A stretch of 64,000 nucleotides of DNA from Polaromonas sp. (GTDB taxonomy: Bacteria > Pseudomonadota > Gammaproteobacteria > Burkholderiales > Burkholderiaceae_C). Positions 1 to 64,000 of this stretch are shown here, piece by piece. Below the pieces are notes generated by a model. The model was given only the letters and a program-made list of their open reading frames with translations. It was not told the DNA's origin and made no database searches. How positions within the stretch are numbered: position 1 is the stretch's first letter; each line of letters begins with the position of its first letter. The translations under genes and the position numbers were made by a program. The stretch is from assembly GCA_031363755.1 (NCBI GenBank), contig JANLUZ010000122.1, forward strand, positions 3,631 to 67,630. The letters run 5' to 3'.

Positions 1-1605
1 CCCGTGTCGCTGATCGTCAGCGCCTTTGCCACCCTGGCGGACGTGCGCGGCACACTGACCCCGCAGCTGAACCGCGACGAAGCGGACACCACGCTGATTC
101 TGGTGGATTTGGGCCGGGGCCAAAAACGGATGGGCGGCTCCATCCTGGCGCAAACGCTGCAGCTTGAAGGCGGTGCCGTGCCCGACCTGGATGACCCGCA
201 AGATCTGGTCAACCTCGTCAACGCCATCAACGCGCTACGGGCACAGGGCCACCTGCTGGCCTACCACGACCGCAGCGACGGCGGCTTGTTTGCGACCGTG
301 TGTGAAATGGCGTTTTCCGGCAACGTCGGCGTATCGCTCAACATCGACATGCTGCTGGTCGAAGGCGACGGCATCACCGACAGCCGCATGGACCAGGGCG
401 ACAGCAAAAACTGGGCGTCACAAGTCGGTGCGCGGCGCGACGAGCTGACGATCAAGGCGCTGTTCAACGAAGAGCTGGGCGCGGTGATTCAGGTGCGAAC
501 CGGCGTTCGCAACGACGTCATGCAGGTGCTGCGCACCCACTCCTTGAGCAAGTTCAGCCACTTCATCGGCAAAACCCGGCCCGAGCAGGCCGCGCTGACG
601 GTGGGCAAGGGCGAAATTCAGGTCTGGCGCGACACCAAAGCCGTGTTCAAAGCCCCGCTGCCCGACCTGCACCAGGTGTGGGACGCGGTGAGCTGGCGCA
701 TCTGCCAGCAGCGCGACAACCCGGCTGGGGCCGATGCAGAGCATGCCGCAAAAGGCGACTTGGCCGACCCTGGCCTGCATGTGCATTTGACGTTTGATTC
801 AATGCCGCAGGCCCCAGCGCTGTTGCTTAGCCGCCCCAAAGTCGCCATGCTGCGCGAGCAGGGTGTGAATTCCCACATCGAAATGGCCTACGCCTTCACC
901 CAGGCCGGGTTCGATGCATTTGACGTGCACATGACCGACCTGCAAACCGGCCGCGCCAACCTGGCCGACCTGCAGGGCGTGGTCGCGTGCGGTGGCTTCA
1001 GCTACGGCGACACGTTGGGCGCAGGCATCGGCTGGGCGCGGTCCATCACGTTCAACCCGCTGCTGGCCGACCAGTTCAGCGCGTTTTTTGCCCGGCCCGA
1101 TACCTTTGGCCTGGGCGTGTGCAACGGCTGCCAGATGTTTGCCGAGCTGGCCAACATCATCCCTGGCGCTGATGCGTGGCCGCGCTTCACCACCAACCGC
1201 AGCGAACGTTTTGAAGCCCGCCTGAGCCAGGTCGAGGTACTCGATTCCCCGAGCCTGTTTTTCAAAGGCATGGCCGGCAGCCGGTTGCCGATTGCCGTGG
1301 CGCACGGTGAAGGCTATGCCAACTTTGACGTCGCCCGGGGCGGGCGGGGCAACCCTGCGCAGGCGATTGCCGCGATGCGTTTTACCGACCACCACGGCCA
1401 GCCCACAGACGCCTACCCGGCCAACCCCAACGGCAGCGCCGGTGGTTTGACGGCCGTGACCACGGCAGACGGGCGCTTCACCGCCATGATGCCGCACCCC
1501 GAGCGGGTATTTCGCAACGTGCAAATGAGCTGGACCCCGCTGGACGTCAGCGCACACAGCCCGTGGATGCAGCTGTGGCACAACGCGCGGCGTTGGGTGG
1601 GGTGA
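1..1605 (+). CDS. purL: Phosphoribosylformylglycinamidine synthase, C-terminal part (5' end outside window)
   Basis: YHDRSDGGL, LFNEELGAV, LREQGVNSH, GGFSYGD, GVCNGCQM (catalytic Cys) and MMPHPER motifs of the PurL AIRS-C and glutaminase domains. Confidence 0.97.
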   Translation, partial: PVSLIVSAFATLADVRGTLTPQLNRDEADTTLILVDLGRGQKRMGGSILAQTLQLEGGAVPDLDDPQDLVNLVNAINALRAQGHLLAYHDRSDGGLFATVCEMAFSGNVGVSLNIDMLLVEGDGITDSRMDQGDSKNWASQVGARRDELTIKALFNEELGAVIQVRTGVRNDVMQVLRTHSLSKFSHFIGKTRPEQAALTVGKGEIQVWRDTKAVFKAPLPDLHQVWDAVSWRICQQRDNPAGADAEHAAKGDLADPGLHVHLTFDSMPQAPALLLSRPKVAMLREQGVNSHIEMAYAFTQAGFDAFDVHMTDLQTGRANLADLQGVVACGGFSYGDTLGAGIGWARSITFNPLLADQFSAFFARPDTFGLGVCNGCQMFAELANIIPGADAWPRFTTNRSERFEARLSQVEVLDSPSLFFKGMAGSRLPIAVAHGEGYANFDVARGGRGNPAQAIAAMRFTDHHGQPTDAYPANPNGSAGGLTAVTTADGRFTAMMPHPERVFRNVQMSWTPLDVSAHSPWMQLWHNARRWVG

Positions 1606-1649
1606 ATACAGCGTGGTGTGCGGTTGTGATCTGCGGGCTGAGCTGAAAT

Positions 1650-1703
1650 GCTTCTAAAGCTATAGCAGTCCAGGCAGTAAACACATGGGCTAGAGGCTGA
1701 TTT
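1650..1703 (-). repeat. Dispersed short repeat family A, copy 1 (reverse)
   Basis: Reverse complement reads AAATCAGCCTCTAGCCCATGTGTTTACTGCCTGGACTGCTATAGCTTTAGAAGC, aligning with copies at 1801, 24987, 29414, 33640, 42642 and 55858. Confidence 0.85.
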
Positions 1704-1800
1704 CGTGCTTAAAATCAGCCTTTTTGCTGTCTGAAAATCATTTTGGGACGCCAACAACGCATATTGGCGTGGATCTCAGCTGTTCTTAAGGTGTTTCATG

Positions 1801-1846
1801 CCGCTAGTCCAGGTATTTACTGCCTGTCTAGCTATCAAAAACAGAG
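1801..1846 (+). repeat. Dispersed short repeat family A, copy 2
   Basis: CCGCTAGTCCAGGTATTTACTGCCTGTCTAGCTATCAAAAACAGAG matches the family core. Confidence 0.85.
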
Positions 1847-1905
1847 TAATTTCAGAACGACGAGACGGTCATGACGCACCGGGAGTGTTCGGACCGCTCA
1901 CTTCA

Positions 1906-2757
1906 TCAGAAGTCGATTTTTTGGCCCGGGTCCATTTTCAGCATGACGGCTGTGCCAGCCGCTGTGCCGAGCGCGGCTTCGAATTCAGCCGGGGTGCCGC
2001 GCAGCTGCGGCGTGGTGCCATAGTGAATTGGCAGCGCAAATTTCGGTTTGATCATGTCGCGCACGGCCATGGCGGCGTCTTTCGGGTTCATCACGAAATG
2101 CCCGCCAATCGGAATCATCACCAAGTCGGGGCGGTACATCTCGCCAATCAGGCGCATGTCGCCGAACACGGCGGTGTCGCCCATGTGCCACACCTTGAAG
2201 CCGTTTTCCATCTCCAGGATAAAGCCCACAGGCTCGCCGCCGGGCTGAACCTCGTCCTTGCCAGTGGTCGGGTTTTTGTAGACCAGTTCTGAGGAATGCT
2301 CGGCATGAACGGCGGTGATCTTGACGCCATCGGGGCCGAACGGGGTGATGGTGCCCCCTTTGCCGAACCGGGGAGCCAGCTCGGCCGGCAAAATACCCAG
2401 AGCGGCGACAGTCTGGTTCAGCCCGGCGGGGCCGTACATGGGCACGTTGTGCATCTTCGCCAGGGCCGGCGCATCGGCGAAATGGTCAAAGTGGGCGTGT
2501 GTGACCAAAATCAAATCCACTTTGCCCAGCGCGCTGATATTTTTGAAGTCGGCCGGTGTTTTGGGGTTGCTGGTCAGCCACGGGTCGATCACGATGACCT
2601 TGCCGGTGGGCGTGGTGATGCGAGTGGCGGCCTGGCCGAGCCAGAGCACCTCGGTTTTGCCATTTTGCGCAAAGGCAGCCGCGCTGCAGAGCGTCAGCAG
2701 GCTCAGCGCCAGGGCCTTGAAGTTTGGAATGGCTGTTTGGGCATCGTGTGAAAGCAT
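1906..2757 (-). CDS. Metal-dependent hydrolase, metallo-beta-lactamase fold (UPF0173-like), with signal peptide
   Basis: THAHFDHFAD (HxHxDH), HAEH, HMGDT, PIHYGT; start placed at ATG 2757 (MLSHDAQ) ahead of a hydrophobic leader ending AAFA-Q. Confidence 0.85.
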   Translation of the reverse strand: MLSHDAQTAIPNFKALALSLLTLCSAAAFAQNGKTEVLWLGQAATRITTPTGKVIVIDPWLTSNPKTPADFKNISALGKVDLILVTHAHFDHFADAPALAKMHNVPMYGPAGLNQTVAALGILPAELAPRFGKGGTITPFGPDGVKITAVHAEHSSELVYKNPTTGKDEVQPGGEPVGFILEMENGFKVWHMGDTAVFGDMRLIGEMYRPDLVMIPIGGHFVMNPKDAAMAVRDMIKPKFALPIHYGTTPQLRGTPAEFEAALGTAAGTAVMLKMDPGQKIDF

Positions 2758-2970
2758 GGCGAGTCTCCTGATTGTTTTTGGAAGGCTTATTTTGACCGGG
2801 GAGCGGGCACTGCCGCACGGGGCGATCAGCCGGGTTGCCGCGTCATTCGGATACTGGTCGCCAACGAAAAAAGTCCGCCGTGAGCGTTGAAGTGGTGACT
2901 CCAACGCCCATGGCGGACGGCTCAGTCAGGCCCCCTTATGCGGGGCCTAACGTGAATAATGCCCGGCGGT

Positions 2971-3672
2971 CTAGAACGAATAACCCACGGTCAATGACAC
3001 AACGGCCGGGCGGAACTTGATGTCTGCCGTACGCACAATGCCCAGCGTGTTGGTGGTCAGCTTGGTTTTGACCTGGGCTGTGGCCAGCGCGGCGTTGACA
3101 GACCATTCCTTGGTCAAGCGGTAGCTGGCGCCAATTTGCAGCGCCAAGCCGACCGAGTCTTCCAGCGACAGCGAGGTCGCGCCGCCGTTGAGCGTGTTGC
3201 CGTTGGCCGTGGACTCCGTCTTGTCGAAACGCGTGTAATTGATACCGGCGCCCACGAAGGGGCGAAACGCACTGCTGCTGTCAAGAAAGCGGTAGTTGAC
3301 AAACACCGTCGGCGCCACCTGACGCACCCGGGCGCCCACTTGGCCATTCAAGGCTTGCGCGCTACCGGGGATGCCGGTGTTGTTGACTTTGAGGGTGACG
3401 TCGTGGGTGGGCGGCACGCCGAGGGCGAACTCGACGCTCCAGTTGTCATCAAAGGCTCGTTCATAGCCAAAAATAGGCGTGGTGACGTTTTCAACATTCA
3501 GGCTGATGCCCGACGGCGTGAAGGGGCCGCTGACATTGCTGGCGTCAGAGTTCGGGTGCACGCTGGCGACACCGAACTTGATGGTGTTCTGCTGGGCCAT
3601 GGCCGCACCGCTGGTGAGGCAGGCTAAAGCCGTGACAGCGGCGGAAGCGACTAAAAAATGATGGATTTTCAT
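2971..3672 (-). CDS. ompW: OmpW family outer-membrane beta-barrel protein
   Basis: Signal peptide, VEFALGVPPTHDV, PFVGAGINYTRF, C-terminal VGYSF. Confidence 0.88.
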   Translation of the reverse strand: MKIHHFLVASAAVTALACLTSGAAMAQQNTIKFGVASVHPNSDASNVSGPFTPSGISLNVENVTTPIFGYERAFDDNWSVEFALGVPPTHDVTLKVNNTGIPGSAQALNGQVGARVRQVAPTVFVNYRFLDSSSAFRPFVGAGINYTRFDKTESTANGNTLNGGATSLSLEDSVGLALQIGASYRLTKEWSVNAALATAQVKTKLTTNTLGIVRTADIKFRPAVVSLTVGYSF

Positions 3673-3712
3673 AGAGGGTCTTTAAGTGCTTTGAGCGGTG
3701 AAAGGCTGCGGC

Positions 3713-5344
3713 TTATTTGCTGGCCGCCAGCACTTGCTGGAAAAAGCCGCGCGCAGTGGCATTGCAAAACGGGGGCACCAGACCGCCGTGGTAATTCTGA
3801 ATCACGGCGCTGGCGCCGCCATCAGTGGCACCAGCAGCCACTGCAGCCTGGGCCGTCTGGCCTTTGGCCTGACCAAACCCGACTTTGGCCGCTGCAAACG
3901 GATCAGCCGCGCTGGTGGGGCTGGAATCCACGTCCACCACCGTCAGCAAACCGGCGGGCAGTGCGGCAGGCGAGGGCGCCGACCAGAAGCCTTGCATCAA
4001 CTGGGTGTTCAGGCCGAAGTACACGGTCGGGTCGCTGTTGCCGCCGCACAGCAGCACAGGGCTTTTCGGCTGCCAGTTGCGCAGGTCGTTCTTCTTCAAC
4101 GCAATGCGCAGCGTGTTGGCGGGGGTGCTGGCCTGCGCACCGGTGGTCACGGCAGGCACTGCGCCATCCGGGTTGGCAATGGCGTCCAGCAGGTAGCTCA
4201 AGCGGGCGTTGTTGGTGATCAGGTTGTTGGTGCCAAAACCCAGCGCAAACAGCGGGGCCTGCGCCGCAGGTGTCGTTGGCGGCGTGATCGCGTTCAGCGT
4301 GGGCTGCAGCGACGGCGGAGCGCCAGCGGGTGCTGTGGGCGGTACGCGGTTGAACAGCGCCGTTTGCGGCAGCTTGCCCTGGGTGAACAGCGCGGTGTAC
4401 GGCGTGTTGGTCGGCAGCAAGGTGTCGATCCCTGCTGCGTAAGGCGCTTCAAAAATATCCGTCAGGCTTGTGTACAGGTTGCCGTAGGCTTTTTGGTAGC
4501 TGTTGACTTGCAAAGGCGTGAACAGCGTGCTGCCCAGGTTGACGTTGCCGTAGAAAATCGCATCGCCAAATGCCGCGAGCGCGTAGGGCCCGGACATGGG
4601 GGCGCTGGCGGTGACCGTTTGGCCCGCAGCCTGCATCGCTTTGTGCGTGGCCATGGCTACGTGGCCGCCTTGTGAGTAGCCGGTGATGAACAGCTTGCCG
4701 CTGTCTTGCACGGGTTGTAGCAGGCCTGGCAGTGCCTTGCGGGCGGCGGCCAGTGCATCCTGCATTTCCTTGGCCGACTGGTCGGCGTTCAAGTAGGGCG
4801 TATAGCTGAGCTTGGACGAGTCGTAACCCGCGTAATTCGGGGCCACCACAATGAAACCCTGCGCCGCGTAGGTCGCGGCTATCAGGATGGCTTCGCCGTA
4901 AGCGGCGTTGGTGTTGTCAGACAAATTGGCCAAGTTGTAGTTTTTGGCGGTGGTGGTGCCGTGCGCGTACAGCACGACCGGACGCGCGCCGGTGCAGCTG
5001 GCTCCGCCTGAAGGGGTCATCAGCACGCCTGATGCATCAGTGGCTTCGTCGGCACCGCCCACGGTGCCGTACTGGATGTATTGCACATCCACGCCGCAGC
5101 TGGGTGTGCCGGCCACAGCCAGCAGGCCCTGGCCCGTGGGGCTGGCTTTTAGGCTGGCGGTCAGGTCGGCTGCCGTGAGTGAGGTGATGCGCGGTGGCGG
5201 GTTCTGAAGCAGGTCGCCCCGTGCCGGGCTCGGGCTGGCGCTTACCGTGCCCTGGTTGTCGGCCGAACTGCCGCCGCCGCAAGCGGTCAGCACACATACC
5301 AGGGTTGCAGCAGAGACAGCCGTCAAAACGTGCTTGATTGTCAT
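3713..5344 (-). CDS. Secreted lipoprotein alpha/beta-hydrolase (lipase/esterase-like)
   Basis: Lipobox VLTA-C; VLYAHGT; GYSQG nucleophile elbow; C-terminal His in NYHGG; start ATG 5344 (MTIKHVL). Confidence 0.82.
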   Translation of the reverse strand: MTIKHVLTAVSAATLVCVLTACGGGSSADNQGTVSASPSPARGDLLQNPPPRITSLTAADLTASLKASPTGQGLLAVAGTPSCGVDVQYIQYGTVGGADEATDASGVLMTPSGGASCTGARPVVLYAHGTTTAKNYNLANLSDNTNAAYGEAILIAATYAAQGFIVVAPNYAGYDSSKLSYTPYLNADQSAKEMQDALAAARKALPGLLQPVQDSGKLFITGYSQGGHVAMATHKAMQAAGQTVTASAPMSGPYALAAFGDAIFYGNVNLGSTLFTPLQVNSYQKAYGNLYTSLTDIFEAPYAAGIDTLLPTNTPYTALFTQGKLPQTALFNRVPPTAPAGAPPSLQPTLNAITPPTTPAAQAPLFALGFGTNNLITNNARLSYLLDAIANPDGAVPAVTTGAQASTPANTLRIALKKNDLRNWQPKSPVLLCGGNSDPTVYFGLNTQLMQGFWSAPSPAALPAGLLTVVDVDSSPTSAADPFAAAKVGFGQAKGQTAQAAVAAGATDGGASAVIQNYHGGLVPPFCNATARGFFQQVLAASK

Positions 5345-5422
5345 GAATGTCTTTCTATGGACGGGTTGAAAAAGCGGGTAGCTGGAAATAAAACAGGAGG
5401 CAAAGCAGGAAATAAAACGGCA

Positions 5423-5442
5423 AATAGAACGACCGTTCTTTT
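5423..5442. promoter_or_regulatory. Palindromic operator AATAGAACGACCGTTCTTTT (candidate TetR/FadP-type site)
   Basis: Near-perfect palindrome in the divergent intergenic region; its reverse complement matches 17600-17619 at 17 of 20 positions. Confidence 0.6.
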
Positions 5443-5562
5443 CGGTGAGCAATGCTATCTGCGAATGGGCGACAACGACGAAGGGTTTTTACTGAGTTCA
5501 CGGCGAGAGGCGGCTTCTTTACACATCTTTTGACAATTCCGCTGACCCGTAAACTAGCAGCC

Positions 5563-6321
5563 ATGAAATCTTCCCGTTATGAATCCGTCGACACCTTGCG
5601 CGGCCTGGCCATCGTCTGGATGACAGCGTTTCACTTCTGCTTTGATGTCAACCAGCTTGGGCCGCTCAGCGCGAGCCTGGGTTGGGTCAAGCAGAATTTT
5701 TACAACGACCCTTTCTGGACGGTGCAACGCACGCTGATCGTCAGCCTGTTTTTGTTCTGCGCTGGCGTCAGTCAGGCGATTGCGGTGCACCAGGGGCAAA
5801 GCCGGCAGCGGTTTTTCAGGCGGTGGGCGCAGATCGCAGGATGCGCGCTACTGGTGTCTGCCGGTTCTTATCTCATGTACCCGCGCAGCTTTATCTACTT
5901 TGGCGTGCTGCACGGCATCGCCGTGATGCTTCTGGTGGTGCGCTTCACGGCAGGCTGGGGTCGTTGGCTGTGGGCCGCTGGCGCGCTCGTGCTTGCTCTG
6001 CATCTGATAGCAGCCAAGGCAATGAAAGGCTGGGCCGGGAGCGAATTGTTCAATCAACCGGTGCTCAACTGGCTCGGGTTGATCACCCACAAGCCCATCA
6101 CGGAAGACTATGCGCCGCTGGTCCCCTGGCTGGGGGTAATGTGGTGGGGTATGGCCGCCGGCCAGTGGCTGCTGGCCCGGCGGCCCCACTGGCTGGCTGT
6201 GGCCGCGCCTGCAGCGCTGCGCCCGCTGAACTGGCTGGGCCGTTGGAGCCTGAGCTGGTACATGTTGCACCAGCCGGTGATGATTGGCGCCCTGATGGGC
6301 GTTGCCTGGCTTGTCCGGTAG
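5563..6321 (+). CDS. DUF1624 / heparan-alpha-glucosaminide N-acetyltransferase-like membrane protein
   Basis: VDTLRGLAIVWMTAFHFCFD N-terminus, IYFGVLHGIA, EDYAPLVPW, LGRWSLSWYMLHQP; multiple TM segments. Confidence 0.85.
   Translation: MKSSRYESVDTLRGLAIVWMTAFHFCFDVNQLGPLSASLGWVKQNFYNDPFWTVQRTLIVSLFLFCAGVSQAIAVHQGQSRQRFFRRWAQIAGCALLVSAGSYLMYPRSFIYFGVLHGIAVMLLVVRFTAGWGRWLWAAGALVLALHLIAAKAMKGWAGSELFNQPVLNWLGLITHKPITEDYAPLVPWLGVMWWGMAAGQWLLARRPHWLAVAAPAALRPLNWLGRWSLSWYMLHQPVMIGALMGVAWLVR
5995..6047 (-). repeat. Degenerate copy of repeat family A inside the DUF1624 gene
   Basis: Reverse complement AATTCGCTCCCGGCCCAGCCTTTCATTGCCTTGGCTGCTATCAGATGCAGAGC aligns by eye with the family consensus. Confidence 0.55.
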
Positions 6322-6350
6322 GTGCCGCTGTAAAAAAGCGAAGGCCAATG

Positions 6351-6377
6351 AAAAAAACGCCCATCAGGGCGTTTTTT
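6351..6377. terminator. Bidirectional intrinsic terminator
   Basis: AAAAAAACGCCC-ATCA-GGGCGTTTTTT between convergent genes. Confidence 0.8.
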
Positions 6378-6410
6378 CAAGCGCGTCGGGGCAACCAATA
6401 GCCCAGCCGC

Positions 6411-7196
6411 TTATTCGATCTTGGCTTTCTTGCGCAGCTCATCCTGGAAGGCGGCCAGCTTTTGCTGCGTTAGCTGTTGGCTGATTTGCGGCTTGACTTC
6501 GTCAAATGACGGCAGCTGGGCAGTGCGTACGTCGTCAACGCGGATGATGTGGTAGCCGAACTGTGTCTTCACCGGTGTGTCGGTGGTCTGGCCCTTGTTC
6601 AGCTTGAGCAGCGCGGCGCTGAATTCAGGCACATAGCTGGCCGGATTGGCCCAATCAAGGTCGCCACCCTTAGCGCCTGAGCCGGTGTCCTTCGACTGCT
6701 TTTTGGCGATGTCTTCAAACTTTCCGCCTTTTTTCAGGCTGGCGAGGATGGCCACGGCTTCGGATTCTTTTTCCACCAGAATGTGGCGCGCTTTGAATTC
6801 CTTACCGCCGTTGGCCGCCGCGAACTTGTCGTATTCAGCCTTCATGTCGGCATCAGTGACCGGGTTGGCTTTCTGGAAGTCTGCAAACAGGGCGCGAATC
6901 ATGATGGTCTGGCGGGCCAGCTCCATCTGGGTTTTGAAGTCATCGGCGGCCGACAAGCCACGTTTTTCGGCTTCTTGCATGAACACTTCACGCGTCACCA
7001 CTTCTTCGCGCAGCTGCCCCTGCATTTCCGGTGTAACAGGACGACCAGCCTTGGCTACCTGGTCCGCCAACGCGTCAAGCCGGGTTTTTGGCACCGCTTT
7101 GCCATTGACGATGGCGATGTTCTGGGCCTGAACGGTTGGCGCGCCAAAGGCCATCAGGCCAGCGAGCACGGGGACGAGTAAAAAGCGATTTTTCAT
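6411..7196 (-). CDS. Periplasmic parvulin/PpiC-type peptidyl-prolyl cis-trans isomerase
   Basis: Signal peptide; KARHILV, SKDTGSGAKGGDLDW, PVKTQFGYHII. Confidence 0.93.
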   Translation of the reverse strand: MKNRFLLVPVLAGLMAFGAPTVQAQNIAIVNGKAVPKTRLDALADQVAKAGRPVTPEMQGQLREEVVTREVFMQEAEKRGLSAADDFKTQMELARQTIMIRALFADFQKANPVTDADMKAEYDKFAAANGGKEFKARHILVEKESEAVAILASLKKGGKFEDIAKKQSKDTGSGAKGGDLDWANPASYVPEFSAALLKLNKGQTTDTPVKTQFGYHIIRVDDVRTAQLPSFDEVKPQISQQLTQQKLAAFQDELRKKAKIE

Positions 7197-7314
7197 GAAG
7201 TTCCTGACGTCGTGATGAAAAGGGTGAAGAAAATTCCGAACGCCTCGAGCGCCCGAAGCGGCGGGGAAATGGAGTGACGACGCAGACGACGCGTTCAGCC
7301 GCAGGGGCTATGCG

Positions 7315-7602
7315 TCAATCGACAATTTCGATTGCCAGCGCATGCAAGCCGCCGTCAATGAAAATTTGCAGCGAATCATACACAAGGCGGTGTTTGGCAA
7401 CGCGGGTCTTCCCTAAGAACAGCGGGCTGGCAATGCACACCCGGAAGTGCGTGCCAAAACCCTCGGCATTGGCCCCCATGTGGCCAGCATGGTCAGCGCT
7501 TTCATCCGTGACTTCAAGCACCGTAGGTTGCAGCTTTTCTTGCAACATGCGGCGCAATGACTCGGCGCGCGGGGGCGCGCCAGCAGGTGACTGCGCGTTC
7601 AT
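7315..7602 (-). CDS. bolA: BolA family protein
   Basis: LEVTDESADHAGH, THFRVCIASPLF, KHRLVYDSL, LHALAI; start 7602 overlaps the ispZ stop. Confidence 0.9.
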   Translation of the reverse strand: MNAQSPAGAPPRAESLRRMLQEKLQPTVLEVTDESADHAGHMGANAEGFGTHFRVCIASPLFLGKTRVAKHRLVYDSLQIFIDGGLHALAIEIVD

Positions 7603-8225
7603 GCCGACGGGTCCTGCTGGATGTGCTTGTTCAAAAATACCGCTTGCAGCAGCACAAAAACCAGCATCAACCCCATACCGCCAAAAAGTTTGAAGTTCAC
7701 CCAAGTGCTGGTCGGGAAATTAAACGCCACCCACAAATTGACCACGCCCATCACTGCGAAAAACCCAACCCAGCTGAAATTCACGGTGCGCCAGACGCTG
7801 TCGGGCAGCTTCATCTGCGCGCCCATCAGTGACTTGATGCCGTTCTTGTCAAATACGACCTGGCCGACGAGAAGCGCTGCACCCATCACCCAGTACAACA
7901 CCGTGGGCTTCCACTTGATGAAGTTCTCAGAGTGGAAATAAATGGTGGCGCCGCCGAGCACGGTGACCAGTGCCAAACTGACCCACAGCATGGTGTCAAC
8001 TTTTTTGCCGCGCACCTTCAACCAGACGATTTGCGCCAGCGTCGCCGCAATCACCACCACTGTGGCCAGCAGCACCGGCGCTTCGCCAGGCGCGACCACG
8101 CCGCCGGACACCATGAAGCCCAGCCAGTCCGTGGCAACGCTGGCGGCCCAGTCCTTATTGCCTTCGGCGTACTTGAACATGCCGAAAAACAGCGCAATCG
8201 GTAGAAAGTCGAACAGAATTTTCAT
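7599..8225 (-). CDS. ispZ: Intracellular septation protein A (IspZ/YciB)
   Basis: MKILFDFLPIALFF, FIKWKPTVLYW, WVNFKLFG; ispZ-bolA-ppiC order. Confidence 0.93.
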   Translation of the reverse strand: MKILFDFLPIALFFGMFKYAEGNKDWAASVATDWLGFMVSGGVVAPGEAPVLLATVVVIAATLAQIVWLKVRGKKVDTMLWVSLALVTVLGGATIYFHSENFIKWKPTVLYWVMGAALLVGQVVFDKNGIKSLMGAQMKLPDSVWRTVNFSWVGFFAVMGVVNLWVAFNFPTSTWVNFKLFGGMGLMLVFVLLQAVFLNKHIQQDPSA

Positions 8226-8255
8226 GGGCGGATTATCGCTGGGCCGTCGTATGCA

Positions 8256-8678
8256 TTATTTGGCTTCGAAACTCAACGAAGCGGAATTCATGCAGTAGCG
8301 CAGGCCGGTGTCCGTCGGGCCGTCCGGAAATACGTGGCCCAGGTGCGCACCGCAGTTGGTGCAGACGGTTTCAGTGCGCACCATGCCGTGGGCGCGGTCG
8401 ACATGCTCGGTGATGGCGCCGTCTTTAACCTCTTTTGAAAAGCTGGGCCAGCCGCAGCCCGCGTCAAATTTGGCGGACGAGTCAAACAACTCGGCGTTGC
8501 AGCAAACGCAGTGGTAGGTGCCGTCTGCCCAGACCTGGTCGTATTTGCCGGTGTGTGCGCGCTCGGTGGCGGCGTGGCGCGTGATTTCGAAGGCGTGTGG
8601 TTCAGCGCCTTTTTCGGCCAGCGCGGCTTTCCATTCGGCATCGGTTTTCTGGATTTTGGGGGCGGAGATGTCGCTCAT
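8256..8678 (-). CDS. msrB: Peptide-methionine (R)-S-oxide reductase
   Basis: [38 protein letters not shown]. Confidence 0.96.
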
Positions 8679-8708
8679 GAAGGGGTCTTTCAACAGTGGG
8701 TTTTCAGG

Positions 8709-10253
8709 TCAGGAACTGCAGCTGATCTCAATGCCTTGCGCCCAATCGGGCGGGAAGTCAGCCAGCGCGCTGTGCTGGGCATGGTTGTCAAATGGGGACT
8801 GCAGCACAGCAAGCAAGGTATTGACCTGTGAGAAGTCGTTTAGTTTCGCCGCGCGGATGGCTTGTTCACCCAAATGGTTGCGCAGAACGACCTGTGGATT
8901 GCTTTTCAGCATCAAATCAGCCCGTAGCCCAGGTGTTAACTGCCTGATGCGCTCTGAATACTGTAGCGCCCAGGCATTGAACGACTCGCGGTCAAAAAAC
9001 AGGTCGCGTAGCGCTTCATGCCCGCTGGCAGGCGTGAACTGGCACAAACGGCGCCAAAAAATCGTGTAGTCCACCTGGTTGCTGGCCAGCAGCTTGAAGG
9101 TGCTGTCGATCAGGGCTTTGTCGTCGGTGTTCTGGTCAAGCAGCCCGAGCTTGGCGCGCATGCGCGCCTCGAATGCCGTTGGGAAGAAGGTTTTATACGA
9201 CTCCAACGCCGCCAGCGCCTGCTCCTGGTTGTCCATCAGCGGCAGCAGCGCCTGGCCGAGGCAAAACAGGTTCCAGTAGGCGATGTTGGGTTGCTTGTTG
9301 TAGGCGTAGCGACCCTGTTCGTCCGAGTGGTTGCAGACATGGCCAGGGTCAAACGCGTCAAGAAACTGAAACGGGCCGTAATCGATCGTCAGGCCCAGAA
9401 TGCTCATGTTGTCGGTGTTCATCACGCCATGGCAAAAGCCGACGGCCTGCCAAGCGGCCATCAGATGCGCTGTTTTTTCGCTCACTGCTTCGAGCAGCGC
9501 GGCGTAGGGGTTCAATGCATCACGGCAGCTTGGGTAGAAGTTGTCGATCACCGTGTCGGCCAGGGTTTTGAGCTGCGGCAACTGGTCGGTGTAGGCGAAG
9601 TGCTCAAAGTGTCCAAACCGAATGAAGCTGGGCGCCGTGCGGGTGACGACGGCAGCGGTTTCGATCTCCTCACGGCGCACTTTGGCATCGGAGCCCGTCA
9701 AGCACAGGGCACGGGTGGTGGGAATGCCGAGCCCGTGCATGGCCTCCGAGCACAAATATTCGCGGATCGAGCTGCGCAGCACCGCCCGCCCGTCGCCCAT
9801 GCGCGAGTAGGGCGTGCGGCCTGCGCCCTTGAGCTGAACTTCCTGGCTGCCGTTCTGCGTGACCATCTCACCCAGCAAGATCGCCCGCCCGTCGCCAAGT
9901 TGCCCTGCCCATTGGCCAAACTGGTGGCCGCTGTACACACTGGCCAGCGGCTCGGCGCCCGGCAGCACCCGGTTGCCGGTGAAGGCTTCCAGCGCCTCGG
10001 CCGAATCGAACCACGCCTCGTCGAGGCCCAGTTCGCGCGCCATGCCGAGGTTTCGGCTGATCCAGTAGGGTTCGGGCAAAGCCTGGGGTTGCAGACGGGT
10101 GGAAAAGTCAGGGCCCAGGTCCGCAAAACGATTGCGCCAGCGCACCAAAGACGCCGGTGCGACAGTGGGCGGCGGCAAAGGCAGCTTAGTCGTAACAACG
10201 GCGTCGGGCCTGGAAGTTACTGCGCTGTCTGGGGGAAGTGGCGAATGGGTCAT
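8709..10253 (-). CDS. selO: Protein adenylyltransferase SelO (YdiU)
   Basis: [49 protein letters not shown]-terminal SCSS; exact start uncertain. Confidence 0.93.
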
Positions 10254-10408
10254 GCCTAAATTGTCGGTGACGGGCGGATTTTCTCCAGAAAAGCTGGCGT
10301 TGCCCCCTGGATTCACGGGCTATCCCGCGTGACCGACGCGGTGGCTTGCGGCATGATGCGGCGAATGTTTTTTAACGGCAGTGCCCCTGCCAACGACAGG
10401 AGATTTTG

Positions 10409-12037
10409 ATGCTTGGGTTAATGCAAAGCCAGCCGTTGCTGATTTCGGACTTGATCGTGTTTGCCGAGCGCCACCACGGTGACGCGGAAATCGTCTCGCG
10501 CCGGGTCGAGGGTGACATTCACCGCTACTCCTACAAGGACTCTGCCCAACGCGCGCGACGGGTGGCCAATGCGCTGGACGCGCTTGGCCTGGCATTTAGC
10601 GACCGCGTCGCCACGCTGGCCTGGAACGGCTACCGCCACTTCGAGCTGTATTACGGCGTCAGTGGCTCGGGCCGGGTGCTGCACACCATCAACCCTCGCC
10701 TTCACCCTGACCAGATCGCCTGGATCGCCGACCACGCCGAAGACCAAGTCCTGTGTTTTGACCTGAGCTTTCTGCCGCTGGTGCAGGCCGTGCATACCCG
10801 CTGCAGCACCATCAAGCATTTCGTGGCGCTGTGCGACGCCGACAAACTGCCGGTCGACTCAGGCATCCCCAACTTGGTCAGCTACGAGGCCTGGATCGGC
10901 GCGCACTCTGATGTGTACGACTGGCCGTCGTTCGACGAAAACACCGCATCCAGCATGTGCTACACCAGCGGCACTACGGGCAACCCCAAGGCCGCGCTCT
11001 ACAGCCACCGTTCCAGCACGTTGCATGCGTTGGCTGCGGCCCTGCCCGACTCGCTGAACCTGTCGGCCAAAGACGCGATTTTGCCCGTGGTGCCTATGTT
11101 TCACGTCAACGCCTGGGGCATTCCCTATGCGGCGCCCCTGACCGGCGCCAAGCTCGTGTTCCCCGGCCCCACCATGGACGGCAAATCCATCTACGAGCTG
11201 ATGGAACTCGAAAAAGTCACGCTTTCAGCAGGCGTGCCGACGGTGTGGCAAATGCTGCTGGGCTACATGAAACCGCTGGGGCTGAAATTCTCAACCATGA
11301 CGCGCACCGTGATTGGCGGGTCTGCTTGCCCACCGGCCATGATCGAGTCCTTCAACAACGATTACAACGTCGAGGTGCTGCATGCCTGGGGCATGACCAA
11401 GATGAGCCCCCTGGGAACGGTGTGCGCGCTCAAAAATAAGCACACAGCGCTCAACGACGCCGACAAGACGAAAATTCGGCTGAAGCAGGGGCGCGCCGTG
11501 TTTGGCGTGGACATGAAAATTCTGGACGACGCCGGAGAAATCTTGCCCTGGGACGGCAAAACCTTCGGTGACCTGTACGTCAAGGGGCCCTGGGTGGTGC
11601 GCGGCTATTACCGCGAAGAGGGCGGTAATCCCTTGGTCAATGGATGGTTCCCCACGGGCGACGTGGGCACGATCGATGCCGACGGCTACCTCCAGATCAC
11701 CGATCGAAGCAAGGACGTTATCAAGTCCGGAGGCGAGTGGATCAGCTCCATCGAGATTGAAAACATCGCGGTGGCGCACCCGGCAGTGGCCATGGCGGCT
11801 TGCATTGGCGTGGCCCATCCCAAGTGGGACGAGCGCCCGATCATTGCGGTGGTCAAAAAGCCGGGTGCCGAGTTGACGAAGGACGAATTGCTCGCGTTTT
11901 ACCAAGGCAAGACCGCCAAATGGCAAGTGCCGGACGATGTGGTGTTTGTCGATGCGATTCCATTGGGCGCGACCGGAAAAATGCTCAAGACGCGTCTGCG
12001 CGAGCAGCTCAAGGACTACAAGCTGCCCGGCGTCTGA
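10409..12037 (+). CDS. Acyl-CoA synthetase (DmdB / 3-methylthiopropionyl-CoA ligase-like AMP-binding enzyme)
   Basis: [11 protein letters not shown]-loop, [38 protein letters not shown]; the A5 motif reads WGMTK instead of WGMTE. Confidence 0.9.
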
Positions 12038-12176
12038 AGCCGTCAGTACCGGGTGAATGCTGTCGCGCTGGCGATAGCCGGCGCAGGTGCTGAGGGCAAT
12101 CCCTAGCGCTTGCTGCCGCGAATCCTTGTACGCTAATCAGCGTGCGTTTAACCTTAAAACTTTGGAGCTAAAGCCA

Positions 12177-13412
12177 ATGAAAAATACGATTCGTCTGATC
12201 GCCGCCACCGCTTGTCTGGTGTGCGCCAGCGCCGCTTACGCGCAAGCTGGCGAGACTGTCAAGATTGCCATGATCGAAGGCCTGTCGGGCTCGTTTGGCA
12301 ATGTCGGCCAAAACCAGCTTCGGACCTGGCAGTTCCTGGCCGAGCAATTGAACGGTAAAAACAACTCGGCGGGCGTCAAATATGAAATCGTTGGCATGGA
12401 CAGCAAAGGCTCACCGCAGGAAGCTCTGAACGTCTTCAAGGCCGCCGTGGACCAAGGTTTTCGCTACATTTCGCAGGGCAATGGTTCGGGCGCTGCGCTG
12501 GCGCTAACCGACGCGGTTGCCAAGCACAACGAACGCAATCCTGGCAAGGAGGTGGTCTACCTGAACTACGCCGCTGTAGACCCCGCCCTGACCAACGAAA
12601 AGTGCAACTACTGGCACTTCCGCCTGGACGCTGACACGTCCCAGAAAATGGAAGCGCTGACCAGCTTCATGAAAGACCAGCCGAAGGTCAAAAAAGTCTA
12701 TCTGCTCAACCAGAATTACTCGCACGGCCAGCAGGTCGCCAAGTACTTCAAGGAAGGCATGTCGCGCAAGCGCCCTGACGCATCATTTGTGGGCGAAGAC
12801 CTCGTGCCACTGGGCCAGGTTAAGGATTTCGCCCCTTACGTCGCCAAAATCAAGCAGTCGGGCGCCGACACCATCGTCACGGGCAACTGGGGCGCCGACC
12901 TGACGCTGCTAGTCAAAGCCTTGAACGATGCTGGCCTGAAGATTCCGCTGTACACCTACTACGCTGCTGTGTCGGGCACACCCACCGTGTTGGCTTCAGG
13001 CGGCGACATTGACGTCTACCAGATCTCTTACGCCCACTCGAACTACACCGGCGCTGTCGGCAAGTTGATGGCTGATTACCAAAAGAAATTCGGTGATGAT
13101 TTCTATACCCTGTCGATCTACAACGGTATCTTGCTGATGAGCGACGCCATTGCCAAGGCGAAGTCCACCGACCCGGTCAAAGTGGCTGCGGCCATGCACG
13201 GCTTGAAGTTCAAAGGCTTCAATGGCGAATCAGAAATGCGCAAGTCAGACCATCAGATTCAGCAGGGTCTGTACATCGCCAAATGGCAAAAAGTGGACGC
13301 TAAATACCCGTACAGCGTTGAAAAAACGGGCTATACCTTCGCCCCTGTGAAGTACATCGAACCGTATGTGGCCAGCACACCGACAAGCTGCGAAATGAAA
13401 GTGCCGGGTTGA
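12177..13412 (+). CDS. Branched-chain amino acid type (LivK-like) ABC transporter substrate-binding protein
   Basis: Signal peptide ending AYA-Q; class I periplasmic binding motifs (DFAPYVAKIKQSGAD, TGNWGADL); followed by liv permeases. Confidence 0.88.
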   Translation: MKNTIRLIAATACLVCASAAYAQAGETVKIAMIEGLSGSFGNVGQNQLRTWQFLAEQLNGKNNSAGVKYEIVGMDSKGSPQEALNVFKAAVDQGFRYISQGNGSGAALALTDAVAKHNERNPGKEVVYLNYAAVDPALTNEKCNYWHFRLDADTSQKMEALTSFMKDQPKVKKVYLLNQNYSHGQQVAKYFKEGMSRKRPDASFVGEDLVPLGQVKDFAPYVAKIKQSGADTIVTGNWGADLTLLVKALNDAGLKIPLYTYYAAVSGTPTVLASGGDIDVYQISYAHSNYTGAVGKLMADYQKKFGDDFYTLSIYNGILLMSDAIAKAKSTDPVKVAAAMHGLKFKGFNGESEMRKSDHQIQQGLYIAKWQKVDAKYPYSVEKTGYTFAPVKYIEPYVASTPTSCEMKVPG

Positions 13413-13643
13413 TGACGCCAACCTTCGGGCGTGCAGTTAGCGCCCAGATGAATTAGCGGGAGCCACCCAAAGTCAGGGGCATCGGTCGCCCCTGACGGCT
13501 TCCACACGCCAGGTAACCTTTGGGTGACGCTGGCGTTTGTCTTTGCAGCCGAGTCACTTCATTTCTGTGTGCTGCGTCAGGTCTACCTCACGACCCTTTG
13601 ACCCTTCGGCCCTTTGACCATCAAACCAACATTCTTTCTATTG

Positions 13644-14633
13644 ATGCTTGATTTACTCACCTCGCTGGGGCTTAGTCCTGGTTTCATCGAGTTCTTCACG
13701 ATCTCGCTGCTCAACGGCATCAGCTACGGCTTGTTGCTTTTCATGCTGAGCTCCGGCCTGACGCTGATCTTCAGCATGATGGGCGTGCTGAACTTTGCCC
13801 ACGCGAGCTTTTACATGCTGGGCGCCTATGTGGCTTTCAGCGTGACCCAGTGGGTTGGCTTCTGGTGGGCCCTGTTGCTGGCACCACTGGTTGTCGGTTT
13901 TCTGGGGGCAGGGTTCGAGAAGTTCTGCCTGCGTCGCGTGCACAAGTTTGGGCACGTTCCGGAGCTGCTGATCACTTTCGGGTTCAGCTACATCCTGCTT
14001 GAATTGGTCCAGCTGGTGTGGGGCCGCAGTTCGGTGGATTACCGAGTGCCTGCGGCGTTAGACGGTCCGCTGTTCACGCTGTTCGGAACGCAATTTCCAA
14101 TCTACCGCGGCTTCATGATGGCGGTTGCGGTAGCCATGCTGATTTCAGTCTGGTTGCTGCTAACCCGGACCCGCATAGGCCTGGTGATTCAGGCGGCGTT
14201 GACCCACCCCGAAATGGCGCAATCGTTGGGGCATAACGTGCCCCGCGTGTTCATGCTTGTGTTTGGCGGCGGCGCAGCATTGGCGGGACTTGCCGGCGTG
14301 ATCGGAGGCAATGCTTTCATCACCGAGCCGGGCATGGCGGCCACGGTGGGTTCCGTCATTTTCGTGGTCGTGGTGGTGGGCGGCATGGGATCGTTGGCCG
14401 GCGCGTTTCTCGCATCGTTGTTGATTGGCGTGGTGCAGACTTTCGCGGTGGCAATGGACGGTTCATTGATGTCGGCCATCAACCACTTTTCGTCTGTCGT
14501 GACGCCATCGACCTTTGGCTACGCAATTTTCAAACTCAAAATTAGTCAGGTAGCGCCTATCTTGCCGTATCTTTTCCTTGTGCTCATGCTGGTGTTTCGC
14601 CCCAAGGGCCTTCTTGGCACGCGGGAGGGTTGA
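13644..14633 (+). CDS. LivH-like ABC permease
   Basis: GLTLIFSMMGVLNFAHASFYMLGAY, TRIGLVIQAA, VVVVGGMGS, RPKGLLG. Confidence 0.9.
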   Translation: MLDLLTSLGLSPGFIEFFTISLLNGISYGLLLFMLSSGLTLIFSMMGVLNFAHASFYMLGAYVAFSVTQWVGFWWALLLAPLVVGFLGAGFEKFCLRRVHKFGHVPELLITFGFSYILLELVQLVWGRSSVDYRVPAALDGPLFTLFGTQFPIYRGFMMAVAVAMLISVWLLLTRTRIGLVIQAALTHPEMAQSLGHNVPRVFMLVFGGGAALAGLAGVIGGNAFITEPGMAATVGSVIFVVVVVGGMGSLAGAFLASLLIGVVQTFAVAMDGSLMSAINHFSSVVTPSTFGYAIFKLKISQVAPILPYLFLVLMLVFRPKGLLGTREG

Positions 14634-15938
14634 ATGAGCCAGTCTTCCAATTTCTCTATTGCTGCGCCGACCACGTTCAACGCGTCGCGATTGCTCACGT
14701 GGGGGCTTTTCGCGCTGGTGCTGTGCGTGGCGCCCCTTGTTTTCACCTCCAGCCTCAGCCACACCATCCTCAGCCAGATGGGCGTTGCCATCATCGTGTG
14801 CCTGAGCTACAACATTCTTCTGGGCCAGGGCGGCATGCTGAGTTTTGGTCATGCTGTGTATTCAGGCATGGGGTCGTTTCTGGCCATTCACACCCTGAAC
14901 GCCATTAGCAAGGGGTCATTGCCTCTGCCGGTGAGCTTGATTCCCATTGTGGGCGGCGTCGCCAGCATGTTGGTGGCCGTGTTGCTCGGGTGGGTCACGA
15001 CCAAGAAGTCGGGCACGACGTTTGCCATGATCACGCTGGGTGTCGGCGAGCTCATCTGGGCCATGTCGCTCATGTTCCCGGAATTTTTCGGGGGCGAAGG
15101 TGGTGTGTCGGGTAACCGCGTAACTGGCAGCAAGCTGTGGGGCATCACCTATGGCCCACAAATTCAGCTGTACTACCTGATTGCGATCTACACGCTGGTC
15201 TGCACGGGGCTAATGTTCGCCTTCACCCGCACGCCCCTCGGCCGCATGCTGAACGCGGTTCGAGACAACCCGGAACGCGTGGAGTTTGTGGGCTACGACA
15301 CGCAGAAAATCCGTTACTTTTCCTTCATTGTGGCGGCCTTTTTTGCAGGTATTTCAGGCGGCTTGGCAGCGCTTAACTTTGAAATCGTGACGTCGGAGGT
15401 CGTCAGTGGCTACCGCTCGGGTGCGTACTTGCTGTTTACCTTTCTGGGTGGCGCAACCTTCTTTTTTGGCCCGATTCTTGGCGCCATTTTGATGGTGCTG
15501 GCGTTTGTGCTGCTGTCCGAATTTACAAAAGCCTGGTTGCTTTACCTGGGTCTTATTTTTCTGTTCATGGTGATGTATGCGCCGGGCGGCGTGGCGTCCC
15601 TGATCATGATGAATTTGCGGGTGGCCACTTACGGGTATCTGCGAAAACTTCTGGGCAGTTATGTGGCCCTTGGGGTCACCGCGTTGGCGATGCTGCTGGG
15701 CGCGGCCGCGATGATCGAGATGGTGTATCACCTGCAACTCAACATGGCCCTTGGCCCAGAAATGTCGTTCATGGGCGTCCTGCTCAACGCCAAAGGCACT
15801 GGCAGCTGGGTGGGCGCTGCAGCGATCATGCTGGTTGGCATAGGGCTGTTTGAATGGAGCCGCCGCCGCTTTGCGCGTCGATGGAGCGACATTCAGGAGT
15901 CGATTGAGGCAGACATTCAGCGCAAGGAGGCTCCTTAA
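14634..15938 (+). CDS. LivM-like ABC permease
   Basis: YNILLGQGGMLSFGHA, FAMITLG, RTPLGRMLNAVRDNPER, FFGPILGA. Confidence 0.9.
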   Translation: MSQSSNFSIAAPTTFNASRLLTWGLFALVLCVAPLVFTSSLSHTILSQMGVAIIVCLSYNILLGQGGMLSFGHAVYSGMGSFLAIHTLNAISKGSLPLPVSLIPIVGGVASMLVAVLLGWVTTKKSGTTFAMITLGVGELIWAMSLMFPEFFGGEGGVSGNRVTGSKLWGITYGPQIQLYYLIAIYTLVCTGLMFAFTRTPLGRMLNAVRDNPERVEFVGYDTQKIRYFSFIVAAFFAGISGGLAALNFEIVTSEVVSGYRSGAYLLFTFLGGATFFFGPILGAILMVLAFVLLSEFTKAWLLYLGLIFLFMVMYAPGGVASLIMMNLRVATYGYLRKLLGSYVALGVTALAMLLGAAAMIEMVYHLQLNMALGPEMSFMGVLLNAKGTGSWVGAAAIMLVGIGLFEWSRRRFARRWSDIQESIEADIQRKEAP

Positions 15939-16801
15939 TGTCGGCAGTTCTTACGCCCGAGCCCGCTACCGCCCAAACACCTTCTGCACACTATTCCGAT
16001 ATGGTCACCACCGATTCAACCACTGCGCCTTACGCGCTGCAACTCAAGGACTTGCGAAAAAGCTTCGGAAAATCCGAGATCATTCGCGGTATCAATATCG
16101 CGGTGCCGGCTGGCGAACGTGTCGGCATCATTGGTCCCAACGGGGCGGGCAAATCTACATTGTTCAATCTGATCAGTGGCCGGTTTGAGCCCAGCAGCGG
16201 TGAGATTTTGCTGAATGGCCAACGCATCAATGGCAAGCGGCCGTTCGAGATCAACCGCATGGGCCTGAGCCGCAGCTTTCAGATCACCAATATTTTCCCC
16301 AAGCTGAGCGTGTTTGAAAACCTGCGCTGCGGTGTGCTCTGGAGCCTAGGCTACAAATACACGTTTTTCAAATTTCTGGCGGATCTGGACGACGCCAACC
16401 AGCGCGCCACCGAGTTGATGCAGATGATCAAGCTGGATAAAAAACGCGACGTTCTGGCGCTCAATTTGACCTATGCCGAACAGCGCGCGCTTGAAATCGG
16501 CATCACGATTGCTGGCGGCGCCAATGTCATCTTGCTGGACGAGCCCACTGCTGGCATGAGCCGGTCTGAAACCAGCCGCTTCATTAGTTTGATTAAGGAA
16601 GTGACCGTCGGTAAAACACTGCTGACGGTAGAGCACGACATGGGGGTGGTGTTTGGCCTAGCCGACAAAATTGCCGTCGTGGTTTATGGCGAGGTGTTGG
16701 CCTACGACACGCCCGAAGCGGTGCGCGCCAACCAGCACGTGCAGGAAGCCTATCTCGGCTCATCGGTGGCCGATCAGCAGGCAACCGGCCACCAGGATTG
16801 A
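15938..16801 (+). CDS. LivG-like ABC ATPase
   Basis: GPNGAGKST, LSRSFQITNIF, LLDEPTAG, VEHDM. Confidence 0.92.
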   Translation: MSAVLTPEPATAQTPSAHYSDMVTTDSTTAPYALQLKDLRKSFGKSEIIRGINIAVPAGERVGIIGPNGAGKSTLFNLISGRFEPSSGEILLNGQRINGKRPFEINRMGLSRSFQITNIFPKLSVFENLRCGVLWSLGYKYTFFKFLADLDDANQRATELMQMIKLDKKRDVLALNLTYAEQRALEIGITIAGGANVILLDEPTAGMSRSETSRFISLIKEVTVGKTLLTVEHDMGVVFGLADKIAVVVYGEVLAYDTPEAVRANQHVQEAYLGSSVADQQATGHQD

Positions 16802-16803
16802 GC

Positions 16804-17511
16804 ATGCTAAAAATTCAGAATCTTCACGCGTTCTACGGCAAAAGCCATGTGCTGCACGGTGTGTCCTTTGATGTTCAGCCCGGCGAGATTGTGGCGCTGT
16901 TGGGCCGCAACGGATCGGGCCGCTCAACCACCGCCAAAGCCATCATGGGCCTGGTTCACTGCGAGGGCGATATCCAGTGGAAGGGTAGTAATCTGGTCGG
17001 CAAGGAAGCTTTTCAGGTGGCGCATCTGGGTATTGGTTACGTGCCGGAAAACCGGGATGTGTTTGCCAAACTCACTGTGCACCAGAACCTCATGTTGGGG
17101 CAGAAAAACGCGGGACTGCGCGGGGGTAAAACGTCTCGCTGGTCGTTCGACGACATGTACGGCATGTTTCCTCGACTCAAGGAACGGCAACACACCGAGG
17201 CCGGCGTTTTGTCTGGCGGCGAGCAGCAAATGCTGACACTGTGCCGCACCCTGATGGGCGACCCCGACCTCATCATCATTGACGAGCCCACCGAAGGCCT
17301 TGCGCCCAAGATCGTGGAGCTGGTAGGGCAGTATCTGCAACTGCTGAAAGCACGCGGGTTGTCTGTGCTGCTGATCGAGCAAAAGCTGACGATTGCGATG
17401 GCAATTTCGGATCGTGCTCTGGTGATGGGCCATGGCAGAATCGTGTTTGAAGGCACGCCGGACAGCTTGCGAGCCGACGCTGACACGCGTAAAGAATGGC
17501 TGGAGGTGTGA
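16804..17511 (+). CDS. LivF-like ABC ATPase
   Basis: GRNGSGRST, LSGGEQQML, IIDEPTEGLAP. Confidence 0.92.
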   Translation: MLKIQNLHAFYGKSHVLHGVSFDVQPGEIVALLGRNGSGRSTTAKAIMGLVHCEGDIQWKGSNLVGKEAFQVAHLGIGYVPENRDVFAKLTVHQNLMLGQKNAGLRGGKTSRWSFDDMYGMFPRLKERQHTEAGVLSGGEQQMLTLCRTLMGDPDLIIIDEPTEGLAPKIVELVGQYLQLLKARGLSVLLIEQKLTIAMAISDRALVMGHGRIVFEGTPDSLRADADTRKEWLEV

Positions 17512-17599
17512 GCGATGCGCGTGCTGCAGAGCTTGTCACGGCTGAGACTGGCCACGGCAATCCCGGCTTGCGCTGAATGCTTGCACATCTACAATCAAT

Positions 17600-17619
17600 A
17601 AGCGAACGGTCGTACTATT
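17600..17619. promoter_or_regulatory. Palindromic operator AAGCGAACGGTCGTACTATT upstream of the beta-oxidation genes
   Basis: 17/20 identity to the reverse complement of 5423-5442; about 190 bp upstream of the FadB-like gene. Confidence 0.6.
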
Positions 17620-17805
17620 TTGAGGTGCCTGACAACCGGGACTGTCAATCTGTTCTGGCGCGTCAGCGTTCCACCTCGCGTCTTTCTCCTGTCCAATCTG
17701 CAGCGGACGCTAAGCGCGCAGCGCTTTTTATTTTCAACTGTCGTCCAACGTTTTTGTCGCGACTGTCCCTTTGAACCATCTGTTTAACCCAAGGAAATCT
17801 GCTCA

Positions 17806-19905
17806 ATGACCACTCTTTACGAAGTCCACGGGTCCGTGGCCGTCATCACGCTGAACAACCCGCCTGTGAACGGATTGGGACACACCACGCGACAGGGGAT
17901 TACCGACGGCTTGCAGAAGGCCAACGCCGACATTGCCGTTAAATCCATCGTCATCACAGGCGCTGGCGGGGCTTTTTCAGGCGGTGCGGACATCAAGGAA
18001 TTTGGCTCCCCCAAGGCCCTGGCCGAACCGAATTTACTGAGCGTCATTCTTGCGGTTGAAAACTCTGCCAAGCCTGTGGTGGCAGCGATTCATTCAGTGT
18101 GCATGGGCGGCGGGCTTGAGCTGGCACTGGGCTGCCATTACCGCATTGCTGCGCCCGGCTGCAGCGTGGCTTTGCCTGAAGTCAAACTCGGCCTGGTTCC
18201 TGGCGCCGGTGGTACGCAAAGACTGCCGCGCGCGCTGGGTGTTGAAGTGGCGCTAAACATGATCGTCAAGGGCGACCCGGTTAAAAGTGAGATGTTGGCC
18301 CAAATCCCGGGACAGAAGCTGTTTGACCGCATGGCCGCTTCGGCAGAATCATTGGCGCAAGAGGCCATGGCATTCGCGCAGTCGATTGCCGACACACGAC
18401 CGCTCCCGTTGGTACGCAACCTGCCGTGCAAGCACCCCAACGGCGACGCGTACTTCCAGTTTGTTCGCAACATGGTCAAGGGTATGGCCAAAAACTTCCC
18501 AGCGCCTGCCAAGTGCGTGGACGCTGTGGAAGCCGCCACCAAGCTCAAGTTTGACGACGGCATGGTGTTTGAGCGCGATATTTTTGTGGCGTTGATGTGG
18601 AGCCCTGAAGGCAAAGCATTGCGTCACATTTTTATGGCGGAGCGCGCTGCGTCCAAAATTCCCGACGTGCCGGCCGATACCCCGAAGCGCGACATCAAGT
18701 CCATTGCCGTGATTGGCGCGGGCACCATGGGCGGCGGCATCGCCATGAATTTTCTGAACGCAGACATCCCCGTCAAGATGCTGGAGATGAAACAAGAGGC
18801 ACTGGACCGTGGCTTGGCCACCATCCGCAAAAACTACGAGTCCCAGGTTAAAAAAGGCAAACTCAAGCAGGCCAAATACGACGAGCGCATGGCGCTGCTG
18901 AGCACCACGCTGAGCTATGACGACCTGGGGGATGCCGACATGGTGATCGAGGCCGTGTTTGAAGAGATGGGCGTGAAGGAAAAAGTCTTCACCGAGCTGG
19001 ACCGCGTGATGAAACCCGGTGCCATCCTGGCCTCCAACACTTCCACGCTGGACATGAACCAGATCGCGGCGTTCACCCAGCGCCCGCAAGACGTGATTGG
19101 CACGCACTTCTTCAGCCCGGCCAACATCATGAAGCTGCTCGAAGTCGTGCGCGGCGAAAAAACCGCCAAGGACGTGCTGGCCACCGTGATGGCGTTGGGC
19201 AAAAAGATCAAGAAAACTTCTGTGGTGTCCGGCGTGTGTGACGGCTTTATCGGCAACCGCATGATCGAGCAGTACGGGCGTCAGGGCGGCTTTCTGCTCG
19301 ACGAAGGCTGCACCCCCGCACAGGTCGACAAAGCGATTGAAAAATTCGGCTTTGCCATGGGGCCGTGCCGCATGGGCGACCTGGCAGGCAACGACATCGG
19401 TTTTGCGATTCGCAAGCGCCGGTACCTTGAAAAGCCTGACATGAAGTACAGCAAGACCGCTGACTTGCTGTGTGAGAAGGGCCGTTTCGGCCAAAAAACT
19501 GGTGCAGGCTGGTACGACTACGTTGCTGGCAAACGCGACGCGGTGCCGAACCAGGAAGTGGTGCAGATGATTGAGGCACACCGCGCTTCGCTGGGCATCA
19601 CGCCACGCAAGATCTCTGACGAAGAAATCGTTCAGCGTCTGGTGTATTCGCTGGTCAACGAGGCCGCGCACATTCTGGAGGAAGGCATAGCGTCGAAGGC
19701 CAGCGACATCGACATGGTCTACCTGATGGGCTATGGCTTCCCGATCTACCGCGGCGGCCCCATGAACTACGCTGACCAAGTCGGCTTATTCAATGTGGTG
19801 CAAGCCATGAACCGATTTGCCAAGAACCCGCTGGACGACGCGAAATTCTGGCAGCCCGCACCGCTGCTGGCCCGCTTGGCGGCTGAAGGCAAGACCTTCA
19901 ATTAA
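17806..19905 (+). CDS. Multifunctional enoyl-CoA hydratase / 3-hydroxyacyl-CoA dehydrogenase (FadB/FadJ family)
   Basis: Crotonase domain (FSGGADI, GGGLELALGC, LPEVKLG) plus VIGAGTMGGGI, IEAVFE, HFFSPAN, GFIGNR. Confidence 0.95.
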   Translation: MTTLYEVHGSVAVITLNNPPVNGLGHTTRQGITDGLQKANADIAVKSIVITGAGGAFSGGADIKEFGSPKALAEPNLLSVILAVENSAKPVVAAIHSVCMGGGLELALGCHYRIAAPGCSVALPEVKLGLVPGAGGTQRLPRALGVEVALNMIVKGDPVKSEMLAQIPGQKLFDRMAASAESLAQEAMAFAQSIADTRPLPLVRNLPCKHPNGDAYFQFVRNMVKGMAKNFPAPAKCVDAVEAATKLKFDDGMVFERDIFVALMWSPEGKALRHIFMAERAASKIPDVPADTPKRDIKSIAVIGAGTMGGGIAMNFLNADIPVKMLEMKQEALDRGLATIRKNYESQVKKGKLKQAKYDERMALLSTTLSYDDLGDADMVIEAVFEEMGVKEKVFTELDRVMKPGAILASNTSTLDMNQIAAFTQRPQDVIGTHFFSPANIMKLLEVVRGEKTAKDVLATVMALGKKIKKTSVVSGVCDGFIGNRMIEQYGRQGGFLLDEGCTPAQVDKAIEKFGFAMGPCRMGDLAGNDIGFAIRKRRYLEKPDMKYSKTADLLCEKGRFGQKTGAGWYDYVAGKRDAVPNQEVVQMIEAHRASLGITPRKISDEEIVQRLVYSLVNEAAHILEEGIASKASDIDMVYLMGYGFPIYRGGPMNYADQVGLFNVVQAMNRFAKNPLDDAKFWQPAPLLARLAAEGKTFN

Positions 19906-20004
19906 TTGAACCACGACTGACCCAAACTCATTCACTCCGGCGCTTTGATGCGCAGGCGGATTGCGTCAGTTTTCCATGTCACTTTCAGAATTCCGGAGAT
20001 CTCC

Positions 20005-21180
20005 ATGACTTCAGCACTCATCGTTTCGACTGCCCGCACCCCCCTGGCCAAAAGCTGGAAGGGCTCCTTCAATATGACGCACGGCGCCACGCTCGGCGGC
20101 CACGCCGTTCAGCACGCGGTAGCCCGCGCCGGCATTGACCCCGGTGAGGTCGACGACGTCATCATGGGCTGCGCCACCCCCGAAGGCGCGACTGGCTCCA
20201 ACATCGCCCGTCAGATCGCCCTGCGCGCTGGCCTGCCGATTACCGTGTCTGGCATGACGATCAACCGTTTTTGCTCCTCAGGCCTGCAGACTATTGCCAC
20301 GGCGGCCCAGCGCATCATTGCCGGTGAAGCCGATGTGTACGTGGCCGGGGGTGTTGAAAGCATTTCCTGCGTGCAGCAAGAAGCCAACACCCACATGCTG
20401 CGCGACGACTGGCTGGCTAAAAACAAGCCGGAGATTTACTGGAACATGCTGCAGACCGCCGAGCAGGTTGCCAAGCGCTACAACATTGGCCGCGACCGCA
20501 TGGACGAGTACGGTGCCATGAGCCAGCAAAAAGCCACGGCCGCACTGGAAGCCGGTTTATACGCCGCCGAGATCGCCCCCATCACCGTGACCATGGGTGT
20601 GGCCGATCCGGTCATGGGCCTGACGACGAAACAAGTCACCGTCAGCCACGACGAAGGCATTCGCCCAGGCACCACCAAAGAAGGTATCAGCGGCATCAAG
20701 CCCGCCATTCCCGGTGGTGTGGTGTCGGCTGGCAACGCCAGCCAGTTTTCGGATGGCGGCGGCGCCGTGGTCATGATGAACGAAAAGCTGGTGTCTGCCC
20801 GTGGCCTCAAGCCGATTGGCCGCTTCCTCGGCTTTGCCGTGGCCGGTTGTGATCCGGACGAAATGGGCATTGGCCCGGTATTCGCCATTCCCAAGGTGTT
20901 GGCCAAACTGGGCTTGACCGTCGACGACATCGATCTGTGGGAACTCAACGAAGCGTTTGCCGTGCAGGTGCTGTATTGCGCTGACAAACTCGGCATCCCA
21001 ATGGACAAACTCAACGTCAATGGCGGAGCGATCGCGGTGGGCCACCCGTACGGCGTGACTGGCCAGCGTCTGACGGGCCACGCCCTGATCGAAGGCAAAC
21101 GCCGCGGTGCGAAGCGCGTCTGTGTGACGATGTGCATCGGCGGCGGCATGGGTGCTGCGGGCGTGTTTGAGGTGTTGTAA
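20005..21180 (+). CDS. Acetyl-CoA C-acyltransferase (3-ketoacyl-CoA thiolase)
   Basis: [27 protein letters not shown]. Confidence 0.95.
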
Positions 21181-21209
21181 ACCTCTGCTTCGCTTTCGCG
21201 TCACCTGAC

Positions 21210-21260
21210 GGGACCGCGTCCGCACTGAACCCAAAATTCACGTGCGGCCCGGTCCCTTTT
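21210..21260 (+). terminator. Probable intrinsic terminator after the thiolase gene
   Basis: GGGACCG..TCCGCAC...GTGCGG..CGGTCCC stem followed by a T-rich tail. Confidence 0.6.
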
Positions 21261-21294
21261 AATTTTTCCAGGCAACCCTTTAAGGCAACCTTTC

Positions 21295-23127
21295 ATGGCA
21301 CTCCGTCCTACTCTCGATTTTTTACTCTACCAGTGGCTGGGCGCTGAGACCCTGTCGGCGCGTCCTCGCTTTGCCGACCATTCCCGCGAAACCTTTGACG
21401 CGGTGTTTGACACCTGCGAACGCATCGCGCGTGAGAAGTACGCCCCATTCAACCGCACGGTGGACACGCAGGAGCCGCATTTCGATGGCGAAAAAGTCAC
21501 GCTGCCGCAAGCTACATACGACGCGCAAAAAGCCTACGCCGCCTCCGGCATGCTCAGCGCCGCGCAGGACTACGAAGCCGGCGGCATGCAACTGCCCTAC
21601 ACGGTCGAGGCAGCGGCCAATGCGTTTTTTGCGATGGCTTCGGTCAGCATTGGCTCGGGCATGCTCACCACCGGCAATGCCAATTTGCTGATGGTGCACG
21701 GCACCGAGGCGCAAAAAGAGGTGTTTGCCAAGAACGAATTTGCAGGTCGCTTCTCGGGCACCATGTGCCTGTCGGAGCCGCAGGCGGGCTCGTCCCTCAG
21801 TGACGTGACCACCCGCGCCCTTCCCGATGGAGACGGGTTTGAGGCCGACCCGCTGGGTGCACGCTACCGCCTCAAGGGCAACAAGATGTGGATTTCAGCC
21901 GGTGAGCATGAGCTGACTGAGAACATCATCCATCTGGTGCTGGCCAAAATCCCCGGCCCTGACGGCAAATTGATTCCCGGCACGCGCGGCATTTCTCTTT
22001 TCATCGTACCGAAAAAGCTGGTGGATACGGCGGGTCAGCTGACCGGGGTGCGCAACGACGTGGCACTGGCCGGCCTGAACCACAAGCTGGGCTGGCGCGG
22101 CACCACCAACACGCTGCTTAATTTTGGCGAAGGCAAATACCCGGTGGCGGGGCAGGCCGGTGCCGTCGGGTACCTGGTGGGCAAGCCGCATGAAGGCCTG
22201 CGCTGCATGTTCCACATGATGAACGAGGCGCGCATTGGTGTGGGCATGGCTGCGACCATGCTGGGCCTGGCGGGCTATTACGCCAGCCTGGACTATGCCA
22301 AGAATCGGCCACAAGGCCGCGCCATGGGCCCTAGCGGCAAAGACGCCGCCGCACCACAAATCCGCATCATTGAACACGCCGACGTCAAGCGCATGCTGCT
22401 GGCGCAAAAATCGTATTGCGAAGGCGCACTGGCGCTGGAACTGTACTGCGCCCGGCTGGTGGACGAGCACCACACGGCCACCCCTGAGGCGGCCGACGAC
22501 GCCCGCATGCTGCTGGAAGTGCTGACGCCGATCGCCAAAAGCTGGCCCAGCGAGTGGTGCCTGGAAGCCAATTCGCTGGCGATTCAGGTCCACGGCGGTT
22601 ACGGCTACACGCGTGACTTCCCGGTCGAGCAGTATTGGCGCGACAACCGCCTGAACATGATCCACGAGGGCACCCACGGCATTCAGGCACTGGACTTGTT
22701 GGGCCGCAAGGTATTGATGGAGCAGGGCAGGGGCCTGAGCCTGCTGGCCGCCCGCATCAACAGCACCATTGAGCACGCCATTGAGGTTCCCGTGCTGGCC
22801 GCCCACGCCAACGCGCTGGGCAAAGCCCTGCAACAGATTGGCAGCGCCACTAAGGCGGCTTGGGCCACTGGCAACCCGACGGATGCGCTGGCCAATGCCG
22901 TGCCCTACATGCAGGCGTTTGGGCACACCGTGCTGGCCTGGATCTGGCTGGACGTCGCGCTGGCGGTTCTGCGTGTTGACGAGGCGAAATCTGCGCCTTC
23001 CAGCGCAGGCAAAATAGCCGCTATGACCTATTTTTATTACTACGAATTGCCGAAAATTGACGCCTGGCTGCAGGTGGTCGCCAGCCGCGACCTGACCTGT
23101 GCCGACCTGCCCGAGGAGGCCTTCTGA
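21295..23127 (+). CDS. Acyl-CoA dehydrogenase
   Basis: GTMCLSEPQAGSSL, KMWISAG, MFHMMNEARIG, QVHGGYGY, IHEGTHGIQ. Confidence 0.95.
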   Translation: MALRPTLDFLLYQWLGAETLSARPRFADHSRETFDAVFDTCERIAREKYAPFNRTVDTQEPHFDGEKVTLPQATYDAQKAYAASGMLSAAQDYEAGGMQLPYTVEAAANAFFAMASVSIGSGMLTTGNANLLMVHGTEAQKEVFAKNEFAGRFSGTMCLSEPQAGSSLSDVTTRALPDGDGFEADPLGARYRLKGNKMWISAGEHELTENIIHLVLAKIPGPDGKLIPGTRGISLFIVPKKLVDTAGQLTGVRNDVALAGLNHKLGWRGTTNTLLNFGEGKYPVAGQAGAVGYLVGKPHEGLRCMFHMMNEARIGVGMAATMLGLAGYYASLDYAKNRPQGRAMGPSGKDAAAPQIRIIEHADVKRMLLAQKSYCEGALALELYCARLVDEHHTATPEAADDARMLLEVLTPIAKSWPSEWCLEANSLAIQVHGGYGYTRDFPVEQYWRDNRLNMIHEGTHGIQALDLLGRKVLMEQGRGLSLLAARINSTIEHAIEVPVLAAHANALGKALQQIGSATKAAWATGNPTDALANAVPYMQAFGHTVLAWIWLDVALAVLRVDEAKSAPSSAGKIAAMTYFYYYELPKIDAWLQVVASRDLTCADLPEEAF

Positions 23128-23351
23128 TGGGTTTTTACAAACCGGGCGCCAACCACCCCACAGACCCGTCGGTCGCACGCCTCCACAACGTCATCTGGAC
23201 GCTGATCTTCGGTGGTCTGCTCACGCTCGTCCTCGGCATCTTCGTCGGCAAGGCCGACAACGCCATCGGCTGGATCATGGTGGCGGCCGGCTCGGTCATG
23301 GCCGCCGTGGGCTGCGTGTTGATTTATGTGCGTTCGCGCATCAAGGTCTGA
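23127..23351 (+). CDS. Small two-TM membrane protein of unknown function
   Basis: 74 aa, two hydrophobic helices; TGATG stop/start overlap with the upstream gene. Confidence 0.7.
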   Translation: MGFYKPGANHPTDPSVARLHNVIWTLIFGGLLTLVLGIFVGKADNAIGWIMVAAGSVMAAVGCVLIYVRSRIKV

Positions 23352-23353
23352 CC

Positions 23354-23635
23354 ATGCTCAAACACATCGTGATGTGGACACTGAAGAGCCCGCTTGACGC
23401 CGCCAGCTTCAAGGCCCAGCTGGACACCTGCAAAAACATCGTGCCCGGCATGGGCGCCTTTGAAGTCGCCACGAAGACAGCCACTCTGGCGGGCAGCTGT
23501 GATGTTGTGCTTTACTCCGAATTCGACAGCGCGCAAGCATTGGCGGCCTACCAGGTGCACCCGCACCATCAGGCTGTCGCAGGCGCGCTGGGCCTGCTTC
23601 GTCAGTCACGTGTTGACATGGACTACGAAGCCTGA
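23354..23635 (+). CDS. Dabb family (stress-responsive alpha/beta barrel) protein
   Basis: MLKHIVMW, DVVLYSEF, YQVHPHH, RVDMDYE. Confidence 0.85.
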   Translation: MLKHIVMWTLKSPLDAASFKAQLDTCKNIVPGMGAFEVATKTATLAGSCDVVLYSEFDSAQALAAYQVHPHHQAVAGALGLLRQSRVDMDYEA

Positions 23636-23663
23636 ATTCATTCAAACCGTAGGAGTCAAGACC

Positions 23664-24482
23664 ATGGCAACCCCCATCCCCGCAGCGACCACCCCCCGCA
23701 CGATTCAACAACTGTTTGACCTGACCGGCAAGACCGCACTGGTCACCGGCGGCTCACGCGGGTTGGGCCTGCAACTGGCCCAAGCCCTCGGCGAGGCTGG
23801 CGCCAAGGTCATGTTGAGCTCCCGCAAGGAGGCCGACCTGGTCGAAGCCGCTGCCGAGTTGAAAGCAGCAGGCATTGACGTGGACTGGATTGCCGCCGAC
23901 TGCTCCAAGGAAGCCGACATCCGTGCGCTGGGCGACGAAGCCATCAAGCGCATGGGCCGTGTCGATATTTTGGTCAACAACGCCGGTGCAGCATGGGGCG
24001 CACCAGCTGAAGATCACCCAGTCGAGGCGTGGGACAAGGTCATGAATGTCAACATCCGCGGCTACTTCATTTTGAGCCAGCACATTGCCAAACACAGCAT
24101 GATCCCGCACGGCTCGGGCCGCATCATCAACGTCGCGTCGATTGCCGGCCTGGGCGGCAACCCGCGTGAAATGACCACTGTGGCCTACAACACCTCCAAA
24201 GGGGCGGTGGTCAACTTTACTCGCGCCCTGGGCTGTGAATGGGGCGCCTACAACATCACGGTCAATGCGATTTGCCCCGGCTTTTTCCCCAGCAAGATGA
24301 CCATGGGCACGCTCAAGGCGATGGGCGAGGAAAAGCTCGCGTCCCACGCACCGCTGGGCCGCCTGGGCGACGACGAAGACCTGAAAGGCCTTTGCGTGTT
24401 GTATGCGTCGGACGCAGGCAAACATATCACGGGCCAATGGCTGGCGGTGGATGGCGGCGTCAGTTCAGTCACAGGCGGATAA
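23664..24482 (+). CDS. SDR family oxidoreductase
   Basis: TGGSRGLG, NNAG, YNTSK (YxxxK), NAICPG. Confidence 0.92.
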   Translation: MATPIPAATTPRTIQQLFDLTGKTALVTGGSRGLGLQLAQALGEAGAKVMLSSRKEADLVEAAAELKAAGIDVDWIAADCSKEADIRALGDEAIKRMGRVDILVNNAGAAWGAPAEDHPVEAWDKVMNVNIRGYFILSQHIAKHSMIPHGSGRIINVASIAGLGGNPREMTTVAYNTSKGAVVNFTRALGCEWGAYNITVNAICPGFFPSKMTMGTLKAMGEEKLASHAPLGRLGDDEDLKGLCVLYASDAGKHITGQWLAVDGGVSSVTGG

Positions 24483-24484
24483 GC

Positions 24485-24970
24485 GTGTCTGACGCCCGGT
24501 TCGGTGCTGAAATCCCGTTTGTCAGTCACCTGGGTTTTGCGCTGGAGCTGTTCGAGGGGGGTGAGTCGGCCATTGGCTACACGCCGCAGCCGGAGCACTT
24601 AAATTCCTTCGCGGTAACGCACGGCGGGGCCTGCATGACGCTGCTGGACGTCACCATGGCCGTGGCGGCGCGCAGCGTGCAAAAAGAGTCGGGTGTGGTC
24701 ACCATCGAGATGAAAACCAGCTTCATGCGCCCCGCACCGGGCGACGGCAGCCGCCTGACGGCCAAGGGGCGGCTGATTCATCGCACGGCCACGCTGGCGT
24801 TCACCGAGGCCACGCTGTTCGACGAGCAGGGCAGAGCGTGCACGCACGCCACCGGCACCTTCAAGTACGTCAAACGGCTGGTCACTGGGCCCAAAACCAT
24901 CAACGACTTCAGCGGCAACGCGGCCACTCCCACATCGGTGGGCCCGGCAGGCGTGCTGTCGACCGATTGA
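24485..24970 (+). CDS. PaaI family hotdog-fold thioesterase
   Basis: HLNSFAVTHGGACMTLLDVTM, VTIEMKTSFMRP; GTG start inferred 3 nt after the SDR stop. Confidence 0.85.
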   Translation: MSDARFGAEIPFVSHLGFALELFEGGESAIGYTPQPEHLNSFAVTHGGACMTLLDVTMAVAARSVQKESGVVTIEMKTSFMRPAPGDGSRLTAKGRLIHRTATLAFTEATLFDEQGRACTHATGTFKYVKRLVTGPKTINDFSGNAATPTSVGPAGVLSTD

Positions 24971-24986
24971 GCGTGTTTTTTAGGTC

Positions 24987-25040
24987 AAATCACCTTCTAG
25001 CCCGGGCGTTTACTGCCTGAGCAGCTATCAAGTCAGTAGC
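24987..25040 (+). repeat. Repeat family A copy
   Basis: AAATCACCTTCTAGCCCGGGCGTTTACTGCCTGAGCAGCTATCAAGTCAGTAGC. Confidence 0.85.
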
Positions 25041-25065
25041 AACTTAACCTCAACAGGAGCCTATC

Positions 25066-26082
25066 ATGCCCAGCAACCAACAAGTCTTACTCGACAACCG
25101 CCCCACCGCCGAAGCCGTCGCCAGCAACTTCAGGCTCGCGACCACCGACACCCCCGCTTTGAGCCCCGGTCAGGTGCTGGTGCGCCACCACTTTCTGAGC
25201 CTGGACCCGTATATGCGGGGCCGCATGAACGACAGCAAGAACTACGCGGCGGCACAAGCGCTCGGCGAAGTAATGATTGGCGGCACCGTGGGCGAAGTGG
25301 TCGAAAGCCAGAACGCCAAGTTCGCGGTGGGCGACACCGTCGTCGGTATGGGCGGCTGGCAGCAGTACAGCGTCGTCAACGCCGACGTCGTGGGCGCTCT
25401 GCGCAGGGTCGACACCACGCACGTGCCGCTGTCGCATTACCTGGGTGCTGTCGGCATGCCCGGCGTCACGGCCTATTACGGCCTCGTGCACATCATTGAG
25501 CCGAAAGAAGGCGCCACCGTCGCCATCAGCGCGGCCACAGGCGCTGTGGGCAGTGCCTTTGCAGCGCTGGCCAAAGCGCGTGGCTGCCGCGTGATCGGCA
25601 TTGCCGGCGGCCCCGACAAATGCAAATACGCGGTGGACGAGCTGCACTTTGACGCCTGCGTCGACTACAAGTTGCACGACACCGCCGAATCGCTCACCGA
25701 GGCCCTGAAAGTCGTGTGCCCCAAAGGCATCGACGGCTACTTTGAAAACGTGGGGGGCTTGGTGCTCAACGCGGTGCTGCCGCTGATGAACGACTTTGGC
25801 CGCATTGCGGTGTGCGGCATGATTTCAGGCTACGACGGTCAGCCCACCCCGCTGGCGCAGCCCGCGCTGATCTTGCGCAGCCGCCTCCGGGTGCAGGGTT
25901 TCATCGTCGCTGAGCACATGGACGTCTGGCCAGCCGCGCTCAAAGAATTGGGCACCCTGGTTGGCACTGGAAAACTCCGGCCACGCGAGTCGGTGGCGGT
26001 TGGCATCGAAGCCGCACCAGAAGCGTTTTTGGGTTTGCTCAAGGGCAAAAACTTCGGCAAACAGGTCGTCAAACTGGTTTGA
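25066..26082 (+). CDS. NADP-dependent oxidoreductase (MDR, prostaglandin reductase/CurA-like)
   Basis: LSLDPYMRGRM, GMPGVTAYYG, AATGAVGS, YFENVGG, NFGKQVV. Confidence 0.92.
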   Translation: MPSNQQVLLDNRPTAEAVASNFRLATTDTPALSPGQVLVRHHFLSLDPYMRGRMNDSKNYAAAQALGEVMIGGTVGEVVESQNAKFAVGDTVVGMGGWQQYSVVNADVVGALRRVDTTHVPLSHYLGAVGMPGVTAYYGLVHIIEPKEGATVAISAATGAVGSAFAALAKARGCRVIGIAGGPDKCKYAVDELHFDACVDYKLHDTAESLTEALKVVCPKGIDGYFENVGGLVLNAVLPLMNDFGRIAVCGMISGYDGQPTPLAQPALILRSRLRVQGFIVAEHMDVWPAALKELGTLVGTGKLRPRESVAVGIEAAPEAFLGLLKGKNFGKQVVKLV

Positions 26083-26106
26083 CGCCTAAAAACGAAGGGG
26101 TGCGCC

Positions 26107-27036
26107 ATGGCTGACATCATCCTGCACCACTACCCGACCTCGCCATTTGCTGAAAAAGTTCGGCTCATCCTGGGCTACAAAAAGCTTCCCTGGAAGTCGG
26201 TCATCATCCCGTCCATCATGCCCAAGCCGGGTCTGGTGGCGCTGACGGGCGGTTACCGCAAAACGCCGGTGTTGCAGATTGGCGCAGACATCTACTGCGA
26301 CACCGCCCTGATTGCCGACGTGCTGGAGCACCTGGCGCCGGAGCCCACGCTGTACCCGGCGCACAGCAAAGGGATGGCGCGTACCCTGGCGCACTGGGCG
26401 GACCACACGTTGTTCTGGGCGGCTATGGCGCACAACCTGCAGCCGAAGGGCTTTGCCCAGATGTTCGCCACGTTGCCAGCCGACGCCGCTAAAGCTTTTG
26501 CGGAGGACCGCAAGGCCATGAGCCTGGGGATGCAGCGCCACCGCCCGGCAGATGCCACGGGCGCTTACAAGTCATATTTGCGCCGCCTGTCGGACATGCT
26601 GGACGACCATCCGTTCTTGTTGGGCGACACACCCTGCATTACCGACTTTGCGATGTTTCACCCGCTGTGGTTCACCCGCGTGCGCACGCCGGTGGTGGCC
26701 GATGTTTTCGACGCCACTCCTGCCGTGCTCGCCTGGATGGACCGCATGGCGGCGATTGGGCACGGCCCGATGGAGAAATTCAGCAGCGAGCAGGCCATTG
26801 CCGTGGCTGCCGCCGCCACCCCGGCGGCGCTGAAAGACGAGCCCTTCCAGGACGAGCACGGCATGGCGCTGGGCAGCCGCGTGACAGTAGCGGCCGAAAC
26901 CTTTGGTCCGGAGCTTACCGAGGGCGAGTTGATCGCTGCCACGCGCATGCACTACACGTTGCGCCGCCTAGATGAGCGCGCGGGCACGGTGCATGTGCAC
27001 TTCCCACGCATCGGCTTTCGGCTGTTGGCCGCCTGA
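26107..27036 (+). CDS. Glutathione S-transferase family protein
   Basis: HHYPTSPFAEKVR, GGYRKTPVLQIGADIYCDT, VHVHFPRIGF. Confidence 0.9.
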   Translation: MADIILHHYPTSPFAEKVRLILGYKKLPWKSVIIPSIMPKPGLVALTGGYRKTPVLQIGADIYCDTALIADVLEHLAPEPTLYPAHSKGMARTLAHWADHTLFWAAMAHNLQPKGFAQMFATLPADAAKAFAEDRKAMSLGMQRHRPADATGAYKSYLRRLSDMLDDHPFLLGDTPCITDFAMFHPLWFTRVRTPVVADVFDATPAVLAWMDRMAAIGHGPMEKFSSEQAIAVAAAATPAALKDEPFQDEHGMALGSRVTVAAETFGPELTEGELIAATRMHYTLRRLDERAGTVHVHFPRIGFRLLAA

Positions 27037-27065
27037 GCGGCCACGGGCAGGGCAACGCACACCCC

Positions 27066-27512
27066 ATGACACCGGACTGGCAGTTCAAGCCCTTCGACGC
27101 GCTGAGCACCCACGCGCTGTACGCGGTGCTGCAGCTGCGCAGCGCCGTGTTTGTGGTCGAGCAGGCCTGTATTTTTCAAGACATCGACGGCACCGACGAC
27201 CAGGCAATGCACCTGCTGGGCCGCCTGAATGGTGAGCTGGTGGCCTATGCCCGCTGTTTTGCAGCCGGCCTCAAATATCCCGAAGCCGCCATTGGCCGCG
27301 TGATCACCCATCCCCACCAGCGCAGCACCGGCCTGGGCCACCAGCTGATGCAGCAGGCGCTTGGGTGCATGACAGTGCATTGGGGGGCGCAGCCCGTACG
27401 TATTGGCGCGCAGGCGCGGCTGGCCGCTTTTTACCAGCAGCACGGGTTTGCCCCGGCGGGCGAGCCCTACATGGAAGACGGCATCCTGCACATCGAGATG
27501 GTGCGCGCTTGA
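27066..27512 (+). CDS. GNAT acetyltransferase (ElaA-like)
   Basis: LRSAVFVVEQAC, LVAYAR, IGRVI, RSTGLG, IGAQ, YMEDGILHIEM. Confidence 0.9.
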   Translation: MTPDWQFKPFDALSTHALYAVLQLRSAVFVVEQACIFQDIDGTDDQAMHLLGRLNGELVAYARCFAAGLKYPEAAIGRVITHPHQRSTGLGHQLMQQALGCMTVHWGAQPVRIGAQARLAAFYQQHGFAPAGEPYMEDGILHIEMVRA

Positions 27513-27573
27513 TGAGCCGGGCGACAACGACCGATAACCGATAACCGATCCACAACCCCCAACGGAGACAAAA

Positions 27574-28479
27574 ATGATCACAGATTTCAAAGGCAAGACT
27601 GCCGTGCTGACGGGCGCGGGCTCGGGCTTTGGCCTCGAATGCGCCCGCATTGCCGCCCAGCGCGGCATGAATGTGGTGCTGGTGGACGTGCAGCAAGACG
27701 CGCTCGACGCCGCCGAGCGTGAGATCACCGCCCTGGGCGCTCAAACACTCGCCTTCAAGCTCGACGTGTCGAGCGCCGACCAGATGCAGGCCATGGGCAC
27801 AGCGGTGTTCGAACGCTTCGGCGCGCCGCATTTTGTCTTCAATAACGCCGGTGTTGGCTCCGGTGGCCTGATTTGGGAAAACACGCTCAAAGACTGGGAA
27901 TGGGTGCTGGGCGTCAACGTGATGGGCGCGGTGCACGGCGTGCGTATTTTCACGCCCATGATGCTGGCCGCCGCTGCTATTGACCCCGCGTGGCAGGGCC
28001 ACATCATCAACACCGCCAGCATGGCTGGGCTGCTCAACGCGCCCAACATGGGCGTCTACAACGTCAGCAAGCACGCGGTGGTGTCTCTGAGTGAGACGCT
28101 CTACCAGGACCTGCAGCTCGTTACCGATCAGATCGGCGCCAGCGTGTTGTGCCCGTTTTTTGTGGCCACCGGCATTGCTCTGAGCCACCGCAACCGCCCC
28201 GAAGAGCTGAAAAGCGGCAAGCCGACCAAAAGCCAGCTGATCGGCCAGGCCATGACCGGCAAGGCGGTGGACTCCGGCAAGGTCAGCGCGGCGGATGTGG
28301 CGCAGCTGGTGTTTGATGCAGTGGCCGCCAACCAGTTTTACATTTACAGCCACCCCAAGGCCATCAAGTCGGTGCAAACGCGCATGGAAGACGTGCTGCA
28401 GGCGCGCAACCCGACCAACCCGTTTGCGCACAAGCCTGAAATCGGCGAGCAGCTCAAGGCAGCGCTGCGGGCGGCCTGA
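27574..28479 (+). CDS. SDR family oxidoreductase
   Basis: TGAGSGFG, NNAGV, NTAS, YNVSK. Confidence 0.92.
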   Translation: MITDFKGKTAVLTGAGSGFGLECARIAAQRGMNVVLVDVQQDALDAAEREITALGAQTLAFKLDVSSADQMQAMGTAVFERFGAPHFVFNNAGVGSGGLIWENTLKDWEWVLGVNVMGAVHGVRIFTPMMLAAAAIDPAWQGHIINTASMAGLLNAPNMGVYNVSKHAVVSLSETLYQDLQLVTDQIGASVLCPFFVATGIALSHRNRPEELKSGKPTKSQLIGQAMTGKAVDSGKVSAADVAQLVFDAVAANQFYIYSHPKAIKSVQTRMEDVLQARNPTNPFAHKPEIGEQLKAALRAA

Positions 28480-28545
28480 GCACCCAGCGCTTTACCTTCC
28501 CACCTGCCGTTCGGGTAACGCTCGGCCTTTTTGAAAGCCACTGTG

Positions 28546-29220
28546 ATGCCTTTTCGCCTGACACCCCTGACGCCTCTGACGCGTTTCGCCATTTTTCCGG
28601 CTATCTTTGTTGTGCTGGCCCTGTCAGCCGCCCTGGGGCTGCTTGCGGGTTGCGGCAAGACCCCCGGCGCTGCGGCACCCGCCGCCCCGACAACCCCCGC
28701 CGCGTCGGCAGCCTCTGCCCGCGTAAAAGCGGTCACGCTCGAGGCTGTGGCGGCTGAAGGCGTCGGCTTCTCGGTCGGCTCCAGCATGGCAGCGCACACG
28801 GTGTATGTATTTTTTGACCCCCAATGCCCGCACTGCACCGAGCTGTGGAAGGCCGCCCGCCCGTTGACGACACGGGCGCGGTTCGTGTGGATGCCGGTCG
28901 GCCTGCTGAACGACACCAGCCGCCTCCAGGGTGCAGCGCTGCTCGCGGCTGGCGACCCGGTGGCCGCCATGGATGCGCACGAAGCCTCCATGCAAGCCGG
29001 CAAGGGCGGTATCGCAGCGGCCAATGGGGCTGACAAACAACTGGCGGCTGTGGCCACCAACACCGCACTGATGACGCGCCTGGACTTCACCTCCATCCCT
29101 ACGCTGGTGGCCCGTCACGCCCAAACCGGCGCGCTGGTGACACATCAGGGTTCCTTGTCCACCACCGCGCTGGCTGCCATGCTGGGCTTGCCGGTTTCTA
29201 TGGCAGGGCAGGGGTCCTGA
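28546..29220 (+). CDS. DsbC/DsbG-like thioredoxin-fold lipoprotein
   Basis: Lipobox LLAG-C, VYVFFDPQCPHC, FVWMPVG, cis-Pro SIPT. Confidence 0.8.
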   Translation: MPFRLTPLTPLTRFAIFPAIFVVLALSAALGLLAGCGKTPGAAAPAAPTTPAASAASARVKAVTLEAVAAEGVGFSVGSSMAAHTVYVFFDPQCPHCTELWKAARPLTTRARFVWMPVGLLNDTSRLQGAALLAAGDPVAAMDAHEASMQAGKGGIAAANGADKQLAAVATNTALMTRLDFTSIPTLVARHAQTGALVTHQGSLSTTALAAMLGLPVSMAGQGS

Positions 29221-29286
29221 GCGTCTGCCGCGGCTGCCAAGCTGTGAGGATTTAGGTATCCCAAGTCACGACAAACGCTGTTGACT

Positions 29287-29378
29287 TGTCATCCCGGACT
29301 CGATCCGGGACCCACGAACCCGCACCGTGCTGGCTTGTTTGAAAGCTTTATGGTTTGCGGGTCAAGGCCGCAATGACA
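29287..29378. repeat. REP/RPE-like palindromic element (family B)
   Basis: TGTCATCCCGGACTCGATCCGGGACCCA ... TGGTTTGCGGGTCAAGGCCGCAATGACA: two hairpin arms with TGTCAT/ATGACA inverted ends. Confidence 0.75.
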
Positions 29379-29413
29379 GGCAGAAAAGCTTCGTAGCCGT
29401 CATTTTTGACGTC

Positions 29414-29467
29414 ATTTAGCCCGCTAGCCCAGGTATCTACTGCCTGGACTGCTATTTTTTGATGAGC
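29414..29467 (+). repeat. Repeat family A copy
   Basis: ATTTAGCCCGCTAGCCCAGGTATCTACTGCCTGGACTGCTATTTTTTGATGAGC; overlaps the stop of the convergent hydroxylase gene. Confidence 0.85.
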
Positions 29468-30057
29468 GCAGTAGTGGCGTCGCGGTCAGTTTTGAAGACA
29501 CTGTCCCAGAGTGACAGGCTGACGCCGTAGCGCCCTGGCTGCACACCGCTGGCCTGCTTGAGGTGGTGCACCGCGTGCCACACCTTGCGCTGCTGCAGCC
29601 AGCGGCTGCCCACGCTGCTGCCGCTGCGCCAGTGGTGCACGGCGTGGTGTGTCACGGCATACACAAAGTAGCCAGCTGTCACCCCCAGAGTGAGCGCTGT
29701 CCCGGCAGCGCTGCCCAGCGCCCACCAGGCGGGCGCCAACACCAGCAGGCCGATCAACCCTGCGCTGACGACGGTTGGTGTGCTGATGCGCGCCATGGGC
29801 TGGGCGTGGTGGGCCGCGTGCCAGCGGTTGAACGGCGCCAGTCCATGCAACACAAAGCGGTGGAGCCCATACTCCAGCAGCGACCAGGCCGCGAAGCCAC
29901 CCAGCGCCAGCGCAGCCAGCAATGCGCGCTGGCCCACTGCGGCATGCAGCCCTACAAAAATCAGCATGGCACCGACCGCAGCGCCGTAAATGACAAAGTC
30001 CGCGCAGTAAGCCATGCGGCTGTGTGTGATCGAAAAAAGTCCCGTCCAACGCGTCAT
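29452..30057 (-). CDS. Sterol desaturase / fatty-acid hydroxylase family membrane protein
   Basis: His boxes EYGLHRFVLH, HAAHH, THHAVHH, WHAVHH; YGVSLSLWDSVF. Confidence 0.85.
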   Translation of the reverse strand: MTRWTGLFSITHSRMAYCADFVIYGAAVGAMLIFVGLHAAVGQRALLAALALGGFAAWSLLEYGLHRFVLHGLAPFNRWHAAHHAQPMARISTPTVVSAGLIGLLVLAPAWWALGSAAGTALTLGVTAGYFVYAVTHHAVHHWRSGSSVGSRWLQQRKVWHAVHHLKQASGVQPGRYGVSLSLWDSVFKTDRDATTALIKK

Positions 30058-30151
30058 GGCGTTCCTTTTGTGAGTGAATAGCGTGCCGTTGTGACGCTGT
30101 CGCGCCCACGTCTGTCATTCTTCCAAGTTAGTCGGTTTGGTGCTTGATGTC

Positions 30152-30167
30152 TGTGCGTCACCGCACA
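30152..30167. promoter_or_regulatory. Crp/Fnr-type palindrome TGTGCG-TCAC-CGCACA
   Basis: Perfect inverted repeat; the motif recurs seven times in intergenic DNA of the island. Confidence 0.7.
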
Positions 30168-30194
30168 GCAAGGCGCTGCCAGGTTGTGCGCATA

Positions 30195-30210
30195 TGTTCG
30201 ATAGCGCACA
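30195..30210. promoter_or_regulatory. Crp/Fnr-type palindrome TGTTCG-ATAG-CGCACA
   Basis: Same motif, upstream of the first Crp/Fnr gene. Confidence 0.65.
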
Positions 30211-30309
30211 TACTTATGAGCTGACATTGACTACAGTCGGCAACTTTACCTACAGTTGCCGACGACGCCAGAGGGTGTGCTTCATCGACTTTACGCCTGA
30301 CCATTGCCT

Positions 30310-31047
30310 ATGCCGCTTAAAGCCAAATCCGTCAAACATGACGACCTGAACCAAAATCGCCTGCTGTCGTCCTTGCCCGAGGCGGAGTTGGCTCGCTGGC
30401 GGGCGGAGCTTGAGGCGGTGGACATGCCCCTGGGTTATGTGATTTATGAGTCGGGCAGCACACTCACGCATGTGTACTTTCCCACCACGGCGATTGTGTC
30501 GCTGCTGTATGTGATGGAAAACGGCGCTTCGGCTGAAATCGCGGTGGTCGGCAATGAGGGGCTGGTGGGCGTCTCGCTGTTCATGGGCGGCGGCTCCACG
30601 CCCAGCCGGGCCGTGGTGCAAAGCGCCGGCAAAGGCTTTCGGCTCGCGGCCAGCGTGCTCAAGGAAGAGTTTGAACGTGCCGGGCCAGTCCTGCATCTGC
30701 TGCTGCGCTACACCCAGGCCCTGATCACGCAAATGGCACAAACGGCAGTGTGCAACCGCCACCATTCGCTCGACCAGCAGCTGTGCCGCTGGCTGCTGCT
30801 GAGCCTGGACCGCCTGCAGGGCAACCAGCTGGTCATGACGCAAGAGCTGATCGCCAACATGCTGGGCGTGCGGCGCGAGGGCGTCACGGAGGGTGCCTTG
30901 AAGCTGCAGCGGGCGGGCCTGATCAGCTACACCCGTGGCCGCATCACGGTGCTCGACCGGCCTGGCCTTGAAGAGCGCACCTGCGAGTGCTATGCCGTCG
31001 TCAAGAAAGAGTACGACCGGCTGCTGCCCAACACGCAAGCCAGCTGA
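30310..31047 (+). CDS. Crp/Fnr family transcriptional regulator
   Basis: cNMP-like domain (VYFPTTAIVSLL, VVGNEG) and HTH TQELIANMLGVRREGVT. Confidence 0.93.
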   Translation: MPLKAKSVKHDDLNQNRLLSSLPEAELARWRAELEAVDMPLGYVIYESGSTLTHVYFPTTAIVSLLYVMENGASAEIAVVGNEGLVGVSLFMGGGSTPSRAVVQSAGKGFRLAASVLKEEFERAGPVLHLLLRYTQALITQMAQTAVCNRHHSLDQQLCRWLLLSLDRLQGNQLVMTQELIANMLGVRREGVTEGALKLQRAGLISYTRGRITVLDRPGLEERTCECYAVVKKEYDRLLPNTQAS

Positions 31048-31193
31048 GTTCCCATGGGCGGTTGGGCTGCTGTGTTTTATGGCGCATGCGCGGTGCTTCA
31101 AGCAGGGTGGCCGCCCTTAAGTTGTCTTGTTGTGTAGTCCATCTTCGCCAGTGTTTCTCAGAGAGTCGCGATGCCTCGCTTTTGTGGTCACTA

Positions 31194-31209
31194 TGTGCGC
31201 TGGCACACA
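31194..31209. promoter_or_regulatory. Crp/Fnr-type palindrome TGTGCG-CTGG-CACACA
   Basis: Same motif with one mismatch, upstream of the second Crp/Fnr gene. Confidence 0.6.
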
Positions 31210-31286
31210 GCCAAGCGATCAAGTCATGCGTAGGCTGAAGTCGCAATGCTTTGCTTTATGCCCATCTGCAAGCCCACGAAGGCGAC

Positions 31287-32066
31287 ATGACCACTGATTC
31301 CCTGGCTTCCCCTGCCGTGCTGGCCCAGCCTAGCACTTCTCCGAGTGCCACCGCTCATAACCACCTGCTGGCAGTGCTGCCCGTTAAAGACCGAAAACAG
31401 CTGTTGAAGCTCTGCCAGAACGTTGATCTGGCACTGGGCGAAGTGCTGTGTGAACCGGGAACGCTCACTCGCCATGCTTACTTCCCGGTGAACGGTTTTA
31501 TTTCCCTGATCGCAACCAGCACGCCCGTGGCGCACCTGCCCCTGGCCGAACATCATGCGGGAATGGACGTGGAAGTAGGCATGGTTGGCCGTGAAGGCAT
31601 GCTGGGCGCCGAGTTGGTGCTGGGCGTGACCACCGCGCCCCTGCAGGCGCTGGTACAGGGAGCCGGGCTGGCGTTGCGGGTTGAGCAAAAAGCCTTCCGG
31701 CGCCAATTGGCGCTCAGTGAGCCGCTGCGCCGCCACCTGCTGCGCTATGTCTATGTGCTGATGGCGCAGCAGGCCACAACCGCCAACTGCCTGCGGTTTC
31801 ATCAAATCGGCCCGCGCCTGGCGCGCTGGCTGCTGATGAGCCAGGACCGCGCGCATGCCGACCACTTTCACCTGACACAGGAGTTTTTGGCCCACATGCT
31901 GGGCGTGCGGCGCGTGGGCATCACCGCAGCCGCCAGTGCGCTGCAGCGCAGCGGCCTAATTGCCTACCGGCGCGGCGAGTTGCAGGTACTGGACCGGCGG
32001 GGCCTCGAAACAGCGGCCTGCACCTGCTACAGCGTGGACCAGAGTCTCTACAACGCGGTGCTTTGA
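31287..32066 (+). CDS. Crp/Fnr family transcriptional regulator (paralogue)
   Basis: AYFPVNGFISL, GMVGREG, RLARWLLMSQDR, TQEFLAHMLGVRRVGIT. Confidence 0.93.
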   Translation: MTTDSLASPAVLAQPSTSPSATAHNHLLAVLPVKDRKQLLKLCQNVDLALGEVLCEPGTLTRHAYFPVNGFISLIATSTPVAHLPLAEHHAGMDVEVGMVGREGMLGAELVLGVTTAPLQALVQGAGLALRVEQKAFRRQLALSEPLRRHLLRYVYVLMAQQATTANCLRFHQIGPRLARWLLMSQDRAHADHFHLTQEFLAHMLGVRRVGITAAASALQRSGLIAYRRGELQVLDRRGLETAACTCYSVDQSLYNAVL

Positions 32067-32126
32067 TCACTTGAGCCCAGGCGACCCGGCCGATGTTTGG
32101 GTTGGGTGCCACGTCCTACAGCGCTG

Positions 32127-32142
32127 TGTGTGCTGGCGCACG
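32127..32142. promoter_or_regulatory. Crp/Fnr-type palindrome TGTGTG-CTGG-CGCACG
   Basis: Degenerate copy upstream of the aldehyde dehydrogenase. Confidence 0.55.
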
Positions 32143-32209
32143 GATTGAAATTCTCGCCAGTTTTACGCTGGTAGTCATGCTGCAGCCAGCACCTCAGAAA
32201 GTACGCCAT

Positions 32210-33592
32210 ATGAGCTATCAAAGCACCAACCCCTTCACCGGCACACTGGACAAAAGCTTTGCCGAGTTCACCCGCGAGCGGCTTGAGCAGTCGCTGGCCG
32301 ACGCGAACGACTGCTTCGCGCAGTGGAAAACCCGGCGGTTTGTGGACCGCGCGGCCGTGCTGCACAAAGCCGCCGCACTGCTGCGCGCCAATGTCGATGC
32401 GTTTGCCCGGCTGGCCACGCTGGAGATGGGCAAACGCATCACCGAGGCGCGGGGTGAGGTCAGCTTCAGCGCCAATATTCTGGACTACTACGCCGAGCGA
32501 GCCGAGGGCTTTCTGGCTCCGCACAAGCTGCACCCGGTGGCCGGGGAAGCGCACATGGAAAGCTCGCCGCTGGGTGTGCTCTTTTGTGTGGAGCCATGGA
32601 ACTTCCCCTTCTACCAGCTGGCGCGTGTGGCGGGCCCACAGCTCATGGCCGGCAATGTGCTGGTGGTCAAACATGCGGGCTGTGTGCCGCAATGCGCCAT
32701 GGCGTTCGAGCGGCTGCTGCTGGACGCAGGCGCGCCCAAAGGCCTCTACACCAACCTCTTCATTTCACACGACCAGTCGGACCAGGTGATTGACGACGCG
32801 CGCATCAAGGGTGTGGCCCTGACGGGCAGCGTGGCGGCCGGCCGGCGCATTGCGGCGCGCGCCGGGCACAACCTTAAAAAGTCCTCCATGGAGCTGGGCG
32901 GCAGCGACGCGTTCATCGTGCTCGAAGACGCAGACCTGGCCACCACCATCCCCTGGGCGGTGTGGGGCCGCATGTACAACGGCGGGCAAACCTGCTGCGC
33001 GGCCAAGCGCTTCATCGTGGTGGACGCGGTGGCCGATGCGTTTTTGGCTCAGTTCACTGCCGCGTTGACGCTACTGACGCCCGGTGACCCGATGGACGAG
33101 GCCACCACGCACAGCCCGATGTCAACCGAGGCAGCGCTGCTTCAACTGCTGAAGCAGGTGGACACCGCGATCGACCATGGGGCCAGGCTGCTGATGGGCG
33201 GCGGCCGCATTCAGCGGCCCGGTAGCTTCATGGAAATCACCATCCTGTCAGACATCAAGCCCGACAACCCGGCTTACCGCGACGAGTTTTTCGGCCCGGT
33301 GGTGTCATTTTTCCGGGTCAAGGACGAGGAAGCGGCGATTGCGCTGGCCAACGACTCGGACTTTGGCCTGGGTGGCTCGGTGTGGACGCAAGACATCGCG
33401 CGCGGCCAACGCGTGGCCAGCCGCATCGACACCGGAATGATGTTCATCAACAACATCGACTGGACCGATGCCGAGTTGCCGTTCGGCGGCATCAAGGACT
33501 CAGGCTACGGCCGCGAGTTGGGCAGCCTGGGCATTCAGGAATTCGTGAACAAAAAAATGGTTCGGCTGGTGGCGCGCAGTGCGCCGTCCTGA
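32210..33592 (+). CDS. NAD-dependent aldehyde dehydrogenase (succinate-semialdehyde dehydrogenase-like)
   Basis: EPWNFPFYQ, LTGSVAAG, MELGGSD, NGGQTCCA, DEFFGPV, PFGGIKDSGYGRE. Confidence 0.93.
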   Translation: MSYQSTNPFTGTLDKSFAEFTRERLEQSLADANDCFAQWKTRRFVDRAAVLHKAAALLRANVDAFARLATLEMGKRITEARGEVSFSANILDYYAERAEGFLAPHKLHPVAGEAHMESSPLGVLFCVEPWNFPFYQLARVAGPQLMAGNVLVVKHAGCVPQCAMAFERLLLDAGAPKGLYTNLFISHDQSDQVIDDARIKGVALTGSVAAGRRIAARAGHNLKKSSMELGGSDAFIVLEDADLATTIPWAVWGRMYNGGQTCCAAKRFIVVDAVADAFLAQFTAALTLLTPGDPMDEATTHSPMSTEAALLQLLKQVDTAIDHGARLLMGGGRIQRPGSFMEITILSDIKPDNPAYRDEFFGPVVSFFRVKDEEAAIALANDSDFGLGGSVWTQDIARGQRVASRIDTGMMFINNIDWTDAELPFGGIKDSGYGRELGSLGIQEFVNKKMVRLVARSAPS

Positions 33593-33639
33593 CAAGCCCA
33601 CGGCACGGCGCAGGCCATGTTGCAGTTGTTTTTTACGTC

Positions 33640-33693
33640 AAATCAGCCGCTAGACCAGGTATTTATTGCCTGGACAGCTATCAATAACGAAGC
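33640..33693 (+). repeat. Repeat family A copy
   Basis: AAATCAGCCGCTAGACCAGGTATTTATTGCCTGGACAGCTATCAATAACGAAGC. Confidence 0.85.
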
Positions 33694-33759
33694 AATAGGC
33701 GGAGTGCCGCTCCCCGGCCAACCCCGCCGCTTCCTCATGTTCCAACCTTAAGGATCACC

Positions 33760-34791
33760 ATGACCCCCACCATGCACGCCGCTGTCGTCACCGCCTTCGG
33801 CCAGCCGCTCGAGTTGCAGGAGCTGCCCGTTCCCACCCCCGGCCCGGGCCAGGTGCTGGTCAAGACCGAAGCCTGCGGCGTATGCCACACCGACGTGCAT
33901 GCGGCCGACGGCGACTGGCCCCTAAAGCCTGGCCTGCCTTTTATTCCGGGGCACGAGGGCATTGGCATCGTGGTAGCGCTGGGCGCTGGCGTCACGGCAG
34001 TAAAGGAAGGCGACCGCGTCGGCGTGCCTTGGCTGTACTCGGCTTGCGGGCACTGCGAATACTGCTTGGCGGCACGCGAGCCGGTGTGCGCGCAGGCCCA
34101 ATTCGGCGGCTACACGCAGAACGGCGGCTTTGCCGACTTCATCGTCGCCGACCCGAACTACGTGGCGCATATTCCCGCCGGGCTCGCCCCGCACGAGGCA
34201 GCGCCGCTGATCTGCGCGGGCGTCACCTCCTACAAGGGCCTGAAGGAAACCCAGGCCAAACCCGGCCAGTGGGTGGTGGTGTCGGGTGTGGGCGGGCTGG
34301 GGCACCTGGCGGTGCAATACGCGCGGGCGATGGGCCTGCGGGTGTGCGCCGTCGATGTAGACGACGCCAAGCTGGCGCATGCCACGCGCCTGGGTGCTGA
34401 CGTTACGGCCAATGCCCGCCACCCGAATGTGGTGGAACAGGTCAATCAAGTGACCGACGGCGGCGCGCATGGCGTGCTGATCACCGCGCCGTCACTGCCC
34501 GCCTTCAAGCAGGGCGTGGCCATGACGCGCAAGTGGGGCACCTGCGTACTGGTGGGCATTCCGCCGGGGGAGTTCCCCACGCCACTGTTTGATGTGGTGG
34601 CCCGCTGCATCACGATTCGCGGCTCCTTCGTCGGAAGCCGCAGCGACATGGCCGAGGCCCTGGCGTTTGGCGCACGCGGCGCGGTCAAGGCCGACATCGA
34701 ACTGCAGCCGCTGGGCTCCATCAACACTGTGATGCAGCGGCTTAAAAACGGCCAGGTGCCATCACGCGTGGTGCTGGACTTTGCCGGTTGA
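33760..34791 (+). CDS. adhP: Zinc-dependent alcohol dehydrogenase (AdhP type)
   Basis: CGVCHTDVH, GHEGIG, ACGHCEYC, GVGGLGH. Confidence 0.92.
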   Translation: MTPTMHAAVVTAFGQPLELQELPVPTPGPGQVLVKTEACGVCHTDVHAADGDWPLKPGLPFIPGHEGIGIVVALGAGVTAVKEGDRVGVPWLYSACGHCEYCLAAREPVCAQAQFGGYTQNGGFADFIVADPNYVAHIPAGLAPHEAAPLICAGVTSYKGLKETQAKPGQWVVVSGVGGLGHLAVQYARAMGLRVCAVDVDDAKLAHATRLGADVTANARHPNVVEQVNQVTDGGAHGVLITAPSLPAFKQGVAMTRKWGTCVLVGIPPGEFPTPLFDVVARCITIRGSFVGSRSDMAEALAFGARGAVKADIELQPLGSINTVMQRLKNGQVPSRVVLDFAG

Positions 34792-34818
34792 TTGATTCAC
34801 AACACTGGAGCCATCGAC

Positions 34819-35667
34819 ATGACTTACAAAACCCTGATGGTGCACCTGCAACTGGGCACGACGAATGTACCGTTGCTGCAGGCCGCCGTGGCGCTGGCCC
34901 GGCAATTTGACGCACGCACCGTGGGCATTGCGGCGTGCCAGCCGTTGCAAATTGTGTACGGCGACGGCTATGTCAGCGGTGAGCTGTACGAGCAGGACCG
35001 CCTGCAAAACAAGCAGCGCCTGCAGGCGGCAGAAGATGAGTTTCAGACCGCAATGCAGGGCCAGGTGCCTGATGCGGCCTGGCGTTCCACCGTAACGTAT
35101 GCCGCACCTGCCGATTACTTGGCCGAGCAGGCGCGCTGTGCGGACTTGGTCCTCACCGGCTCACCTGCCACGCCGGGGGCCACGTCGGAGGGCGATCTTT
35201 TCGGGCCATCACGGGCGGTCAATACCAGCGACCTGGTAATGCGCGTGGGCCGGCCCGTGTTGAGGGTGCCGAACGCGCCCGGGCCCCTCAAGCTGGCGCG
35301 GGTGGTGGTGGCCTGGAAAGACACGCGTGAAGCGCGCCGCGCCGTGGCCGACGCGCTGCCGCTGCTCAAGCGCGCCGCCTATGTGGCCGTGATTGCCGTG
35401 GCGCCCAACGGTGGCCTGGATACCGCCAACCTGCAGCTCAAGGATGTGGCCGCCTGGCTGCTGGCGCATGGCGTTCAGTGTGAGGTGATGGCCTCGCTGG
35501 CCACCGGCAACGACGGCAACGCGTTGTACACCCTGGCGCAGGACGCGGGCGCCGACGTGATGGTCGCAGGCGCTTATGGCCACAGCCGCTTGCGCGAGTG
35601 GGCGTTGGGCGGCGTGACGCGAGACCTGCTGCTGGGCGGCGAGCGCTGCGCGTTTTTGTCGCACTGA
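34819..35667 (+). CDS. Universal stress protein (tandem USP domains)
   Basis: ADLVLTG, VVVAWKDTREARRAVADALP, VMVAGAYGHSRLREWALGGVT. Confidence 0.88.
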   Translation: MTYKTLMVHLQLGTTNVPLLQAAVALARQFDARTVGIAACQPLQIVYGDGYVSGELYEQDRLQNKQRLQAAEDEFQTAMQGQVPDAAWRSTVTYAAPADYLAEQARCADLVLTGSPATPGATSEGDLFGPSRAVNTSDLVMRVGRPVLRVPNAPGPLKLARVVVAWKDTREARRAVADALPLLKRAAYVAVIAVAPNGGLDTANLQLKDVAAWLLAHGVQCEVMASLATGNDGNALYTLAQDAGADVMVAGAYGHSRLREWALGGVTRDLLLGGERCAFLSH

Positions 35668-35905
35668 TGCAGCGCTCTCGTCACCGTGCCGCGCCATCGG
35701 CATGGCTAATCCCCAACCGACGGTCTTCTGGAGCAGCGCACGCGCTGTCCTACCCACTTAAAAGGCAAACGCCGCTTTTGCTGGCGCCTCCCCGACGCCA
35801 CACTCAATGTCAAACTTAACGCCACTGCATCTGCTGTGCGCCACGGCGTTTTAGCCTAGCCAAAACGCTTTTTTTGTTCACCACAGTCTTTACAGCGACC
35901 CGACC

Positions 35906-36475
35906 ATGAACACACCCACCGCCGCCGCTACGCCACCCGCCCGCTTTTCATTGCCTTGGCTGGCGAGAGCGGGCACAGGTCTGGTGAGTCCGTTGCTGGC
36001 GGCTGGGACGTTAGCGTTTGCGCCAGTCCGTCTGACACCGGAGGACGCCACGCTCAACCCGACCATCAGCAGTTATCCGACACCCGTGGGGTTCGTGGCC
36101 CTGATATCAGCCTTTCGGCCCAGCGGTGGAACCGCAAGGGGCGACGACCTGAGCCACCATCTGGACGCTGAAGCGCCAGGCTCCCTGACCCAGCTGGCGC
36201 AGCAAATTGCGTCGGGCAATATTTTGAATTTCCAATGGCGACAAAGCTTCTGGGTGCCGCTGTTTCAGTTCGAGCCGGGCACCTGCGAAGTGCGAGCGTG
36301 CGTCTCGCGGGTCATGCAGGAACTTAAAGACGCGTTTGACAGCTGGGAAACTGCTGTGTGGTTTGTACAGCCGCACCCGCTGCTGGGCGGTGCACGGCCG
36401 CTGGCGCTGCTCGACTCGCAGCCTCAGCGCGTGGTGAACGCTGCCCGCAACGACCGCTATGTCGCTATAGGATAA
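35906..36475 (+). CDS. Hypothetical protein with C-terminal Xre/MbcA/ParS-like motif
   Basis: 189-aa ORF in typical codon usage; C-terminal TAVWFVQPHPLLGGARPLALL. Confidence 0.65.
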   Translation: MNTPTAAATPPARFSLPWLARAGTGLVSPLLAAGTLAFAPVRLTPEDATLNPTISSYPTPVGFVALISAFRPSGGTARGDDLSHHLDAEAPGSLTQLAQQIASGNILNFQWRQSFWVPLFQFEPGTCEVRACVSRVMQELKDAFDSWETAVWFVQPHPLLGGARPLALLDSQPQRVVNAARNDRYVAIG

Positions 36476-36526
36476 GCCGCGCAGATCGTACTTGGCGCAT
36501 TGAGCGCCCATGCCGTCTTCACCGCC

Positions 36527-36949
36527 TTATTTCACCATCAGCACCGGTCTGTCACTGTCAGTGACCACGCGCTGGGCCACGCTGCCCATCAGTGCGCGCC
36601 CCAGCCAGCTGTGGCCGTGGGTGCCCAGTACCACCATGTCCACGTTTTCACGCTGGGCAGCGGCGACGATTTCATCCACGGGGTTGCCCACCACCGACAG
36701 ACAGCGGTGGGCGATGCCGTGTTGCGCAAGCCATTGGCGCGCAGGCGCTAGCACCTTTTCAGCTTCTTCTGCGTGGTAGGCGGCCACATCGGCGGCGCCC
36801 AGCATGGTGGTGACGCGGCCCGGTACTGGCGGCTGCACATTGATGACGATCACCTCGTAAGTTCCCGCCATCAATTCACGGTGTTCGCCCAGAAAAACCA
36901 GTGCTTTTTGGGTAAAGGCGCTGCCGTCAGCGGCTAAAAGTAATTTCAT
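36527..36949 (-). CDS. Universal stress protein (single domain)
   Basis: MKLLLAADGS, DMVVLGTHGHS, LMGSVAQRVV; RBS GGAG upstream of ATG 36949. Confidence 0.9.
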   Translation of the reverse strand: MKLLLAADGSAFTQKALVFLGEHRELMAGTYEVIVINVQPPVPGRVTTMLGAADVAAYHAEEAEKVLAPARQWLAQHGIAHRCLSVVGNPVDEIVAAAQRENVDMVVLGTHGHSWLGRALMGSVAQRVVTDSDRPVLMVK

Positions 36950-37077
36950 GGGGGTCTCCTGAAGGGGGGCGTCAAACGCGCTCGATGTACTGGGCCGTGC
37001 CTGCAGCTTTTGTGGCGAAGAAGGCCTGCGGGCGACAAGCGCAATGAGCATTCTGCGAATGGCGTGTGCGGCTTGTC

Positions 37078-37093
37078 TGTACGACAACGCACA
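37078..37093. promoter_or_regulatory. Crp/Fnr-type palindrome TGTACG-ACAA-CGCACA
   Basis: Same motif upstream of usp. Confidence 0.65.
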
Positions 37094-37152
37094 GTGTGGG
37101 TAAATATGCGGCGACGCAACATTTGAAAATAAGTGAAAAAAATCACGCATTG

Positions 37153-37168
37153 TGTTCGGCAACGTACA
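37153..37168. promoter_or_regulatory. Crp/Fnr-type palindrome TGTTCG-GCAA-CGTACA
   Basis: Same motif in the same intergenic region. Confidence 0.65.
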
Positions 37169-37312
37169 GATCGTGTAGGACAAGCGCCCGAAAATTCAGT
37201 GCTGGGGCTAACGCTCTTGCATGAAACGCGCCGCGCAAAGGTCTTTTATGATGAAGCCCACCCAGCCCGCCGCGACGTCAATTTCAATCCGCATTCACGG
37301 TGAAAGGGCCGT

Positions 37313-37525
37313 ATGACAGCCGACAAAGAACTGAACCCACTGGATGGTCAGCCTGATGCTGTGACGCCAGTAGCGAGCCTGAAGACCCACGGTAGCGAGG
37401 CGAGTGCCTGCTCGCAAGGCAATTGCGTCTGCAAACAACGCCTGCACGATTCCATTGCGGACGTGCCGCCGCGACGCCATGAGCTGGATGTGCTGCGGAT
37501 GTACATGGGAAAGTTGTCTGAGTGA
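37313..37525 (+). CDS. Possible small protein (70 aa)
   Basis: ATG preceded by AAAGGG; lies in otherwise empty space downstream of two Crp-type sites; no recognisable family. Confidence 0.3.
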   Translation: MTADKELNPLDGQPDAVTPVASLKTHGSEASACSQGNCVCKQRLHDSIADVPPRRHELDVLRMYMGKLSE

Positions 37526-37635
37526 GGCCATGGCTCACATCCGGCACGCTCTTTGACTCATAGCGTAAGGTAAAGCAAACGCCAGGGCTAGGAGCCCATT
37601 ACGCCGAACAATAAACGCTTTTGAGTGAACGCCGA

Positions 37636-38451
37636 CTAGTGCAGCTCGGCGCCAATGCCCCGAAACCCCTTGAACTGACACTGGTTGTTAAACATCGGCT
37701 CGCCACTGACCCGAAACTGCTGCGGGGTACCCAGCGCTGTCGTGCGGCTGAACAGAAAATCGTGAAATGGCTGGCGCGCCGCAATCATGGCGTGCAGTAC
37801 TTGCCGCTCGGCCTCGTTCCAGCCCGTCTGCTCCGCCGTGACCTCGCTGCTGAACAGGGCAGTCATGCGCATGCCCATCACGTCCTCTACCGGGCCTGAC
37901 ACCGTGGTGAATTCGCCGGTTTCGTTTTGCTCCCAGTACCAGTCCGAGGCAAGTTCGGCCAGCGCGCGAAAGCGCGCCTCACTGGCGCTGAGCTGCGCGG
38001 TGCGCGTTGCCACCATGCCTTCAAGGGCCTCGTTGTAAGACCCCAGCCGCCGGTAAAGCAGGCGTGTTTCCAGCATGTTGTGAATGCGGGTGGTGACTTC
38101 AAGCAGGTCAAACGGTTTGCTGACGAAGTCCCGCGCGCCCGCTTGCAGGGCCTGCAGTTTGTGGGCAGGCTCGGCGGTCAGCACGATCACCGGCAAATAG
38201 TGGTCCTTGCTGCGCTTTTTCAGCGCTTCCATCACCGCAAAGCCGTCCATGGCGGGCATGACAAGGTCTAGCAGGATCAGGTCGTAGTTGTGGGCGTCGT
38301 GCAAGCTAGCCACCTCGGTGGGCTCCAGGGTGGAGCTGATGTTGGTGTAGCCGGCTTGCGCAAGCAACTGGCTGAACATCACGATGTTGGCCGCTTGGTC
38401 GTCGACGATCAGAATGCGGGCTGCCAAAATTTCAGCAGGGTCGATGGTCAT
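37636..38451 (-). CDS. Response regulator receiver plus PAS domain protein
   Basis: ILIVDD, DLILLDLVMP, FVSKPF; coiled coil then RFRALAELASDWYWEQ PAS ending GFRGIG. Confidence 0.88.
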   Translation of the reverse strand: MTIDPAEILAARILIVDDQAANIVMFSQLLAQAGYTNISSTLEPTEVASLHDAHNYDLILLDLVMPAMDGFAVMEALKKRSKDHYLPVIVLTAEPAHKLQALQAGARDFVSKPFDLLEVTTRIHNMLETRLLYRRLGSYNEALEGMVATRTAQLSASEARFRALAELASDWYWEQNETGEFTTVSGPVEDVMGMRMTALFSSEVTAEQTGWNEAERQVLHAMIAARQPFHDFLFSRTTALGTPQQFRVSGEPMFNNQCQFKGFRGIGAELH

Positions 38452-40172
38452 GTCAAATCCTTCGGGTGATGGGGAGCGGCGCTTGCGGCCTTGGTAGCCG
38501 CAGCCAGCGCAAACGCCTCGTCCAGCGCCTTCGTCAGTGCGTTGATTTTGATGGGCTTGGTCAGGTAGGCAAAAAAGCCGTTAGCCAGGCCGCGTTCGAT
38601 GTTGTGCGACATGGCATTGGCCGACAGCGCGAGCACCGGGATATGCTGCAGTGCAGGGTCGTTTTTCAACACGGTCAGGACTTCAAGCCCGCTCATGCCG
38701 GGCAGGTTGATGTCCATCAAAACGATGTCGGGCAGGCTGCTGCGCACCAACGCCAGCCCGCTCGGGCCGTCGCGTGCCGACAGCAGGCGCACGTCGGTGC
38801 GGCGAGCCATCACGGCCTCCACCAGCATCAGGTTGGCGGGGTTGTCTTCAACGTACAGCAGCGTGTGCACCACGGCCTGCACTTCCGGCGGCCCGGCGGT
38901 GCAGGCCAGCAGGGCGGCATCGGACGGCTGCGCAGCGGGCAGGGGGACCAGCGCCAGGTCGATCCAGAACATACTGCCGCGCCCGCATTCGCTGTCCACG
39001 CCGATGCTGCCGTCCATCAACTCGACCAGGCGCTTGGCCATCACCAGGCCAATGCCTGTGCCTTCCTCGCCGCCCGTTTCCTGCCCTAAGCGGTTGAAAG
39101 GCTGAAACAGCTGCGTGATCTGCTGGCGGCTTAAGCCCACGCCCGTGTCGGCCACGCCGATGCGCAGGCGCCCAGGCTGGGTTGAAGAGCAGTCGACCAC
39201 CACCGAGCCGCCCAGGGTGTTGTACTTGATGGCGTTGGTCAGCAAGTTGGACAGCACCTGCTTGAGCCGTGTGCGGTCGGCACGCACAAACAGCGAGGCG
39301 CGTGGCTGCATGAACACCACACTGACACCGCGCTGGGCGGCCTGCACTTCGACCATGGCTTCGCATTCGGTCATGACCTCACTGAGTGGCACGGGCTCCA
39401 GCGACAGCGACAGCTTGCCCGATTCGACCAGCGCCAGGTCAAGAATGTCATTGATCAGCGCTAACTGGTACCAGCCTGCCTGCAGAATCTGGTCCACGCT
39501 GCGCTGCTGAAGTGGGGTGGGTGGCGGAAGCCCGGTTTCCAACAGCTGGGCAAACCCCAAAATAGCGCCCAGCGGCGTGCGCAGCTCGTGGCTCATGCTG
39601 GACAAAAACTCGGACTTTGCGCGGTTCGCCTTGTCAGCGGCAGCCCGTGCAATTTCAAGCGCGTCGTTCTGGGTTTGCAGCGCCCGGGCCATGCGCTTGT
39701 ATTCCGAGATGTCGGTGTGTGCAATCACCGCGCCCGTGCGCTGGCCACTGCCCAGTGGCAACACGCACATGGCAAACCAGCGCTCTTCAGTCGGAGAGTG
39801 ACAAGGGTATTCCATAGCAAAACGAGGCAAGTCCCCACTGAGCACGCCCAGAATGCCGGCATACGAGGGCGACAGGCCTTCTGCGCTGTCAGCGGTGGCG
39901 GCGCACACGGCCAGGTAATTGGTGCCAATGTCGGTGTGCGGCGCGGGGACGCTGAGCTGCACGCCATTGGCGCTGGCAAACACGCGCCACGGGTCGTTCA
40001 CCTGCCGGATCACACCGTTCAGGTCGATCACCGCGATCTCAGCGGCCAGTGAATTCAGGATCGCGGTGTTGAACGCGCTGGTGTCGGGGCCCACCAGCAG
40101 CTGCAGCGCGCGGTCCCACGCCGCGTCGGCCGGCGCGGGGATCTGAGCGGAACTCACGACAGCTTTGGACAT
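38448..40172 (-). CDS. Hybrid sensor histidine kinase (PAS-HisKA-HATPase-REC)
   Basis: FLSSMSHELRTPL H-box, NLLTNAIKYN, DTGVG, GTGIGL, C-terminal LLYVEDN / DIVLMD receiver. Confidence 0.92.
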   Translation of the reverse strand: MSKAVVSSAQIPAPADAAWDRALQLLVGPDTSAFNTAILNSLAAEIAVIDLNGVIRQVNDPWRVFASANGVQLSVPAPHTDIGTNYLAVCAATADSAEGLSPSYAGILGVLSGDLPRFAMEYPCHSPTEERWFAMCVLPLGSGQRTGAVIAHTDISEYKRMARALQTQNDALEIARAAADKANRAKSEFLSSMSHELRTPLGAILGFAQLLETGLPPPTPLQQRSVDQILQAGWYQLALINDILDLALVESGKLSLSLEPVPLSEVMTECEAMVEVQAAQRGVSVVFMQPRASLFVRADRTRLKQVLSNLLTNAIKYNTLGGSVVVDCSSTQPGRLRIGVADTGVGLSRQQITQLFQPFNRLGQETGGEEGTGIGLVMAKRLVELMDGSIGVDSECGRGSMFWIDLALVPLPAAQPSDAALLACTAGPPEVQAVVHTLLYVEDNPANLMLVEAVMARRTDVRLLSARDGPSGLALVRSSLPDIVLMDINLPGMSGLEVLTVLKNDPALQHIPVLALSANAMSHNIERGLANGFFAYLTKPIKINALTKALDEAFALAAATKAASAAPHHPKDLT

Positions 40173-40292
40173 GACAGGATGTGACGGCGGGGTGGATTGC
40201 GCAACGCCTAGAGTGCTACCCCCCCTTGACATCCTGCGCAATGAAAAAATCGTGTTGGCCTACGTATATTCGAGCCAATGGCTGACGCAGTC

Positions 40293-40308
40293 TGTTCGTT
40301 ACCGCACA
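40293..40308. promoter_or_regulatory. Crp/Fnr-type palindrome TGTTCG-TTAC-CGCACA
   Basis: Same motif about 120 bp upstream of the hybrid kinase start. Confidence 0.65.
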
Positions 40309-40410
40309 GATACACTTCGAAACACAACAAAAACGCAGCTGCCTGAAGCGTCCAACTGCGGTGGGAGAAATCGGGCGCTGTGCATCAACGCAGCGGACAG
40401 TACGCCGGCC

Positions 40411-41103
40411 TTAAATGGGCAGGGTGTCAAACACCTCGTAGGCGTTTTTCAGCCAGATTTTCACGCGCTGGCGCTCCAGCAACCCGAGGGCGTGGTCGCT
40501 CTCGCGGTCGTTGATGGATTTCCAGAAGCTGGTGTTGTGCTGGTCGATCTTGCGCATGCTGGCGTCGTGCAGGCGCGGCAGTTCAATCACGTGGGCGCCA
40601 TGCGTAAGGGCTTTTTGCAACTCGCTGGAGGCTTTGAGCAGCGCGAAGTTCGAGCCGCGGCCGTGGTTTTGCACCACGATGTAATTCGGGCCATAGCCGT
40701 AGGTTTCCAGCAGCCGGCCCAGCAGGTCCACCGCGTCCTTGCCGTCGTCCATCACGTGCCAGAAGTTGACCATGATGCCCATCTGCAGGAACAACTCGAT
40801 CAGGCCAGCGTCGTGAATCCAGCGCGCCAGCGGGGCTGAGGTTTGTGCCGCCAGATCCACCAAGATCGTCTGCTCGGGGTTGTCTTCGAACGCGCTGACA
40901 ATCAGGTCAAGGCCTTCAAAACTGTCAACCACCACGGGGGACGCATAGGCCTCGTAGAAGCGGTTGAACGAGTGGTGCGAGCGGTCGGTGTCAAAGCCGG
41001 TGAAGGGCTTTTCCTTGTCGATCAGGTACTGGGCCAGCAGCCGGGCTGTGACTGATTTGCCCACGCCGCCTTTTTCGCCGCCGATGAAGTTGATGGAACC
41101 CAT
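40411..41103 (-). CDS. ParA/MinD-like P-loop ATPase
   Basis: GGEKGGVGKS deviant Walker A, FDTD, LVDLAAQ Walker B. Confidence 0.8.
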   Translation of the reverse strand: MGSINFIGGEKGGVGKSVTARLLAQYLIDKEKPFTGFDTDRSHHSFNRFYEAYASPVVVDSFEGLDLIVSAFEDNPEQTILVDLAAQTSAPLARWIHDAGLIELFLQMGIMVNFWHVMDDGKDAVDLLGRLLETYGYGPNYIVVQNHGRGSNFALLKASSELQKALTHGAHVIELPRLHDASMRKIDQHNTSFWKSINDRESDHALGLLERQRVKIWLKNAYEVFDTLPI

Positions 41104-41176
41104 GAATGTCTGTCCTTTGTTGCAATGCGGTGATTTTAGAAGCGCGCTGTGACAAGCGCCGCCTTGAAGCACCCGC

Positions 41177-42418
41177 TTAGAACAGCACCCGGGTGCGAAT
41201 GGTGCCGGGGACTTCGGCCAACTTGGCCAGCGCGGTGTCTGAATGGGCTGCGTCAATATCAATCACCACATAGCCCACGGCCTCATTTGTCTGCAAAAAC
41301 TGCGAGCAAATGTTGATGTGATTGTCTGAAAACACCTTGTTCACGTTGGACAGCACACCCGGCACGTTGTGGTGAACGTGCAGCAAGCGGTGCTTGCCGG
41401 GGTGGGCGGGCAGGGCGACTTCTGGGAAGTTAACTGACGAAGTGGAGGTGCCGTTGTCGGAGTACTTCACCAGCTTTTCAGCCACCTCGATGCCGATGTT
41501 TTCCTGTGCCTCCAGCGTGGAGCCGCCCACGTGCGGCGTCAAAATCACGTTGTCCAGCCCGCGCAGGGGCGACTCGAACGTGTCTTTGTTGCTGCGCGGC
41601 TCGATGGGAAACACGTCAATGGCGGCGCCCAGCAGCTTTTTGACGCGCAGGGCGTCGGCCAGCGGCTCAATGTCCACCACCGTGCCGCGTGAGGCGTTGA
41701 TGAACACGCTGCCGGGCTTCATCGCCGCAATTTGCGTCGCGCCGATCATCCACTGGGTGGCCTGGGTTTCAGGCACATGCAGGCTCACCACGTCGGCCTG
41801 CGCCAACAAATCCTCCAGGCGCCCCACCTGCCGGGCGTTGCCTAGCGGCAGCTTAGTCACCACGTCAAAAAACACCACCTGCATGCCCAGCGCCTCGGCC
41901 AGCACCGACAGCTGCGTGCCGATCGAGCCGTAACCGACGATGCCCAGCGTCTTGCCTCGAATCTCAAAAGCGTTGTCGGCCGACTTCAACCAGCCGCCAC
42001 GGTGCGCCACAGCGCTTTTTTCAGGCACGCCACGCAACAGCAAAATCGCCTCGGCCAGCACCAGCTCGGCCACAGAGCGGGTGTTGGAAAACGGCGCGTT
42101 GAACACCGCAATGCCGCGCTCGCGGGCCGCCGCCAAGTCCACTTGGTTGGTGCCAATGCAAAAGCAGCCAACAGCCGCCAGCCGATGTGCGTGCGCAAAT
42201 ACCTCGGCCGTGAGCTGGGTGCGGGAACGAATGCCGACGAAGTGCACATCGGCAATTTTGGCCAGCAGCTCATCGCCTTCGAGTGCGCCCGGCAGGCTTT
42301 CAATGTTCGTGTAGCCCGCCGCGTGCAGCACTTTTACCGCTGACGGGTGAATGCCTTCAAGGAGCAGGAACTTGATCTTATTTTTGTCAGTGGAGGTTTT
42401 AAGTGGTGTGTCGAGCAT
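41177..42418 (-). CDS. serA: D-3-phosphoglycerate dehydrogenase
   Basis: GIRSRTQLT, GCFCIGTNQVD, NTRSVAELV, GIVGYGSIG, TPHVGGST, C-terminal ACT domain. Confidence 0.97.
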   Translation of the reverse strand: MLDTPLKTSTDKNKIKFLLLEGIHPSAVKVLHAAGYTNIESLPGALEGDELLAKIADVHFVGIRSRTQLTAEVFAHAHRLAAVGCFCIGTNQVDLAAARERGIAVFNAPFSNTRSVAELVLAEAILLLRGVPEKSAVAHRGGWLKSADNAFEIRGKTLGIVGYGSIGTQLSVLAEALGMQVVFFDVVTKLPLGNARQVGRLEDLLAQADVVSLHVPETQATQWMIGATQIAAMKPGSVFINASRGTVVDIEPLADALRVKKLLGAAIDVFPIEPRSNKDTFESPLRGLDNVILTPHVGGSTLEAQENIGIEVAEKLVKYSDNGTSTSSVNFPEVALPAHPGKHRLLHVHHNVPGVLSNVNKVFSDNHINICSQFLQTNEAVGYVVIDIDAAHSDTALAKLAEVPGTIRTRVLF

Positions 42419-42641
42419 GGTGAATGTGGAACGGTGTGCAGTGGCGTTGGGATGATGGAGAGTTGCCAGCCCAGCTGATGCACAGAGCCGTCGGGCAAGT
42501 CACTCTGCGATGGGCTGGCGTAGCGTGGTCTTCAGCGGGGCTTGAGTATGGCCGAAAGCCCTGCGCTGCGAAAACCCTGCGCACCGAGTCCGTTGGAGCG
42601 AAAAGGCACAGCCACCCTTCGAAAAACACCATTTTTATACC

Positions 42642-42695
42642 AAATCGCCCTGTAGCCCAAGTATTTGCTGCCTGTCTAGCTATCAGTTTAGGAGT
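42642..42695 (+). repeat. Repeat family A copy
   Basis: AAATCGCCCTGTAGCCCAAGTATTTGCTGCCTGTCTAGCTATCAGTTTAGGAGT. Confidence 0.8.
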
Positions 42696-42766
42696 TATCA
42701 ATTAAAACTTTCAGTCTTGATGACACTCTGCTCCGCACCGCCCAATAAGCAAATCACCACACGGGG

Positions 42767-43291
42767 TCAGGACGTGGCCCTTGCGAAAGCGGCTTTCAAC
42801 CGCCGCCAGCCCGCGCGCCCGAACGCCTTCACACGGTTTTTCAAGCGGCGGACCAGCTGCCACGGCCGGCTGGCGCGCACGCGGTTGAGCAATCTGTCTT
42901 TCCAGGCCTTCCAGGGTTTGTACAGGCGCGCAAACCAGGGCATGCGCATCAGCGCAGGGTGAGTCAGCTGAAACAGCCGTGCGGCAATGGCAGTGCCGGT
43001 GACTTTGGCGGCAATCACCATGAACAGACCCAGCGCGAAATGCCCGCGCCCGAACAGATACAGAGCCAGCAACTTGACAGGAATCAGCACGAGTGCTGGC
43101 ACGCCAAACGCCAGCAACGCGGCCCAGGGCGGCAAGCGGGCAATCAGGCGCTCCAGCGCGGCCCACCAGGGCAGCCGCCCCAAAGCGGCAAAAGCCCGCG
43201 CCAGAGGCTCCCAGCCCCACTCTTCAAAAAGCAGCACCAGCAAAACGGGGGCCAGCAACAGGGCGCGAACGAATTTTTTGTGCAGGTTCAA
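42767..43291 (-). CDS. Hypothetical membrane protein
   Basis: 174 aa; LFEEWGWEPL, hydrophobic core, AKVTGTAIAARLFQLTHPALM. Confidence 0.75.
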   Translation of the reverse strand: MNLHKKFVRALLLAPVLLVLLFEEWGWEPLARAFAALGRLPWWAALERLIARLPPWAALLAFGVPALVLIPVKLLALYLFGRGHFALGLFMVIAAKVTGTAIAARLFQLTHPALMRMPWFARLYKPWKAWKDRLLNRVRASRPWQLVRRLKNRVKAFGRAGWRRLKAAFARATS

Positions 43292-43435
43292 GGGCGGCGT
43301 GACCCCGACGCGACAAACGCCACTGCCTGAGGTTAATGGATCAATCGGATCGAACAGCGTTCGAGTTTAGGGGCTTCTGTTAGTGGGCGCTGTGCTGCAC
43401 CGCAAGCGCGCTGGCAGACAAACGGGGGGGTGCGT

Positions 43436-44902
43436 TCAGCGAACCCTGGGTTGGGCGGGCAGGCCATGTACGGCCTCGTTGCGCCAGCGCTGCGGCAACA
43501 GGTCAAACAGCGGCGTTTGCTCACGGCGCAGCCCGTTTTGCATGGTTGCCCTGTCCAGTGACGCCACCCGCCCTGACAGATCGACATACGCCAGCTGCTG
43601 CATCCACGCCACATCAAGCTGGCCGCTGGGGCCAGGGCGTGAAAAGATCAGCTCCAGGATTTTTCGGGCTTCGATGCTGCTGGCGCTGTTGCCCTGGTTT
43701 TGCGCCAGTCGGTACAGGCGAATCGCCTCGGTGTAATTCGCGCTTTGCCCCTCGCCGCGGTGGTTGCGTTTGGCGCGGGCCAGCGTTTCGGCGGGTGGGT
43801 TCATGCCGCCAGGTGGCATGACCATGCCGCTGGTGCCCGGTTTGGTGGCAGCCCGGTCCCGCCCCGGCAAGATGCTGGGGTTGATGGACGAGGGGGAAAC
43901 ACTGGCGTCTGGGTTGGATGCGGCCGCTAGTCGTTGCAGCACCCAGTCAGCGTTGTCGGCGGCGGCGTCAGAGCGGGACGCTGCCGCACGAAAAAACACC
44001 AGCGCTTCTGCCAGCTGGTTGTTGGCCGCACTGGTCAGGCCCAATTCCAGGTTTGCTTGAATATCGCCACGCTTGGCTGCGCCGACCAGCAGCGGACGGG
44101 ACGCGAGTGTGGCCGTGCCTGGACGGTTCGGGTCGCTGCGTGCCGACGGTGCTTCGCTTTGCAGCGGTTGCAGACGTGAGTCAATCAGCCACTGCAAATA
44201 TTGCGCACGGGGCAAATTCACGGCGCGCAGAGCTGGCAACCAACGCCGGGCAAGGGCTGGGTTTGGCGCGGTTTTGCAGCCGTCAATGTCGCACCAGGCC
44301 AGGCCGGCATTGGCCATCGGTTCGCCCAGCAGGCGCGCCTGCTCGAACCAAGAGACGGCGTCGGCGGAGTCGGCGGCTACACCAATGCCATGAAGCGTGA
44401 GCAGGCCCATTAACCACGACGCCCGCGCCTGCGCCGGATTGGCCCGAGTCGCCCCCGCCCGCTTCAATTGAGCAGGCTTGGCGCGCTGGCCTGCAGCGCC
44501 TGGCGGCCGGGACGCGATCTCACGCAGACGCTGGATCTCGGCGTCGAGCGCGGGGTGGTCGGGCCCGGGCAAACGAGGCGTTACGTCGGTCTGGTTGCTG
44601 GCGGCGATGGCTGGCGGCGGCCGGACGCGGCCTGGCGAGGCAGCACCGCGTGAAAAATCGTCGATCAAAGGGGCTCTGCCCGGTTGGGTCCCCGGAGCAA
44701 ACGGGTTGGTGGCGCTGTCTGCCTTGCTTGAACCCTTGGGGCCAGTGGCCCCTGTCACGACTGCACCACTGAAGAGCGCGTGGGGCGTGGGGTCGAACGC
44801 GCGGGCACTTTCGGTGGCGGTGGCGGTGCCCGCTGCGGCGTGCAGTGCCACCACGGCCCCAAGCGAAAACGCCGCGCGGTTAAAACAATTTAAGGAAGTC
44901 AT
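43436..44902 (-). CDS. Exported Sel1-like repeat protein
   Basis: Signal-like N-terminus, Pro/Ala linker, SLR-type segments (LGLLTLHGIGV-like LMGLLTLHGIGVAADSADAVSWFEQA, GDIQANLELG, ANYTEAIRLYRLAQNQG); start uncertain. Confidence 0.75.
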   Translation of the reverse strand: MTSLNCFNRAAFSLGAVVALHAAAGTATATESARAFDPTPHALFSGAVVTGATGPKGSSKADSATNPFAPGTQPGRAPLIDDFSRGAASPGRVRPPPAIAASNQTDVTPRLPGPDHPALDAEIQRLREIASRPPGAAGQRAKPAQLKRAGATRANPAQARASWLMGLLTLHGIGVAADSADAVSWFEQARLLGEPMANAGLAWCDIDGCKTAPNPALARRWLPALRAVNLPRAQYLQWLIDSRLQPLQSEAPSARSDPNRPGTATLASRPLLVGAAKRGDIQANLELGLTSAANNQLAEALVFFRAAASRSDAAADNADWVLQRLAAASNPDASVSPSSINPSILPGRDRAATKPGTSGMVMPPGGMNPPAETLARAKRNHRGEGQSANYTEAIRLYRLAQNQGNSASSIEARKILELIFSRPGPSGQLDVAWMQQLAYVDLSGRVASLDRATMQNGLRREQTPLFDLLPQRWRNEAVHGLPAQPRVR

Positions 44903-44951
44903 GCGGGGCAAACTTGCCTGCGGATGGATTTTTGCAGCGCTTTGATGGCGC

Positions 44952-46700
44952 TTATCTAGCAATAGCCGCAGGCGTCGGCGCGGCAGCGGCAGCGCTGCCG
45001 CGTTTGGGCACCACGCTCCACTGCACACTGGCGCCCGTGTAGCCGTCGCGGCCCAACTTTTCAGTGAAGGCTTCGATGACGGTGTCCATGCTGCGCAGGT
45101 TCGGCACAGGAATCAGGGGCGGGGCGCTGAACAGTTGCGGCAGTCTGGGCGCGGCATCAACATCAGTAGCAAAGCAGGCCAGCCGCTCGACGCCAGCGCT
45201 GGTTGAGTCCATCACAAACCCGGGCGTTGGGCTCATCCAGTCTGGAATTCGAATGGTCTCGTTGGCACTCATCAAAGCGTTGGGGTTGGTAGCGTTGGGC
45301 AACACCCGCATCACGGTGCCTTCAGCCTGTTGCAGGAAACAATAGAAATACGATGCCCGAGACAGCGTTGCCGACACGAAAACCTGCTCGCCAACTTCGA
45401 ACGCGGTTCGGTTAACCAGCACGTTTTTAATTTGCAGGTCAAGGCTTCGCGGTGCGGGTGCGCTGCCGAATGGCACGGGAGCCACAGGTGTCGCCGTCAA
45501 TGCCGCGCCAGCGGCGGGTGCCAGCACGGCCATCGCCGCATTGCTGGGTGTCCAGCCGACCTGGGCGAGCTTGCCGTCTGAGCCCAGCACCACAAAGTTG
45601 CGCAGTGCCCGTTCGTAAGTTGCAAAATCCACCACCCCTGTGACCACCATGCCGGTGTCTGCCTGAAAGCGGCCCAGTGCCGTCACAAATTCCGGGCCTT
45701 TCTCATCCATCGGCGCACTGGCGTCGCCAGGAGGTGCCAGGTAGCCCTGCGTTATCAGCGAGCGCTGCACCAGCCGGGTCTGTGTGAGCGGTGAGCCTTC
45801 GTCAAACCAGTCACGCAACTGGCGCTGAAAGTCAGGATGGGTTTGCTCAAGTGTCAGGCACTGCCAGTAAGGCACACGTGCCCATTTGCCCACCATCTCG
45901 ATGACGGCTAGGTCAATGAGCGTTCGCAGCGCGCCGCCAGCGCCTATGGCGTAGTCGCGCCCCACGTTGAACTTGACGCCGTAGTTGCCGATTCGGCCCG
46001 CCACGTCAAGACCCTGTCCGCCGCCTCCAATGATCACTTCGTTGGCGGAGTCTAGACCCGGAATCAGCGTGCGGGTGCGAAAGTCGCCGAGATGCATTTC
46101 CAGTGCAATCACCGTGGCGTTTTTGCTGGCGCTGTAGCCGGTGTCAACACGGGAGGCTGAGGTACCTACATCGAACCGGTTGTTGATGACGTTTTGATCG
46201 GCATACGCAATGGCCCCCGAGATATAAAGCGCGGGGCGCTGCAGTTGCATCTGGTTGTTGTTCAACAAAATGGTGGTCAGGTTTTGAACGGTGTCCTGGC
46301 GGGCAATATCGACCTCGTAGTCAACAAAGCGGAACGCATTGCTCAGACGCGACATTTGCGAGAGCGACGTGATGATCATGTCTTTGGCAGCGGCTGGCAC
46401 CTTGCTTGAGAAGTCGGGGATTTGTTTGCTCGTGATCAGCGTTGTAGGCAACTGGGCTTCACGCAGCATGCGGTCCATGCACATCAGCGACTCCGAAAAA
46501 CTCGACAGGGCGCGCGTGGGCCGTACCACCGGCCGGTTTGCCGTGTACGCATAAGAATGAAATTCCGAGTCTTTTCGGGCGTCGACCGGTGTAGCGCAAC
46601 CCGCCAACAAGAGCAGGGCACCTGCCATGCAACAAGGTGCTATCCCACGCAGACAGCCACAGGACTGGGACCAGAGATTCAATGTATTTTTTATTGTCAT
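44952..46700 (-). CDS. CsgG/HfaB-like outer-membrane lipoprotein with peptidoglycan-binding and DUF4384 domains
   Basis: Lipobox LLLLAG-C; CsgG-type layout (FRFVDYE, ISGAIAYAD, VIALEMHL, ALRTLIDLAVIEMV); PG-binding-like VQRSLITQGY...ALGRFQADTGMVVTGVVD; DUF4384-like FEVGEQV...YFYCF...LPN...GVERLACFA. Confidence 0.75.
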   Translation of the reverse strand: MTIKNTLNLWSQSCGCLRGIAPCCMAGALLLLAGCATPVDARKDSEFHSYAYTANRPVVRPTRALSSFSESLMCMDRMLREAQLPTTLITSKQIPDFSSKVPAAAKDMIITSLSQMSRLSNAFRFVDYEVDIARQDTVQNLTTILLNNNQMQLQRPALYISGAIAYADQNVINNRFDVGTSASRVDTGYSASKNATVIALEMHLGDFRTRTLIPGLDSANEVIIGGGGQGLDVAGRIGNYGVKFNVGRDYAIGAGGALRTLIDLAVIEMVGKWARVPYWQCLTLEQTHPDFQRQLRDWFDEGSPLTQTRLVQRSLITQGYLAPPGDASAPMDEKGPEFVTALGRFQADTGMVVTGVVDFATYERALRNFVVLGSDGKLAQVGWTPSNAAMAVLAPAAGAALTATPVAPVPFGSAPAPRSLDLQIKNVLVNRTAFEVGEQVFVSATLSRASYFYCFLQQAEGTVMRVLPNATNPNALMSANETIRIPDWMSPTPGFVMDSTSAGVERLACFATDVDAAPRLPQLFSAPPLIPVPNLRSMDTVIEAFTEKLGRDGYTGASVQWSVVPKRGSAAAAAPTPAAIAR

Positions 46701-46842
46701 GATGTCGTCCGATTCAGGCAGAACGCATGGCTGCGCATCTTTTTTGTTGAATGGGGGTGCACTGGGAAGGGGCAGACAGACGCCGCCGCTTTGCGCCTGG
46801 AAAACTCCCAGGCAGTCAAATCGCAGTGACTGAATCGCCGTG

Positions 46843-47277
46843 TTAATTGCAGATGTTGACCACGTCGCCGCGCAGCACCACGATCTGCTGAACCGGCTGG
46901 CTGCCAGGGCCGGCCGTTGTTGTGGGTGCCGCTGCGCTGCCAATCGATTGGGTGCAGGTGGTTTTAAAACCGTCTGACGTTGCAGTGTTGACGACGTCTT
47001 TTTCCGTCAGGATGCCCGCTGTGTTGCCTGAAAACGCCTTGGCCTCGTAGCGGGAAATCTTTGCCTTCTGCCAGGCCGGCATGTCGGTTGAGTAGTTGAT
47101 GTAACTCGAACGCGGCGCGCTGCCAATCGGCAGCATTTGAATGTTGATGCGTTTGTCCAGTCGGACCGGGTCCTCGCCGGGTACGTTTTGGGCGCTTGCC
47201 GGGCCGCCCCAGCCCGCTAAGCCTACGGCCGCACAGGCTAACAACCCAACGGATAGACGCTTCACAAAATTGGCCAT
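46843..47277 (-). CDS. Small secreted protein of unknown function
   Basis: Sec signal peptide ending ASA-Q; 144 aa; paired Cys (TTCTQ and terminal ICN). Confidence 0.75.
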   Translation of the reverse strand: MANFVKRLSVGLLACAAVGLAGWGGPASAQNVPGEDPVRLDKRINIQMLPIGSAPRSSYINYSTDMPAWQKAKISRYEAKAFSGNTAGILTEKDVVNTATSDGFKTTCTQSIGSAAAPTTTAGPGSQPVQQIVVLRGDVVNICN

Positions 47278-47367
47278 GATCGCTCTCCTTGTGCACAACA
47301 TTTGGACGCCAGGCCCCATCCCTGCGATGAGCGGCCTGGTCTTGATGCTTTTCGCGGCGTTAGCCCA

Positions 47368-48330
47368 TCAGTTGCGGCTGCAAGTTGGGCATGGGTCCAG
47401 CGGCATTTTTGGCTCATTGCAAGCATCGTTTGATGCAATGTTTTGAGCCGCGTGACTACCAGCGCCGTTGGCTGCGTTGGTCACTGTCGCACCGTTCAGG
47501 AAAGTTGTCTGAAACGAGGTACCGGCCACAAGCACGTTGCCCATGTTCGACGATAGGTTTTGACTGGCCACAGAATTAAGACCATTGGCACTGTTGCTGA
47601 CGACAGATTTTTTCGAGTCGACCAGCTGTTTGGAGTTGCCGTTGATCGTCACTGGCCCCTCGTTGCTAGCCAGACTTTGTGTTGCTGTAGACAGAACACC
47701 CTTTGCCTTGTTCATGAACGAAGACCCTGAAGAGTTCACATCCTGGTCAGAGATGCCACCGACGCCTACAGCGATTTTTCCGTTGTTGCTGGCCAGGTTT
47801 TGTGTTGCGATTGCCTTAAACCCGGTGGCGTCATTGCTCACGGTGTCACCGCTGGTGCGTGTCGTCTGCTGCGACGCTCCCTTTATCGCCACATCACCCT
47901 TGTTGCTCGACAGGTTTTGCAACGCATCAGACTGTCCGCCCGATGCTACGTTGGATACCGCCGTAGTGTTCAAAAATGCATCCTGAGCAGACTTAGCGCC
48001 CTTTGCAATAGTTACTTTTCCAGCGTTCGACGCCACATTCTGATTGGCGAAATCATCCAAACGAACTGACTCGTTTTTCATTGAGCCCCCATTTGTAACC
48101 GTATTTTGCTTCGAACTGCCGTCAATGGTGATGGCCCCAGCGTTGCTGGAGACGTTTTGTAGTGCGGTGTTCTTCAGTTGGGACGTGTTGGACACTGTCG
48201 TGCCCGTCATTGACGCATTTTGCGTTGAAGACCCCGCGGTTCCGATCGTGATGGCCGCAGGCGTTGTCGGCCCCGCAGCCATGGCACCAGCTGCAACAGC
48301 GGAAAGAGCGAAAAAAACGATTGATTTCAT
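47368..48330 (-). CDS. Secreted Asn/Gln/Ser-rich repeat protein (functional amyloid / beta-solenoid-like)
   Basis: Signal peptide MKSIVFFALSAVAAGAMA; seven 39-41-aa repeats with conserved SxQ, NxA, AxQNxxSNxG; C-terminal CPTC. Confidence 0.85.
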   Translation of the reverse strand: MKSIVFFALSAVAAGAMAAGPTTPAAITIGTAGSSTQNASMTGTTVSNTSQLKNTALQNVSSNAGAITIDGSSKQNTVTNGGSMKNESVRLDDFANQNVASNAGKVTIAKGAKSAQDAFLNTTAVSNVASGGQSDALQNLSSNKGDVAIKGASQQTTRTSGDTVSNDATGFKAIATQNLASNNGKIAVGVGGISDQDVNSSGSSFMNKAKGVLSTATQSLASNEGPVTINGNSKQLVDSKKSVVSNSANGLNSVASQNLSSNMGNVLVAGTSFQTTFLNGATVTNAANGAGSHAAQNIASNDACNEPKMPLDPCPTCSRN

Positions 48331-48862
48331 GATGATTCCCCAAAAAAGGTTGGTCTCAGACTTTTCCAACAGCGCAGCAAATCCGAGCAGTTGGGCGGTT
48401 TGACAACACTTTCTCATCTCAATCCCTACAAAGAAGAAGGACTGACTTCCAGCGTTGTCTGCGATCAGTGTTATCCGCCTGGAACACCCCGCCAATCGCC
48501 GGTAGGGGGTAACCAGCTTGTGAATCGCTTCATAAGCGACTTCCTGCAAATTAATAAACAGTCGGTGGCATCGTAATTTTCGTTACTCCCGCGTGAGCCT
48601 CTGTATCACCATAATTCAGGTTAGTAAGTACATGTATCAATAGAAACAAAATAAGGTCGTTTATTTCTAAGGCGGCTTGTTATTCCGAAAGCCAAGAAAA
48701 TCAGAAAAATTGGGCTTTTTATCCTACATTTTTCGGCGAACAACGCGCGCACAATCCGATTTCGCTGGCTTCGGTGTTGTTCGGCTTGCTTAACTGGCGG
48801 CAGATTCTGAAGCCAGTACACGAGCTCAAAGAAAAACATAACTTAATGTTCAAAGGCTCCTT

Positions 48863-49738
48863 ATGGACACCGTTAGTGACAACGTGGCCGCGCCTGCAAG
48901 TACTTTTGATGCGCTTAAACCGGACAGTGCGCAGTGTTTTTTGATGCAAGAAGACTCCGCGTCGGTCAGGCAAGTGGCTAATCATCTGTGCCCGGCAAAC
49001 CTGGGCCGAGGGGCCAATTTTCTTCAGGTGCCCATTGCCACTCCTGCGCCATGGCCGGATTTTCTAACGGGTCAGCCCGGCCGCCCGGTTCGGGTGCTGC
49101 TGATTGACGATGACGCGCACATGAGAAATGTCATTGCCAACGAGCTGTTGTCAGACTTGCGCTGCGACGTGGTGGCGCAGGCCTCAAGCGTTAAAGAGGG
49201 CCGAAAACTGATCGCCCACCATGTGTTCGAGGTGATGCTGGTGGACTTGAACTTGGGCGACGGCAACGGATTTGAACTGATTGAACACATGAAGACCGTT
49301 CGGCCGTTGGCGGAGGCGGTGGTGATTTCGGCGATGGAAGATGAGCAACACGCACTCAAGGCATTTGAGCTGGGTGCCACGGGATATCTCGTCAAAAACT
49401 CGTGGTTTGGAAATTTTTCTCAAGCGGTGTTGCAGGTGGTCAATGGTGGCGCCTCCATCACGCCTAACCTGGCGCGTCGGCTGCTGCAAAAGCTAGAGCA
49501 ACCCTGCAGCACCCACGGCCGGGCGGTCGGTGTCAACCCACTCAAAGACAAGCTTTCAGACCGTGAAAAAGAGGTGCTGAAGATGGTTGCAGCTGGCTAC
49601 ACCAGTGCGGAGATCGGTACCCGGCTGATGATCAGCTTTCAAACGGTCAACACCCACATCAAGAACACGTACCGCAAGCTGCAAGTGCGGACCCGAGCCC
49701 AGGCAGTCAGCTCGGCTACTCACCTGGGGCTGCTGTAG
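48863..49738 (+). CDS. NarL/LuxR family response regulator
   Basis: VLLIDDD, MLVDLNLGD, GYLVKN receiver; LSDREKEVLKMVAAG...TVNTHIKNTYRKL HTH; start uncertain because of a long N-terminal extension. Confidence 0.92.
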   Translation: MDTVSDNVAAPASTFDALKPDSAQCFLMQEDSASVRQVANHLCPANLGRGANFLQVPIATPAPWPDFLTGQPGRPVRVLLIDDDAHMRNVIANELLSDLRCDVVAQASSVKEGRKLIAHHVFEVMLVDLNLGDGNGFELIEHMKTVRPLAEAVVISAMEDEQHALKAFELGATGYLVKNSWFGNFSQAVLQVVNGGASITPNLARRLLQKLEQPCSTHGRAVGVNPLKDKLSDREKEVLKMVAAGYTSAEIGTRLMISFQTVNTHIKNTYRKLQVRTRAQAVSSATHLGLL

Positions 49739-49763
49739 TCGTGCGTCGCGATCTGCCGCCGCG

Positions 49764-51272
49764 ATGATTTCTGTTTCTGGTCAGCAGCTCATCGGCCAGC
49801 TGTGTGCGCTCGCCGGCATGGCGTTAGCAGGCTGTGTGTGCTGGCAGTCGCGCCGGTTGTGGCTGCGCCAGCAACGGCTGCAAGATTTATCGGTACTGGT
49901 GCTGGCCGGTGCCTGGCTGGCATATCTGGTCATCATGACTGGCATCAAGGAGATCAGCGCGAGATCTTCAACGGACCACGCGCAAGGCTTTGTCACACAG
50001 GTCTATGTGGAGCACATGGGTCTTCAGCTGTTGGCGGTGGCTGTCGGCGGTTTTTTACTGCTGACGACAGGCATTGCGCGGGGTTGGGTCTATGTGATGT
50101 TGACGGCGCAAGCCCTATTCGGCTTAGCGGTGCTGAGTTGGCGGCCATGGGACATGGCTGATACCTTCAAAAACTTTGCAGCGTCCAGCGCTTACCTACT
50201 CTGGGTTGTCCCCAATTTGTGTGGGGCAGTAGCTACTACAGCGGTGATTTTGAGAGCCGCCTGGCGCACGCGCAGCGCGGCAGGCTGGCTCGCCTTCAGC
50301 AGCTGCCTGATGGGCTTGGCGCTGTGTGCAGACCAATTGCTGGTGGACGACAAGAGCGTGCGCACGGGAACGGTGTCGCAGCTGGCTTTCGCCTTGTTTT
50401 TGTGGGTGGTGTGGCGCATCACCGCCAACCAGAGCAGAACTGCCCCAAGCGCCGGTGTTTTGGCTGAATTTCCGCAAAGTGGCAACATGATACTGCTGTC
50501 TGATTTTGGGTCGCCGCCCAACGCTGCCGCCGCTGCGCTGGCCGCCGTAGCACAGGAGCGCCGCCGCATTGGCCAGGACCTGCATGACGGTGTGGCGTCG
50601 CAGCTGGTCACATTGCTGTGTACGCTCGACAGTGCCTTGCCAAAAGACCAGCGCATGGCGCTTGCGCTGGAGAAATGCCTTGTCGACCTGAAAATGACCG
50701 TCGACGCACTGGACGCCAGCACCGACAACATTCTGGACGCGTTGGGCCGTTTGAGGTATCGGGTTCAGCATTCGTTGGACAAGCTGGGTATTCAGATGTT
50801 GTGGCGGGTGGAAGTACGGGACGAGCTGGCCGCAGTACGGGGCGACGCAGCACTGCACACCTTGCGTATTGCGCAAGAAAGTCTGAGCAACGTGATGATG
50901 CACGCGCATGCATCCGCTGTCGAAGTGGTGTGCCGCTATCTGGCCGAGACAGACACCCTGCTGCTGGAAGTCCGAGACAACGGATGTGGCATCGCCCGGC
51001 ACCGCGGCGCCGCATCGGGGTCTGCAGGCCAAGCGGGGCAATCGGGGCAATCGGGATTTATCGGCACGCAGCCATCTGGCAAGGGCCTGATCAACATGCG
51101 CAACCGCGCAAAAAGTATGGGCGGGGAACTGACCATTTCAAGCAAATTGGGCGCTGGCACCCGGGTTCGTTTGCAATTGCCCATACAAGGTGCCGCCCGC
51201 TTGGCAGCGTGCATCAATGCCAATGACACGGTGGCCGGCGGCGCCGGGCCGATATCGTCACTGATCTGTTGA
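49764..51272 (+). CDS. Membrane sensor histidine kinase (HisKA_3, NarX/UhpB type)
   Basis: About seven TM helices; QERRRIGQDLHD H-box; IAQESLSN; VRDNGCG; GKGLINMRNRAKSMGG. Confidence 0.9.
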   Translation: MISVSGQQLIGQLCALAGMALAGCVCWQSRRLWLRQQRLQDLSVLVLAGAWLAYLVIMTGIKEISARSSTDHAQGFVTQVYVEHMGLQLLAVAVGGFLLLTTGIARGWVYVMLTAQALFGLAVLSWRPWDMADTFKNFAASSAYLLWVVPNLCGAVATTAVILRAAWRTRSAAGWLAFSSCLMGLALCADQLLVDDKSVRTGTVSQLAFALFLWVVWRITANQSRTAPSAGVLAEFPQSGNMILLSDFGSPPNAAAAALAAVAQERRRIGQDLHDGVASQLVTLLCTLDSALPKDQRMALALEKCLVDLKMTVDALDASTDNILDALGRLRYRVQHSLDKLGIQMLWRVEVRDELAAVRGDAALHTLRIAQESLSNVMMHAHASAVEVVCRYLAETDTLLLEVRDNGCGIARHRGAASGSAGQAGQSGQSGFIGTQPSGKGLINMRNRAKSMGGELTISSKLGAGTRVRLQLPIQGAARLAACINANDTVAGGAGPISSLIC

Positions 51273-51286
51273 TCAAGCGAGCCGCT

Positions 51287-51772
51287 TTACAAACGAATCG
51301 CCGTGTTCTTGTCGAAGCGATCTTCGAGTTGCCCGAGATGGGCGGCAACCGTATTGTCCGACTGATCCATGCGCGCCAACAGCGAGCGGTCCAGCGAAGC
51401 CAGGCGTTCTGCCCACACCTGGTTGGCCATAACTTCGCGCTCTTTCTCAGCGAGTGCGGTAGCTTCAAGGTACTGGCGCAATTCGGTGAAGCGGGAAGCC
51501 TCCGCCTTGCCGGCGAGGTCGCGCTGGGTGTTCAGTTCGCGGGCATATTTGCGAGTTTCCAGCAGGTTGGCGCTTTGCATGACCAATGTGCTGCCCAAAA
51601 ACACCACAGTGGCCACCACCAGAAGCACGAGCATTACCAAGCCCAGCGACACCTGCACCGTGGTAAAGCCCAGGCTGAGCACACTGGTGCGGGTGAATTC
51701 ATCCACATTGAGTGCCACAAAACCCGCAACGAACAAGACAAAAACAATCAAGACAATGGATCGAACGCGCAT
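51287..51772 (-). CDS. LapA-family membrane protein
   Basis: Two N-terminal TM helices (FVALNVDEF, LSLGFTTVQVSLGLVML) followed by a coiled coil. Confidence 0.7.
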   Translation of the reverse strand: MRVRSIVLIVFVLFVAGFVALNVDEFTRTSVLSLGFTTVQVSLGLVMLVLLVVATVVFLGSTLVMQSANLLETRKYARELNTQRDLAGKAEASRFTELRQYLEATALAEKEREVMANQVWAERLASLDRSLLARMDQSDNTVAAHLGQLEDRFDKNTAIRL

Positions 51773-51956
51773 AAAAAACTCCCTGTTGTGGGGGGCCAAG
51801 TGTGGCGGCAACACCCCTACGGCGCTGTGGGACAATCCCGGCTTTTGGGGTGGGGGAAGGAAAAGTCTGAGTTCAAATCCGGTCGGTAATCGCACGGGCA
51901 CGCTGCTTTCAACAGCTTGAGCATCCCACCAGACGGCGCTATTTTTTTGAGATCTT

Positions 51957-54443
51957 ATGTCCCCCATCATCGCCCAAATCGCTCAGGAACTGCGCGTTCA
52001 GTCGCACCAGGTCAGCACCGCCGTGGGCCTGCTGGACGGCGGGGCCACCGTGCCTTTCATTGCCCGCTACCGCAAGGAAGCCACGGGTGGCCTGGACGAC
52101 ATCCAACTGCGTGAGCTGGAGCAGCGCCTGGGCTACTTGCGCGAGCTGGCCGACCGCAAGGAAACGGTTCTTAACAGCATTCGAGAGCAGGGCAAGCTGA
52201 CCCCAGCACTGGCCGACGCCATTGCCCAGGCCGCTACCAAACAAGACCTTGAAGACATCTACCTGCCGTTTAAACAAAAGCGTCGCACCAAGGGGAAAAT
52301 GGCGCGCGAAGCCGGCATTGAACCGCTGGCCGACAAGTTGTTTGCCGACCCCTCGTTGACCCCCATCAACGAAGCTGTCGCCTATGTGAAGCTTGACAAA
52401 AGCGAGCTTGGCGACGACTTCACCACTGTGCAAGCCGTGCTTGACGGAGTGCGCGACATTTTGAGCGAGCGCTGGGCGGAAGATGCGGCCTTGGTGCAAG
52501 GGCTGCGCGGCTGGCTGTGGACCGACGGGCTGTTCTCAAGCAAGCTGGTTAATGGCAAGGACGAAAACAATGCCGACCACGCGAAGTTTCGCGATTATTT
52601 TGACTACGTCGAACCCGTGGGCCGTGTGCCATCGCACCGCGCGCTGGCGGTCTTCAGGGGCAGGGCGCTGGAGATTCTGGACGCCAAACTGCTGCTGCCC
52701 GAGCCGCCGTTGTCCGCAGGCGCGGTGCCACCGAAAGGCCAACAATTTTCCGCCGGGCCGCCCCAAGGAAAATTAGCCCCGGCGGGGGGCAGCGAAGGAC
52801 ACGACAGTGCCAAGCGTGGGGACCAGCCCGTGTCACTGGCCGAAGGAAAAATTGCACTGCACCTGGGCTGGAGCCACAAGGCGCGGCCAGCCGACGACCT
52901 GATCCGCAAGTGTGTGGCCTGGGCGTGGCGCGTCAAACTCAGCCTGTCGCTGGAGCGTGACCTGTTCACCCGCCTGCGGGAAGACGCTGAAAAAGTCGCC
53001 ATCAAGGTGTTTGCCGATAACCTGCGCGACCTATTGCTGGCCGCCCCGGCTGGCCCGCGTGTGGTGATGGGCCTGGACCCGGGCATTCGCACCGGGGTGA
53101 AAGTGGCGGTGGTGGACGCCACCGGCAAGCTGGTGGAAACGGCGACGGTGTTCCCGCACGAGCCGCGCAAGGACTGGGAAGGCTCCCTGCACATGCTGGG
53201 CAAGCTGTGCGACAAGCACGGCGTGAACCTGATCGCTATCGGCAACGGCACCGCCAGCCGCGAGACGGACAAGCTGGCTGCTGATTTGATGAAACGCCTG
53301 CACGACCTGAACAGTGGCATGCAGCGCGTGATTGTCAGTGAGGCGGGAGCCTCCGTTTATTCCGCCAGCGAATTTGCCAGCCAGGAAATGCCCGACGTGG
53401 ACGTGAGCCTGCGCGGCGCGGCCAGCATCGCACGCCGCCTGCAAGACCCGCTGGCCGAGCTGGTGAAAATCGACCCGAAGTCGATTGGCGTCGGCCAATA
53501 CCAGCACGACGTGAATCAGTCTGACTTGGCACGTAGCCTGGACACGGTGGTCGAAGACTGCGTGAACAGCGTGGGCGTGGACCTGAACACTGCCAGCGTC
53601 CCGCTATTGGCCCGGGTTTCAGGCTTGTCGCAAACGGTGGCCAAGTCGGTGGTGCGCTGGCGCGACGCGAACGGCGCATTTGCATCGCGGGCTGATCTGC
53701 TCAAGGTGACCGGTCTGGGGGCGAAAACATTCGAGCAGAGCGCGGGCTTTTTGCGCCTTCGCACCAGCACAAATCCATTAGACATGACGGGCGTTCACCC
53801 CGAGACCTACCCGGTCGTAGAAAATATCATGGCGCACACCGGTAAGCCTGTGGCTGAGCTGATGGGCCGGGCCGACATGCTCAAAACCCTCAAACCCGAG
53901 CTCTTTGCTAACGATAAGTTCGGTGTCATCACCGTCAAGGACATCATCGCCGAGCTGGAAAAGCCAGGCCGTGACCCGCGCCCGGACTTCAAGGTGGCCC
54001 GCTTCAACGACGGCGTGAACGATATGAAGGACCTGCGCGAAGGCATGGAACTGGAAGGCACCGTGAGCAACGTGGCCGCATTCGGCGCGTTCATCGACCT
54101 GGGCGTGCACCAGGACGGGCTGGTACACGTCAGCCAGCTGAGCCACAAGTTTGTGACCGATGCGCGCGAGGTTGTCAAAACCGGCGACATCGTCAAAGTG
54201 CGCGTGACCGAGGTGGACGTGGCCCGCAAACGCATCGGCCTGACGATGAAACTCGGCGATGCCCCGGCCAGACGTGACGCCCCGCAAGGCCACGGTGTGA
54301 ACCGTTTTGAAGGCGCGCGTCCGGGTGCTTCGGGCGGTGGGCAGCGCGGCTTCAATGGCGGCAACGCGCCCCGTGGGCCTCAGCCGTCGTCGGCAACCGC
54401 CATGGAGTCGGCCTTCAGCAAGCTCGCGGGGTTGAAGAAGTAA
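51957..54443 (+). CDS. tex: Tex family RNA-binding transcriptional accessory protein
   Basis: TVPFIARYRKE, GLDPGIRTGVK, IAIGNGTASRET, IGVGQYQHDV, S1 domain GTVSNVAAFGAFIDLGVHQDGLVH. Confidence 0.96.
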   Translation: MSPIIAQIAQELRVQSHQVSTAVGLLDGGATVPFIARYRKEATGGLDDIQLRELEQRLGYLRELADRKETVLNSIREQGKLTPALADAIAQAATKQDLEDIYLPFKQKRRTKGKMAREAGIEPLADKLFADPSLTPINEAVAYVKLDKSELGDDFTTVQAVLDGVRDILSERWAEDAALVQGLRGWLWTDGLFSSKLVNGKDENNADHAKFRDYFDYVEPVGRVPSHRALAVFRGRALEILDAKLLLPEPPLSAGAVPPKGQQFSAGPPQGKLAPAGGSEGHDSAKRGDQPVSLAEGKIALHLGWSHKARPADDLIRKCVAWAWRVKLSLSLERDLFTRLREDAEKVAIKVFADNLRDLLLAAPAGPRVVMGLDPGIRTGVKVAVVDATGKLVETATVFPHEPRKDWEGSLHMLGKLCDKHGVNLIAIGNGTASRETDKLAADLMKRLHDLNSGMQRVIVSEAGASVYSASEFASQEMPDVDVSLRGAASIARRLQDPLAELVKIDPKSIGVGQYQHDVNQSDLARSLDTVVEDCVNSVGVDLNTASVPLLARVSGLSQTVAKSVVRWRDANGAFASRADLLKVTGLGAKTFEQSAGFLRLRTSTNPLDMTGVHPETYPVVENIMAHTGKPVAELMGRADMLKTLKPELFANDKFGVITVKDIIAELEKPGRDPRPDFKVARFNDGVNDMKDLREGMELEGTVSNVAAFGAFIDLGVHQDGLVHVSQLSHKFVTDAREVVKTGDIVKVRVTEVDVARKRIGLTMKLGDAPARRDAPQGHGVNRFEGARPGASGGGQRGFNGGNAPRGPQPSSATAMESAFSKLAGLKK
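52755..52821 (+). repeat. GC-rich palindromic element (family C) inserted in frame in tex
   Basis: GGGCCGCCCCAAGGAAAATTAGCCCCGGCGGGGGGCAGCGAAGGACACGACAGTGCCAAGCGTGGGG, encoding GPPQGKLAPAGGSEGHDSAKRG. Confidence 0.65.
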
Positions 54444-54468
54444 GGCCGTCAATCCATTTCCACGCCGA

Positions 54469-54505
54469 TTGATGATGTACTGTTGACGTATATACTTTTA
54501 CATCA
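54469..54505 (+). promoter_or_regulatory. Sigma70-like promoter with overlapping inverted-repeat operator of the TA operon
   Basis: TTGATG-N16-TATACT; TGATGTA (54473-79) and TACATCA (54499-505) inverted repeat. Confidence 0.6.
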
Positions 54506-54523
54506 CACATCTAGGAGCGTTTT

Positions 54524-54802
54524 ATGTCGAAAGAAGCCGTTTTCACGATGAAACTGGAGTCTGCGTTGCGCAACGACTTCATGCAGGAGGCCGAGGCCAC
54601 ACATCGCCCCGCTTCTCAAATTCTGCGGGAATTGATGCGCGACTTCGTACAGCGTCAACGCAGCGCACGCGAATATGATGCGTTTTTGCAGCGTAAAGTT
54701 GATCTGGCTCGGGCCTCTATGGCTAAGGGCGAGGGGCTCAGCAATGATTCTGTCGAAGCCGCGTTTGCGGCCCGACGTGCAAGCGTTCACGGCGAGAATT
54801 AA
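54524..54802 (+). CDS. Type II antitoxin (RHH/CopG-like)
   Basis: MSKEAVFTMKLE...HRPASQILRELMRDFV RHH-like N-terminus; directly upstream of a RelE/ParE gene. Confidence 0.82.
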   Translation: MSKEAVFTMKLESALRNDFMQEAEATHRPASQILRELMRDFVQRQRSAREYDAFLQRKVDLARASMAKGEGLSNDSVEAAFAARRASVHGEN

Positions 54803-54808
54803 TGCCGA

Positions 54809-55093
54809 ATGAATGTTTTTTGGACGCTTGGAGCGCAACAAGATCGCGCAGACATATGGGGTTACATTGCCGCAGACAACCCGCGCGCAGCGGCCAAAAT
54901 GGACACCCTGTTCAGTGACGCTGCGACGCTGCTGAGTGAGCACCCCAAGATTGGTCGGGATGGAAAGATTTCAGGCACGCGTGAGCTGGTTCCGCACAAA
55001 AACTACCGCATGGTTTATCAAATCGAAGGCGACACGGTCTGGATTTTGGTGCTGTTGCACTGTGCGCGGCTATGGCCCGACGCCGCACGATAG
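54809..55093 (+). CDS. Type II toxin, RelE/ParE family
   Basis: VFWTLGAQQDRADIWGYIAADNPRAA, HPKIGR, GTRELV, YRMVY. Confidence 0.88.
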   Translation: MNVFWTLGAQQDRADIWGYIAADNPRAAAKMDTLFSDAATLLSEHPKIGRDGKISGTRELVPHKNYRMVYQIEGDTVWILVLLHCARLWPDAAR

Positions 55094-55101
55094 TCAGCCC
55101 A

Positions 55102-56244
55102 ATGCAAGCACTCCAAATCTACGCCGGCCCCCAAGCCCGCCAGCACATCGCCGAACACGGCCTGCAGCCGGGCGATGTCGGCGTTATCCCCGGTGCGGCG
55201 GGCGGGCCGAAAGGCCTGATTCTCGGGCCGCTGGACCGCTTTATTTTTGGCGACTTTCTGGCCCGGTCTGGGCACCCGGTAAATCTGGTCGGTGCGTCCA
55301 TCGGCGCGTGGCGCATGGCCACGGCCTGTTTGAACCAGCCGGTGACGGCCTTCAAACGGCTGGAGCGCGACTACATCGCCCAGCATTACGAGCTGCAGCC
55401 GGGCCAAAAGCGGCCAACAGCTGACTTTGTGAGTGAAAAGTTCAGCGAAAGCTTAGCCAGCTTTTATGGCGGCCGCGTGACCGAAGTCTTGAGCCACCCG
55501 CGCTACAAGCTGCACATCGTCACGTCCCGCGGGCGGCATCTGCTGGGGCGTGAGCACAAAGTTGCGACGCCCTTGGGTTACCTGGGCGCATTTCTGACCA
55601 ACAGTTTGAGCCGCAAGGCCATGGGCGCCTGGCTGGAGCGGGTGGTGTTTTCAACCGCAGGCGCGGCGCTGCCGTTTGCCACCAGCGACTACAAAACGCG
55701 GCAGATCGCTTTGAGTGAAGCCAACTTCAACCTCGCGCTGCAAGCCAGCTGCTCAATTCCATTTGTGCTGCGCTCGGTGCAGGGCATTCCCGGCGCGCCG
55801 CCCGGCGCGTACTGGGACGGCGGCATCACCGACTACCATCTGCACCTGAACTACAACGCTCCTGATTTAATAGCTACTCAGGCAGTAAACACCTTGACTA
55901 GAGGCACTTTTAATACAAAAAACACGCCGGGAGCCGGAAAAATCGTGCTGTACCCGCATTTTCAGAAGGCCGTGGTGCCCGGCTGGCTCGACAAACACCT
56001 GGCCTGGCGGCATCAATCTACCCATTTCCTGGACCATATGGTGCTGCTGGCCCCCAACCCGGAATGGGTCAAAACCCTGCCCAACGGCAAGCTGCCTGAC
56101 CGGACCGACTTCACCCACTACGGCCCAGACCTACCCGGCAGGGTACGCGCGTGGACAGCAGCGGTCAGCGCCAGTCAACAGATGGCCGATGAGTTTGCAG
56201 CCTGGCTGGACAGGCCGGAATTGATGCGGGTAGAGTGCCTGTAA
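55102..56244 (+). CDS. Patatin-like phospholipase family protein
   Basis: GAAGGPKG, GASIG nucleophile, ASCSIP, WDGG. Confidence 0.85.
   Translation: MQALQIYAGPQARQHIAEHGLQPGDVGVIPGAAGGPKGLILGPLDRFIFGDFLARSGHPVNLVGASIGAWRMATACLNQPVTAFKRLERDYIAQHYELQPGQKRPTADFVSEKFSESLASFYGGRVTEVLSHPRYKLHIVTSRGRHLLGREHKVATPLGYLGAFLTNSLSRKAMGAWLERVVFSTAGAALPFATSDYKTRQIALSEANFNLALQASCSIPFVLRSVQGIPGAPPGAYWDGGITDYHLHLNYNAPDLIATQAVNTLTRGTFNTKNTPGAGKIVLYPHFQKAVVPGWLDKHLAWRHQSTHFLDHMVLLAPNPEWVKTLPNGKLPDRTDFTHYGPDLPGRVRAWTAAVSASQQMADEFAAWLDRPELMRVECL
55858..55911 (-). repeat. Repeat family A copy inserted in frame in the patatin gene
   Basis: Reverse complement AAAAGTGCCTCTAGTCAAGGTGTTTACTGCCTGAGTAGCTATTAAATCAGGAGC; local AT-rich patch within a GC-rich CDS. 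Confidence 0.85.
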
Positions 56245-56266
56245 TTCCTTCACATCCGGACAGCGC

Positions 56267-57451
56267 ATGACCACACCGCATTCTTCCCCGCAACCCTCCG
56301 CCGACGTGATGGCCATGATCGAGCGCCTGATTGCATTCCCCACCGTCTCGCGCGACTCTAACCTCGGCCTGATCGAATGGACGCGTGACTACCTGGCGGG
56401 CTTGGGCGTGCAGTCGCGCCTGACGTATGACGCCACTGGTAAAAAAGCCAACCTGTTTGCCACCGTGGGTGGCGGCAGCCGACCGGGCCTGGTGCTGTCG
56501 GGCCACACCGATGTGGTGCCAGTGGAAGGGCAGGCCTGGGACACCGACCCGTTCAAAGCCACTATCGTGGGTGACAAACTCTACGGGCGCGGGGTGGCTG
56601 ACATGAAAAGCTACATCGCCACGGCCCTGGTCATGGTGCCCAAGTACCTGGCTGCCAATGCGGACGCGCCGCTGCACCTGGCGCTGTCGTACGACGAAGA
56701 GGTCGGCTGCATCGGCGTACGTGGGCTGATCAAAGACCTGCAAGACATAGGCCTGAAAACCGCTGGCTGCATTGTTGGGGAGCCGACCATGATGCAACCC
56801 ATCATTGCGCACAAGGGCACGCACCGTTTTCGCTGCTGCATCACTGGGCGTGAAGCGCATTCAAGCTACACCACGCAGGGTGTCAATTCGATTGAATACG
56901 CGGCGCGCATCATCGTCTACATCCGCCAGATGGCTGACCGATTGGCTCAGCTGGAAACCCGTGACTACGCCTTCACCGTGCCCTACACCACCTTGCAAAC
57001 CGGCACCATCAAGGGCGGGCTGGCGTCCAACATCGTGCCCAAAGACTGTGAGTTCCAGTTCGAAGCGCGCACCATGCCCGGCGCCTCGGCCGACCGCCTG
57101 TTCCAGGAAATCAAGGACTTTGCAGCCACGCTGCTGCCCGAAATGCAGCGCATCGAGCCCAACGCCGCCATTCACCTGGAAGCACTGGCGTCGGCTCCGG
57201 GCATGAGCATGCAGGAAAGCGACGACATCGTGAAACTGGCAGCCGCCTTGTCGCGCAACAAGGCCAACGGCGCGGTGTCGTACGGCACCGAAGGCGGCTT
57301 GTTCCAGCAGGCCGGTATTCCCACCGTGATCTGTGGCCCCGGGGACATCGAGCAGGCCCACCGGCCGAATGAATTTGCCACCCTGGCCCAACTTGCCCAG
57401 TGCGAGGCCTTTATGCATCGCCTGATTGAGTCAGAATCAAACACCCGCTAA
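56267..57451 (+). CDS. argE: Acetylornithine deacetylase (M20 family)
   Basis: FPTVSRDSN, LSGHTDVVP, GRGVADMK, SYDEEVGC, GEPT, HKG, CGPGDIEQAHRPNEF. Confidence 0.92.
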   Translation: MTTPHSSPQPSADVMAMIERLIAFPTVSRDSNLGLIEWTRDYLAGLGVQSRLTYDATGKKANLFATVGGGSRPGLVLSGHTDVVPVEGQAWDTDPFKATIVGDKLYGRGVADMKSYIATALVMVPKYLAANADAPLHLALSYDEEVGCIGVRGLIKDLQDIGLKTAGCIVGEPTMMQPIIAHKGTHRFRCCITGREAHSSYTTQGVNSIEYAARIIVYIRQMADRLAQLETRDYAFTVPYTTLQTGTIKGGLASNIVPKDCEFQFEARTMPGASADRLFQEIKDFAATLLPEMQRIEPNAAIHLEALASAPGMSMQESDDIVKLAAALSRNKANGAVSYGTEGGLFQQAGIPTVICGPGDIEQAHRPNEFATLAQLAQCEAFMHRLIESESNTR

Positions 57452-57524
57452 CCGCAGGTCTTCTGTGTGCCGCTTATCCATCGGCATGTTTTTTAACGTG
57501 AATCTGTCTACCAGGCAAGCACCC

Positions 57525-59597
57525 ATGAAATTTTTTGCATTGAGCGTTCCCGCTTTACTCATTGCCGCCAGCATCGGCATGCCCGCACATTCGGCTGAAC
57601 CCGCCGCTGCCGCTGCAGCGTCCAGGAAGACTGTGGGTCTGTCGTCCGGCTTGTTTCCGGCCTACGTTGACACCCACGTCAAGCCGCAAGACGACTTTTT
57701 TAGGCACGTCAACGGCCACTGGCTCAACCACACCGAAATTCCCGGAGACAAGTCTGGCGCTGGCGCGTTTTTGGACCTGCGTGAAGCCACGTTGCCCCAA
57801 CTGCGCGCCATCATTGAGGCCAGCGCCAAAGCAAACGGCACCGCTGCTGGCTCAGAGGCGCAAAAAATCGCCGACATGTACGCGTCTTTCATGGATGTTG
57901 CGGCCATTGAAGCCAAAGGGCTGAAGCCGCTGGAAAGCGACATCGCCAGGATCGCGGCACTGACCGACAAGGCACAGATTCCGGCCCTGATGGCCTACCT
58001 CAACACAATGCAGGTGAACGTGCCTTACGACATCGGCATTCACCAGGACGCCAAGGATTCGTCGATGTACGTCGCCGACGTAGCGCAAAGTGGTCTGGGC
58101 CTGCCTGACCGCGACTATTACCTGCTGGACGGCGACGTGCGCCTCAAAGACGCCCGTATCAAGTACGTGGCCCATATCGAAAAAATGCTGGCCATGATGG
58201 GCGACAAGGACGCCGCCAAGAGCGCGGCGGACATCCTGACGCTGGAGACCGCGTTGGCCCAGGCGCAATGGACCAAAGTTGAAAACCGCGACCCGGTCAA
58301 GACTTACAACCGCGTCGAACTTGCCCAGCTTGACGCCTTGACGCCCGGCTACGACATGAATGCTTTTTTGGCGGCCCTGGGCATTAAGGACAAGGTCACC
58401 TACGTGGTGGTCAGCCAGCCGAGTTATCTGAGCGGCTTCAGCAAGCTCCTGCAAAGCACACCGCTGGACACGTGGAAAACCTACTTTCGGTGGCACCTGC
58501 TCAGCGCCTCCAGCAGCACGCTGCCCAAAGCGTTTGCCGATGAGAGCTTCGCCTTCAATTCGACGGTGTTGAACGGTATTCCGAAGCAGGAGGACCGCTG
58601 GAAGCGCGGCGTGCGCCTGGTCAACGGCACCATGGGCGAAAGCCTGGGCAAGCTGTACGTCGAAAAGCATTTCCCGGCGGCCAGCAAGGCCCGCATGGAA
58701 ACGCTGGTGGCCAACCTGCTGGAAGCTTACCGCGAAAGCATCGACACCCTTGACTGGATGAGCCCGGCCACAAAGACCGAAGCCAAGGCCAAACTCGCCA
58801 CCTTCCGCCCGAAGATTGGCTACCCCAACAAATGGCGCAATTACGCGGCGCTTGACGTCGTCAAGGGGGACGCTTTAGGCAACGCGCAGCGCGCCGCCCG
58901 CTTTTCAGCCCAGTTTGAACTCAACAAGCTCGGCAAGCCGATTGACCGCGAAGAATGGGGCATGACACCGCAAACCGTCAACGCGTACTACAACCCGGAG
59001 ATGAACGAGATCGTGTTTCCGGCGGCGATTTTGCAGGCTCCGTTTTTCGACCCGAAAGCGGACGACGCTGTCAATTACGGCGGCATTGGCGCGGTGATCG
59101 GCCACGAGATCAGCCACGGTTTTGACGACCAAGGCTCGCAGTACGACGGCAAGGGCAATCTTCGCGACTGGTGGACGAAAGAAGACCACGAAAAGTTTGC
59201 TGCCAAGACATCGGTGCTGATCAAGCAGTACAGCGCCTTCAGCCCCTTGCCGGGTTACAGCGTCAACGGCGAGTTGACGCTGGGGGAAAACATCGCCGAC
59301 AACTCCGGCTTGGCCATTGCGTACAAAGCCTATAAGCTGTCGCTCAACGGCAAACCGGCTCCGGTGTTGAAAGGGTTGACGGGCGACCAGCGCTTTTTCA
59401 CCGGCTTTGCGCAGGTTTGGCGCGGCAAGACGCGGGACGAAGCCACCATCGTGCGCATCAAGACCGACCCGCATTCACCGGCGGAATTTCGGGCCAACGG
59501 CACCCTGCGCAACATGCCCGGCTTTTACCAGTCGTTTGGCGTGAAAGAGGGCGACAAGATGTACCTGGCGCCGAAGGACCGGGTGTCGATCTGGTGA
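57525..59597 (+). CDS. M13 family zinc metallopeptidase (neprilysin/PepO-like), exported
   Basis: Signal peptide; PQDDFFRHVNG, VNAYY, GHEISH, GENIAD, DPHSP. Confidence 0.95.
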   Translation: MKFFALSVPALLIAASIGMPAHSAEPAAAAAASRKTVGLSSGLFPAYVDTHVKPQDDFFRHVNGHWLNHTEIPGDKSGAGAFLDLREATLPQLRAIIEASAKANGTAAGSEAQKIADMYASFMDVAAIEAKGLKPLESDIARIAALTDKAQIPALMAYLNTMQVNVPYDIGIHQDAKDSSMYVADVAQSGLGLPDRDYYLLDGDVRLKDARIKYVAHIEKMLAMMGDKDAAKSAADILTLETALAQAQWTKVENRDPVKTYNRVELAQLDALTPGYDMNAFLAALGIKDKVTYVVVSQPSYLSGFSKLLQSTPLDTWKTYFRWHLLSASSSTLPKAFADESFAFNSTVLNGIPKQEDRWKRGVRLVNGTMGESLGKLYVEKHFPAASKARMETLVANLLEAYRESIDTLDWMSPATKTEAKAKLATFRPKIGYPNKWRNYAALDVVKGDALGNAQRAARFSAQFELNKLGKPIDREEWGMTPQTVNAYYNPEMNEIVFPAAILQAPFFDPKADDAVNYGGIGAVIGHEISHGFDDQGSQYDGKGNLRDWWTKEDHEKFAAKTSVLIKQYSAFSPLPGYSVNGELTLGENIADNSGLAIAYKAYKLSLNGKPAPVLKGLTGDQRFFTGFAQVWRGKTRDEATIVRIKTDPHSPAEFRANGTLRNMPGFYQSFGVKEGDKMYLAPKDRVSIW

Positions 59598-59614
59598 TGT
59601 AGTTCTGCCGGCAT

Positions 59615-59656
59615 AAAAAGGCCCGCACCGACTGTCTGGTCGGAACGGGCCTTTTT
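59615..59656. terminator. Bidirectional intrinsic terminator
   Basis: AAAAAGGCCCG...CGGGCCTTTTT between convergent genes. Confidence 0.85.
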
Positions 59657-59667
59657 GCGGTTGACGT

Positions 59668-60804
59668 TCAGAACGAAGTCACCAACATGGCCTCATATTC
59701 CTCTGCACTGGCCAGTCGCGGGTTCGTCTTGTGGCAGTGGTCAGCCAGCGCGCCCTTGATGATCTGGTCGAACTGGCTGCGCTGCACGCCCATGGCGGCA
59801 AGGCCCGTAGGCAGCCCAAGACGGGCATTCATGTCAATGATCGCCTCCGCCACGTCGCCACCCGATGCGAGCCCCATGGCGTACGCCATGCGCGCCAGCC
59901 GATGCTCACGCTTGAGGGATTCAACTTCGGCGTTGAAACGCACCACAGCGGGTAAAAACATGGCGTTCAGCGTGCCGTGGTGCAGGCGCGGGTCAACGCC
60001 GCCCAGGCTGTGGCTGAGGGAATGCACACAGCCCAGCCCCTTTTGAAACGCCATGGCGCCTTGCATGGAGGCGCTCATGAGGTGGAACCGGGCTTCCCGG
60101 TCGCTGCCGTCTCGGGTGGCGCGTTCAATGTGCGCCCATCCGCGGGCCAAGCCGTCCAATGCAATGCCATCGGCCGGTGGGTTGAAGGCGGCCGACATGA
60201 AGGTCTCCATGCAATGCGCGATGGCGTCCATGCCGGTGGCGGCTGTCAGGCGGGGCGGCAAGCCAAGCGTCAGGTCCGGGTCGCAAATGGCGGCTTTTGG
60301 CAACAAGTGCCACGAGTGAAAGCCGAGCTTGCGGTGGTCGTTCACAATGATAATGGCGCCACGCGCCACCTCGCTGCCGGTGCCGCTGGTGGTGGGCACG
60401 GCAATCAGCGGTGCGGCCCGGTCGGTGATCAGGCCTGAGCCGCCTTCGATGGTGGCGTAGCGAGTGAGTGGCCCGTCGTGCGTGACGACAATGGCTACTG
60501 CCTTGGCGCAATCCATCGCCGAGCCTCCGCCCACTGCGATCAGGCCGTCGCAGCCGCTGGCGGTGTACAGGGCGGCGGCGGCCATCACGGCGGCTTCGGT
60601 CGGGTTGGAAGGCGTCTGGTCAAACACCGTCACCGTCATGCCGGGCAGAGCGTCGAGTGCTTTTTGCAATACGCCGGCCGCTTTGACGCCCTGGTCTGTG
60701 ACCACCAACGGCCTGGTGATGCCCACGCGCTCGCATTCGCTTTTGAGCAGCGCAATCGCGCCGTGGTCAAACTGGATGTGGGTGAGGTAATAAATCAGGG
60801 CCAT
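59668..60804 (-). CDS. Iron-containing alcohol dehydrogenase
   Basis: GGGSAMD, PTTSGTGSE, GMDAIAHCME, HSLSH, HHGTLN. Confidence 0.92.
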   Translation of the reverse strand: MALIYYLTHIQFDHGAIALLKSECERVGITRPLVVTDQGVKAAGVLQKALDALPGMTVTVFDQTPSNPTEAAVMAAAALYTASGCDGLIAVGGGSAMDCAKAVAIVVTHDGPLTRYATIEGGSGLITDRAAPLIAVPTTSGTGSEVARGAIIIVNDHRKLGFHSWHLLPKAAICDPDLTLGLPPRLTAATGMDAIAHCMETFMSAAFNPPADGIALDGLARGWAHIERATRDGSDREARFHLMSASMQGAMAFQKGLGCVHSLSHSLGGVDPRLHHGTLNAMFLPAVVRFNAEVESLKREHRLARMAYAMGLASGGDVAEAIIDMNARLGLPTGLAAMGVQRSQFDQIIKGALADHCHKTNPRLASAEEYEAMLVTSF

Positions 60805-60860
60805 GGCAATCAACTTTCGGCGTTGTACAGTGCTGCGACTCTACTAGCCCGCTGCCCCGA

Positions 60861-61820
60861 ATGACCCGCAAGCAAACCCTGACCCCCGCCATGCAAGGTG
60901 TTTTAGACCGCATGGCAAGACTTGACCGCAGCAAGCGGCCGCACCTGCATCACCTGAGCCCGCAACAAGCGCGCGCAGCCTATGCGGCCGGGGCGGATGT
61001 GCTGGAAATACCCAAGCCGATGTTGGCCCGGGTCGATCGTCTGGTGATCCCGGCGCGGGACGGCACTGCGTTGCCCGCCGCGCTGTATGCGCCCGCGCTC
61101 ATGGCTGGCGGAAAGCTGCCAGCGTTGGTCTTCTTTCACGGCGGCGGGTTTGTGGTCGGCAGCGTCGCCACACACGACATTTTGTGCCGCCGCTTGGCCG
61201 AAGCTGCAGGGTGTGCCGTAGTGTCTGTGGACTACCGGCTGGCGCCCGAACACCGCTTTCCGACAGCTGCCAATGACGCCTGGGATGCGTTGCAGTGGCT
61301 TGCCGCCAACGGCCAAAGCCTCGGAATTGACACCACGCGGCTGGCGGTCGGCGGAGACAGCGCTGGCGGCACACTGGCCGCTGTGTGCGCCGTGATGGCG
61401 CGTGACGCCGCATTGCCACTGGCCCTTCAATTGTTGTTTTACCCCGGCTGCGCTGCCCACCAGGACACACTGTCGCACCGCGAATTCGCCCAAGGACTGG
61501 TGCTGGAGGCGGCACAAATCACCTGGTTCTTTGACCTGTATGTGCGCAGCGCCTTTGATCGCGACGACTGGCGGTTTTCACCGCTCAATGCGCCCGATGT
61601 GGAAGGCGTTGCACCCGCCTGGTTCGGCCTGGCCGAGGTGGACCCACTGGTGGACGAAGGCGTGCTGTACGCCGACAAATTGCGTGCCGCTGGTGTGGCG
61701 GTCGACCTGGAAATCTACCGGGGCGTCACGCATGAGTTCATCAAAATGGGGCGCGTCATTGCGCAAGCCCATCAGGCGCATGCCGATGCAGCCCAGGCCC
61801 TTCGCCGCGCCTTCAACTGA
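60861..61820 (+). CDS. Alpha/beta hydrolase (HSL-family esterase)
   Basis: FFHGGG, DYRLAPEH, GDSAGG, EVDPL, HEF. Confidence 0.92.
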   Translation: MTRKQTLTPAMQGVLDRMARLDRSKRPHLHHLSPQQARAAYAAGADVLEIPKPMLARVDRLVIPARDGTALPAALYAPALMAGGKLPALVFFHGGGFVVGSVATHDILCRRLAEAAGCAVVSVDYRLAPEHRFPTAANDAWDALQWLAANGQSLGIDTTRLAVGGDSAGGTLAAVCAVMARDAALPLALQLLFYPGCAAHQDTLSHREFAQGLVLEAAQITWFFDLYVRSAFDRDDWRFSPLNAPDVEGVAPAWFGLAEVDPLVDEGVLYADKLRAAGVAVDLEIYRGVTHEFIKMGRVIAQAHQAHADAAQALRRAFN

Positions 61821-61856
61821 GCCCTTACCCTGACCCTCACCGTACGGATAACCATC

Positions 61857-62744
61857 ATGACCACCGACTCGAAACCCTTCAGGTTCTCACACCGCCTGCG
61901 CGTGCGCTGGGCGGAAGTCGATATGCAAAAAATCGTTTTCAATGCGCATTATTTGATGTACCTGGACACCGCCATTTCCGATTACTGGCGCGCATTGGCC
62001 ATGCCGTACGCCACGGCCATGGCGCAGCTGGGGGGTGACCTGTACGTCAAAAAAGCGACGCTGGAGTACCAAGGCTCAGCCCATTTTGATGACCAGCTTG
62101 ACGTGAATCTGCGCTGCGAGCGCGTCGGCACATCGTCCATCACGTTTGCCGGGCTGATCTCGCGTGCCGGTACGCCTCTGGTGTCAGCCGAGCTGATTTA
62201 CGTGTTCGCTGACCCCACGACGCAAACGTCGCGGCCGGTGCCAGTGCTTTTCAGGCAAATACTGAAGGCCTTTGAAGCCGGGGCGCCTATGGCGCGGGTT
62301 CAGCTCGGCCCCTGGACCACGCTTGAAGCGCAGGCCGCCAGCGTGCGGCAGGCCGTTTTTGTTCAGGAGCACGGCATTGCCGCCGCACTGGAGTGGGACC
62401 TGACGGACCTGACCGCGCTGCATGCCGTTGCCACCAACGGGTTGGGGCAGGTGGTGGGCACGGCGCGTATGTCACGCCAGGGCCCAGGGGTGGTGCGAAT
62501 TGGCCGCATGGCTATTGTTCGTGAACTGCGCGGTGCCGGCTTTGGCCAGCAGTTAGTCACAGCGCTAGAGCAGGCCGCGCTTGCGCGTGGAGACGACCAC
62601 GTTGTGCTGCACGCCCAGCGCAGCGCCCAGGGCTTTTACATGCGGCTGGGCTACACGCCGCGCGGTGAGACTTTCGAGGAAGTCGGCATTTCCCACATCG
62701 AGATGGTCAAACCCCTGGTGCCACCCACTGCATTGTGTGGGTGA
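61857..62744 (+). CDS. YbgC/FadM-type acyl-CoA thioesterase fused to a GNAT acetyltransferase
   Basis: RVRWAEVDMQKIVFNAHY N-domain; RQAVFVQE...RIGRMAI...RGAGFG...HAQ...FEEVGISHIEM C-domain. Confidence 0.88.
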   Translation: MTTDSKPFRFSHRLRVRWAEVDMQKIVFNAHYLMYLDTAISDYWRALAMPYATAMAQLGGDLYVKKATLEYQGSAHFDDQLDVNLRCERVGTSSITFAGLISRAGTPLVSAELIYVFADPTTQTSRPVPVLFRQILKAFEAGAPMARVQLGPWTTLEAQAASVRQAVFVQEHGIAAALEWDLTDLTALHAVATNGLGQVVGTARMSRQGPGVVRIGRMAIVRELRGAGFGQQLVTALEQAALARGDDHVVLHAQRSAQGFYMRLGYTPRGETFEEVGISHIEMVKPLVPPTALCG

Positions 62745-63639
62745 CCGCCGTGATGGGTAACGAGCCAGCGCATGGTTCGGAAAGCCCCGAATGTGCCGCA
62801 AAGGTTCGCTCTTCGGCCAGAATATCCCACGGGTCAGATGCGCAACAGCAAGCCGATGCCAGCAACACGGTACTGCTGCGGGTGCCATAGGAATGCTCAG
62901 GGAAATCAACGAACGCGCTGGACAGCGCCATCTCGACAGCCAGCGGCACACCGGTTGCCGGCAGTGCCTCTGGCGTGCAGCGCGTGCGGTTGCCTAAGGC
63001 TCGCCACAACGCGCCTTTGAGCGCATCGTCCGTGGTGCTGGTGCTGGTGCTGTCGGCGTGCAACAGTGCATCGGTCAATGCCGCTTTCAATCGCGTTGTT
63101 TTGGGCCACGGTGTGTCCAGCGCGGCGTTCGACAGGCCATACACGCCCGGCGGCAGCGACTGTATCGACCAACGGCGTTCGGTATTGCGAGTGGTGCTGT
63201 TCGACTGGCCGCGCTGATGAAAAATCCAGTGCCACTGGCCACGTGCCACATCACCCACCACCAGGTTGAAGCCGGCATAGGCCAAACCAGCGCTGCTGGC
63301 CTGCGCCTGCAGCGCCTCCACCATCGCAGCAGGCGTGGCGTCGTACCCCTCCAGCCAGCGGGTAACCAGGTTACCGCGAGAAACGAGCTTTGCCGATGCC
63401 GTAGGCGCCGATGGGTCGGGCTCCCGAACGTTGGTTAAAAAGGCGACTCTGCCGCTGGCGCTGGCACCCATCCAGGTGCCACCCGCCCGCAAATCCCGGC
63501 CCGACAGCACACTGGAGCCGTGCGGTGTTTGCCACAGCGCCAGCGGCGACGTCGGCCGCGCCCAGTACTCGTCGCGGTTGGCGGCAATCACCAGCGACCA
63601 GCGGGGGGATACCCCGAGTGCAAACGCAATCAGGCACAT
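62707..63639 (-). CDS. NRDE/TANGO2 family protein
   Basis: MCLI, NRDE, GGTWMG, SRGNLV, FNL, GLSN, YGTRSST. Confidence 0.92.
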   Translation of the reverse strand: MCLIAFALGVSPRWSLVIAANRDEYWARPTSPLALWQTPHGSSVLSGRDLRAGGTWMGASASGRVAFLTNVREPDPSAPTASAKLVSRGNLVTRWLEGYDATPAAMVEALQAQASSAGLAYAGFNLVVGDVARGQWHWIFHQRGQSNSTTRNTERRWSIQSLPPGVYGLSNAALDTPWPKTTRLKAALTDALLHADSTSTSTTDDALKGALWRALGNRTRCTPEALPATGVPLAVEMALSSAFVDFPEHSYGTRSSTVLLASACCCASDPWDILAEERTFAAHSGLSEPCAGSLPITAVTHTMQWVAPGV

Positions 63640-63676
63640 CTCAAGCCCAAAAAGCGCATCGCGACGGGGCTGTTAA

Positions 63677-64000
63677 TCAAATATCCTCGAGCAGCGCATA
63701 CGGCAACGGCAACAGCGACAGCACCGGGCCATCGGCCGCACCCAGCGTCAAACGCCCGTAACTTGCCGCCTTGGCCGCGTCTTCTGCTGCGGCGGTTTGC
63801 ATCGACACCAGGGCGTCAAACCCACCGGCCGGGTGGGGCGCGCTGGCCGCCACCAGGCCGCAAGGCTGCGACGCATCCGCAGCGTGGAAGACCTCGTCGC
63901 CCACCTGCGGCTCGCCTTCGAGGTGCGCCAGATAGGTGCGCCGCTTCAATGTGCCGCGAAACTGGCTGCGCGCCACGATTTCCTGGCCCGGATAACAGCC
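63677..64000 (-). CDS. ygfZ: Folate-binding protein YgfZ, C-terminal part (5' end outside window)
   Basis: Minus strand reads GCYPGQEIVARSQFRG (YgfZ signature) and ends LPYALLEDI. Confidence 0.9.
   Translation of the reverse strand, partial: GCYPGQEIVARSQFRGTLKRRTYLAHLEGEPQVGDEVFHAADASQPCGLVAASAPHPAGGFDALVSMQTAAAEDAAKAASYGRLTLGAADGPVLSLLPLPYALLEDI

Follow-up and report, generated by a model that had tools for sequence, protein, structure and literature searches.

The question raised by this locus is which protein reads a palindrome that recurs around two adjacent Crp/Fnr-family genes of Polaromonas sp., and what its binding would do there. CRP binds TGTGA-N6-TCACA and FNR binds TTGAT-N4-ATCAA, both with a 16-bp span. 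An earlier note on the 64,000-nucleotide stretch that was analysed (the window) had listed seven copies of a TGTNCG-N4-CGYACA-type palindrome and a half-site at 35835. In the reading favoured here, to which we give a probability of roughly 0.8 on the sequence evidence, the palindrome would be the operator of one of the two proteins, Crp1, acting as a class II activator of its own gene and of its neighbours in the island.

Exact matches to TGTNCGNNNNCGNACA occur five times in the window, at 30152, 30195, 37078, 37153 and 40293, compared with a mean of 0.10 and a maximum of 2 in shuffled windows (0 of 100 shuffles reached five). Sites were scored with a weight matrix derived from 25 orthologous sites in other genomes, the Polaromonas genome being left out. 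The sites at 31194 (one mismatch) and 32127 (two mismatches) also fit this matrix, with 16.5 and 11.1 bits, so the count of seven copies holds. Beyond these seven, no position in the window reached 11 bits (the next were 1541 with 9.0 and 23327 with 8.2 bits), which agrees with the claim that the window has no further copies. The half-site at 35835 scored −10.0 bits and has to be dropped as a site; its hexamer, TGTGCG/CGCACA, is so common (54 occurrences in the window) that it carries no weight. All seven sites were outside likely coding sequence, as the note had stated; Box 4 falls within the longest ORF call, yet precedes ATG 32177, which is in frame. The seven sites, whose strength on the independent matrix varies from 11 to 33 bits, are as follows, each with its −10-like hexamer.

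Box 1, 30152..30167: divergent fatty-acid hydroxylase promoter; exact match, 18.5 bits; TAACTT 21 nt downstream on the minus side
Box 2, 30195..30210: predicted autoregulatory site of crp1; 33.3 bits, best in the genome; TACAGT 21 nt downstream
Box 3, 31194..31209: crp2 promoter; genome rank 6; TAGGCT 21 nt downstream
Box 4, 32127..32142: before the aldehyde dehydrogenase/Zn-ADH/tandem-Usp genes; weak, genome rank 25; TACGCT 21 nt downstream
Box 5, 37078..37093: promoter of a single-domain usp (minus strand); exact match, 16.4 bits; CAGAAT 22 nt downstream on the minus side
Box 6, 37153..37168: faces a 70-aa ORF (plus strand), possibly a second usp promoter (minus strand); exact match, 19.3 bits; GAAAAT (plus side) and TATTTT (minus side), each at offset 21
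Box 7, 40293..40308: promoter of the hybrid kinase/response regulator operon; exact match, 26.4 bits, genome rank 2; GAATAT 21 nt downstream on the minus side

Box 1 lies 43 bp upstream of Box 2. The position of Box 2 is also occupied in orthologous loci, and a separate crp2 site is missing in most relatives. Profile searches confirmed the gene identities given earlier for the fatty-acid hydroxylase, the two Crp/Fnr genes, the aldehyde dehydrogenase, Usp and the hybrid kinase. The genes of the island are as follows.

29452..30057, minus strand: fatty-acid hydroxylase family gene (PF04116, 2.3e-16); putative target
30310..31047, plus strand: crp1, 245 aa (HTH_Crp_2, 1.1e-14); probable box reader
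31287..32066, plus strand: crp2 (HTH_Crp_2, 1.4e-14); inferred start ATG 31287
32177..33592, plus strand: aldehyde dehydrogenase (PF00171, 1.7e-125); putative target
33760..34791, plus strand: Zn-dependent alcohol dehydrogenase (ADH_N and ADH_zinc_N)
34792..35667, plus strand: Usp-domain protein (PF00582), of tandem-Usp size, one domain matched in Pfam
35906..36475, plus strand: 189-aa protein, no Pfam family, conserved near crp1 loci
36527..36949, minus strand: universal stress protein, usp (PF00582, 6.1e-24); putative target
37313..37525, plus strand: 70-aa ORF of uncertain reality, codon-position GC ambiguous
37636..38451, minus strand: response regulator (Response_reg only), a receiver and a PAS-like C-terminal part without DNA-binding output
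38448..40241, minus strand: cytoplasmic hybrid histidine kinase with PAS-like N-terminus, HisKA, HATPase and receiver

The Zn-dependent alcohol dehydrogenase gene, upstream of which no box of at least 8 bits was found, is probably in one transcription unit with the aldehyde dehydrogenase gene. The matrix scan gave no credible box of its own for the 189-aa gene, whose product has homologues in five other crp1 loci and faintly matches, in its C-terminal part, the antitoxin family TIGR02293. The 70-aa ORF had no family match and no homologue in any fetched locus. Homologues of the fatty-acid hydroxylase adjoin boxes in seven other loci, and those of the hybrid kinase do so in 17 cases among relatives.

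In the whole 3.14-Mb genome there are eight exact TGTNCGNNNNCGNACA matches, five of them inside 10.2 kb, and the reversed pattern used as a control gave seven, so across the genome this loose pattern is no commoner than background. What stands out is the clustering and not the genome-wide count (Poisson P of about 1e-10, or about 3e-8 once the number of such windows is corrected for), and the case thus rests on clustering and conservation; the enrichment for which the earlier note had proposed a genome-wide scan is seen in the island but not in the total. In the matrix scan of the genome, the island sites ranked 1, 2, 4, 5, 6 and 7, and the one other match among the top seven lies upstream of an unlinked PAS histidine kinase gene on another contig. 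An origin as chance matches, a dispersed repeat, an RNA hairpin or a terminator would be in keeping with the background-level count, and the box could fold into a 6-bp stem closed by a loop of 4 nt, but we regard it as barely credible in view of the clustering and the recovery of the sites by an independent matrix. The flanks more than 3 nt to either side of the box showed no conservation between copies, no Rfam family was matched, and the variable positions did not covary: positions 4 and 13 were complementary in 10 of 26 sites, compared with 9.4 expected, so the half-sites vary independently and the box is not an RNA hairpin. Against a terminator, the sites are located upstream of −10 elements and not after genes.

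The extended consensus of the box is (GTA)TGTGCG-nTAn-CGCACA(TAC), a palindrome of 16–22 bp with a GT-N10-AC core. Among the 50 half-sites of the 25 orthologous sites, position 5 is C in 48 and position 6 is G in 49, whereas position 4 is weakly conserved (G, T or A; G in 25), and many orthologous boxes read TGTACG-N4-CGTACA. No paper on the TGTGCG-N4-CGCACA box was found in the literature.

The box follows crp1 across genomes. In relatives' loci, 26 of 29 hits had a box no more than 300 bp upstream of the crp1 orthologue; among 80 named loci, which include Variovorax, Acidovorax and Thiocystis among the box-bearing ones, 55 had a box within this distance (about 0.1 expected by chance, an estimate) and 25 had none. 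The strict pattern TGTDCGNTANCGHACA was present in 19 of 20 crp1-positive but only 2 of 20 crp1-negative relatives (Fisher 6e-8, although kin are not independent), and its reversed control gave seven matches over 41 genomes. For one B. cenocepacia orthologue, all the nearby sites are weak. These results uphold the idea of a self-regulating island with a non-canonical box, given the sites before both Crp/Fnr genes, their conservation upstream of crp1 orthologues and the co-occurrence with the regulator. The regulon would not be confined to the island: an eighth good site lies before the unlinked PAS kinase gene, and the pairing of regulator and box is found again in many Beta- and Gammaproteobacteria, partly on plasmids. 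Since palindromes of the TGT-N10-ACA kind are shared by more than one family, a regulator from another family could bind here, its linkage to crp1 being coincidental. This is very improbable: the presence or absence of the box follows crp1, the GT-N10-AC core with a 16-bp span is a hallmark of the Crp family (PMC10187061), and the island encodes no DNA-binding protein other than Crp1 and Crp2.

The promoter geometry suggests activation. Among orthologous promoters, TAnnnT follows the box at exactly 21 nt in 17 of 25 and in 24 of 55, and at any other offset in at most four promoters each. In the window, a −10-like hexamer was found at offset 21–22 on 7 of 7 gene-facing sides, compared with 1 of 7 opposite sides. 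A −10-like hexamer 21 nt downstream would place the box centre at about −41.5 of the inferred transcription starts, where the site overlaps the −35 position and keeps a fixed spacing to the −10 element, as class II activators do; such spacing in class II activation is known for CRP, FNR and NtcA. At crp1, this geometry would imply positive autoregulation. Binding over the −35 region can also shut out RNA polymerase, and sequence alone does not give the sign of regulation, so the boxes might instead be operators through which Crp1 silences the island until stress releases it. We think this quite improbable, because the rigid 21-nt spacing, with no −35-like element and kept over many genera, is a class II signature, and single-base spacing is not normal for repressor sites. 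As a separate observation, the spacing at Box 4 puts the predicted transcript start at ATG 32177, which would make the aldehyde dehydrogenase mRNA leaderless; this and the weakness of Box 4 count against Crp1 acting as the activator proposed here.

Both proteins carry a Crp-type winged helix-turn-helix (PF13545, 54.6 bits for Crp1 and 54.2 bits for Crp2; cut-off 27). For the cNMP_binding domain, Crp1 scored 26.7 bits, just under the cut-off of 27.5, and Crp2 gave no match; the cyclic-nucleotide pocket is poorly conserved. An identical protein to Crp1, also of 245 aa, is on record. As modelled by AF2 (pLDDT 86.8), with beta-barrel, long dimerisation helix and DNA-binding domain in the expected order, Crp1 is of the Crp/Fnr fold, and Foldseek aligned it across some 220 columns with M. 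tuberculosis CRP, GlxR and FNR, at TM scores of 0.73–0.75 and 13–21% identity. Crp1 and Crp2 are about 40% identical, and their recognition helices, REGVTE and RVGITA, both start with an invariant Arg-Arg. R189 and E190 of Crp1 match CRP R180 and E181, in keeping with the retained GT...AC core, but at the position of CRP R185 there is Glu in Crp1 and Ala in Crp2. The recognition helix of Crp1 is thus not that of CRP, nor is it that of FNR.

The shared Arg-Arg, the presence of both genes in the island and their tandem order, kept within the genus, would also suit a box whose main reader is Crp2 or a Crp1/Crp2 heterodimer, the paralogues dividing or modulating the sites (one might activate, for instance, and the other compete), and the wide spread of site strengths could reflect two specificities. 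This alternative is unlikely. In Crp2, the counterpart of CRP E181 is no longer Glu, the box goes with crp1 orthologues in different orders, and two genomes with only a distant paralogue (G010 and G022) had 0 and 1 strict boxes. Moreover, crp1-only loci (L040, L050 and L051) still bear strong boxes, implying that Crp1 alone suffices. As the Polaromonas genome has eight Crp/Fnr-family genes, the assignment of the box to Crp1 rests on linkage and co-occurrence.

Among known regulators, cyanobacterial NtcA acts at class II promoters with GTA-N8-TAC. The boxes that read TGTACG-N4-CGTACA fit this pattern and have the same spacing to the −10 (TAnnnT), and the faintest sequence matches point to NtcA; however, the consensus here has G at position 4 and a required inner CG, and organisms and target genes differ. 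Crp1 is not NtcA, as NCBIfam TIGR03697 gave 21.7 bits against a cut-off of 244.95. E. coli CRP, whose recognition-helix contacts have been described (PMC10187061), is similar in its 16-bp palindrome with GT-N10-AC core, its fold, the inferred −41.5 site and the Arg and Glu at the helix start. It differs in that box positions 5–6 are A-N, compared with C-G here, where position 4 is weak, in its helix (RETVGR, compared with REGVTE), in its low identity to Crp1 (about 16%), in the Pfam cNMP_binding match, which for Crp1 is under the cut-off, and in lacking the two-helix C-terminal extension with Cys-x-Cys. CRP proper is thus ruled out by C5/G6 and by helices that are not RETVGR (R180, E181, R185), and FNR proper by a box that starts TGT and not TTGA and by the N-terminal 140 residues of Crp1, which contain no Cys and hence no FNR-type Cys cluster. 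Clr of Sinorhizobium meliloti, which binds cAMP and cGMP, has the box HGTYHC-N4-GRWACA and the helix RPKVNR (PMC10127613, PMC10187061). Its box is likewise of Crp-family type, with conserved inner positions on both sides of a 4-bp spacer and a degenerate position 4. Clr is a precedent for a Crp clade that moves readout from position 4 towards positions 5–6. A Clr-type protein (Crp cluster G) is nevertheless ruled out by G at position 6, where Clr has C, and by the helix; in Foldseek, Clr was no closer to Crp1 than other Crp proteins (15% identity).

In the mechanism we propose, a Crp1 dimer would occupy one box, its centre some 41.5 bp ahead of each transcription start, and stand in for the −35 element, as in class II activation by CRP and FNR. 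Crp1 would thereby raise its own gene, in a positive feedback, and its paralogue crp2. Further predicted targets are the divergent fatty-acid hydroxylase, the aldehyde dehydrogenase/alcohol dehydrogenase/Usp unit, the second usp, the PAS hybrid kinase/response regulator operon and the one unlinked PAS kinase. Box-linked genes here and in relatives encode Usp, ADH/ALDH, Dps, SOD, PRC-barrel proteins, kinases and GGDEF proteins, suggesting a general stress or dormancy role. The low-oxygen-activated lxa locus of Burkholderia cenocepacia (Sass et al., 2013; PMC3721108) similarly combines two-component systems and Crp-family regulators with Usp proteins and an alcohol dehydrogenase under a single shared palindromic box. 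The lxa motif, however, is of the Anr/FNR type (TGA-N6-TCA), compared with TGTGCG-N4-CGCACA, and its low-oxygen induction was measured, whereas a low-oxygen response of the Polaromonas island would be hypothetical.

Across 26 sequences from the two paralogue clades, residues C148, H152, C225 and C227 do not vary. In a set of 150 proteins, each representing a cluster at 50% identity (the Crp1 clade comprises at least 4,200 of these clusters), C148 is kept in 145 and H152 in 146; where a residue is present in the column, C225 is found in 127 of 140 and C227 in 125 of 142. Cys148/His152 at the hinge, together with Cys225/Cys227 in the C-terminal extension, suggest a metal or iron-sulfur, redox-type sensor, which would fit a stress or low-oxygen trigger. 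Bacillus subtilis Fnr, as summarised in PMC3520743, holds a [4Fe-4S] cluster by three C-terminal Cys and Asp141. Judged from that summary, the candidate sensor of Crp1 would be alike in having C-terminal ligands and one near the dimer helix, not N-terminal ones, and unlike in having two C-terminal Cys (C-x-C) with Cys148/His152; the relationship is at family level only.

A tentative and rather doubtful extension is that this clade senses redox, oxygen or metal through a Cys3-His site joining hinge and C-terminal extension, and that with the PAS hybrid kinase and the output-less response regulator it would make up a self-amplifying and horizontally mobile switch to a dormancy or general-stress programme. 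No rpoS was found in the Polaromonas genome; if this reading is true, the switch would do the work of RpoS in Comamonadaceae.

A pattern search of the window for the 16-bp palindrome TGTNCG-N4-CGNACA (the box) returned exact matches at 30152, 30195, 37078, 37153 and 40293, whereas dinucleotide-preserving shuffles of the window gave a mean of 0.10 exact matches and never reached five. When up to two mismatches were allowed, 44 matches were found against 43 expected; the relaxed pattern is thus at background, and the degenerate copies at 31194 and 32127 require other support. In the whole 3.14-Mb assembly (209 contigs), eight exact copies were present compared with seven for the reversed-pattern control, so the loose motif is not enriched genome-wide and this argument was dropped in favour of clustering, an independent weight matrix and a stricter pattern. 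Of the eight copies, five fall inside 10.2 kb (Poisson P ~1e-10, or ~3e-8 corrected for all such windows). The local palindromes described in the earlier note are borne out, and it is their clustering that is exceptional. Alignment of all seven sites (boxes 1 to 7, numbered by position) extends the consensus to ~20-22 bp, tCTGTGCG-nYRn-CGCACAGa. The genes of this ~10-kb stretch (the island) are listed below; searches of Pfam and NCBIfam confirmed the identities that had been assigned from the sequence.

Genes of the island (PN, identified by Pfam/NCBIfam)
29452-30057, minus strand, fatty-acid hydroxylase (PN)
30310-31047, crp1, Crp/Fnr gene (PN)
about 31287-32066, crp2, Crp/Fnr gene (PN)
32177-33592, aldehyde dehydrogenase (PN)
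33760-34791, Zn alcohol dehydrogenase (PN)
34792-35667, Usp-domain protein of tandem-Usp size (PN)
35906-36475, 189-aa protein of unknown function
36527-36949, minus strand, usp (PN)
37313-37525, 70-aa ORF, doubtful
37636-38451, minus strand, response regulator without output domain (PN)
38448-40241, minus strand, cytoplasmic PAS-like hybrid histidine kinase (PN)

A first matrix, built from the window's own sites and hence circular, gave strong boxes in nearly all crp1 loci of relatives. Circularity was avoided by deriving a new matrix solely from 25 sites upstream of crp1 in other genomes and scanning the whole assembly with it. The result showed that the top seven sites of the 3.14 Mb were six island sites (33.3, 26.4, 19.3, 18.5, 16.5 and 16.4 bits) and one site on another contig, C10:564. 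The degenerate copy at 31194 was among these seven, while that at 32127 was weak (11.1 bits, rank 25). A half-site at 35835, which the earlier note had counted in the regulon, scored -10.0 bits and was rejected; the note's statement that the window holds no further sites stands, as no other position reached 11 bits.

The boxes might instead be copies of an RNA element or a repeat. Positions 4 and 13 are complementary in 10 of 26 sites (9.4 expected) and positions 7 and 10 in 8 (8.3 expected), and 4/13 are non-complementary in all but one of the five exact window sites; the variable positions of the half-sites change independently of each other. Flanking sequence differs from copy to copy, and an Rfam scan of 29.0-41.5 kb of the window returned noise only. 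On these three grounds an RNA element or repeat was rejected.

Of 40 relatives, 20 have a crp1 orthologue (E below 1e-90), in most cases followed by crp2. The strict pattern TGTDCGNTANCGHACA occurred in 19 of the 20 crp1-positive but 2 of the 20 crp1-negative relatives (Fisher 6e-8, with kin not independent), and its reversed control gave 7 hits over all 41 genomes. Among 80 named loci from species-representative genomes, 55 carry a box of at least 14 bits no more than 300 bp upstream of the crp1 orthologue, against a chance expectation of ~0.1 estimated from the hit density in the Polaromonas assembly. The hosts include Variovorax, Acidovorax, Rubrivivax, Ramlibacter and Hydrogenophaga and, among Gammaproteobacteria, Thiocystis violacea DSM 207, Thiocapsa, Thermomonas and Steroidobacteraceae. 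Boxes persist in crp1 loci without crp2 (L040, L050, L051), and crp2 has no box of its own in most relatives, suggesting that Crp1 rather than Crp2 is the more likely reader. No other DNA-binding protein is encoded in the island.

The position of the boxes relative to promoter elements was consistent. A TAnnnT hexamer begins exactly 21 nt past the crp1 16-mer in 17 of 25 orthologous promoters (at most two at any other offset) and in 24 of the 55 named loci (at most four). With this -10 element set at -12 to -7, the box centre lies at -41.5, the same class II layout as that of CRP, FNR and NtcA, implying that Crp1 would be an activator and that crp1 would be under positive feedback. In the window, the gene-facing hexamers are TAACTT, TACAGT, TAGGCT, TACGCT, GAAAAT and GAATAT at offset 21 and CAGAAT at offset 22; on the opposite sides a -10-like hexamer was seen at one of seven boxes, TATTTT by box 6, possibly marking a second usp promoter. 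Boxes 1 and 2, with 43 bp between centres, serve divergent promoters. The starts predicted from this layout are near 30244 (crp1), 30118 (hydroxylase, minus strand), 31243 (crp2), 32176 (aldehyde dehydrogenase), 37043 (usp, minus strand) and 40259 (kinase, minus strand). After box 4 (region 32164-32179), the -10-like TACGCT would set the transcript start at or within 1-2 bases of the first in-frame ATG of the aldehyde dehydrogenase, at 32177, ahead of which no Shine-Dalgarno sequence is present; this could mean a leaderless mRNA or, alternatively, a non-functional box 4. We regard the sites as real and, judging from sequence comparison, as very probable Crp1 operators at class II promoters (confidence about 0.8).

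Crp1 has its closest homologues in Polaromonas and Variovorax, and database names for its homologues are generic only. A sequence search of solved structures gave distant matches only (best 1.4e-6, to the HTH alone). The AlphaFold model (alignment A1) was confident (pLDDT 86.8, pTM 0.85) and superposed on M. tuberculosis CRP, GlxR, FNR, Clr and NtcA with TM 0.65-0.75 at 13-21% identity. Gapless alignment to the CRP HTH showed a recognition helix of R-E-G-V-T-E in Crp1 and R-V-G-I-T-A in Crp2, with an extra invariant Arg just ahead of it in both. In CRP, Arg and Glu contact the G:C pairs of TGTGA and R185 makes a third contact (PMC10187061); Crp1 retains the Arg and Glu contacts and loses that of R185, which fits a box in which GT...AC is kept, position 4 drifts and an inner CG is gained. 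A published precedent for such a shift is Clr of S. meliloti, with box HGTYHC-N4-GRWACA and helix RPKVNR (PMC10127613, PMC10187061).

Crp1 falls just under the cut-off for Pfam cNMP_binding, Crp2 has no match to this family, and an N-terminal Cys cluster is absent from Crp1. Four residues, Cys148, His152, Cys225 and Cys227, are invariant in both paralogue clades. The first two lie in the hinge at the end of the dimerisation helix, and the last two are flanked by a pair of additional helices at the C-terminus. Of 150 representatives of clusters at 50% identity, 145 have Cys148 and 146 have His152; where the representative has a residue at the column, Cys225 is present in 127/140 and Cys227 in 125/142. 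The oxygen-sensing cluster of B. subtilis Fnr, held by C-terminal Cys and one residue near the dimer helix (PMC3520743), is a precedent for C-terminal Cys ligands, and the Crp1 residues are candidate ligands.

Box-flanking ORFs of relatives (n = 194, both directions counted) were classed by similarity to island proteins. They comprised crp1 (74), hybrid kinases (17), fatty-acid hydroxylase (7), crp2 (6) and usp (1), and 89 ORFs without an island homologue, whose clusters were sampled for identity. The sampled clusters included single-domain receivers, GGDEF and EAL proteins, a Dps/ferritin gene divergent from crp1, Fe/Mn superoxide dismutase, DnaJ, PRC-barrel proteins, a flavodoxin-like reductase, OmpA, several small proteins of unknown function, a type II secretion operon and a two-partner-secretion (TPS-domain) protein. 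This content reads as signalling and general stress or dormancy, not anaerobic respiration; low oxygen, which the earlier note had offered beside stress, is possible as the Crp1 signal but unsupported. The lxa island of B. cenocepacia resembles this one in gene content but has a different, Anr-type motif, TGA-N6-TCA (PMC3721108), and was therefore rejected as the same system; no strong boxes were found near a Crp1 orthologue of this species.

The box at C10:564-579 (19.6 bits), on a 3.2-kb contig, has TACAGT at class II spacing and lies 111 bp ahead of a gene for a histidine kinase of 795 aa that contains four PAS domains; it belongs to the same regulon as the island, though unlinked in the assembly. 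A borderline box at C8:1672 (14.0 bits; TAGGCT at offset 22) precedes a cyclopropane-fatty-acid synthase gene. The pair C189:6488/6527 (12.4 and 9.7 bits, 39-bp spacing) lies in a 1.5-kb gap with genes for a BON-domain protein and an oleate hydratase (MCRA) downstream. The C8 and C189 targets are envelope/lipid stress themes, resembling the hydroxylase. The C189 pair, C110:12071 and C187:1829, all drawn from the circular matrix, reached ~10-12 bits with the independent one, had no convincing -10 element and are retained as weak leads. In the assembly (97% complete), eight Crp/Fnr-family genes were counted and no gene passed the NCBIfam cut-off for rpoS; the best matches were an RpoD-sized gene and a smaller sigma-70-family gene, taken to be RpoH-like.

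Crp/Fnr proteins rank among the commonest bacterial regulators, and to our knowledge box and signal are known for only a few of their clades. Neither the box (TGTGCG/CGCACA with Crp) nor signature peptides of the protein turned up anything relevant in literature searches. The size of the Crp1 clade in a representative library depends on the threshold: 22,050 clusters have E <= 0.001, 13,231 reach E <= 1e-10 and 4,200 reach E <= 1e-30. An operator, a promoter layout and target genes can now be assigned to this very large unnamed clade (13,231 clusters), which ranges over environmental Beta- and Gammaproteobacteria, plasmids and conjugative elements. The operator assignment makes its regulons predictable from sequence, and the four conserved Cys/His are a place to seek the signal; culturable hosts for testing are Variovorax paradoxus, Acidovorax, Ramlibacter pallidus and Thiocystis violacea DSM 207.

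Plasmids and chromids of Variovorax, Acidovorax, Ralstonia and Burkholderia carry orthologues at 70-80% identity, as does the P. aeruginosa conjugative element pKLC102, indicating that the module moves horizontally. The pKLC102 locus (86767-101483; Crp1 orthologue 70% identical) also holds a GH94 glucan-synthase-like gene, small hypothetical genes, a large SAM methyltransferase gene and a fatty-acid desaturase gene; its boxes are weaker (13-14 bits), one with TAGACT at class II spacing.

Several Polaromonas relatives have a crp1-crp2-kinase module that is flanked, like the island (flanks 28531-29220 and 41177-42418), by the thioredoxin-like gene on one side and serA on the other. The relatives' module lacks the hydroxylase, aldehyde and alcohol dehydrogenase and usp genes, so the island appears to be an enlarged form of a conserved insertion. 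Homologues of the 189-aa protein, whose C-terminal part is faintly TIGR02293/DUF2384-like, are present in five further crp1 loci. At least two of these (L041:12400-13331 and L051:11570-12661) have the homologue as second gene, after one for a box-bearing protein of 160-200 aa with no Pfam family. The window lacks this first gene, and the half-site at 35835 might thus be the leftover of its lost promoter.

Follow-up and report, generated by a model that had tools for sequence, protein, structure and literature searches.

The whole stretch of DNA analysed here, a 64,000-nt window of a Polaromonas contig, encodes a secreted seven-repeat protein, hereafter the subunit, which, with slightly better than even confidence, we take to be the protein from which a curli-like (type VIII-like) fibre or layer on the cell surface is built. 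Its gene comes first in a conserved cassette and is followed by genes for a ~140-aa secreted protein, a ~575-aa lipoprotein and a Sel1-like protein, with a LuxR-type two-component pair adjacent. To our knowledge, a molecular understanding exists of only two Gram-negative secreted functional-amyloid systems, curli and Fap. If a third subunit family is real, it would reveal how much variation this mode of secretion and assembly tolerates: a CsgG-type pore would serve another repeat architecture, the subunit would have a disulfide module built in, and the pore would be tethered to peptidoglycan and seemingly lack the constriction loop. Among the carriers are genera abundant in freshwater, glaciers, soil and wastewater, in which biofilm matrix and floc formation are of practical weight, and because cultured carriers exist the hypothesis is directly testable. 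With its natural series of 3-9 repeats and its short repeat with an uncharged core, the subunit would be a candidate scaffold for engineered protein materials, and the putative lipoprotein pore may be of interest to nanopore engineering.

The subunit gene (47368..48330, minus strand) is a single ORF of 320 aa plus stop and is present in a single copy in the source genome according to a genome search. The original prediction did not mention the strand. At a distance of 7 nt, the ATG at 48330 is preceded by a GGGGA ribosome-binding site, and a 393-aa ORF with a TTG start at the same locus is probably an over-extension. The reverse-strand translation contains both the Sec signal and the 8-aa spacer that had been described. 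The signal peptide MKSIVFFALSAVAAGAMA (residues 1-18; 48277..48330, minus strand) was read from the sequence, with a likely cleavage after AMA, and its pattern MK(S/K)LAFFALSAxATAAMA is kept across the subunit family; the spacer AGPTTPAA connects it to repeat 1. The residues S, A, N, G, T, V or Q together make up 67% of the protein.

Seven imperfect repeats of 40, 39, 41, 39, 41, 39 and 39 aa (residues 27-304; 47419..48252, minus strand) had been proposed, and re-reading returned exactly these lengths and boundaries; the repeat first shown as an example is repeat 4 (residues 147-185). Each repeat is predicted to comprise four strands (β1-β4). The anchor motif Q[NS][LVI][AS]SN occurs at residues 58, 97, 138, 177, 218, 257 and 296, thus seven times versus at most once in any shuffle, and the residue autocorrelation reaches 0.25-0.28 at lags 39, 80 and 119 against a shuffle maximum of 0.19 (5000 composition-preserving shuffles). 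Mean pairwise identity among the seven repeats is 38%. No tandem repeats were detected at the DNA level in the subunit gene, which indicates that the repeats are old. A half-repeat periodicity (~20 aa), as expected if each repeat consisted of two curlin-like rungs, was also sought by autocorrelation; no significant signal was found near lag 20.

The conserved columns that had been named ([VI]x[IV]xG..SxQ, N-x-A and AxQNxxSNxG) hold in 303 unique repeats from relatives, which display V/I-x-I/V-x-G-x-S-x-Q, V-x-N-x-A-x-G and A-x-Q-N-[LIV]-[AS]-S-N-x-G; the Q, S/T and N anchors of the last block were fixed by the repeat-extraction pattern, the remaining conserved columns being independent of it. 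Conservation amounts to 100% for Q9 and N20, 97% for A29 and 96% for S7. Conserved and variable positions alternate, and the conserved ones are charged in 0% of cases, versus 5-41% at the intervening positions, as expected of a solenoid core; the outward-facing positions are rich in Thr/Ser/Asn. The number of repeats in the family ranges from 3 to 9, with a mode of 3. Repeats 1, 3, 6 and 7 of the subunit correspond to repeats 1, 3, 4 and 5 of a five-repeat relative, and repeats 4 and 5 form an extra 80 aa.

Beyond the last repeat the protein continues for 16 residues only. The Cys-rich tail CNEPKMPLDPCPTCSRN (residues 304-320, with C304, C314 and C317; 47371..47421, minus strand) is the same segment that was originally quoted, and has low pLDDT. 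Tail variants in the family read C-x2-C, C-x6-C-x2-C, C-x6-C-x4-C and C-x9-C-x4-C. The three-repeat relatives, which are the commonest form, carry a strict C-x-x-C immediately after the last repeat, and the longer forms, including the subunit studied here, carry three cysteines. Of the 'FapC-like C-terminal CxxC' in the original prediction, the C-terminal cysteine cluster stands as a family feature, but the likeness to FapC is one of analogy and not of homology. The Polaromonas FapC sequence that was read for comparison has no C-terminal cysteine. The tail may have a redox or cross-linking role.

The subunit is predicted to form a stacked-coil β-solenoid. AlphaFold2, provided with a 23-sequence alignment, produced a regular all-β repeat fold with four strands per repeat (pLDDT 87.1, pTM 0.82; four of five models scoring ≥ 83) and a disordered signal peptide. 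The β-solenoid claimed from the sequence is partly supported by a confident repeat model, of a kind for which AlphaFold2 has a known bias (PMC11795689), and by the alternating, uncharged conserved positions, but not by a fold neighbour in the PDB: Foldseek returned no significant match, the best being the TibA passenger (E 0.029, TM 0.10), with E ≥ 0.029 and TM ≤ 0.23 over all matches. Pfam (E up to 0.1), NCBIfam and PDB sequence searches with the subunit gave no meaningful match either, so that neither a family model nor a significant structural match assigns it to an adhesin or autotransporter family.

The weak top Foldseek matches are monomeric right-handed β-helices, namely the TibA and Ag43 passengers, pectate lyases and an Antarctic ice-binding protein. 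They fit an alternative that we consider unlikely, in which the CsgG-like lipoprotein exports the subunit as a monomeric, cell-anchored β-solenoid (an adhesin, or a matrix-/mineral-binding or ice-binding protein) that does not polymerise; its length would follow from the number of repeats, and it would be tethered by either the Cys tail or the 144-aa partner. The spread in repeat number among relatives, as seen in many adhesins, the Thr/Ser/Asn-rich outward face and the many cold-environment Polaromonas among the carriers are also in line with such a monomer. However, each of these matches is non-significant, the subunit has no anchor domain, and the commonest family form has three repeats (a solenoid of about 120 aa) with no capping helices or domains at its ends. 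Short uncapped solenoids of this kind are known from the fibril subunits FapC and CsgA rather than from stable monomers (PMC12822426). The missing caps at both ends, together with the mostly three-repeat relatives, make head-to-tail stacking probable; the subunit may self-polymerise and may have an amyloid character.

The 582-aa lipoprotein of the cassette (44952..46700, minus strand; lipobox LLAGC) comprises, based on Pfam and hhalign, a CsgG-like N-domain (about residues 22-280), a PG_binding_1 domain (308-363), an Ala/Pro linker and a DUF4384 domain (434-513). When the broadened N-domain family profile was compared with E. coli CsgG using hhalign, 222 columns were aligned with a probability of 94.2% (E 1.1e-7), pairing lipoprotein residues 22-280 with CsgG residues 3-253 of 277 and including the transmembrane-hairpin region. 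The N-domain profile search yielded 704 representatives, and Pfam CsgG was matched in 6 of 44 distant N-domain family members (best E 4.3e-6). The lipoprotein itself gave no direct CsgG match in Pfam, its profile gave none among the PDB sequences, and the only direct library match of the N-domain was a faint one to HfaB in NCBIfam (E 0.057; 12.6 bits, cut-off 300). AlphaFold2 failed on the N-domain (pLDDT about 30 in a model of the whole lipoprotein, made with 37 over-similar sequences), and the link to CsgG is therefore drawn from profile comparison, by which the N-domain is a divergent CsgG relative. Both hhalign alignments place a 12-residue gap opposite the CsgG constriction loop FKPYPASNFSTA (Y51, N55 and F56 in mature E. 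coli CsgG), so that the lipoprotein appears, by alignment, to be devoid of this loop.

Many CsgG-family lipoproteins are unconnected with fibres. Elsewhere in the genome, a CsgG-family protein is encoded in a three-lipoprotein operon with 133-aa and 229-aa lipoproteins. A word-index search with this paralogue retrieved close orthologues only, and hhalign comparison of it with the narrow N-domain alignment (A3) or with A4 was unconvincing (E 0.83, probability 22.7%). Such non-curli relatives being common, with one in this same genome, the cassette could alternatively build a periplasmic or inner-leaflet envelope structure, in which the lipoprotein is a peptidoglycan-tethered scaffold that no longer acts as a channel and the repeat protein serves as a layer or spacer in the periplasm. 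We deem this improbable. The apparent absence of the 12-residue constriction loop, the two extra periplasmic domains (PG_binding_1 and DUF4384) and a Sel1-like partner, of a type that is often periplasmic, agree with it, but the alignment spans the whole CsgG fold including the transmembrane-hairpin region, and loss of the constriction loop implies a wider pore rather than a closed one. In addition, identity among relatives is 65-90% for the lipoprotein N-domain versus 37-56% for the subunit; a subunit that diverges faster than its machine is usual for an exposed structural protein. That the solenoid is an artefact and the subunit a disordered, low-complexity secreted polypeptide, for instance a hydrogel or matrix component, is very improbable: AlphaFold2 over-predicts solenoids for repeat sequences and can return confident but unreal models (PMC11795689), the composition is dominated by seven residue types and the model has no PDB structural neighbour, but the subunit repeats are imperfect, unlike the perfect repeats that trigger this bias, and their strict position-specific, alternating, charge-free conservation over 303 repeats implies a folded, packed state.

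For the preferred curli-like surface system, the signal peptide suggests that Sec would export the Q/N/S/T-rich subunit with its uncharged core to the periplasm in unfolded form. The subunit would then cross the outer membrane through the neighbouring CsgG-like lipoprotein, whose homology to CsgG suggests a channel function and whose PG_binding_1 domain would tether it to the cell wall. Outside the cell, each ~40-aa repeat would fold into a four-strand unit, as modelled by AlphaFold2 and supported by the conservation pattern, and each unit would make up one β-solenoid coil. The coil would be held by stacked Ser/Gln/Asn ladders (S7, Q9, N20, Q31, N32, S35 and N36) and small hydrophobic residues, and subunits would probably stack head-to-tail into fibres. 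More speculatively, the C-terminal cysteine cluster could act as a disulfide-stapled end-piece, the three-Cys tail might in addition form cross-links, either with the following subunit or with the 144-aa partner and its two cysteines, and this partner might sit at the pore as an anchor or nucleator. The divergent LuxR-type two-component pair, given its conserved adjacency, would control expression as CsgD does for curli.

Curli of E. coli (csgBAC-csgDEFG, type VIII secretion) has CsgA and CsgB as subunits, the lipoprotein CsgG as channel and the LuxR-type CsgD as regulator. The system resembles curli in that a Sec-exported protein with imperfect, Q/N/S-rich repeats and a predicted β-solenoid fold shares its cassette with an outer-membrane lipoprotein homologous to CsgG, while a LuxR-family regulator is divergent from the subunit operon. 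The curlin repeat is a strand-turn-strand unit of about 19-23 aa (S-x5-Q-x-G-x-G-N-x-A-x3-Q). The subunit repeat, in contrast, has 39-41 aa and four predicted strands, compared to about 22 aa and two for curlin. Further differences are the Cys-rich C-terminal tail, the regulator being a full two-component pair, and the CsgG-like domain being fused to PG_binding_1 and DUF4384 and lacking the constriction loop in the alignment. No CsgB-like paralogue, CsgE, CsgF or CsgC is detectable. Pfam Curlin_rpt (PF07012) did not match the subunit (E up to 0.1), nor any protein of the whole genome above cut-off. The proposal that the repeat consensus matches neither CsgA nor FapC is borne out: hhalign of the subunit alignment gave probabilities of 0.3% against E. 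coli CsgA, 0.2% against Polaromonas FapC and 0.1% against FapB, next to the lack of a Pfam match. The Pfam copy used for the whole-genome searches (and probably that of the protein scan) was without the FapBC model PF27129, and likeness to Fap was judged by hhalign. CsgA homologues vary in repeat number, as do those of the subunit, and FapC has three repeats (PMC12822426).

With the Fap functional amyloid of Pseudomonas (fapABCDEF; subunits FapC and FapB), the subunit shares a repeat longer than that of curlin, conserved Asn and Gln ladders, and three as the modal repeat number in its family, equal to that of FapC (PMC12822426). In Fap, the C-terminal segment is short and flexible and has cysteines that form disulfides (bioRxiv 10.64898/2026.04.28.719052); cysteines likewise follow the last repeat of the subunit, a trait that is not universal in Fap, being absent from the Polaromonas protein. 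There is also a local, non-significant resemblance between the Fap motif A-L-Q-N-x-x-G-N-I-G and A-x-Q-N-x-x-S-N-x-G in the subunit. The subunit repeats are contiguous, whereas those of FapC are separated by long linkers, and a search of the cassette for a FapF-type barrel, a FapD C39 peptidase, FapA and FapE found none. In one Polaromonas relative, the cassette and a complete fap operon are separated by about 4 kb, which shows that the two systems coexist as separate entities.

Another comparison is offered by the Caulobacter holdfast anchor hfaA-hfaB-hfaD, in which HfaB is a CsgG-type lipoprotein and HfaA is curlin-like and forms SDS-resistant multimers. In the small hfa operon, a CsgG/HfaB-type lipoprotein is combined with small secreted proteins dependent on HfaB (PMC6707917), and the cassette has a similar pairing. 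It differs in the PG_binding_1 and DUF4384 domains added to the lipoprotein, in the long tandem-repeat nature of the subunit and in the absence of holdfast polysaccharide genes nearby; among the NCBIfam holdfast anchor models, neither HfaA nor HfaD matched the subunit or its 144-aa partner. From autotransporters, the subunit is set apart by having neither a translocator barrel nor a passenger-family profile.

Homologues of the subunit fall into 22 clusters, all annotated 'hypothetical', and literature searches found no description of the family. It occurs at no fewer than 89 loci of Comamonadaceae type, always as the first gene of the cassette, and these loci come from about 15 Comamonadaceae genera, including Polaromonas (many from cold environments), Acidovorax, Comamonas, Hydrogenophaga, Diaphorobacter and Ottowia. 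Cultured strains among the carriers include Polaromonas jejuensis NBRC 106434, Acidovorax delafieldii DSM 64, Diaphorobacter nitroreducens DSM 15985 and Hydrogenophaga taeniospiralis NBRC 102512. In other proteobacterial families, distant cassettes combine small proteins of two to three ~38-aa repeats with a small protein ending in VVKGDVINVCK and a CsgG-like/PG_binding_1/DUF4384 lipoprotein; the sequence link of these repeat proteins to the subunit family is weak, one of nine scoring above shuffled decoys. A bolder interpretation, which we hold to be possible but on balance doubtful, is that curli and Fap have a third, undescribed counterpart among the Gram-negative functional-amyloid-like fibre systems, with the subunit as its major component. 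Here, a non-curlin β-solenoid with a ~39-aa coil would leave through a CsgG-type pore that is tethered to the wall and lacks a constriction loop, the repeat number (3 to 9) would tune fibre geometry, a C-terminal disulfide module would staple or cross-link the ends, and the Comamonadaceae would represent one lineage of a Proteobacteria-wide cassette.

Beside the subunit, the small secreted protein is encoded in 88 of the 89 loci, the lipoprotein in 87 and the Sel1-like protein in 81. In the window, the small protein has 144 aa and two conserved cysteines (46843..47277, minus strand). Its mature N-terminus reads VPGEDP, versus APGEDP in most relatives, and its C-terminus is near-invariant (Q-x-V-V-L-R-G-D-L-V-N-I-C, the family ending in VVLRGDLVNIC). 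It matched nothing in Pfam or NCBIfam and has no significant similarity by hhalign to CsgE, CsgF or the subunit. As a candidate CsgB-like, repeat-bearing nucleator it is unsupported, the resemblance of VVNTATSDGFKTTCTQSIGS to the V-x-N-x-A...A-x-Q part of the repeat reaching E 0.042 and a probability of 1.2%. The last gene of the operon encodes a 488-aa exported Sel1-like repeat protein (43436..44902, minus strand; Sel1 26.6 bits, Pfam cut-off 30.7).

Upstream of the subunit gene lies a 532-bp divergent intergenic region (48331..48862) with an AT-rich stretch and, in the promoter scan, one sigma-70-like site (48640-48611, minus strand); terminator and promoter scans stayed at background level, and an Rfam search of the subunit 5' region for a riboswitch returned no family. 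Across this region, and divergent from the subunit operon, Pfam identifies a NarL/LuxR-type response regulator (Response_reg and GerE; 48863..49738, plus strand) and its partner histidine kinase (HisKA_3 and HATPase_c; 49764..51272, plus strand). The regulator adjoins the cassette in 83 of the 89 loci, and the kinase was detected in 69.

The Q/N/S-rich repeat subunit is encoded by a single ORF of 320 aa (window 48330..47368, minus strand) with a ribosome-binding site (GGGGA) located 7 nt 5' of the ATG; a longer, TTG-start version of this ORF is probably an over-extension. The N-terminus (MKSIVFFALSAVAAGAMA) is a typical Sec signal peptide and is followed by an 8-residue spacer (AGPTTPAA), seven tandem repeats (window 47419-48252, minus strand) that carry the anchor Q[NS][LVI][AS]SN at residues 58, 97, 138, 177, 218, 257 and 296, and a C-terminal tail of 17 residues (CNEPKMPLDPCPTCSRN). 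Re-measured repeat lengths of 40, 39, 41, 39, 41, 39 and 39 aa were identical to those in the original prediction. Identity between repeats ranges from 28 to 50% and averages 38%. At lags of 39, 80 and 119, autocorrelation was higher than in any of 5000 shuffles, and the anchor motif occurs seven times, against at most once in shuffles. The strongest internal period of the array is 80 aa (39 + 41) and not 39, and therefore the array seems to have grown through duplication of repeat pairs. A comparison with a five-repeat relative fits this: repeats 1, 3, 6 and 7 of the subunit map onto repeats 1, 3, 4 and 5 of the relative, repeats 4 and 5 form an extra 80-aa pair, and conservation is highest in the last repeat (65%). 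No tandem repeat was detected at the DNA level in the gene, hence the array is old. The window genome has one copy of the subunit gene, and no curlin-repeat protein was found in it.

The subunit matched nothing in Pfam, NCBIfam or PDB sequences, and full-text literature searches returned no description of its family. A word-index search gave 22 clusters of unnamed proteins (34-49% identity, 184-424 aa), whose members are called ‘hypothetical protein’ in NCBI and UniRef. Scanning one genome per species yielded 94 loci; among the best 80 of these 94, which were retained, genus-named carriers are nearly all Comamonadaceae-type Burkholderiales, namely Polaromonas, Acidovorax, Comamonas, Ottowia, Melaminivora, Diaphorobacter, Hydrogenophaga, Variovorax, Xylophilus, Simplicispira, Alicycliphilus, Xenophilus, Caenimonas and Tibeticola. 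Three repeats are most common (44/89 loci), followed by five (19/89), four (15/89), seven (5/89) and six (4/89), with two and nine repeats in 1/89 loci each. Three-repeat relatives (~157 aa) end in ...QNIASNN[AGS]-C-x-x-C, a strict CxxC right behind the last repeat, and longer relatives end in SND[AS]-C-x4-9-C-x2-4-C with three Cys; the window subunit has only three Cys, all in the tail and spaced C-x9-C-x2-C. Together, the CxxC of the three-repeat forms and the three Cys of the longer ones argue that the C-terminal Cys module is a character of the subunit family, of which the originally predicted CxxC is the commonest form.

Ser and Ala each account for 14% of the subunit, Asn for 12%, Gly and Thr for 10% each and Gln for 5%. 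Its structure was modeled with a single predictor, AlphaFold2, using a 23-sequence family alignment (pLDDT 87.1, pTM 0.82; ≥ 83 in four of five models). The monomer model, which had been proposed along with the original prediction, is all-β with four strands per repeat, and the signal peptide and the final nine residues are disordered. Each repeat would form one four-sided coil. A half-period of ~20 aa, which would point to two curlin-like rungs per repeat, was not significant by autocorrelation. In a pool of 303 unique repeats taken from relatives, conservation falls on V/I1, I/V3, G5, S7 (96%), Q9 (100%) and T/V/A11, then V18, N20 (100%), A22 and G24, and finally A29 (97%), Q31, N32, L/I/V33, A/S34, S35, N36 and G38, where conservation at positions 31-36 is partly set by the pattern used to extract the repeats. 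Conserved and variable columns alternate; charged residues never occur in the former but make up 5-41% at the positions in between, which is the pattern typical of strands that face a Ser/Gln/Asn-laddered core devoid of charges.

Downstream of the subunit, a ~140-aa secreted protein, a ~575-aa lipoprotein and a Sel1-like protein complete the cassette in 81-88 of 89 loci. A NarL/LuxR-type response regulator adjoins it in 83/89 loci and a HisKA_3 kinase in 69/89. In most cases, the window included, both are transcribed divergently from the subunit. The divergent spacer (window 48331-48862, 532 bp) has an AT-rich core and matched no Rfam family; transcription from its single sigma-70-like site (48640-48611) would give the subunit a 5' leader of ~280 nt. 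A tex gene shows synteny with the cassette in the window (51957-54443, plus strand) and in Polaromonas relatives (L006-L008), Tex being 828 aa in the window versus 788-791 aa in these relatives. The mature small protein starts with an invariant PG-x-D (mostly APGEDP; VPGEDP in the window), contains two invariant Cys and has a near-invariant C-terminus, Q-x-V-V-L-R-G-D-L-V-N-I-C; within VVLRGDLVNIC, the G, D, N and final C are invariant in 25/25 aligned relatives. This C-terminus includes an R-G-D tripeptide in the 144-aa window protein (46843-47277, minus strand) and K-G-D in a few relatives. The small protein matched no family in Pfam or NCBIfam, and its comparison with CsgE, CsgF and the subunit gave no significant similarity.

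Within the cassette, conservation is highest in the N-terminal ~260 residues of the lipoprotein (65-90% identity versus 37-56% for the subunit), ahead of PG_binding_1 (residues 308-363) and DUF4384 (434-513) domains, both assigned by Pfam. Direct Pfam and PDB-sequence searches with this N-domain gave no CsgG match, and AlphaFold2 produced no usable model (pLDDT about 30). A profile search of 1.84 billion proteins collected 704 representatives at E ≤ 1e-3. In a set of 44 distant members, each at E ≤ 1e-35, PG_binding_1 is present in 35 and DUF4384 in 22, and six match Pfam CsgG (best E 4.3e-6). Profile comparison, on which the CsgG link is based, aligned the N-domain including the window protein with E. 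coli CsgG over 222 columns (Prob 94.2%, E 1.1e-7; lipoprotein residues 22-280 to CsgG residues 3-253 of 277), with a similar outcome in a second alignment, and identifies the N-domain as a divergent CsgG. Both alignments have a 12-residue gap opposite CsgG FKPYPASNFSTA, a loop with Y51, N55 and F56 (mature numbering), which reportedly form the constriction in the curli channel (Goyal et al. 2014, cited in PMC6707917); the lipoprotein pore would then lack a narrow gate, provided that the alignment is correct. The genome's only Pfam-level CsgG protein (G000:C35; L010:1333-3124) lies elsewhere, in an operon of three lipoproteins (243 aa for the CsgG-family protein, 133 and 229 aa for its partners), presumably of the CsgG/DUF4810/DUF799 type, and no repeat-subunit gene was present within the 3.5 kb read near it.

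The system, known here from computation alone, would be a variant of the curli/Fap/Hfa-type secreted repeat-fibre systems. Its Q/N repeat subunit, CsgG-type lipoprotein and divergent LuxR-family regulator follow the logic of curli, but the subunit is not a curlin, its repeat is twice the curlin length, CsgB, CsgE, CsgF and CsgC equivalents are not detectable, and its pore protein is fused to wall-binding and DUF4384 domains. As foreseen, the repeat matches neither CsgA nor FapC, with no curlin match and no sequence similarity to FapC or FapB. Common to Fap are a repeat longer than that of curlin, three as the modal repeat number (PMC12822426), ladders of Asn and Gln, and a flexible segment with Cys at the C-terminus (bioRxiv 10.64898/2026.04.28.719052; PMC12822426), whereas FapF, FapD, FapA and FapE are absent from the cassette. 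In a Polaromonas MAG (GCA_964474525.1), the cassette is followed ~4 kb downstream by a complete fapA-F operon (L100:17225-21734), encoding a 165-aa protein, FapB (209 aa), FapC (402 aa), a C39 peptidase, a 294-aa protein and a FapF-like barrel. Cassette and Fap are therefore separate systems, and one organism may make two different repeat-fibre systems. The FapC-likeness of the C-terminal Cys in the original prediction is analogy rather than homology, and the FapC of this MAG has no Cys. In Hfa, surface display of HfaA and HfaD needs the CsgG-type lipoprotein HfaB (PMC6707917); the window lipoprotein matches HfaB only faintly (E 0.057) and the subunit is not HfaA-like.

In the mechanism that we favour with moderate confidence, the subunit would be exported unfolded via Sec, pass the wall-tethered CsgG-like channel, fold outside the cell into a β-solenoid with one coil per repeat, and stack head-to-tail into fibres. 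Stacking is proposed in view of the missing caps and of the mere three coils in most relatives. The C-terminal end-piece would be stapled by a disulfide, and three-Cys subunits may keep one Cys free for a cross-link with another subunit or with the two-Cys small protein, here taken as an anchor or nucleator; the adjacent two-component pair would control expression. A surface β-helix that does not polymerise is appreciably less probable. Foldseek of the subunit model against PDB gave no significant match; its top hits were generic right-handed β-helices (e.g. TibA passenger, E 0.029; TM ≤ 0.23). We consider it unlikely that the structure is periplasmic and the lipoprotein not a channel; channel function is predicted from the homology to CsgG. 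That the subunit is disordered and its model an artefact is very improbable. For perfect repeats, AlphaFold2 is known to produce spurious solenoids in which charges are buried (PMC11795689), an objection answered in part by the uncharged-core conservation pattern.

Beyond the Comamonadaceae, the N-domain was present in 20/401 sampled genomes of the phylum, including distant families, and five of eight distant loci fetched (L092-L096; e.g. L094:510-6318) show a similar gene arrangement. These five comprise one to three tandem genes for small (~100 aa) secreted proteins with two or three ~37-38-aa Q/N/G/T repeats (e.g. VQVQGNTKINTNVKGGVANTVEGSGNDSQLNVGGMQGK), followed by a ~96-aa protein ending in VVKGDVI(N/S)VCK and a ~525-aa lipoprotein, for which PG_binding_1 and DUF4384 were confirmed in L094. 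The distant short homologues of the small protein carry (K/R)GDVI(N/S)VC in 4/5 cases, and L092 has TGSVINVC. When the Comamonadaceae repeat profile was compared with nine distant subunits, eight did not score above shuffled decoys and one exceeded all 1800 (13.5 bits versus at most 9.3 for decoys, with its three repeats in register), so that a common origin of Comamonadaceae and distant subunits would be plausible at most. Distant cassettes often also hold OmpA-family proteins and an exported Peptidase_C14 and DUF4384 protein. A small protein with a CWQNG...LCL motif was also observed in them, and the caspase-like exported protein combines Peptidase_C14, EF-hand and DUF4384.
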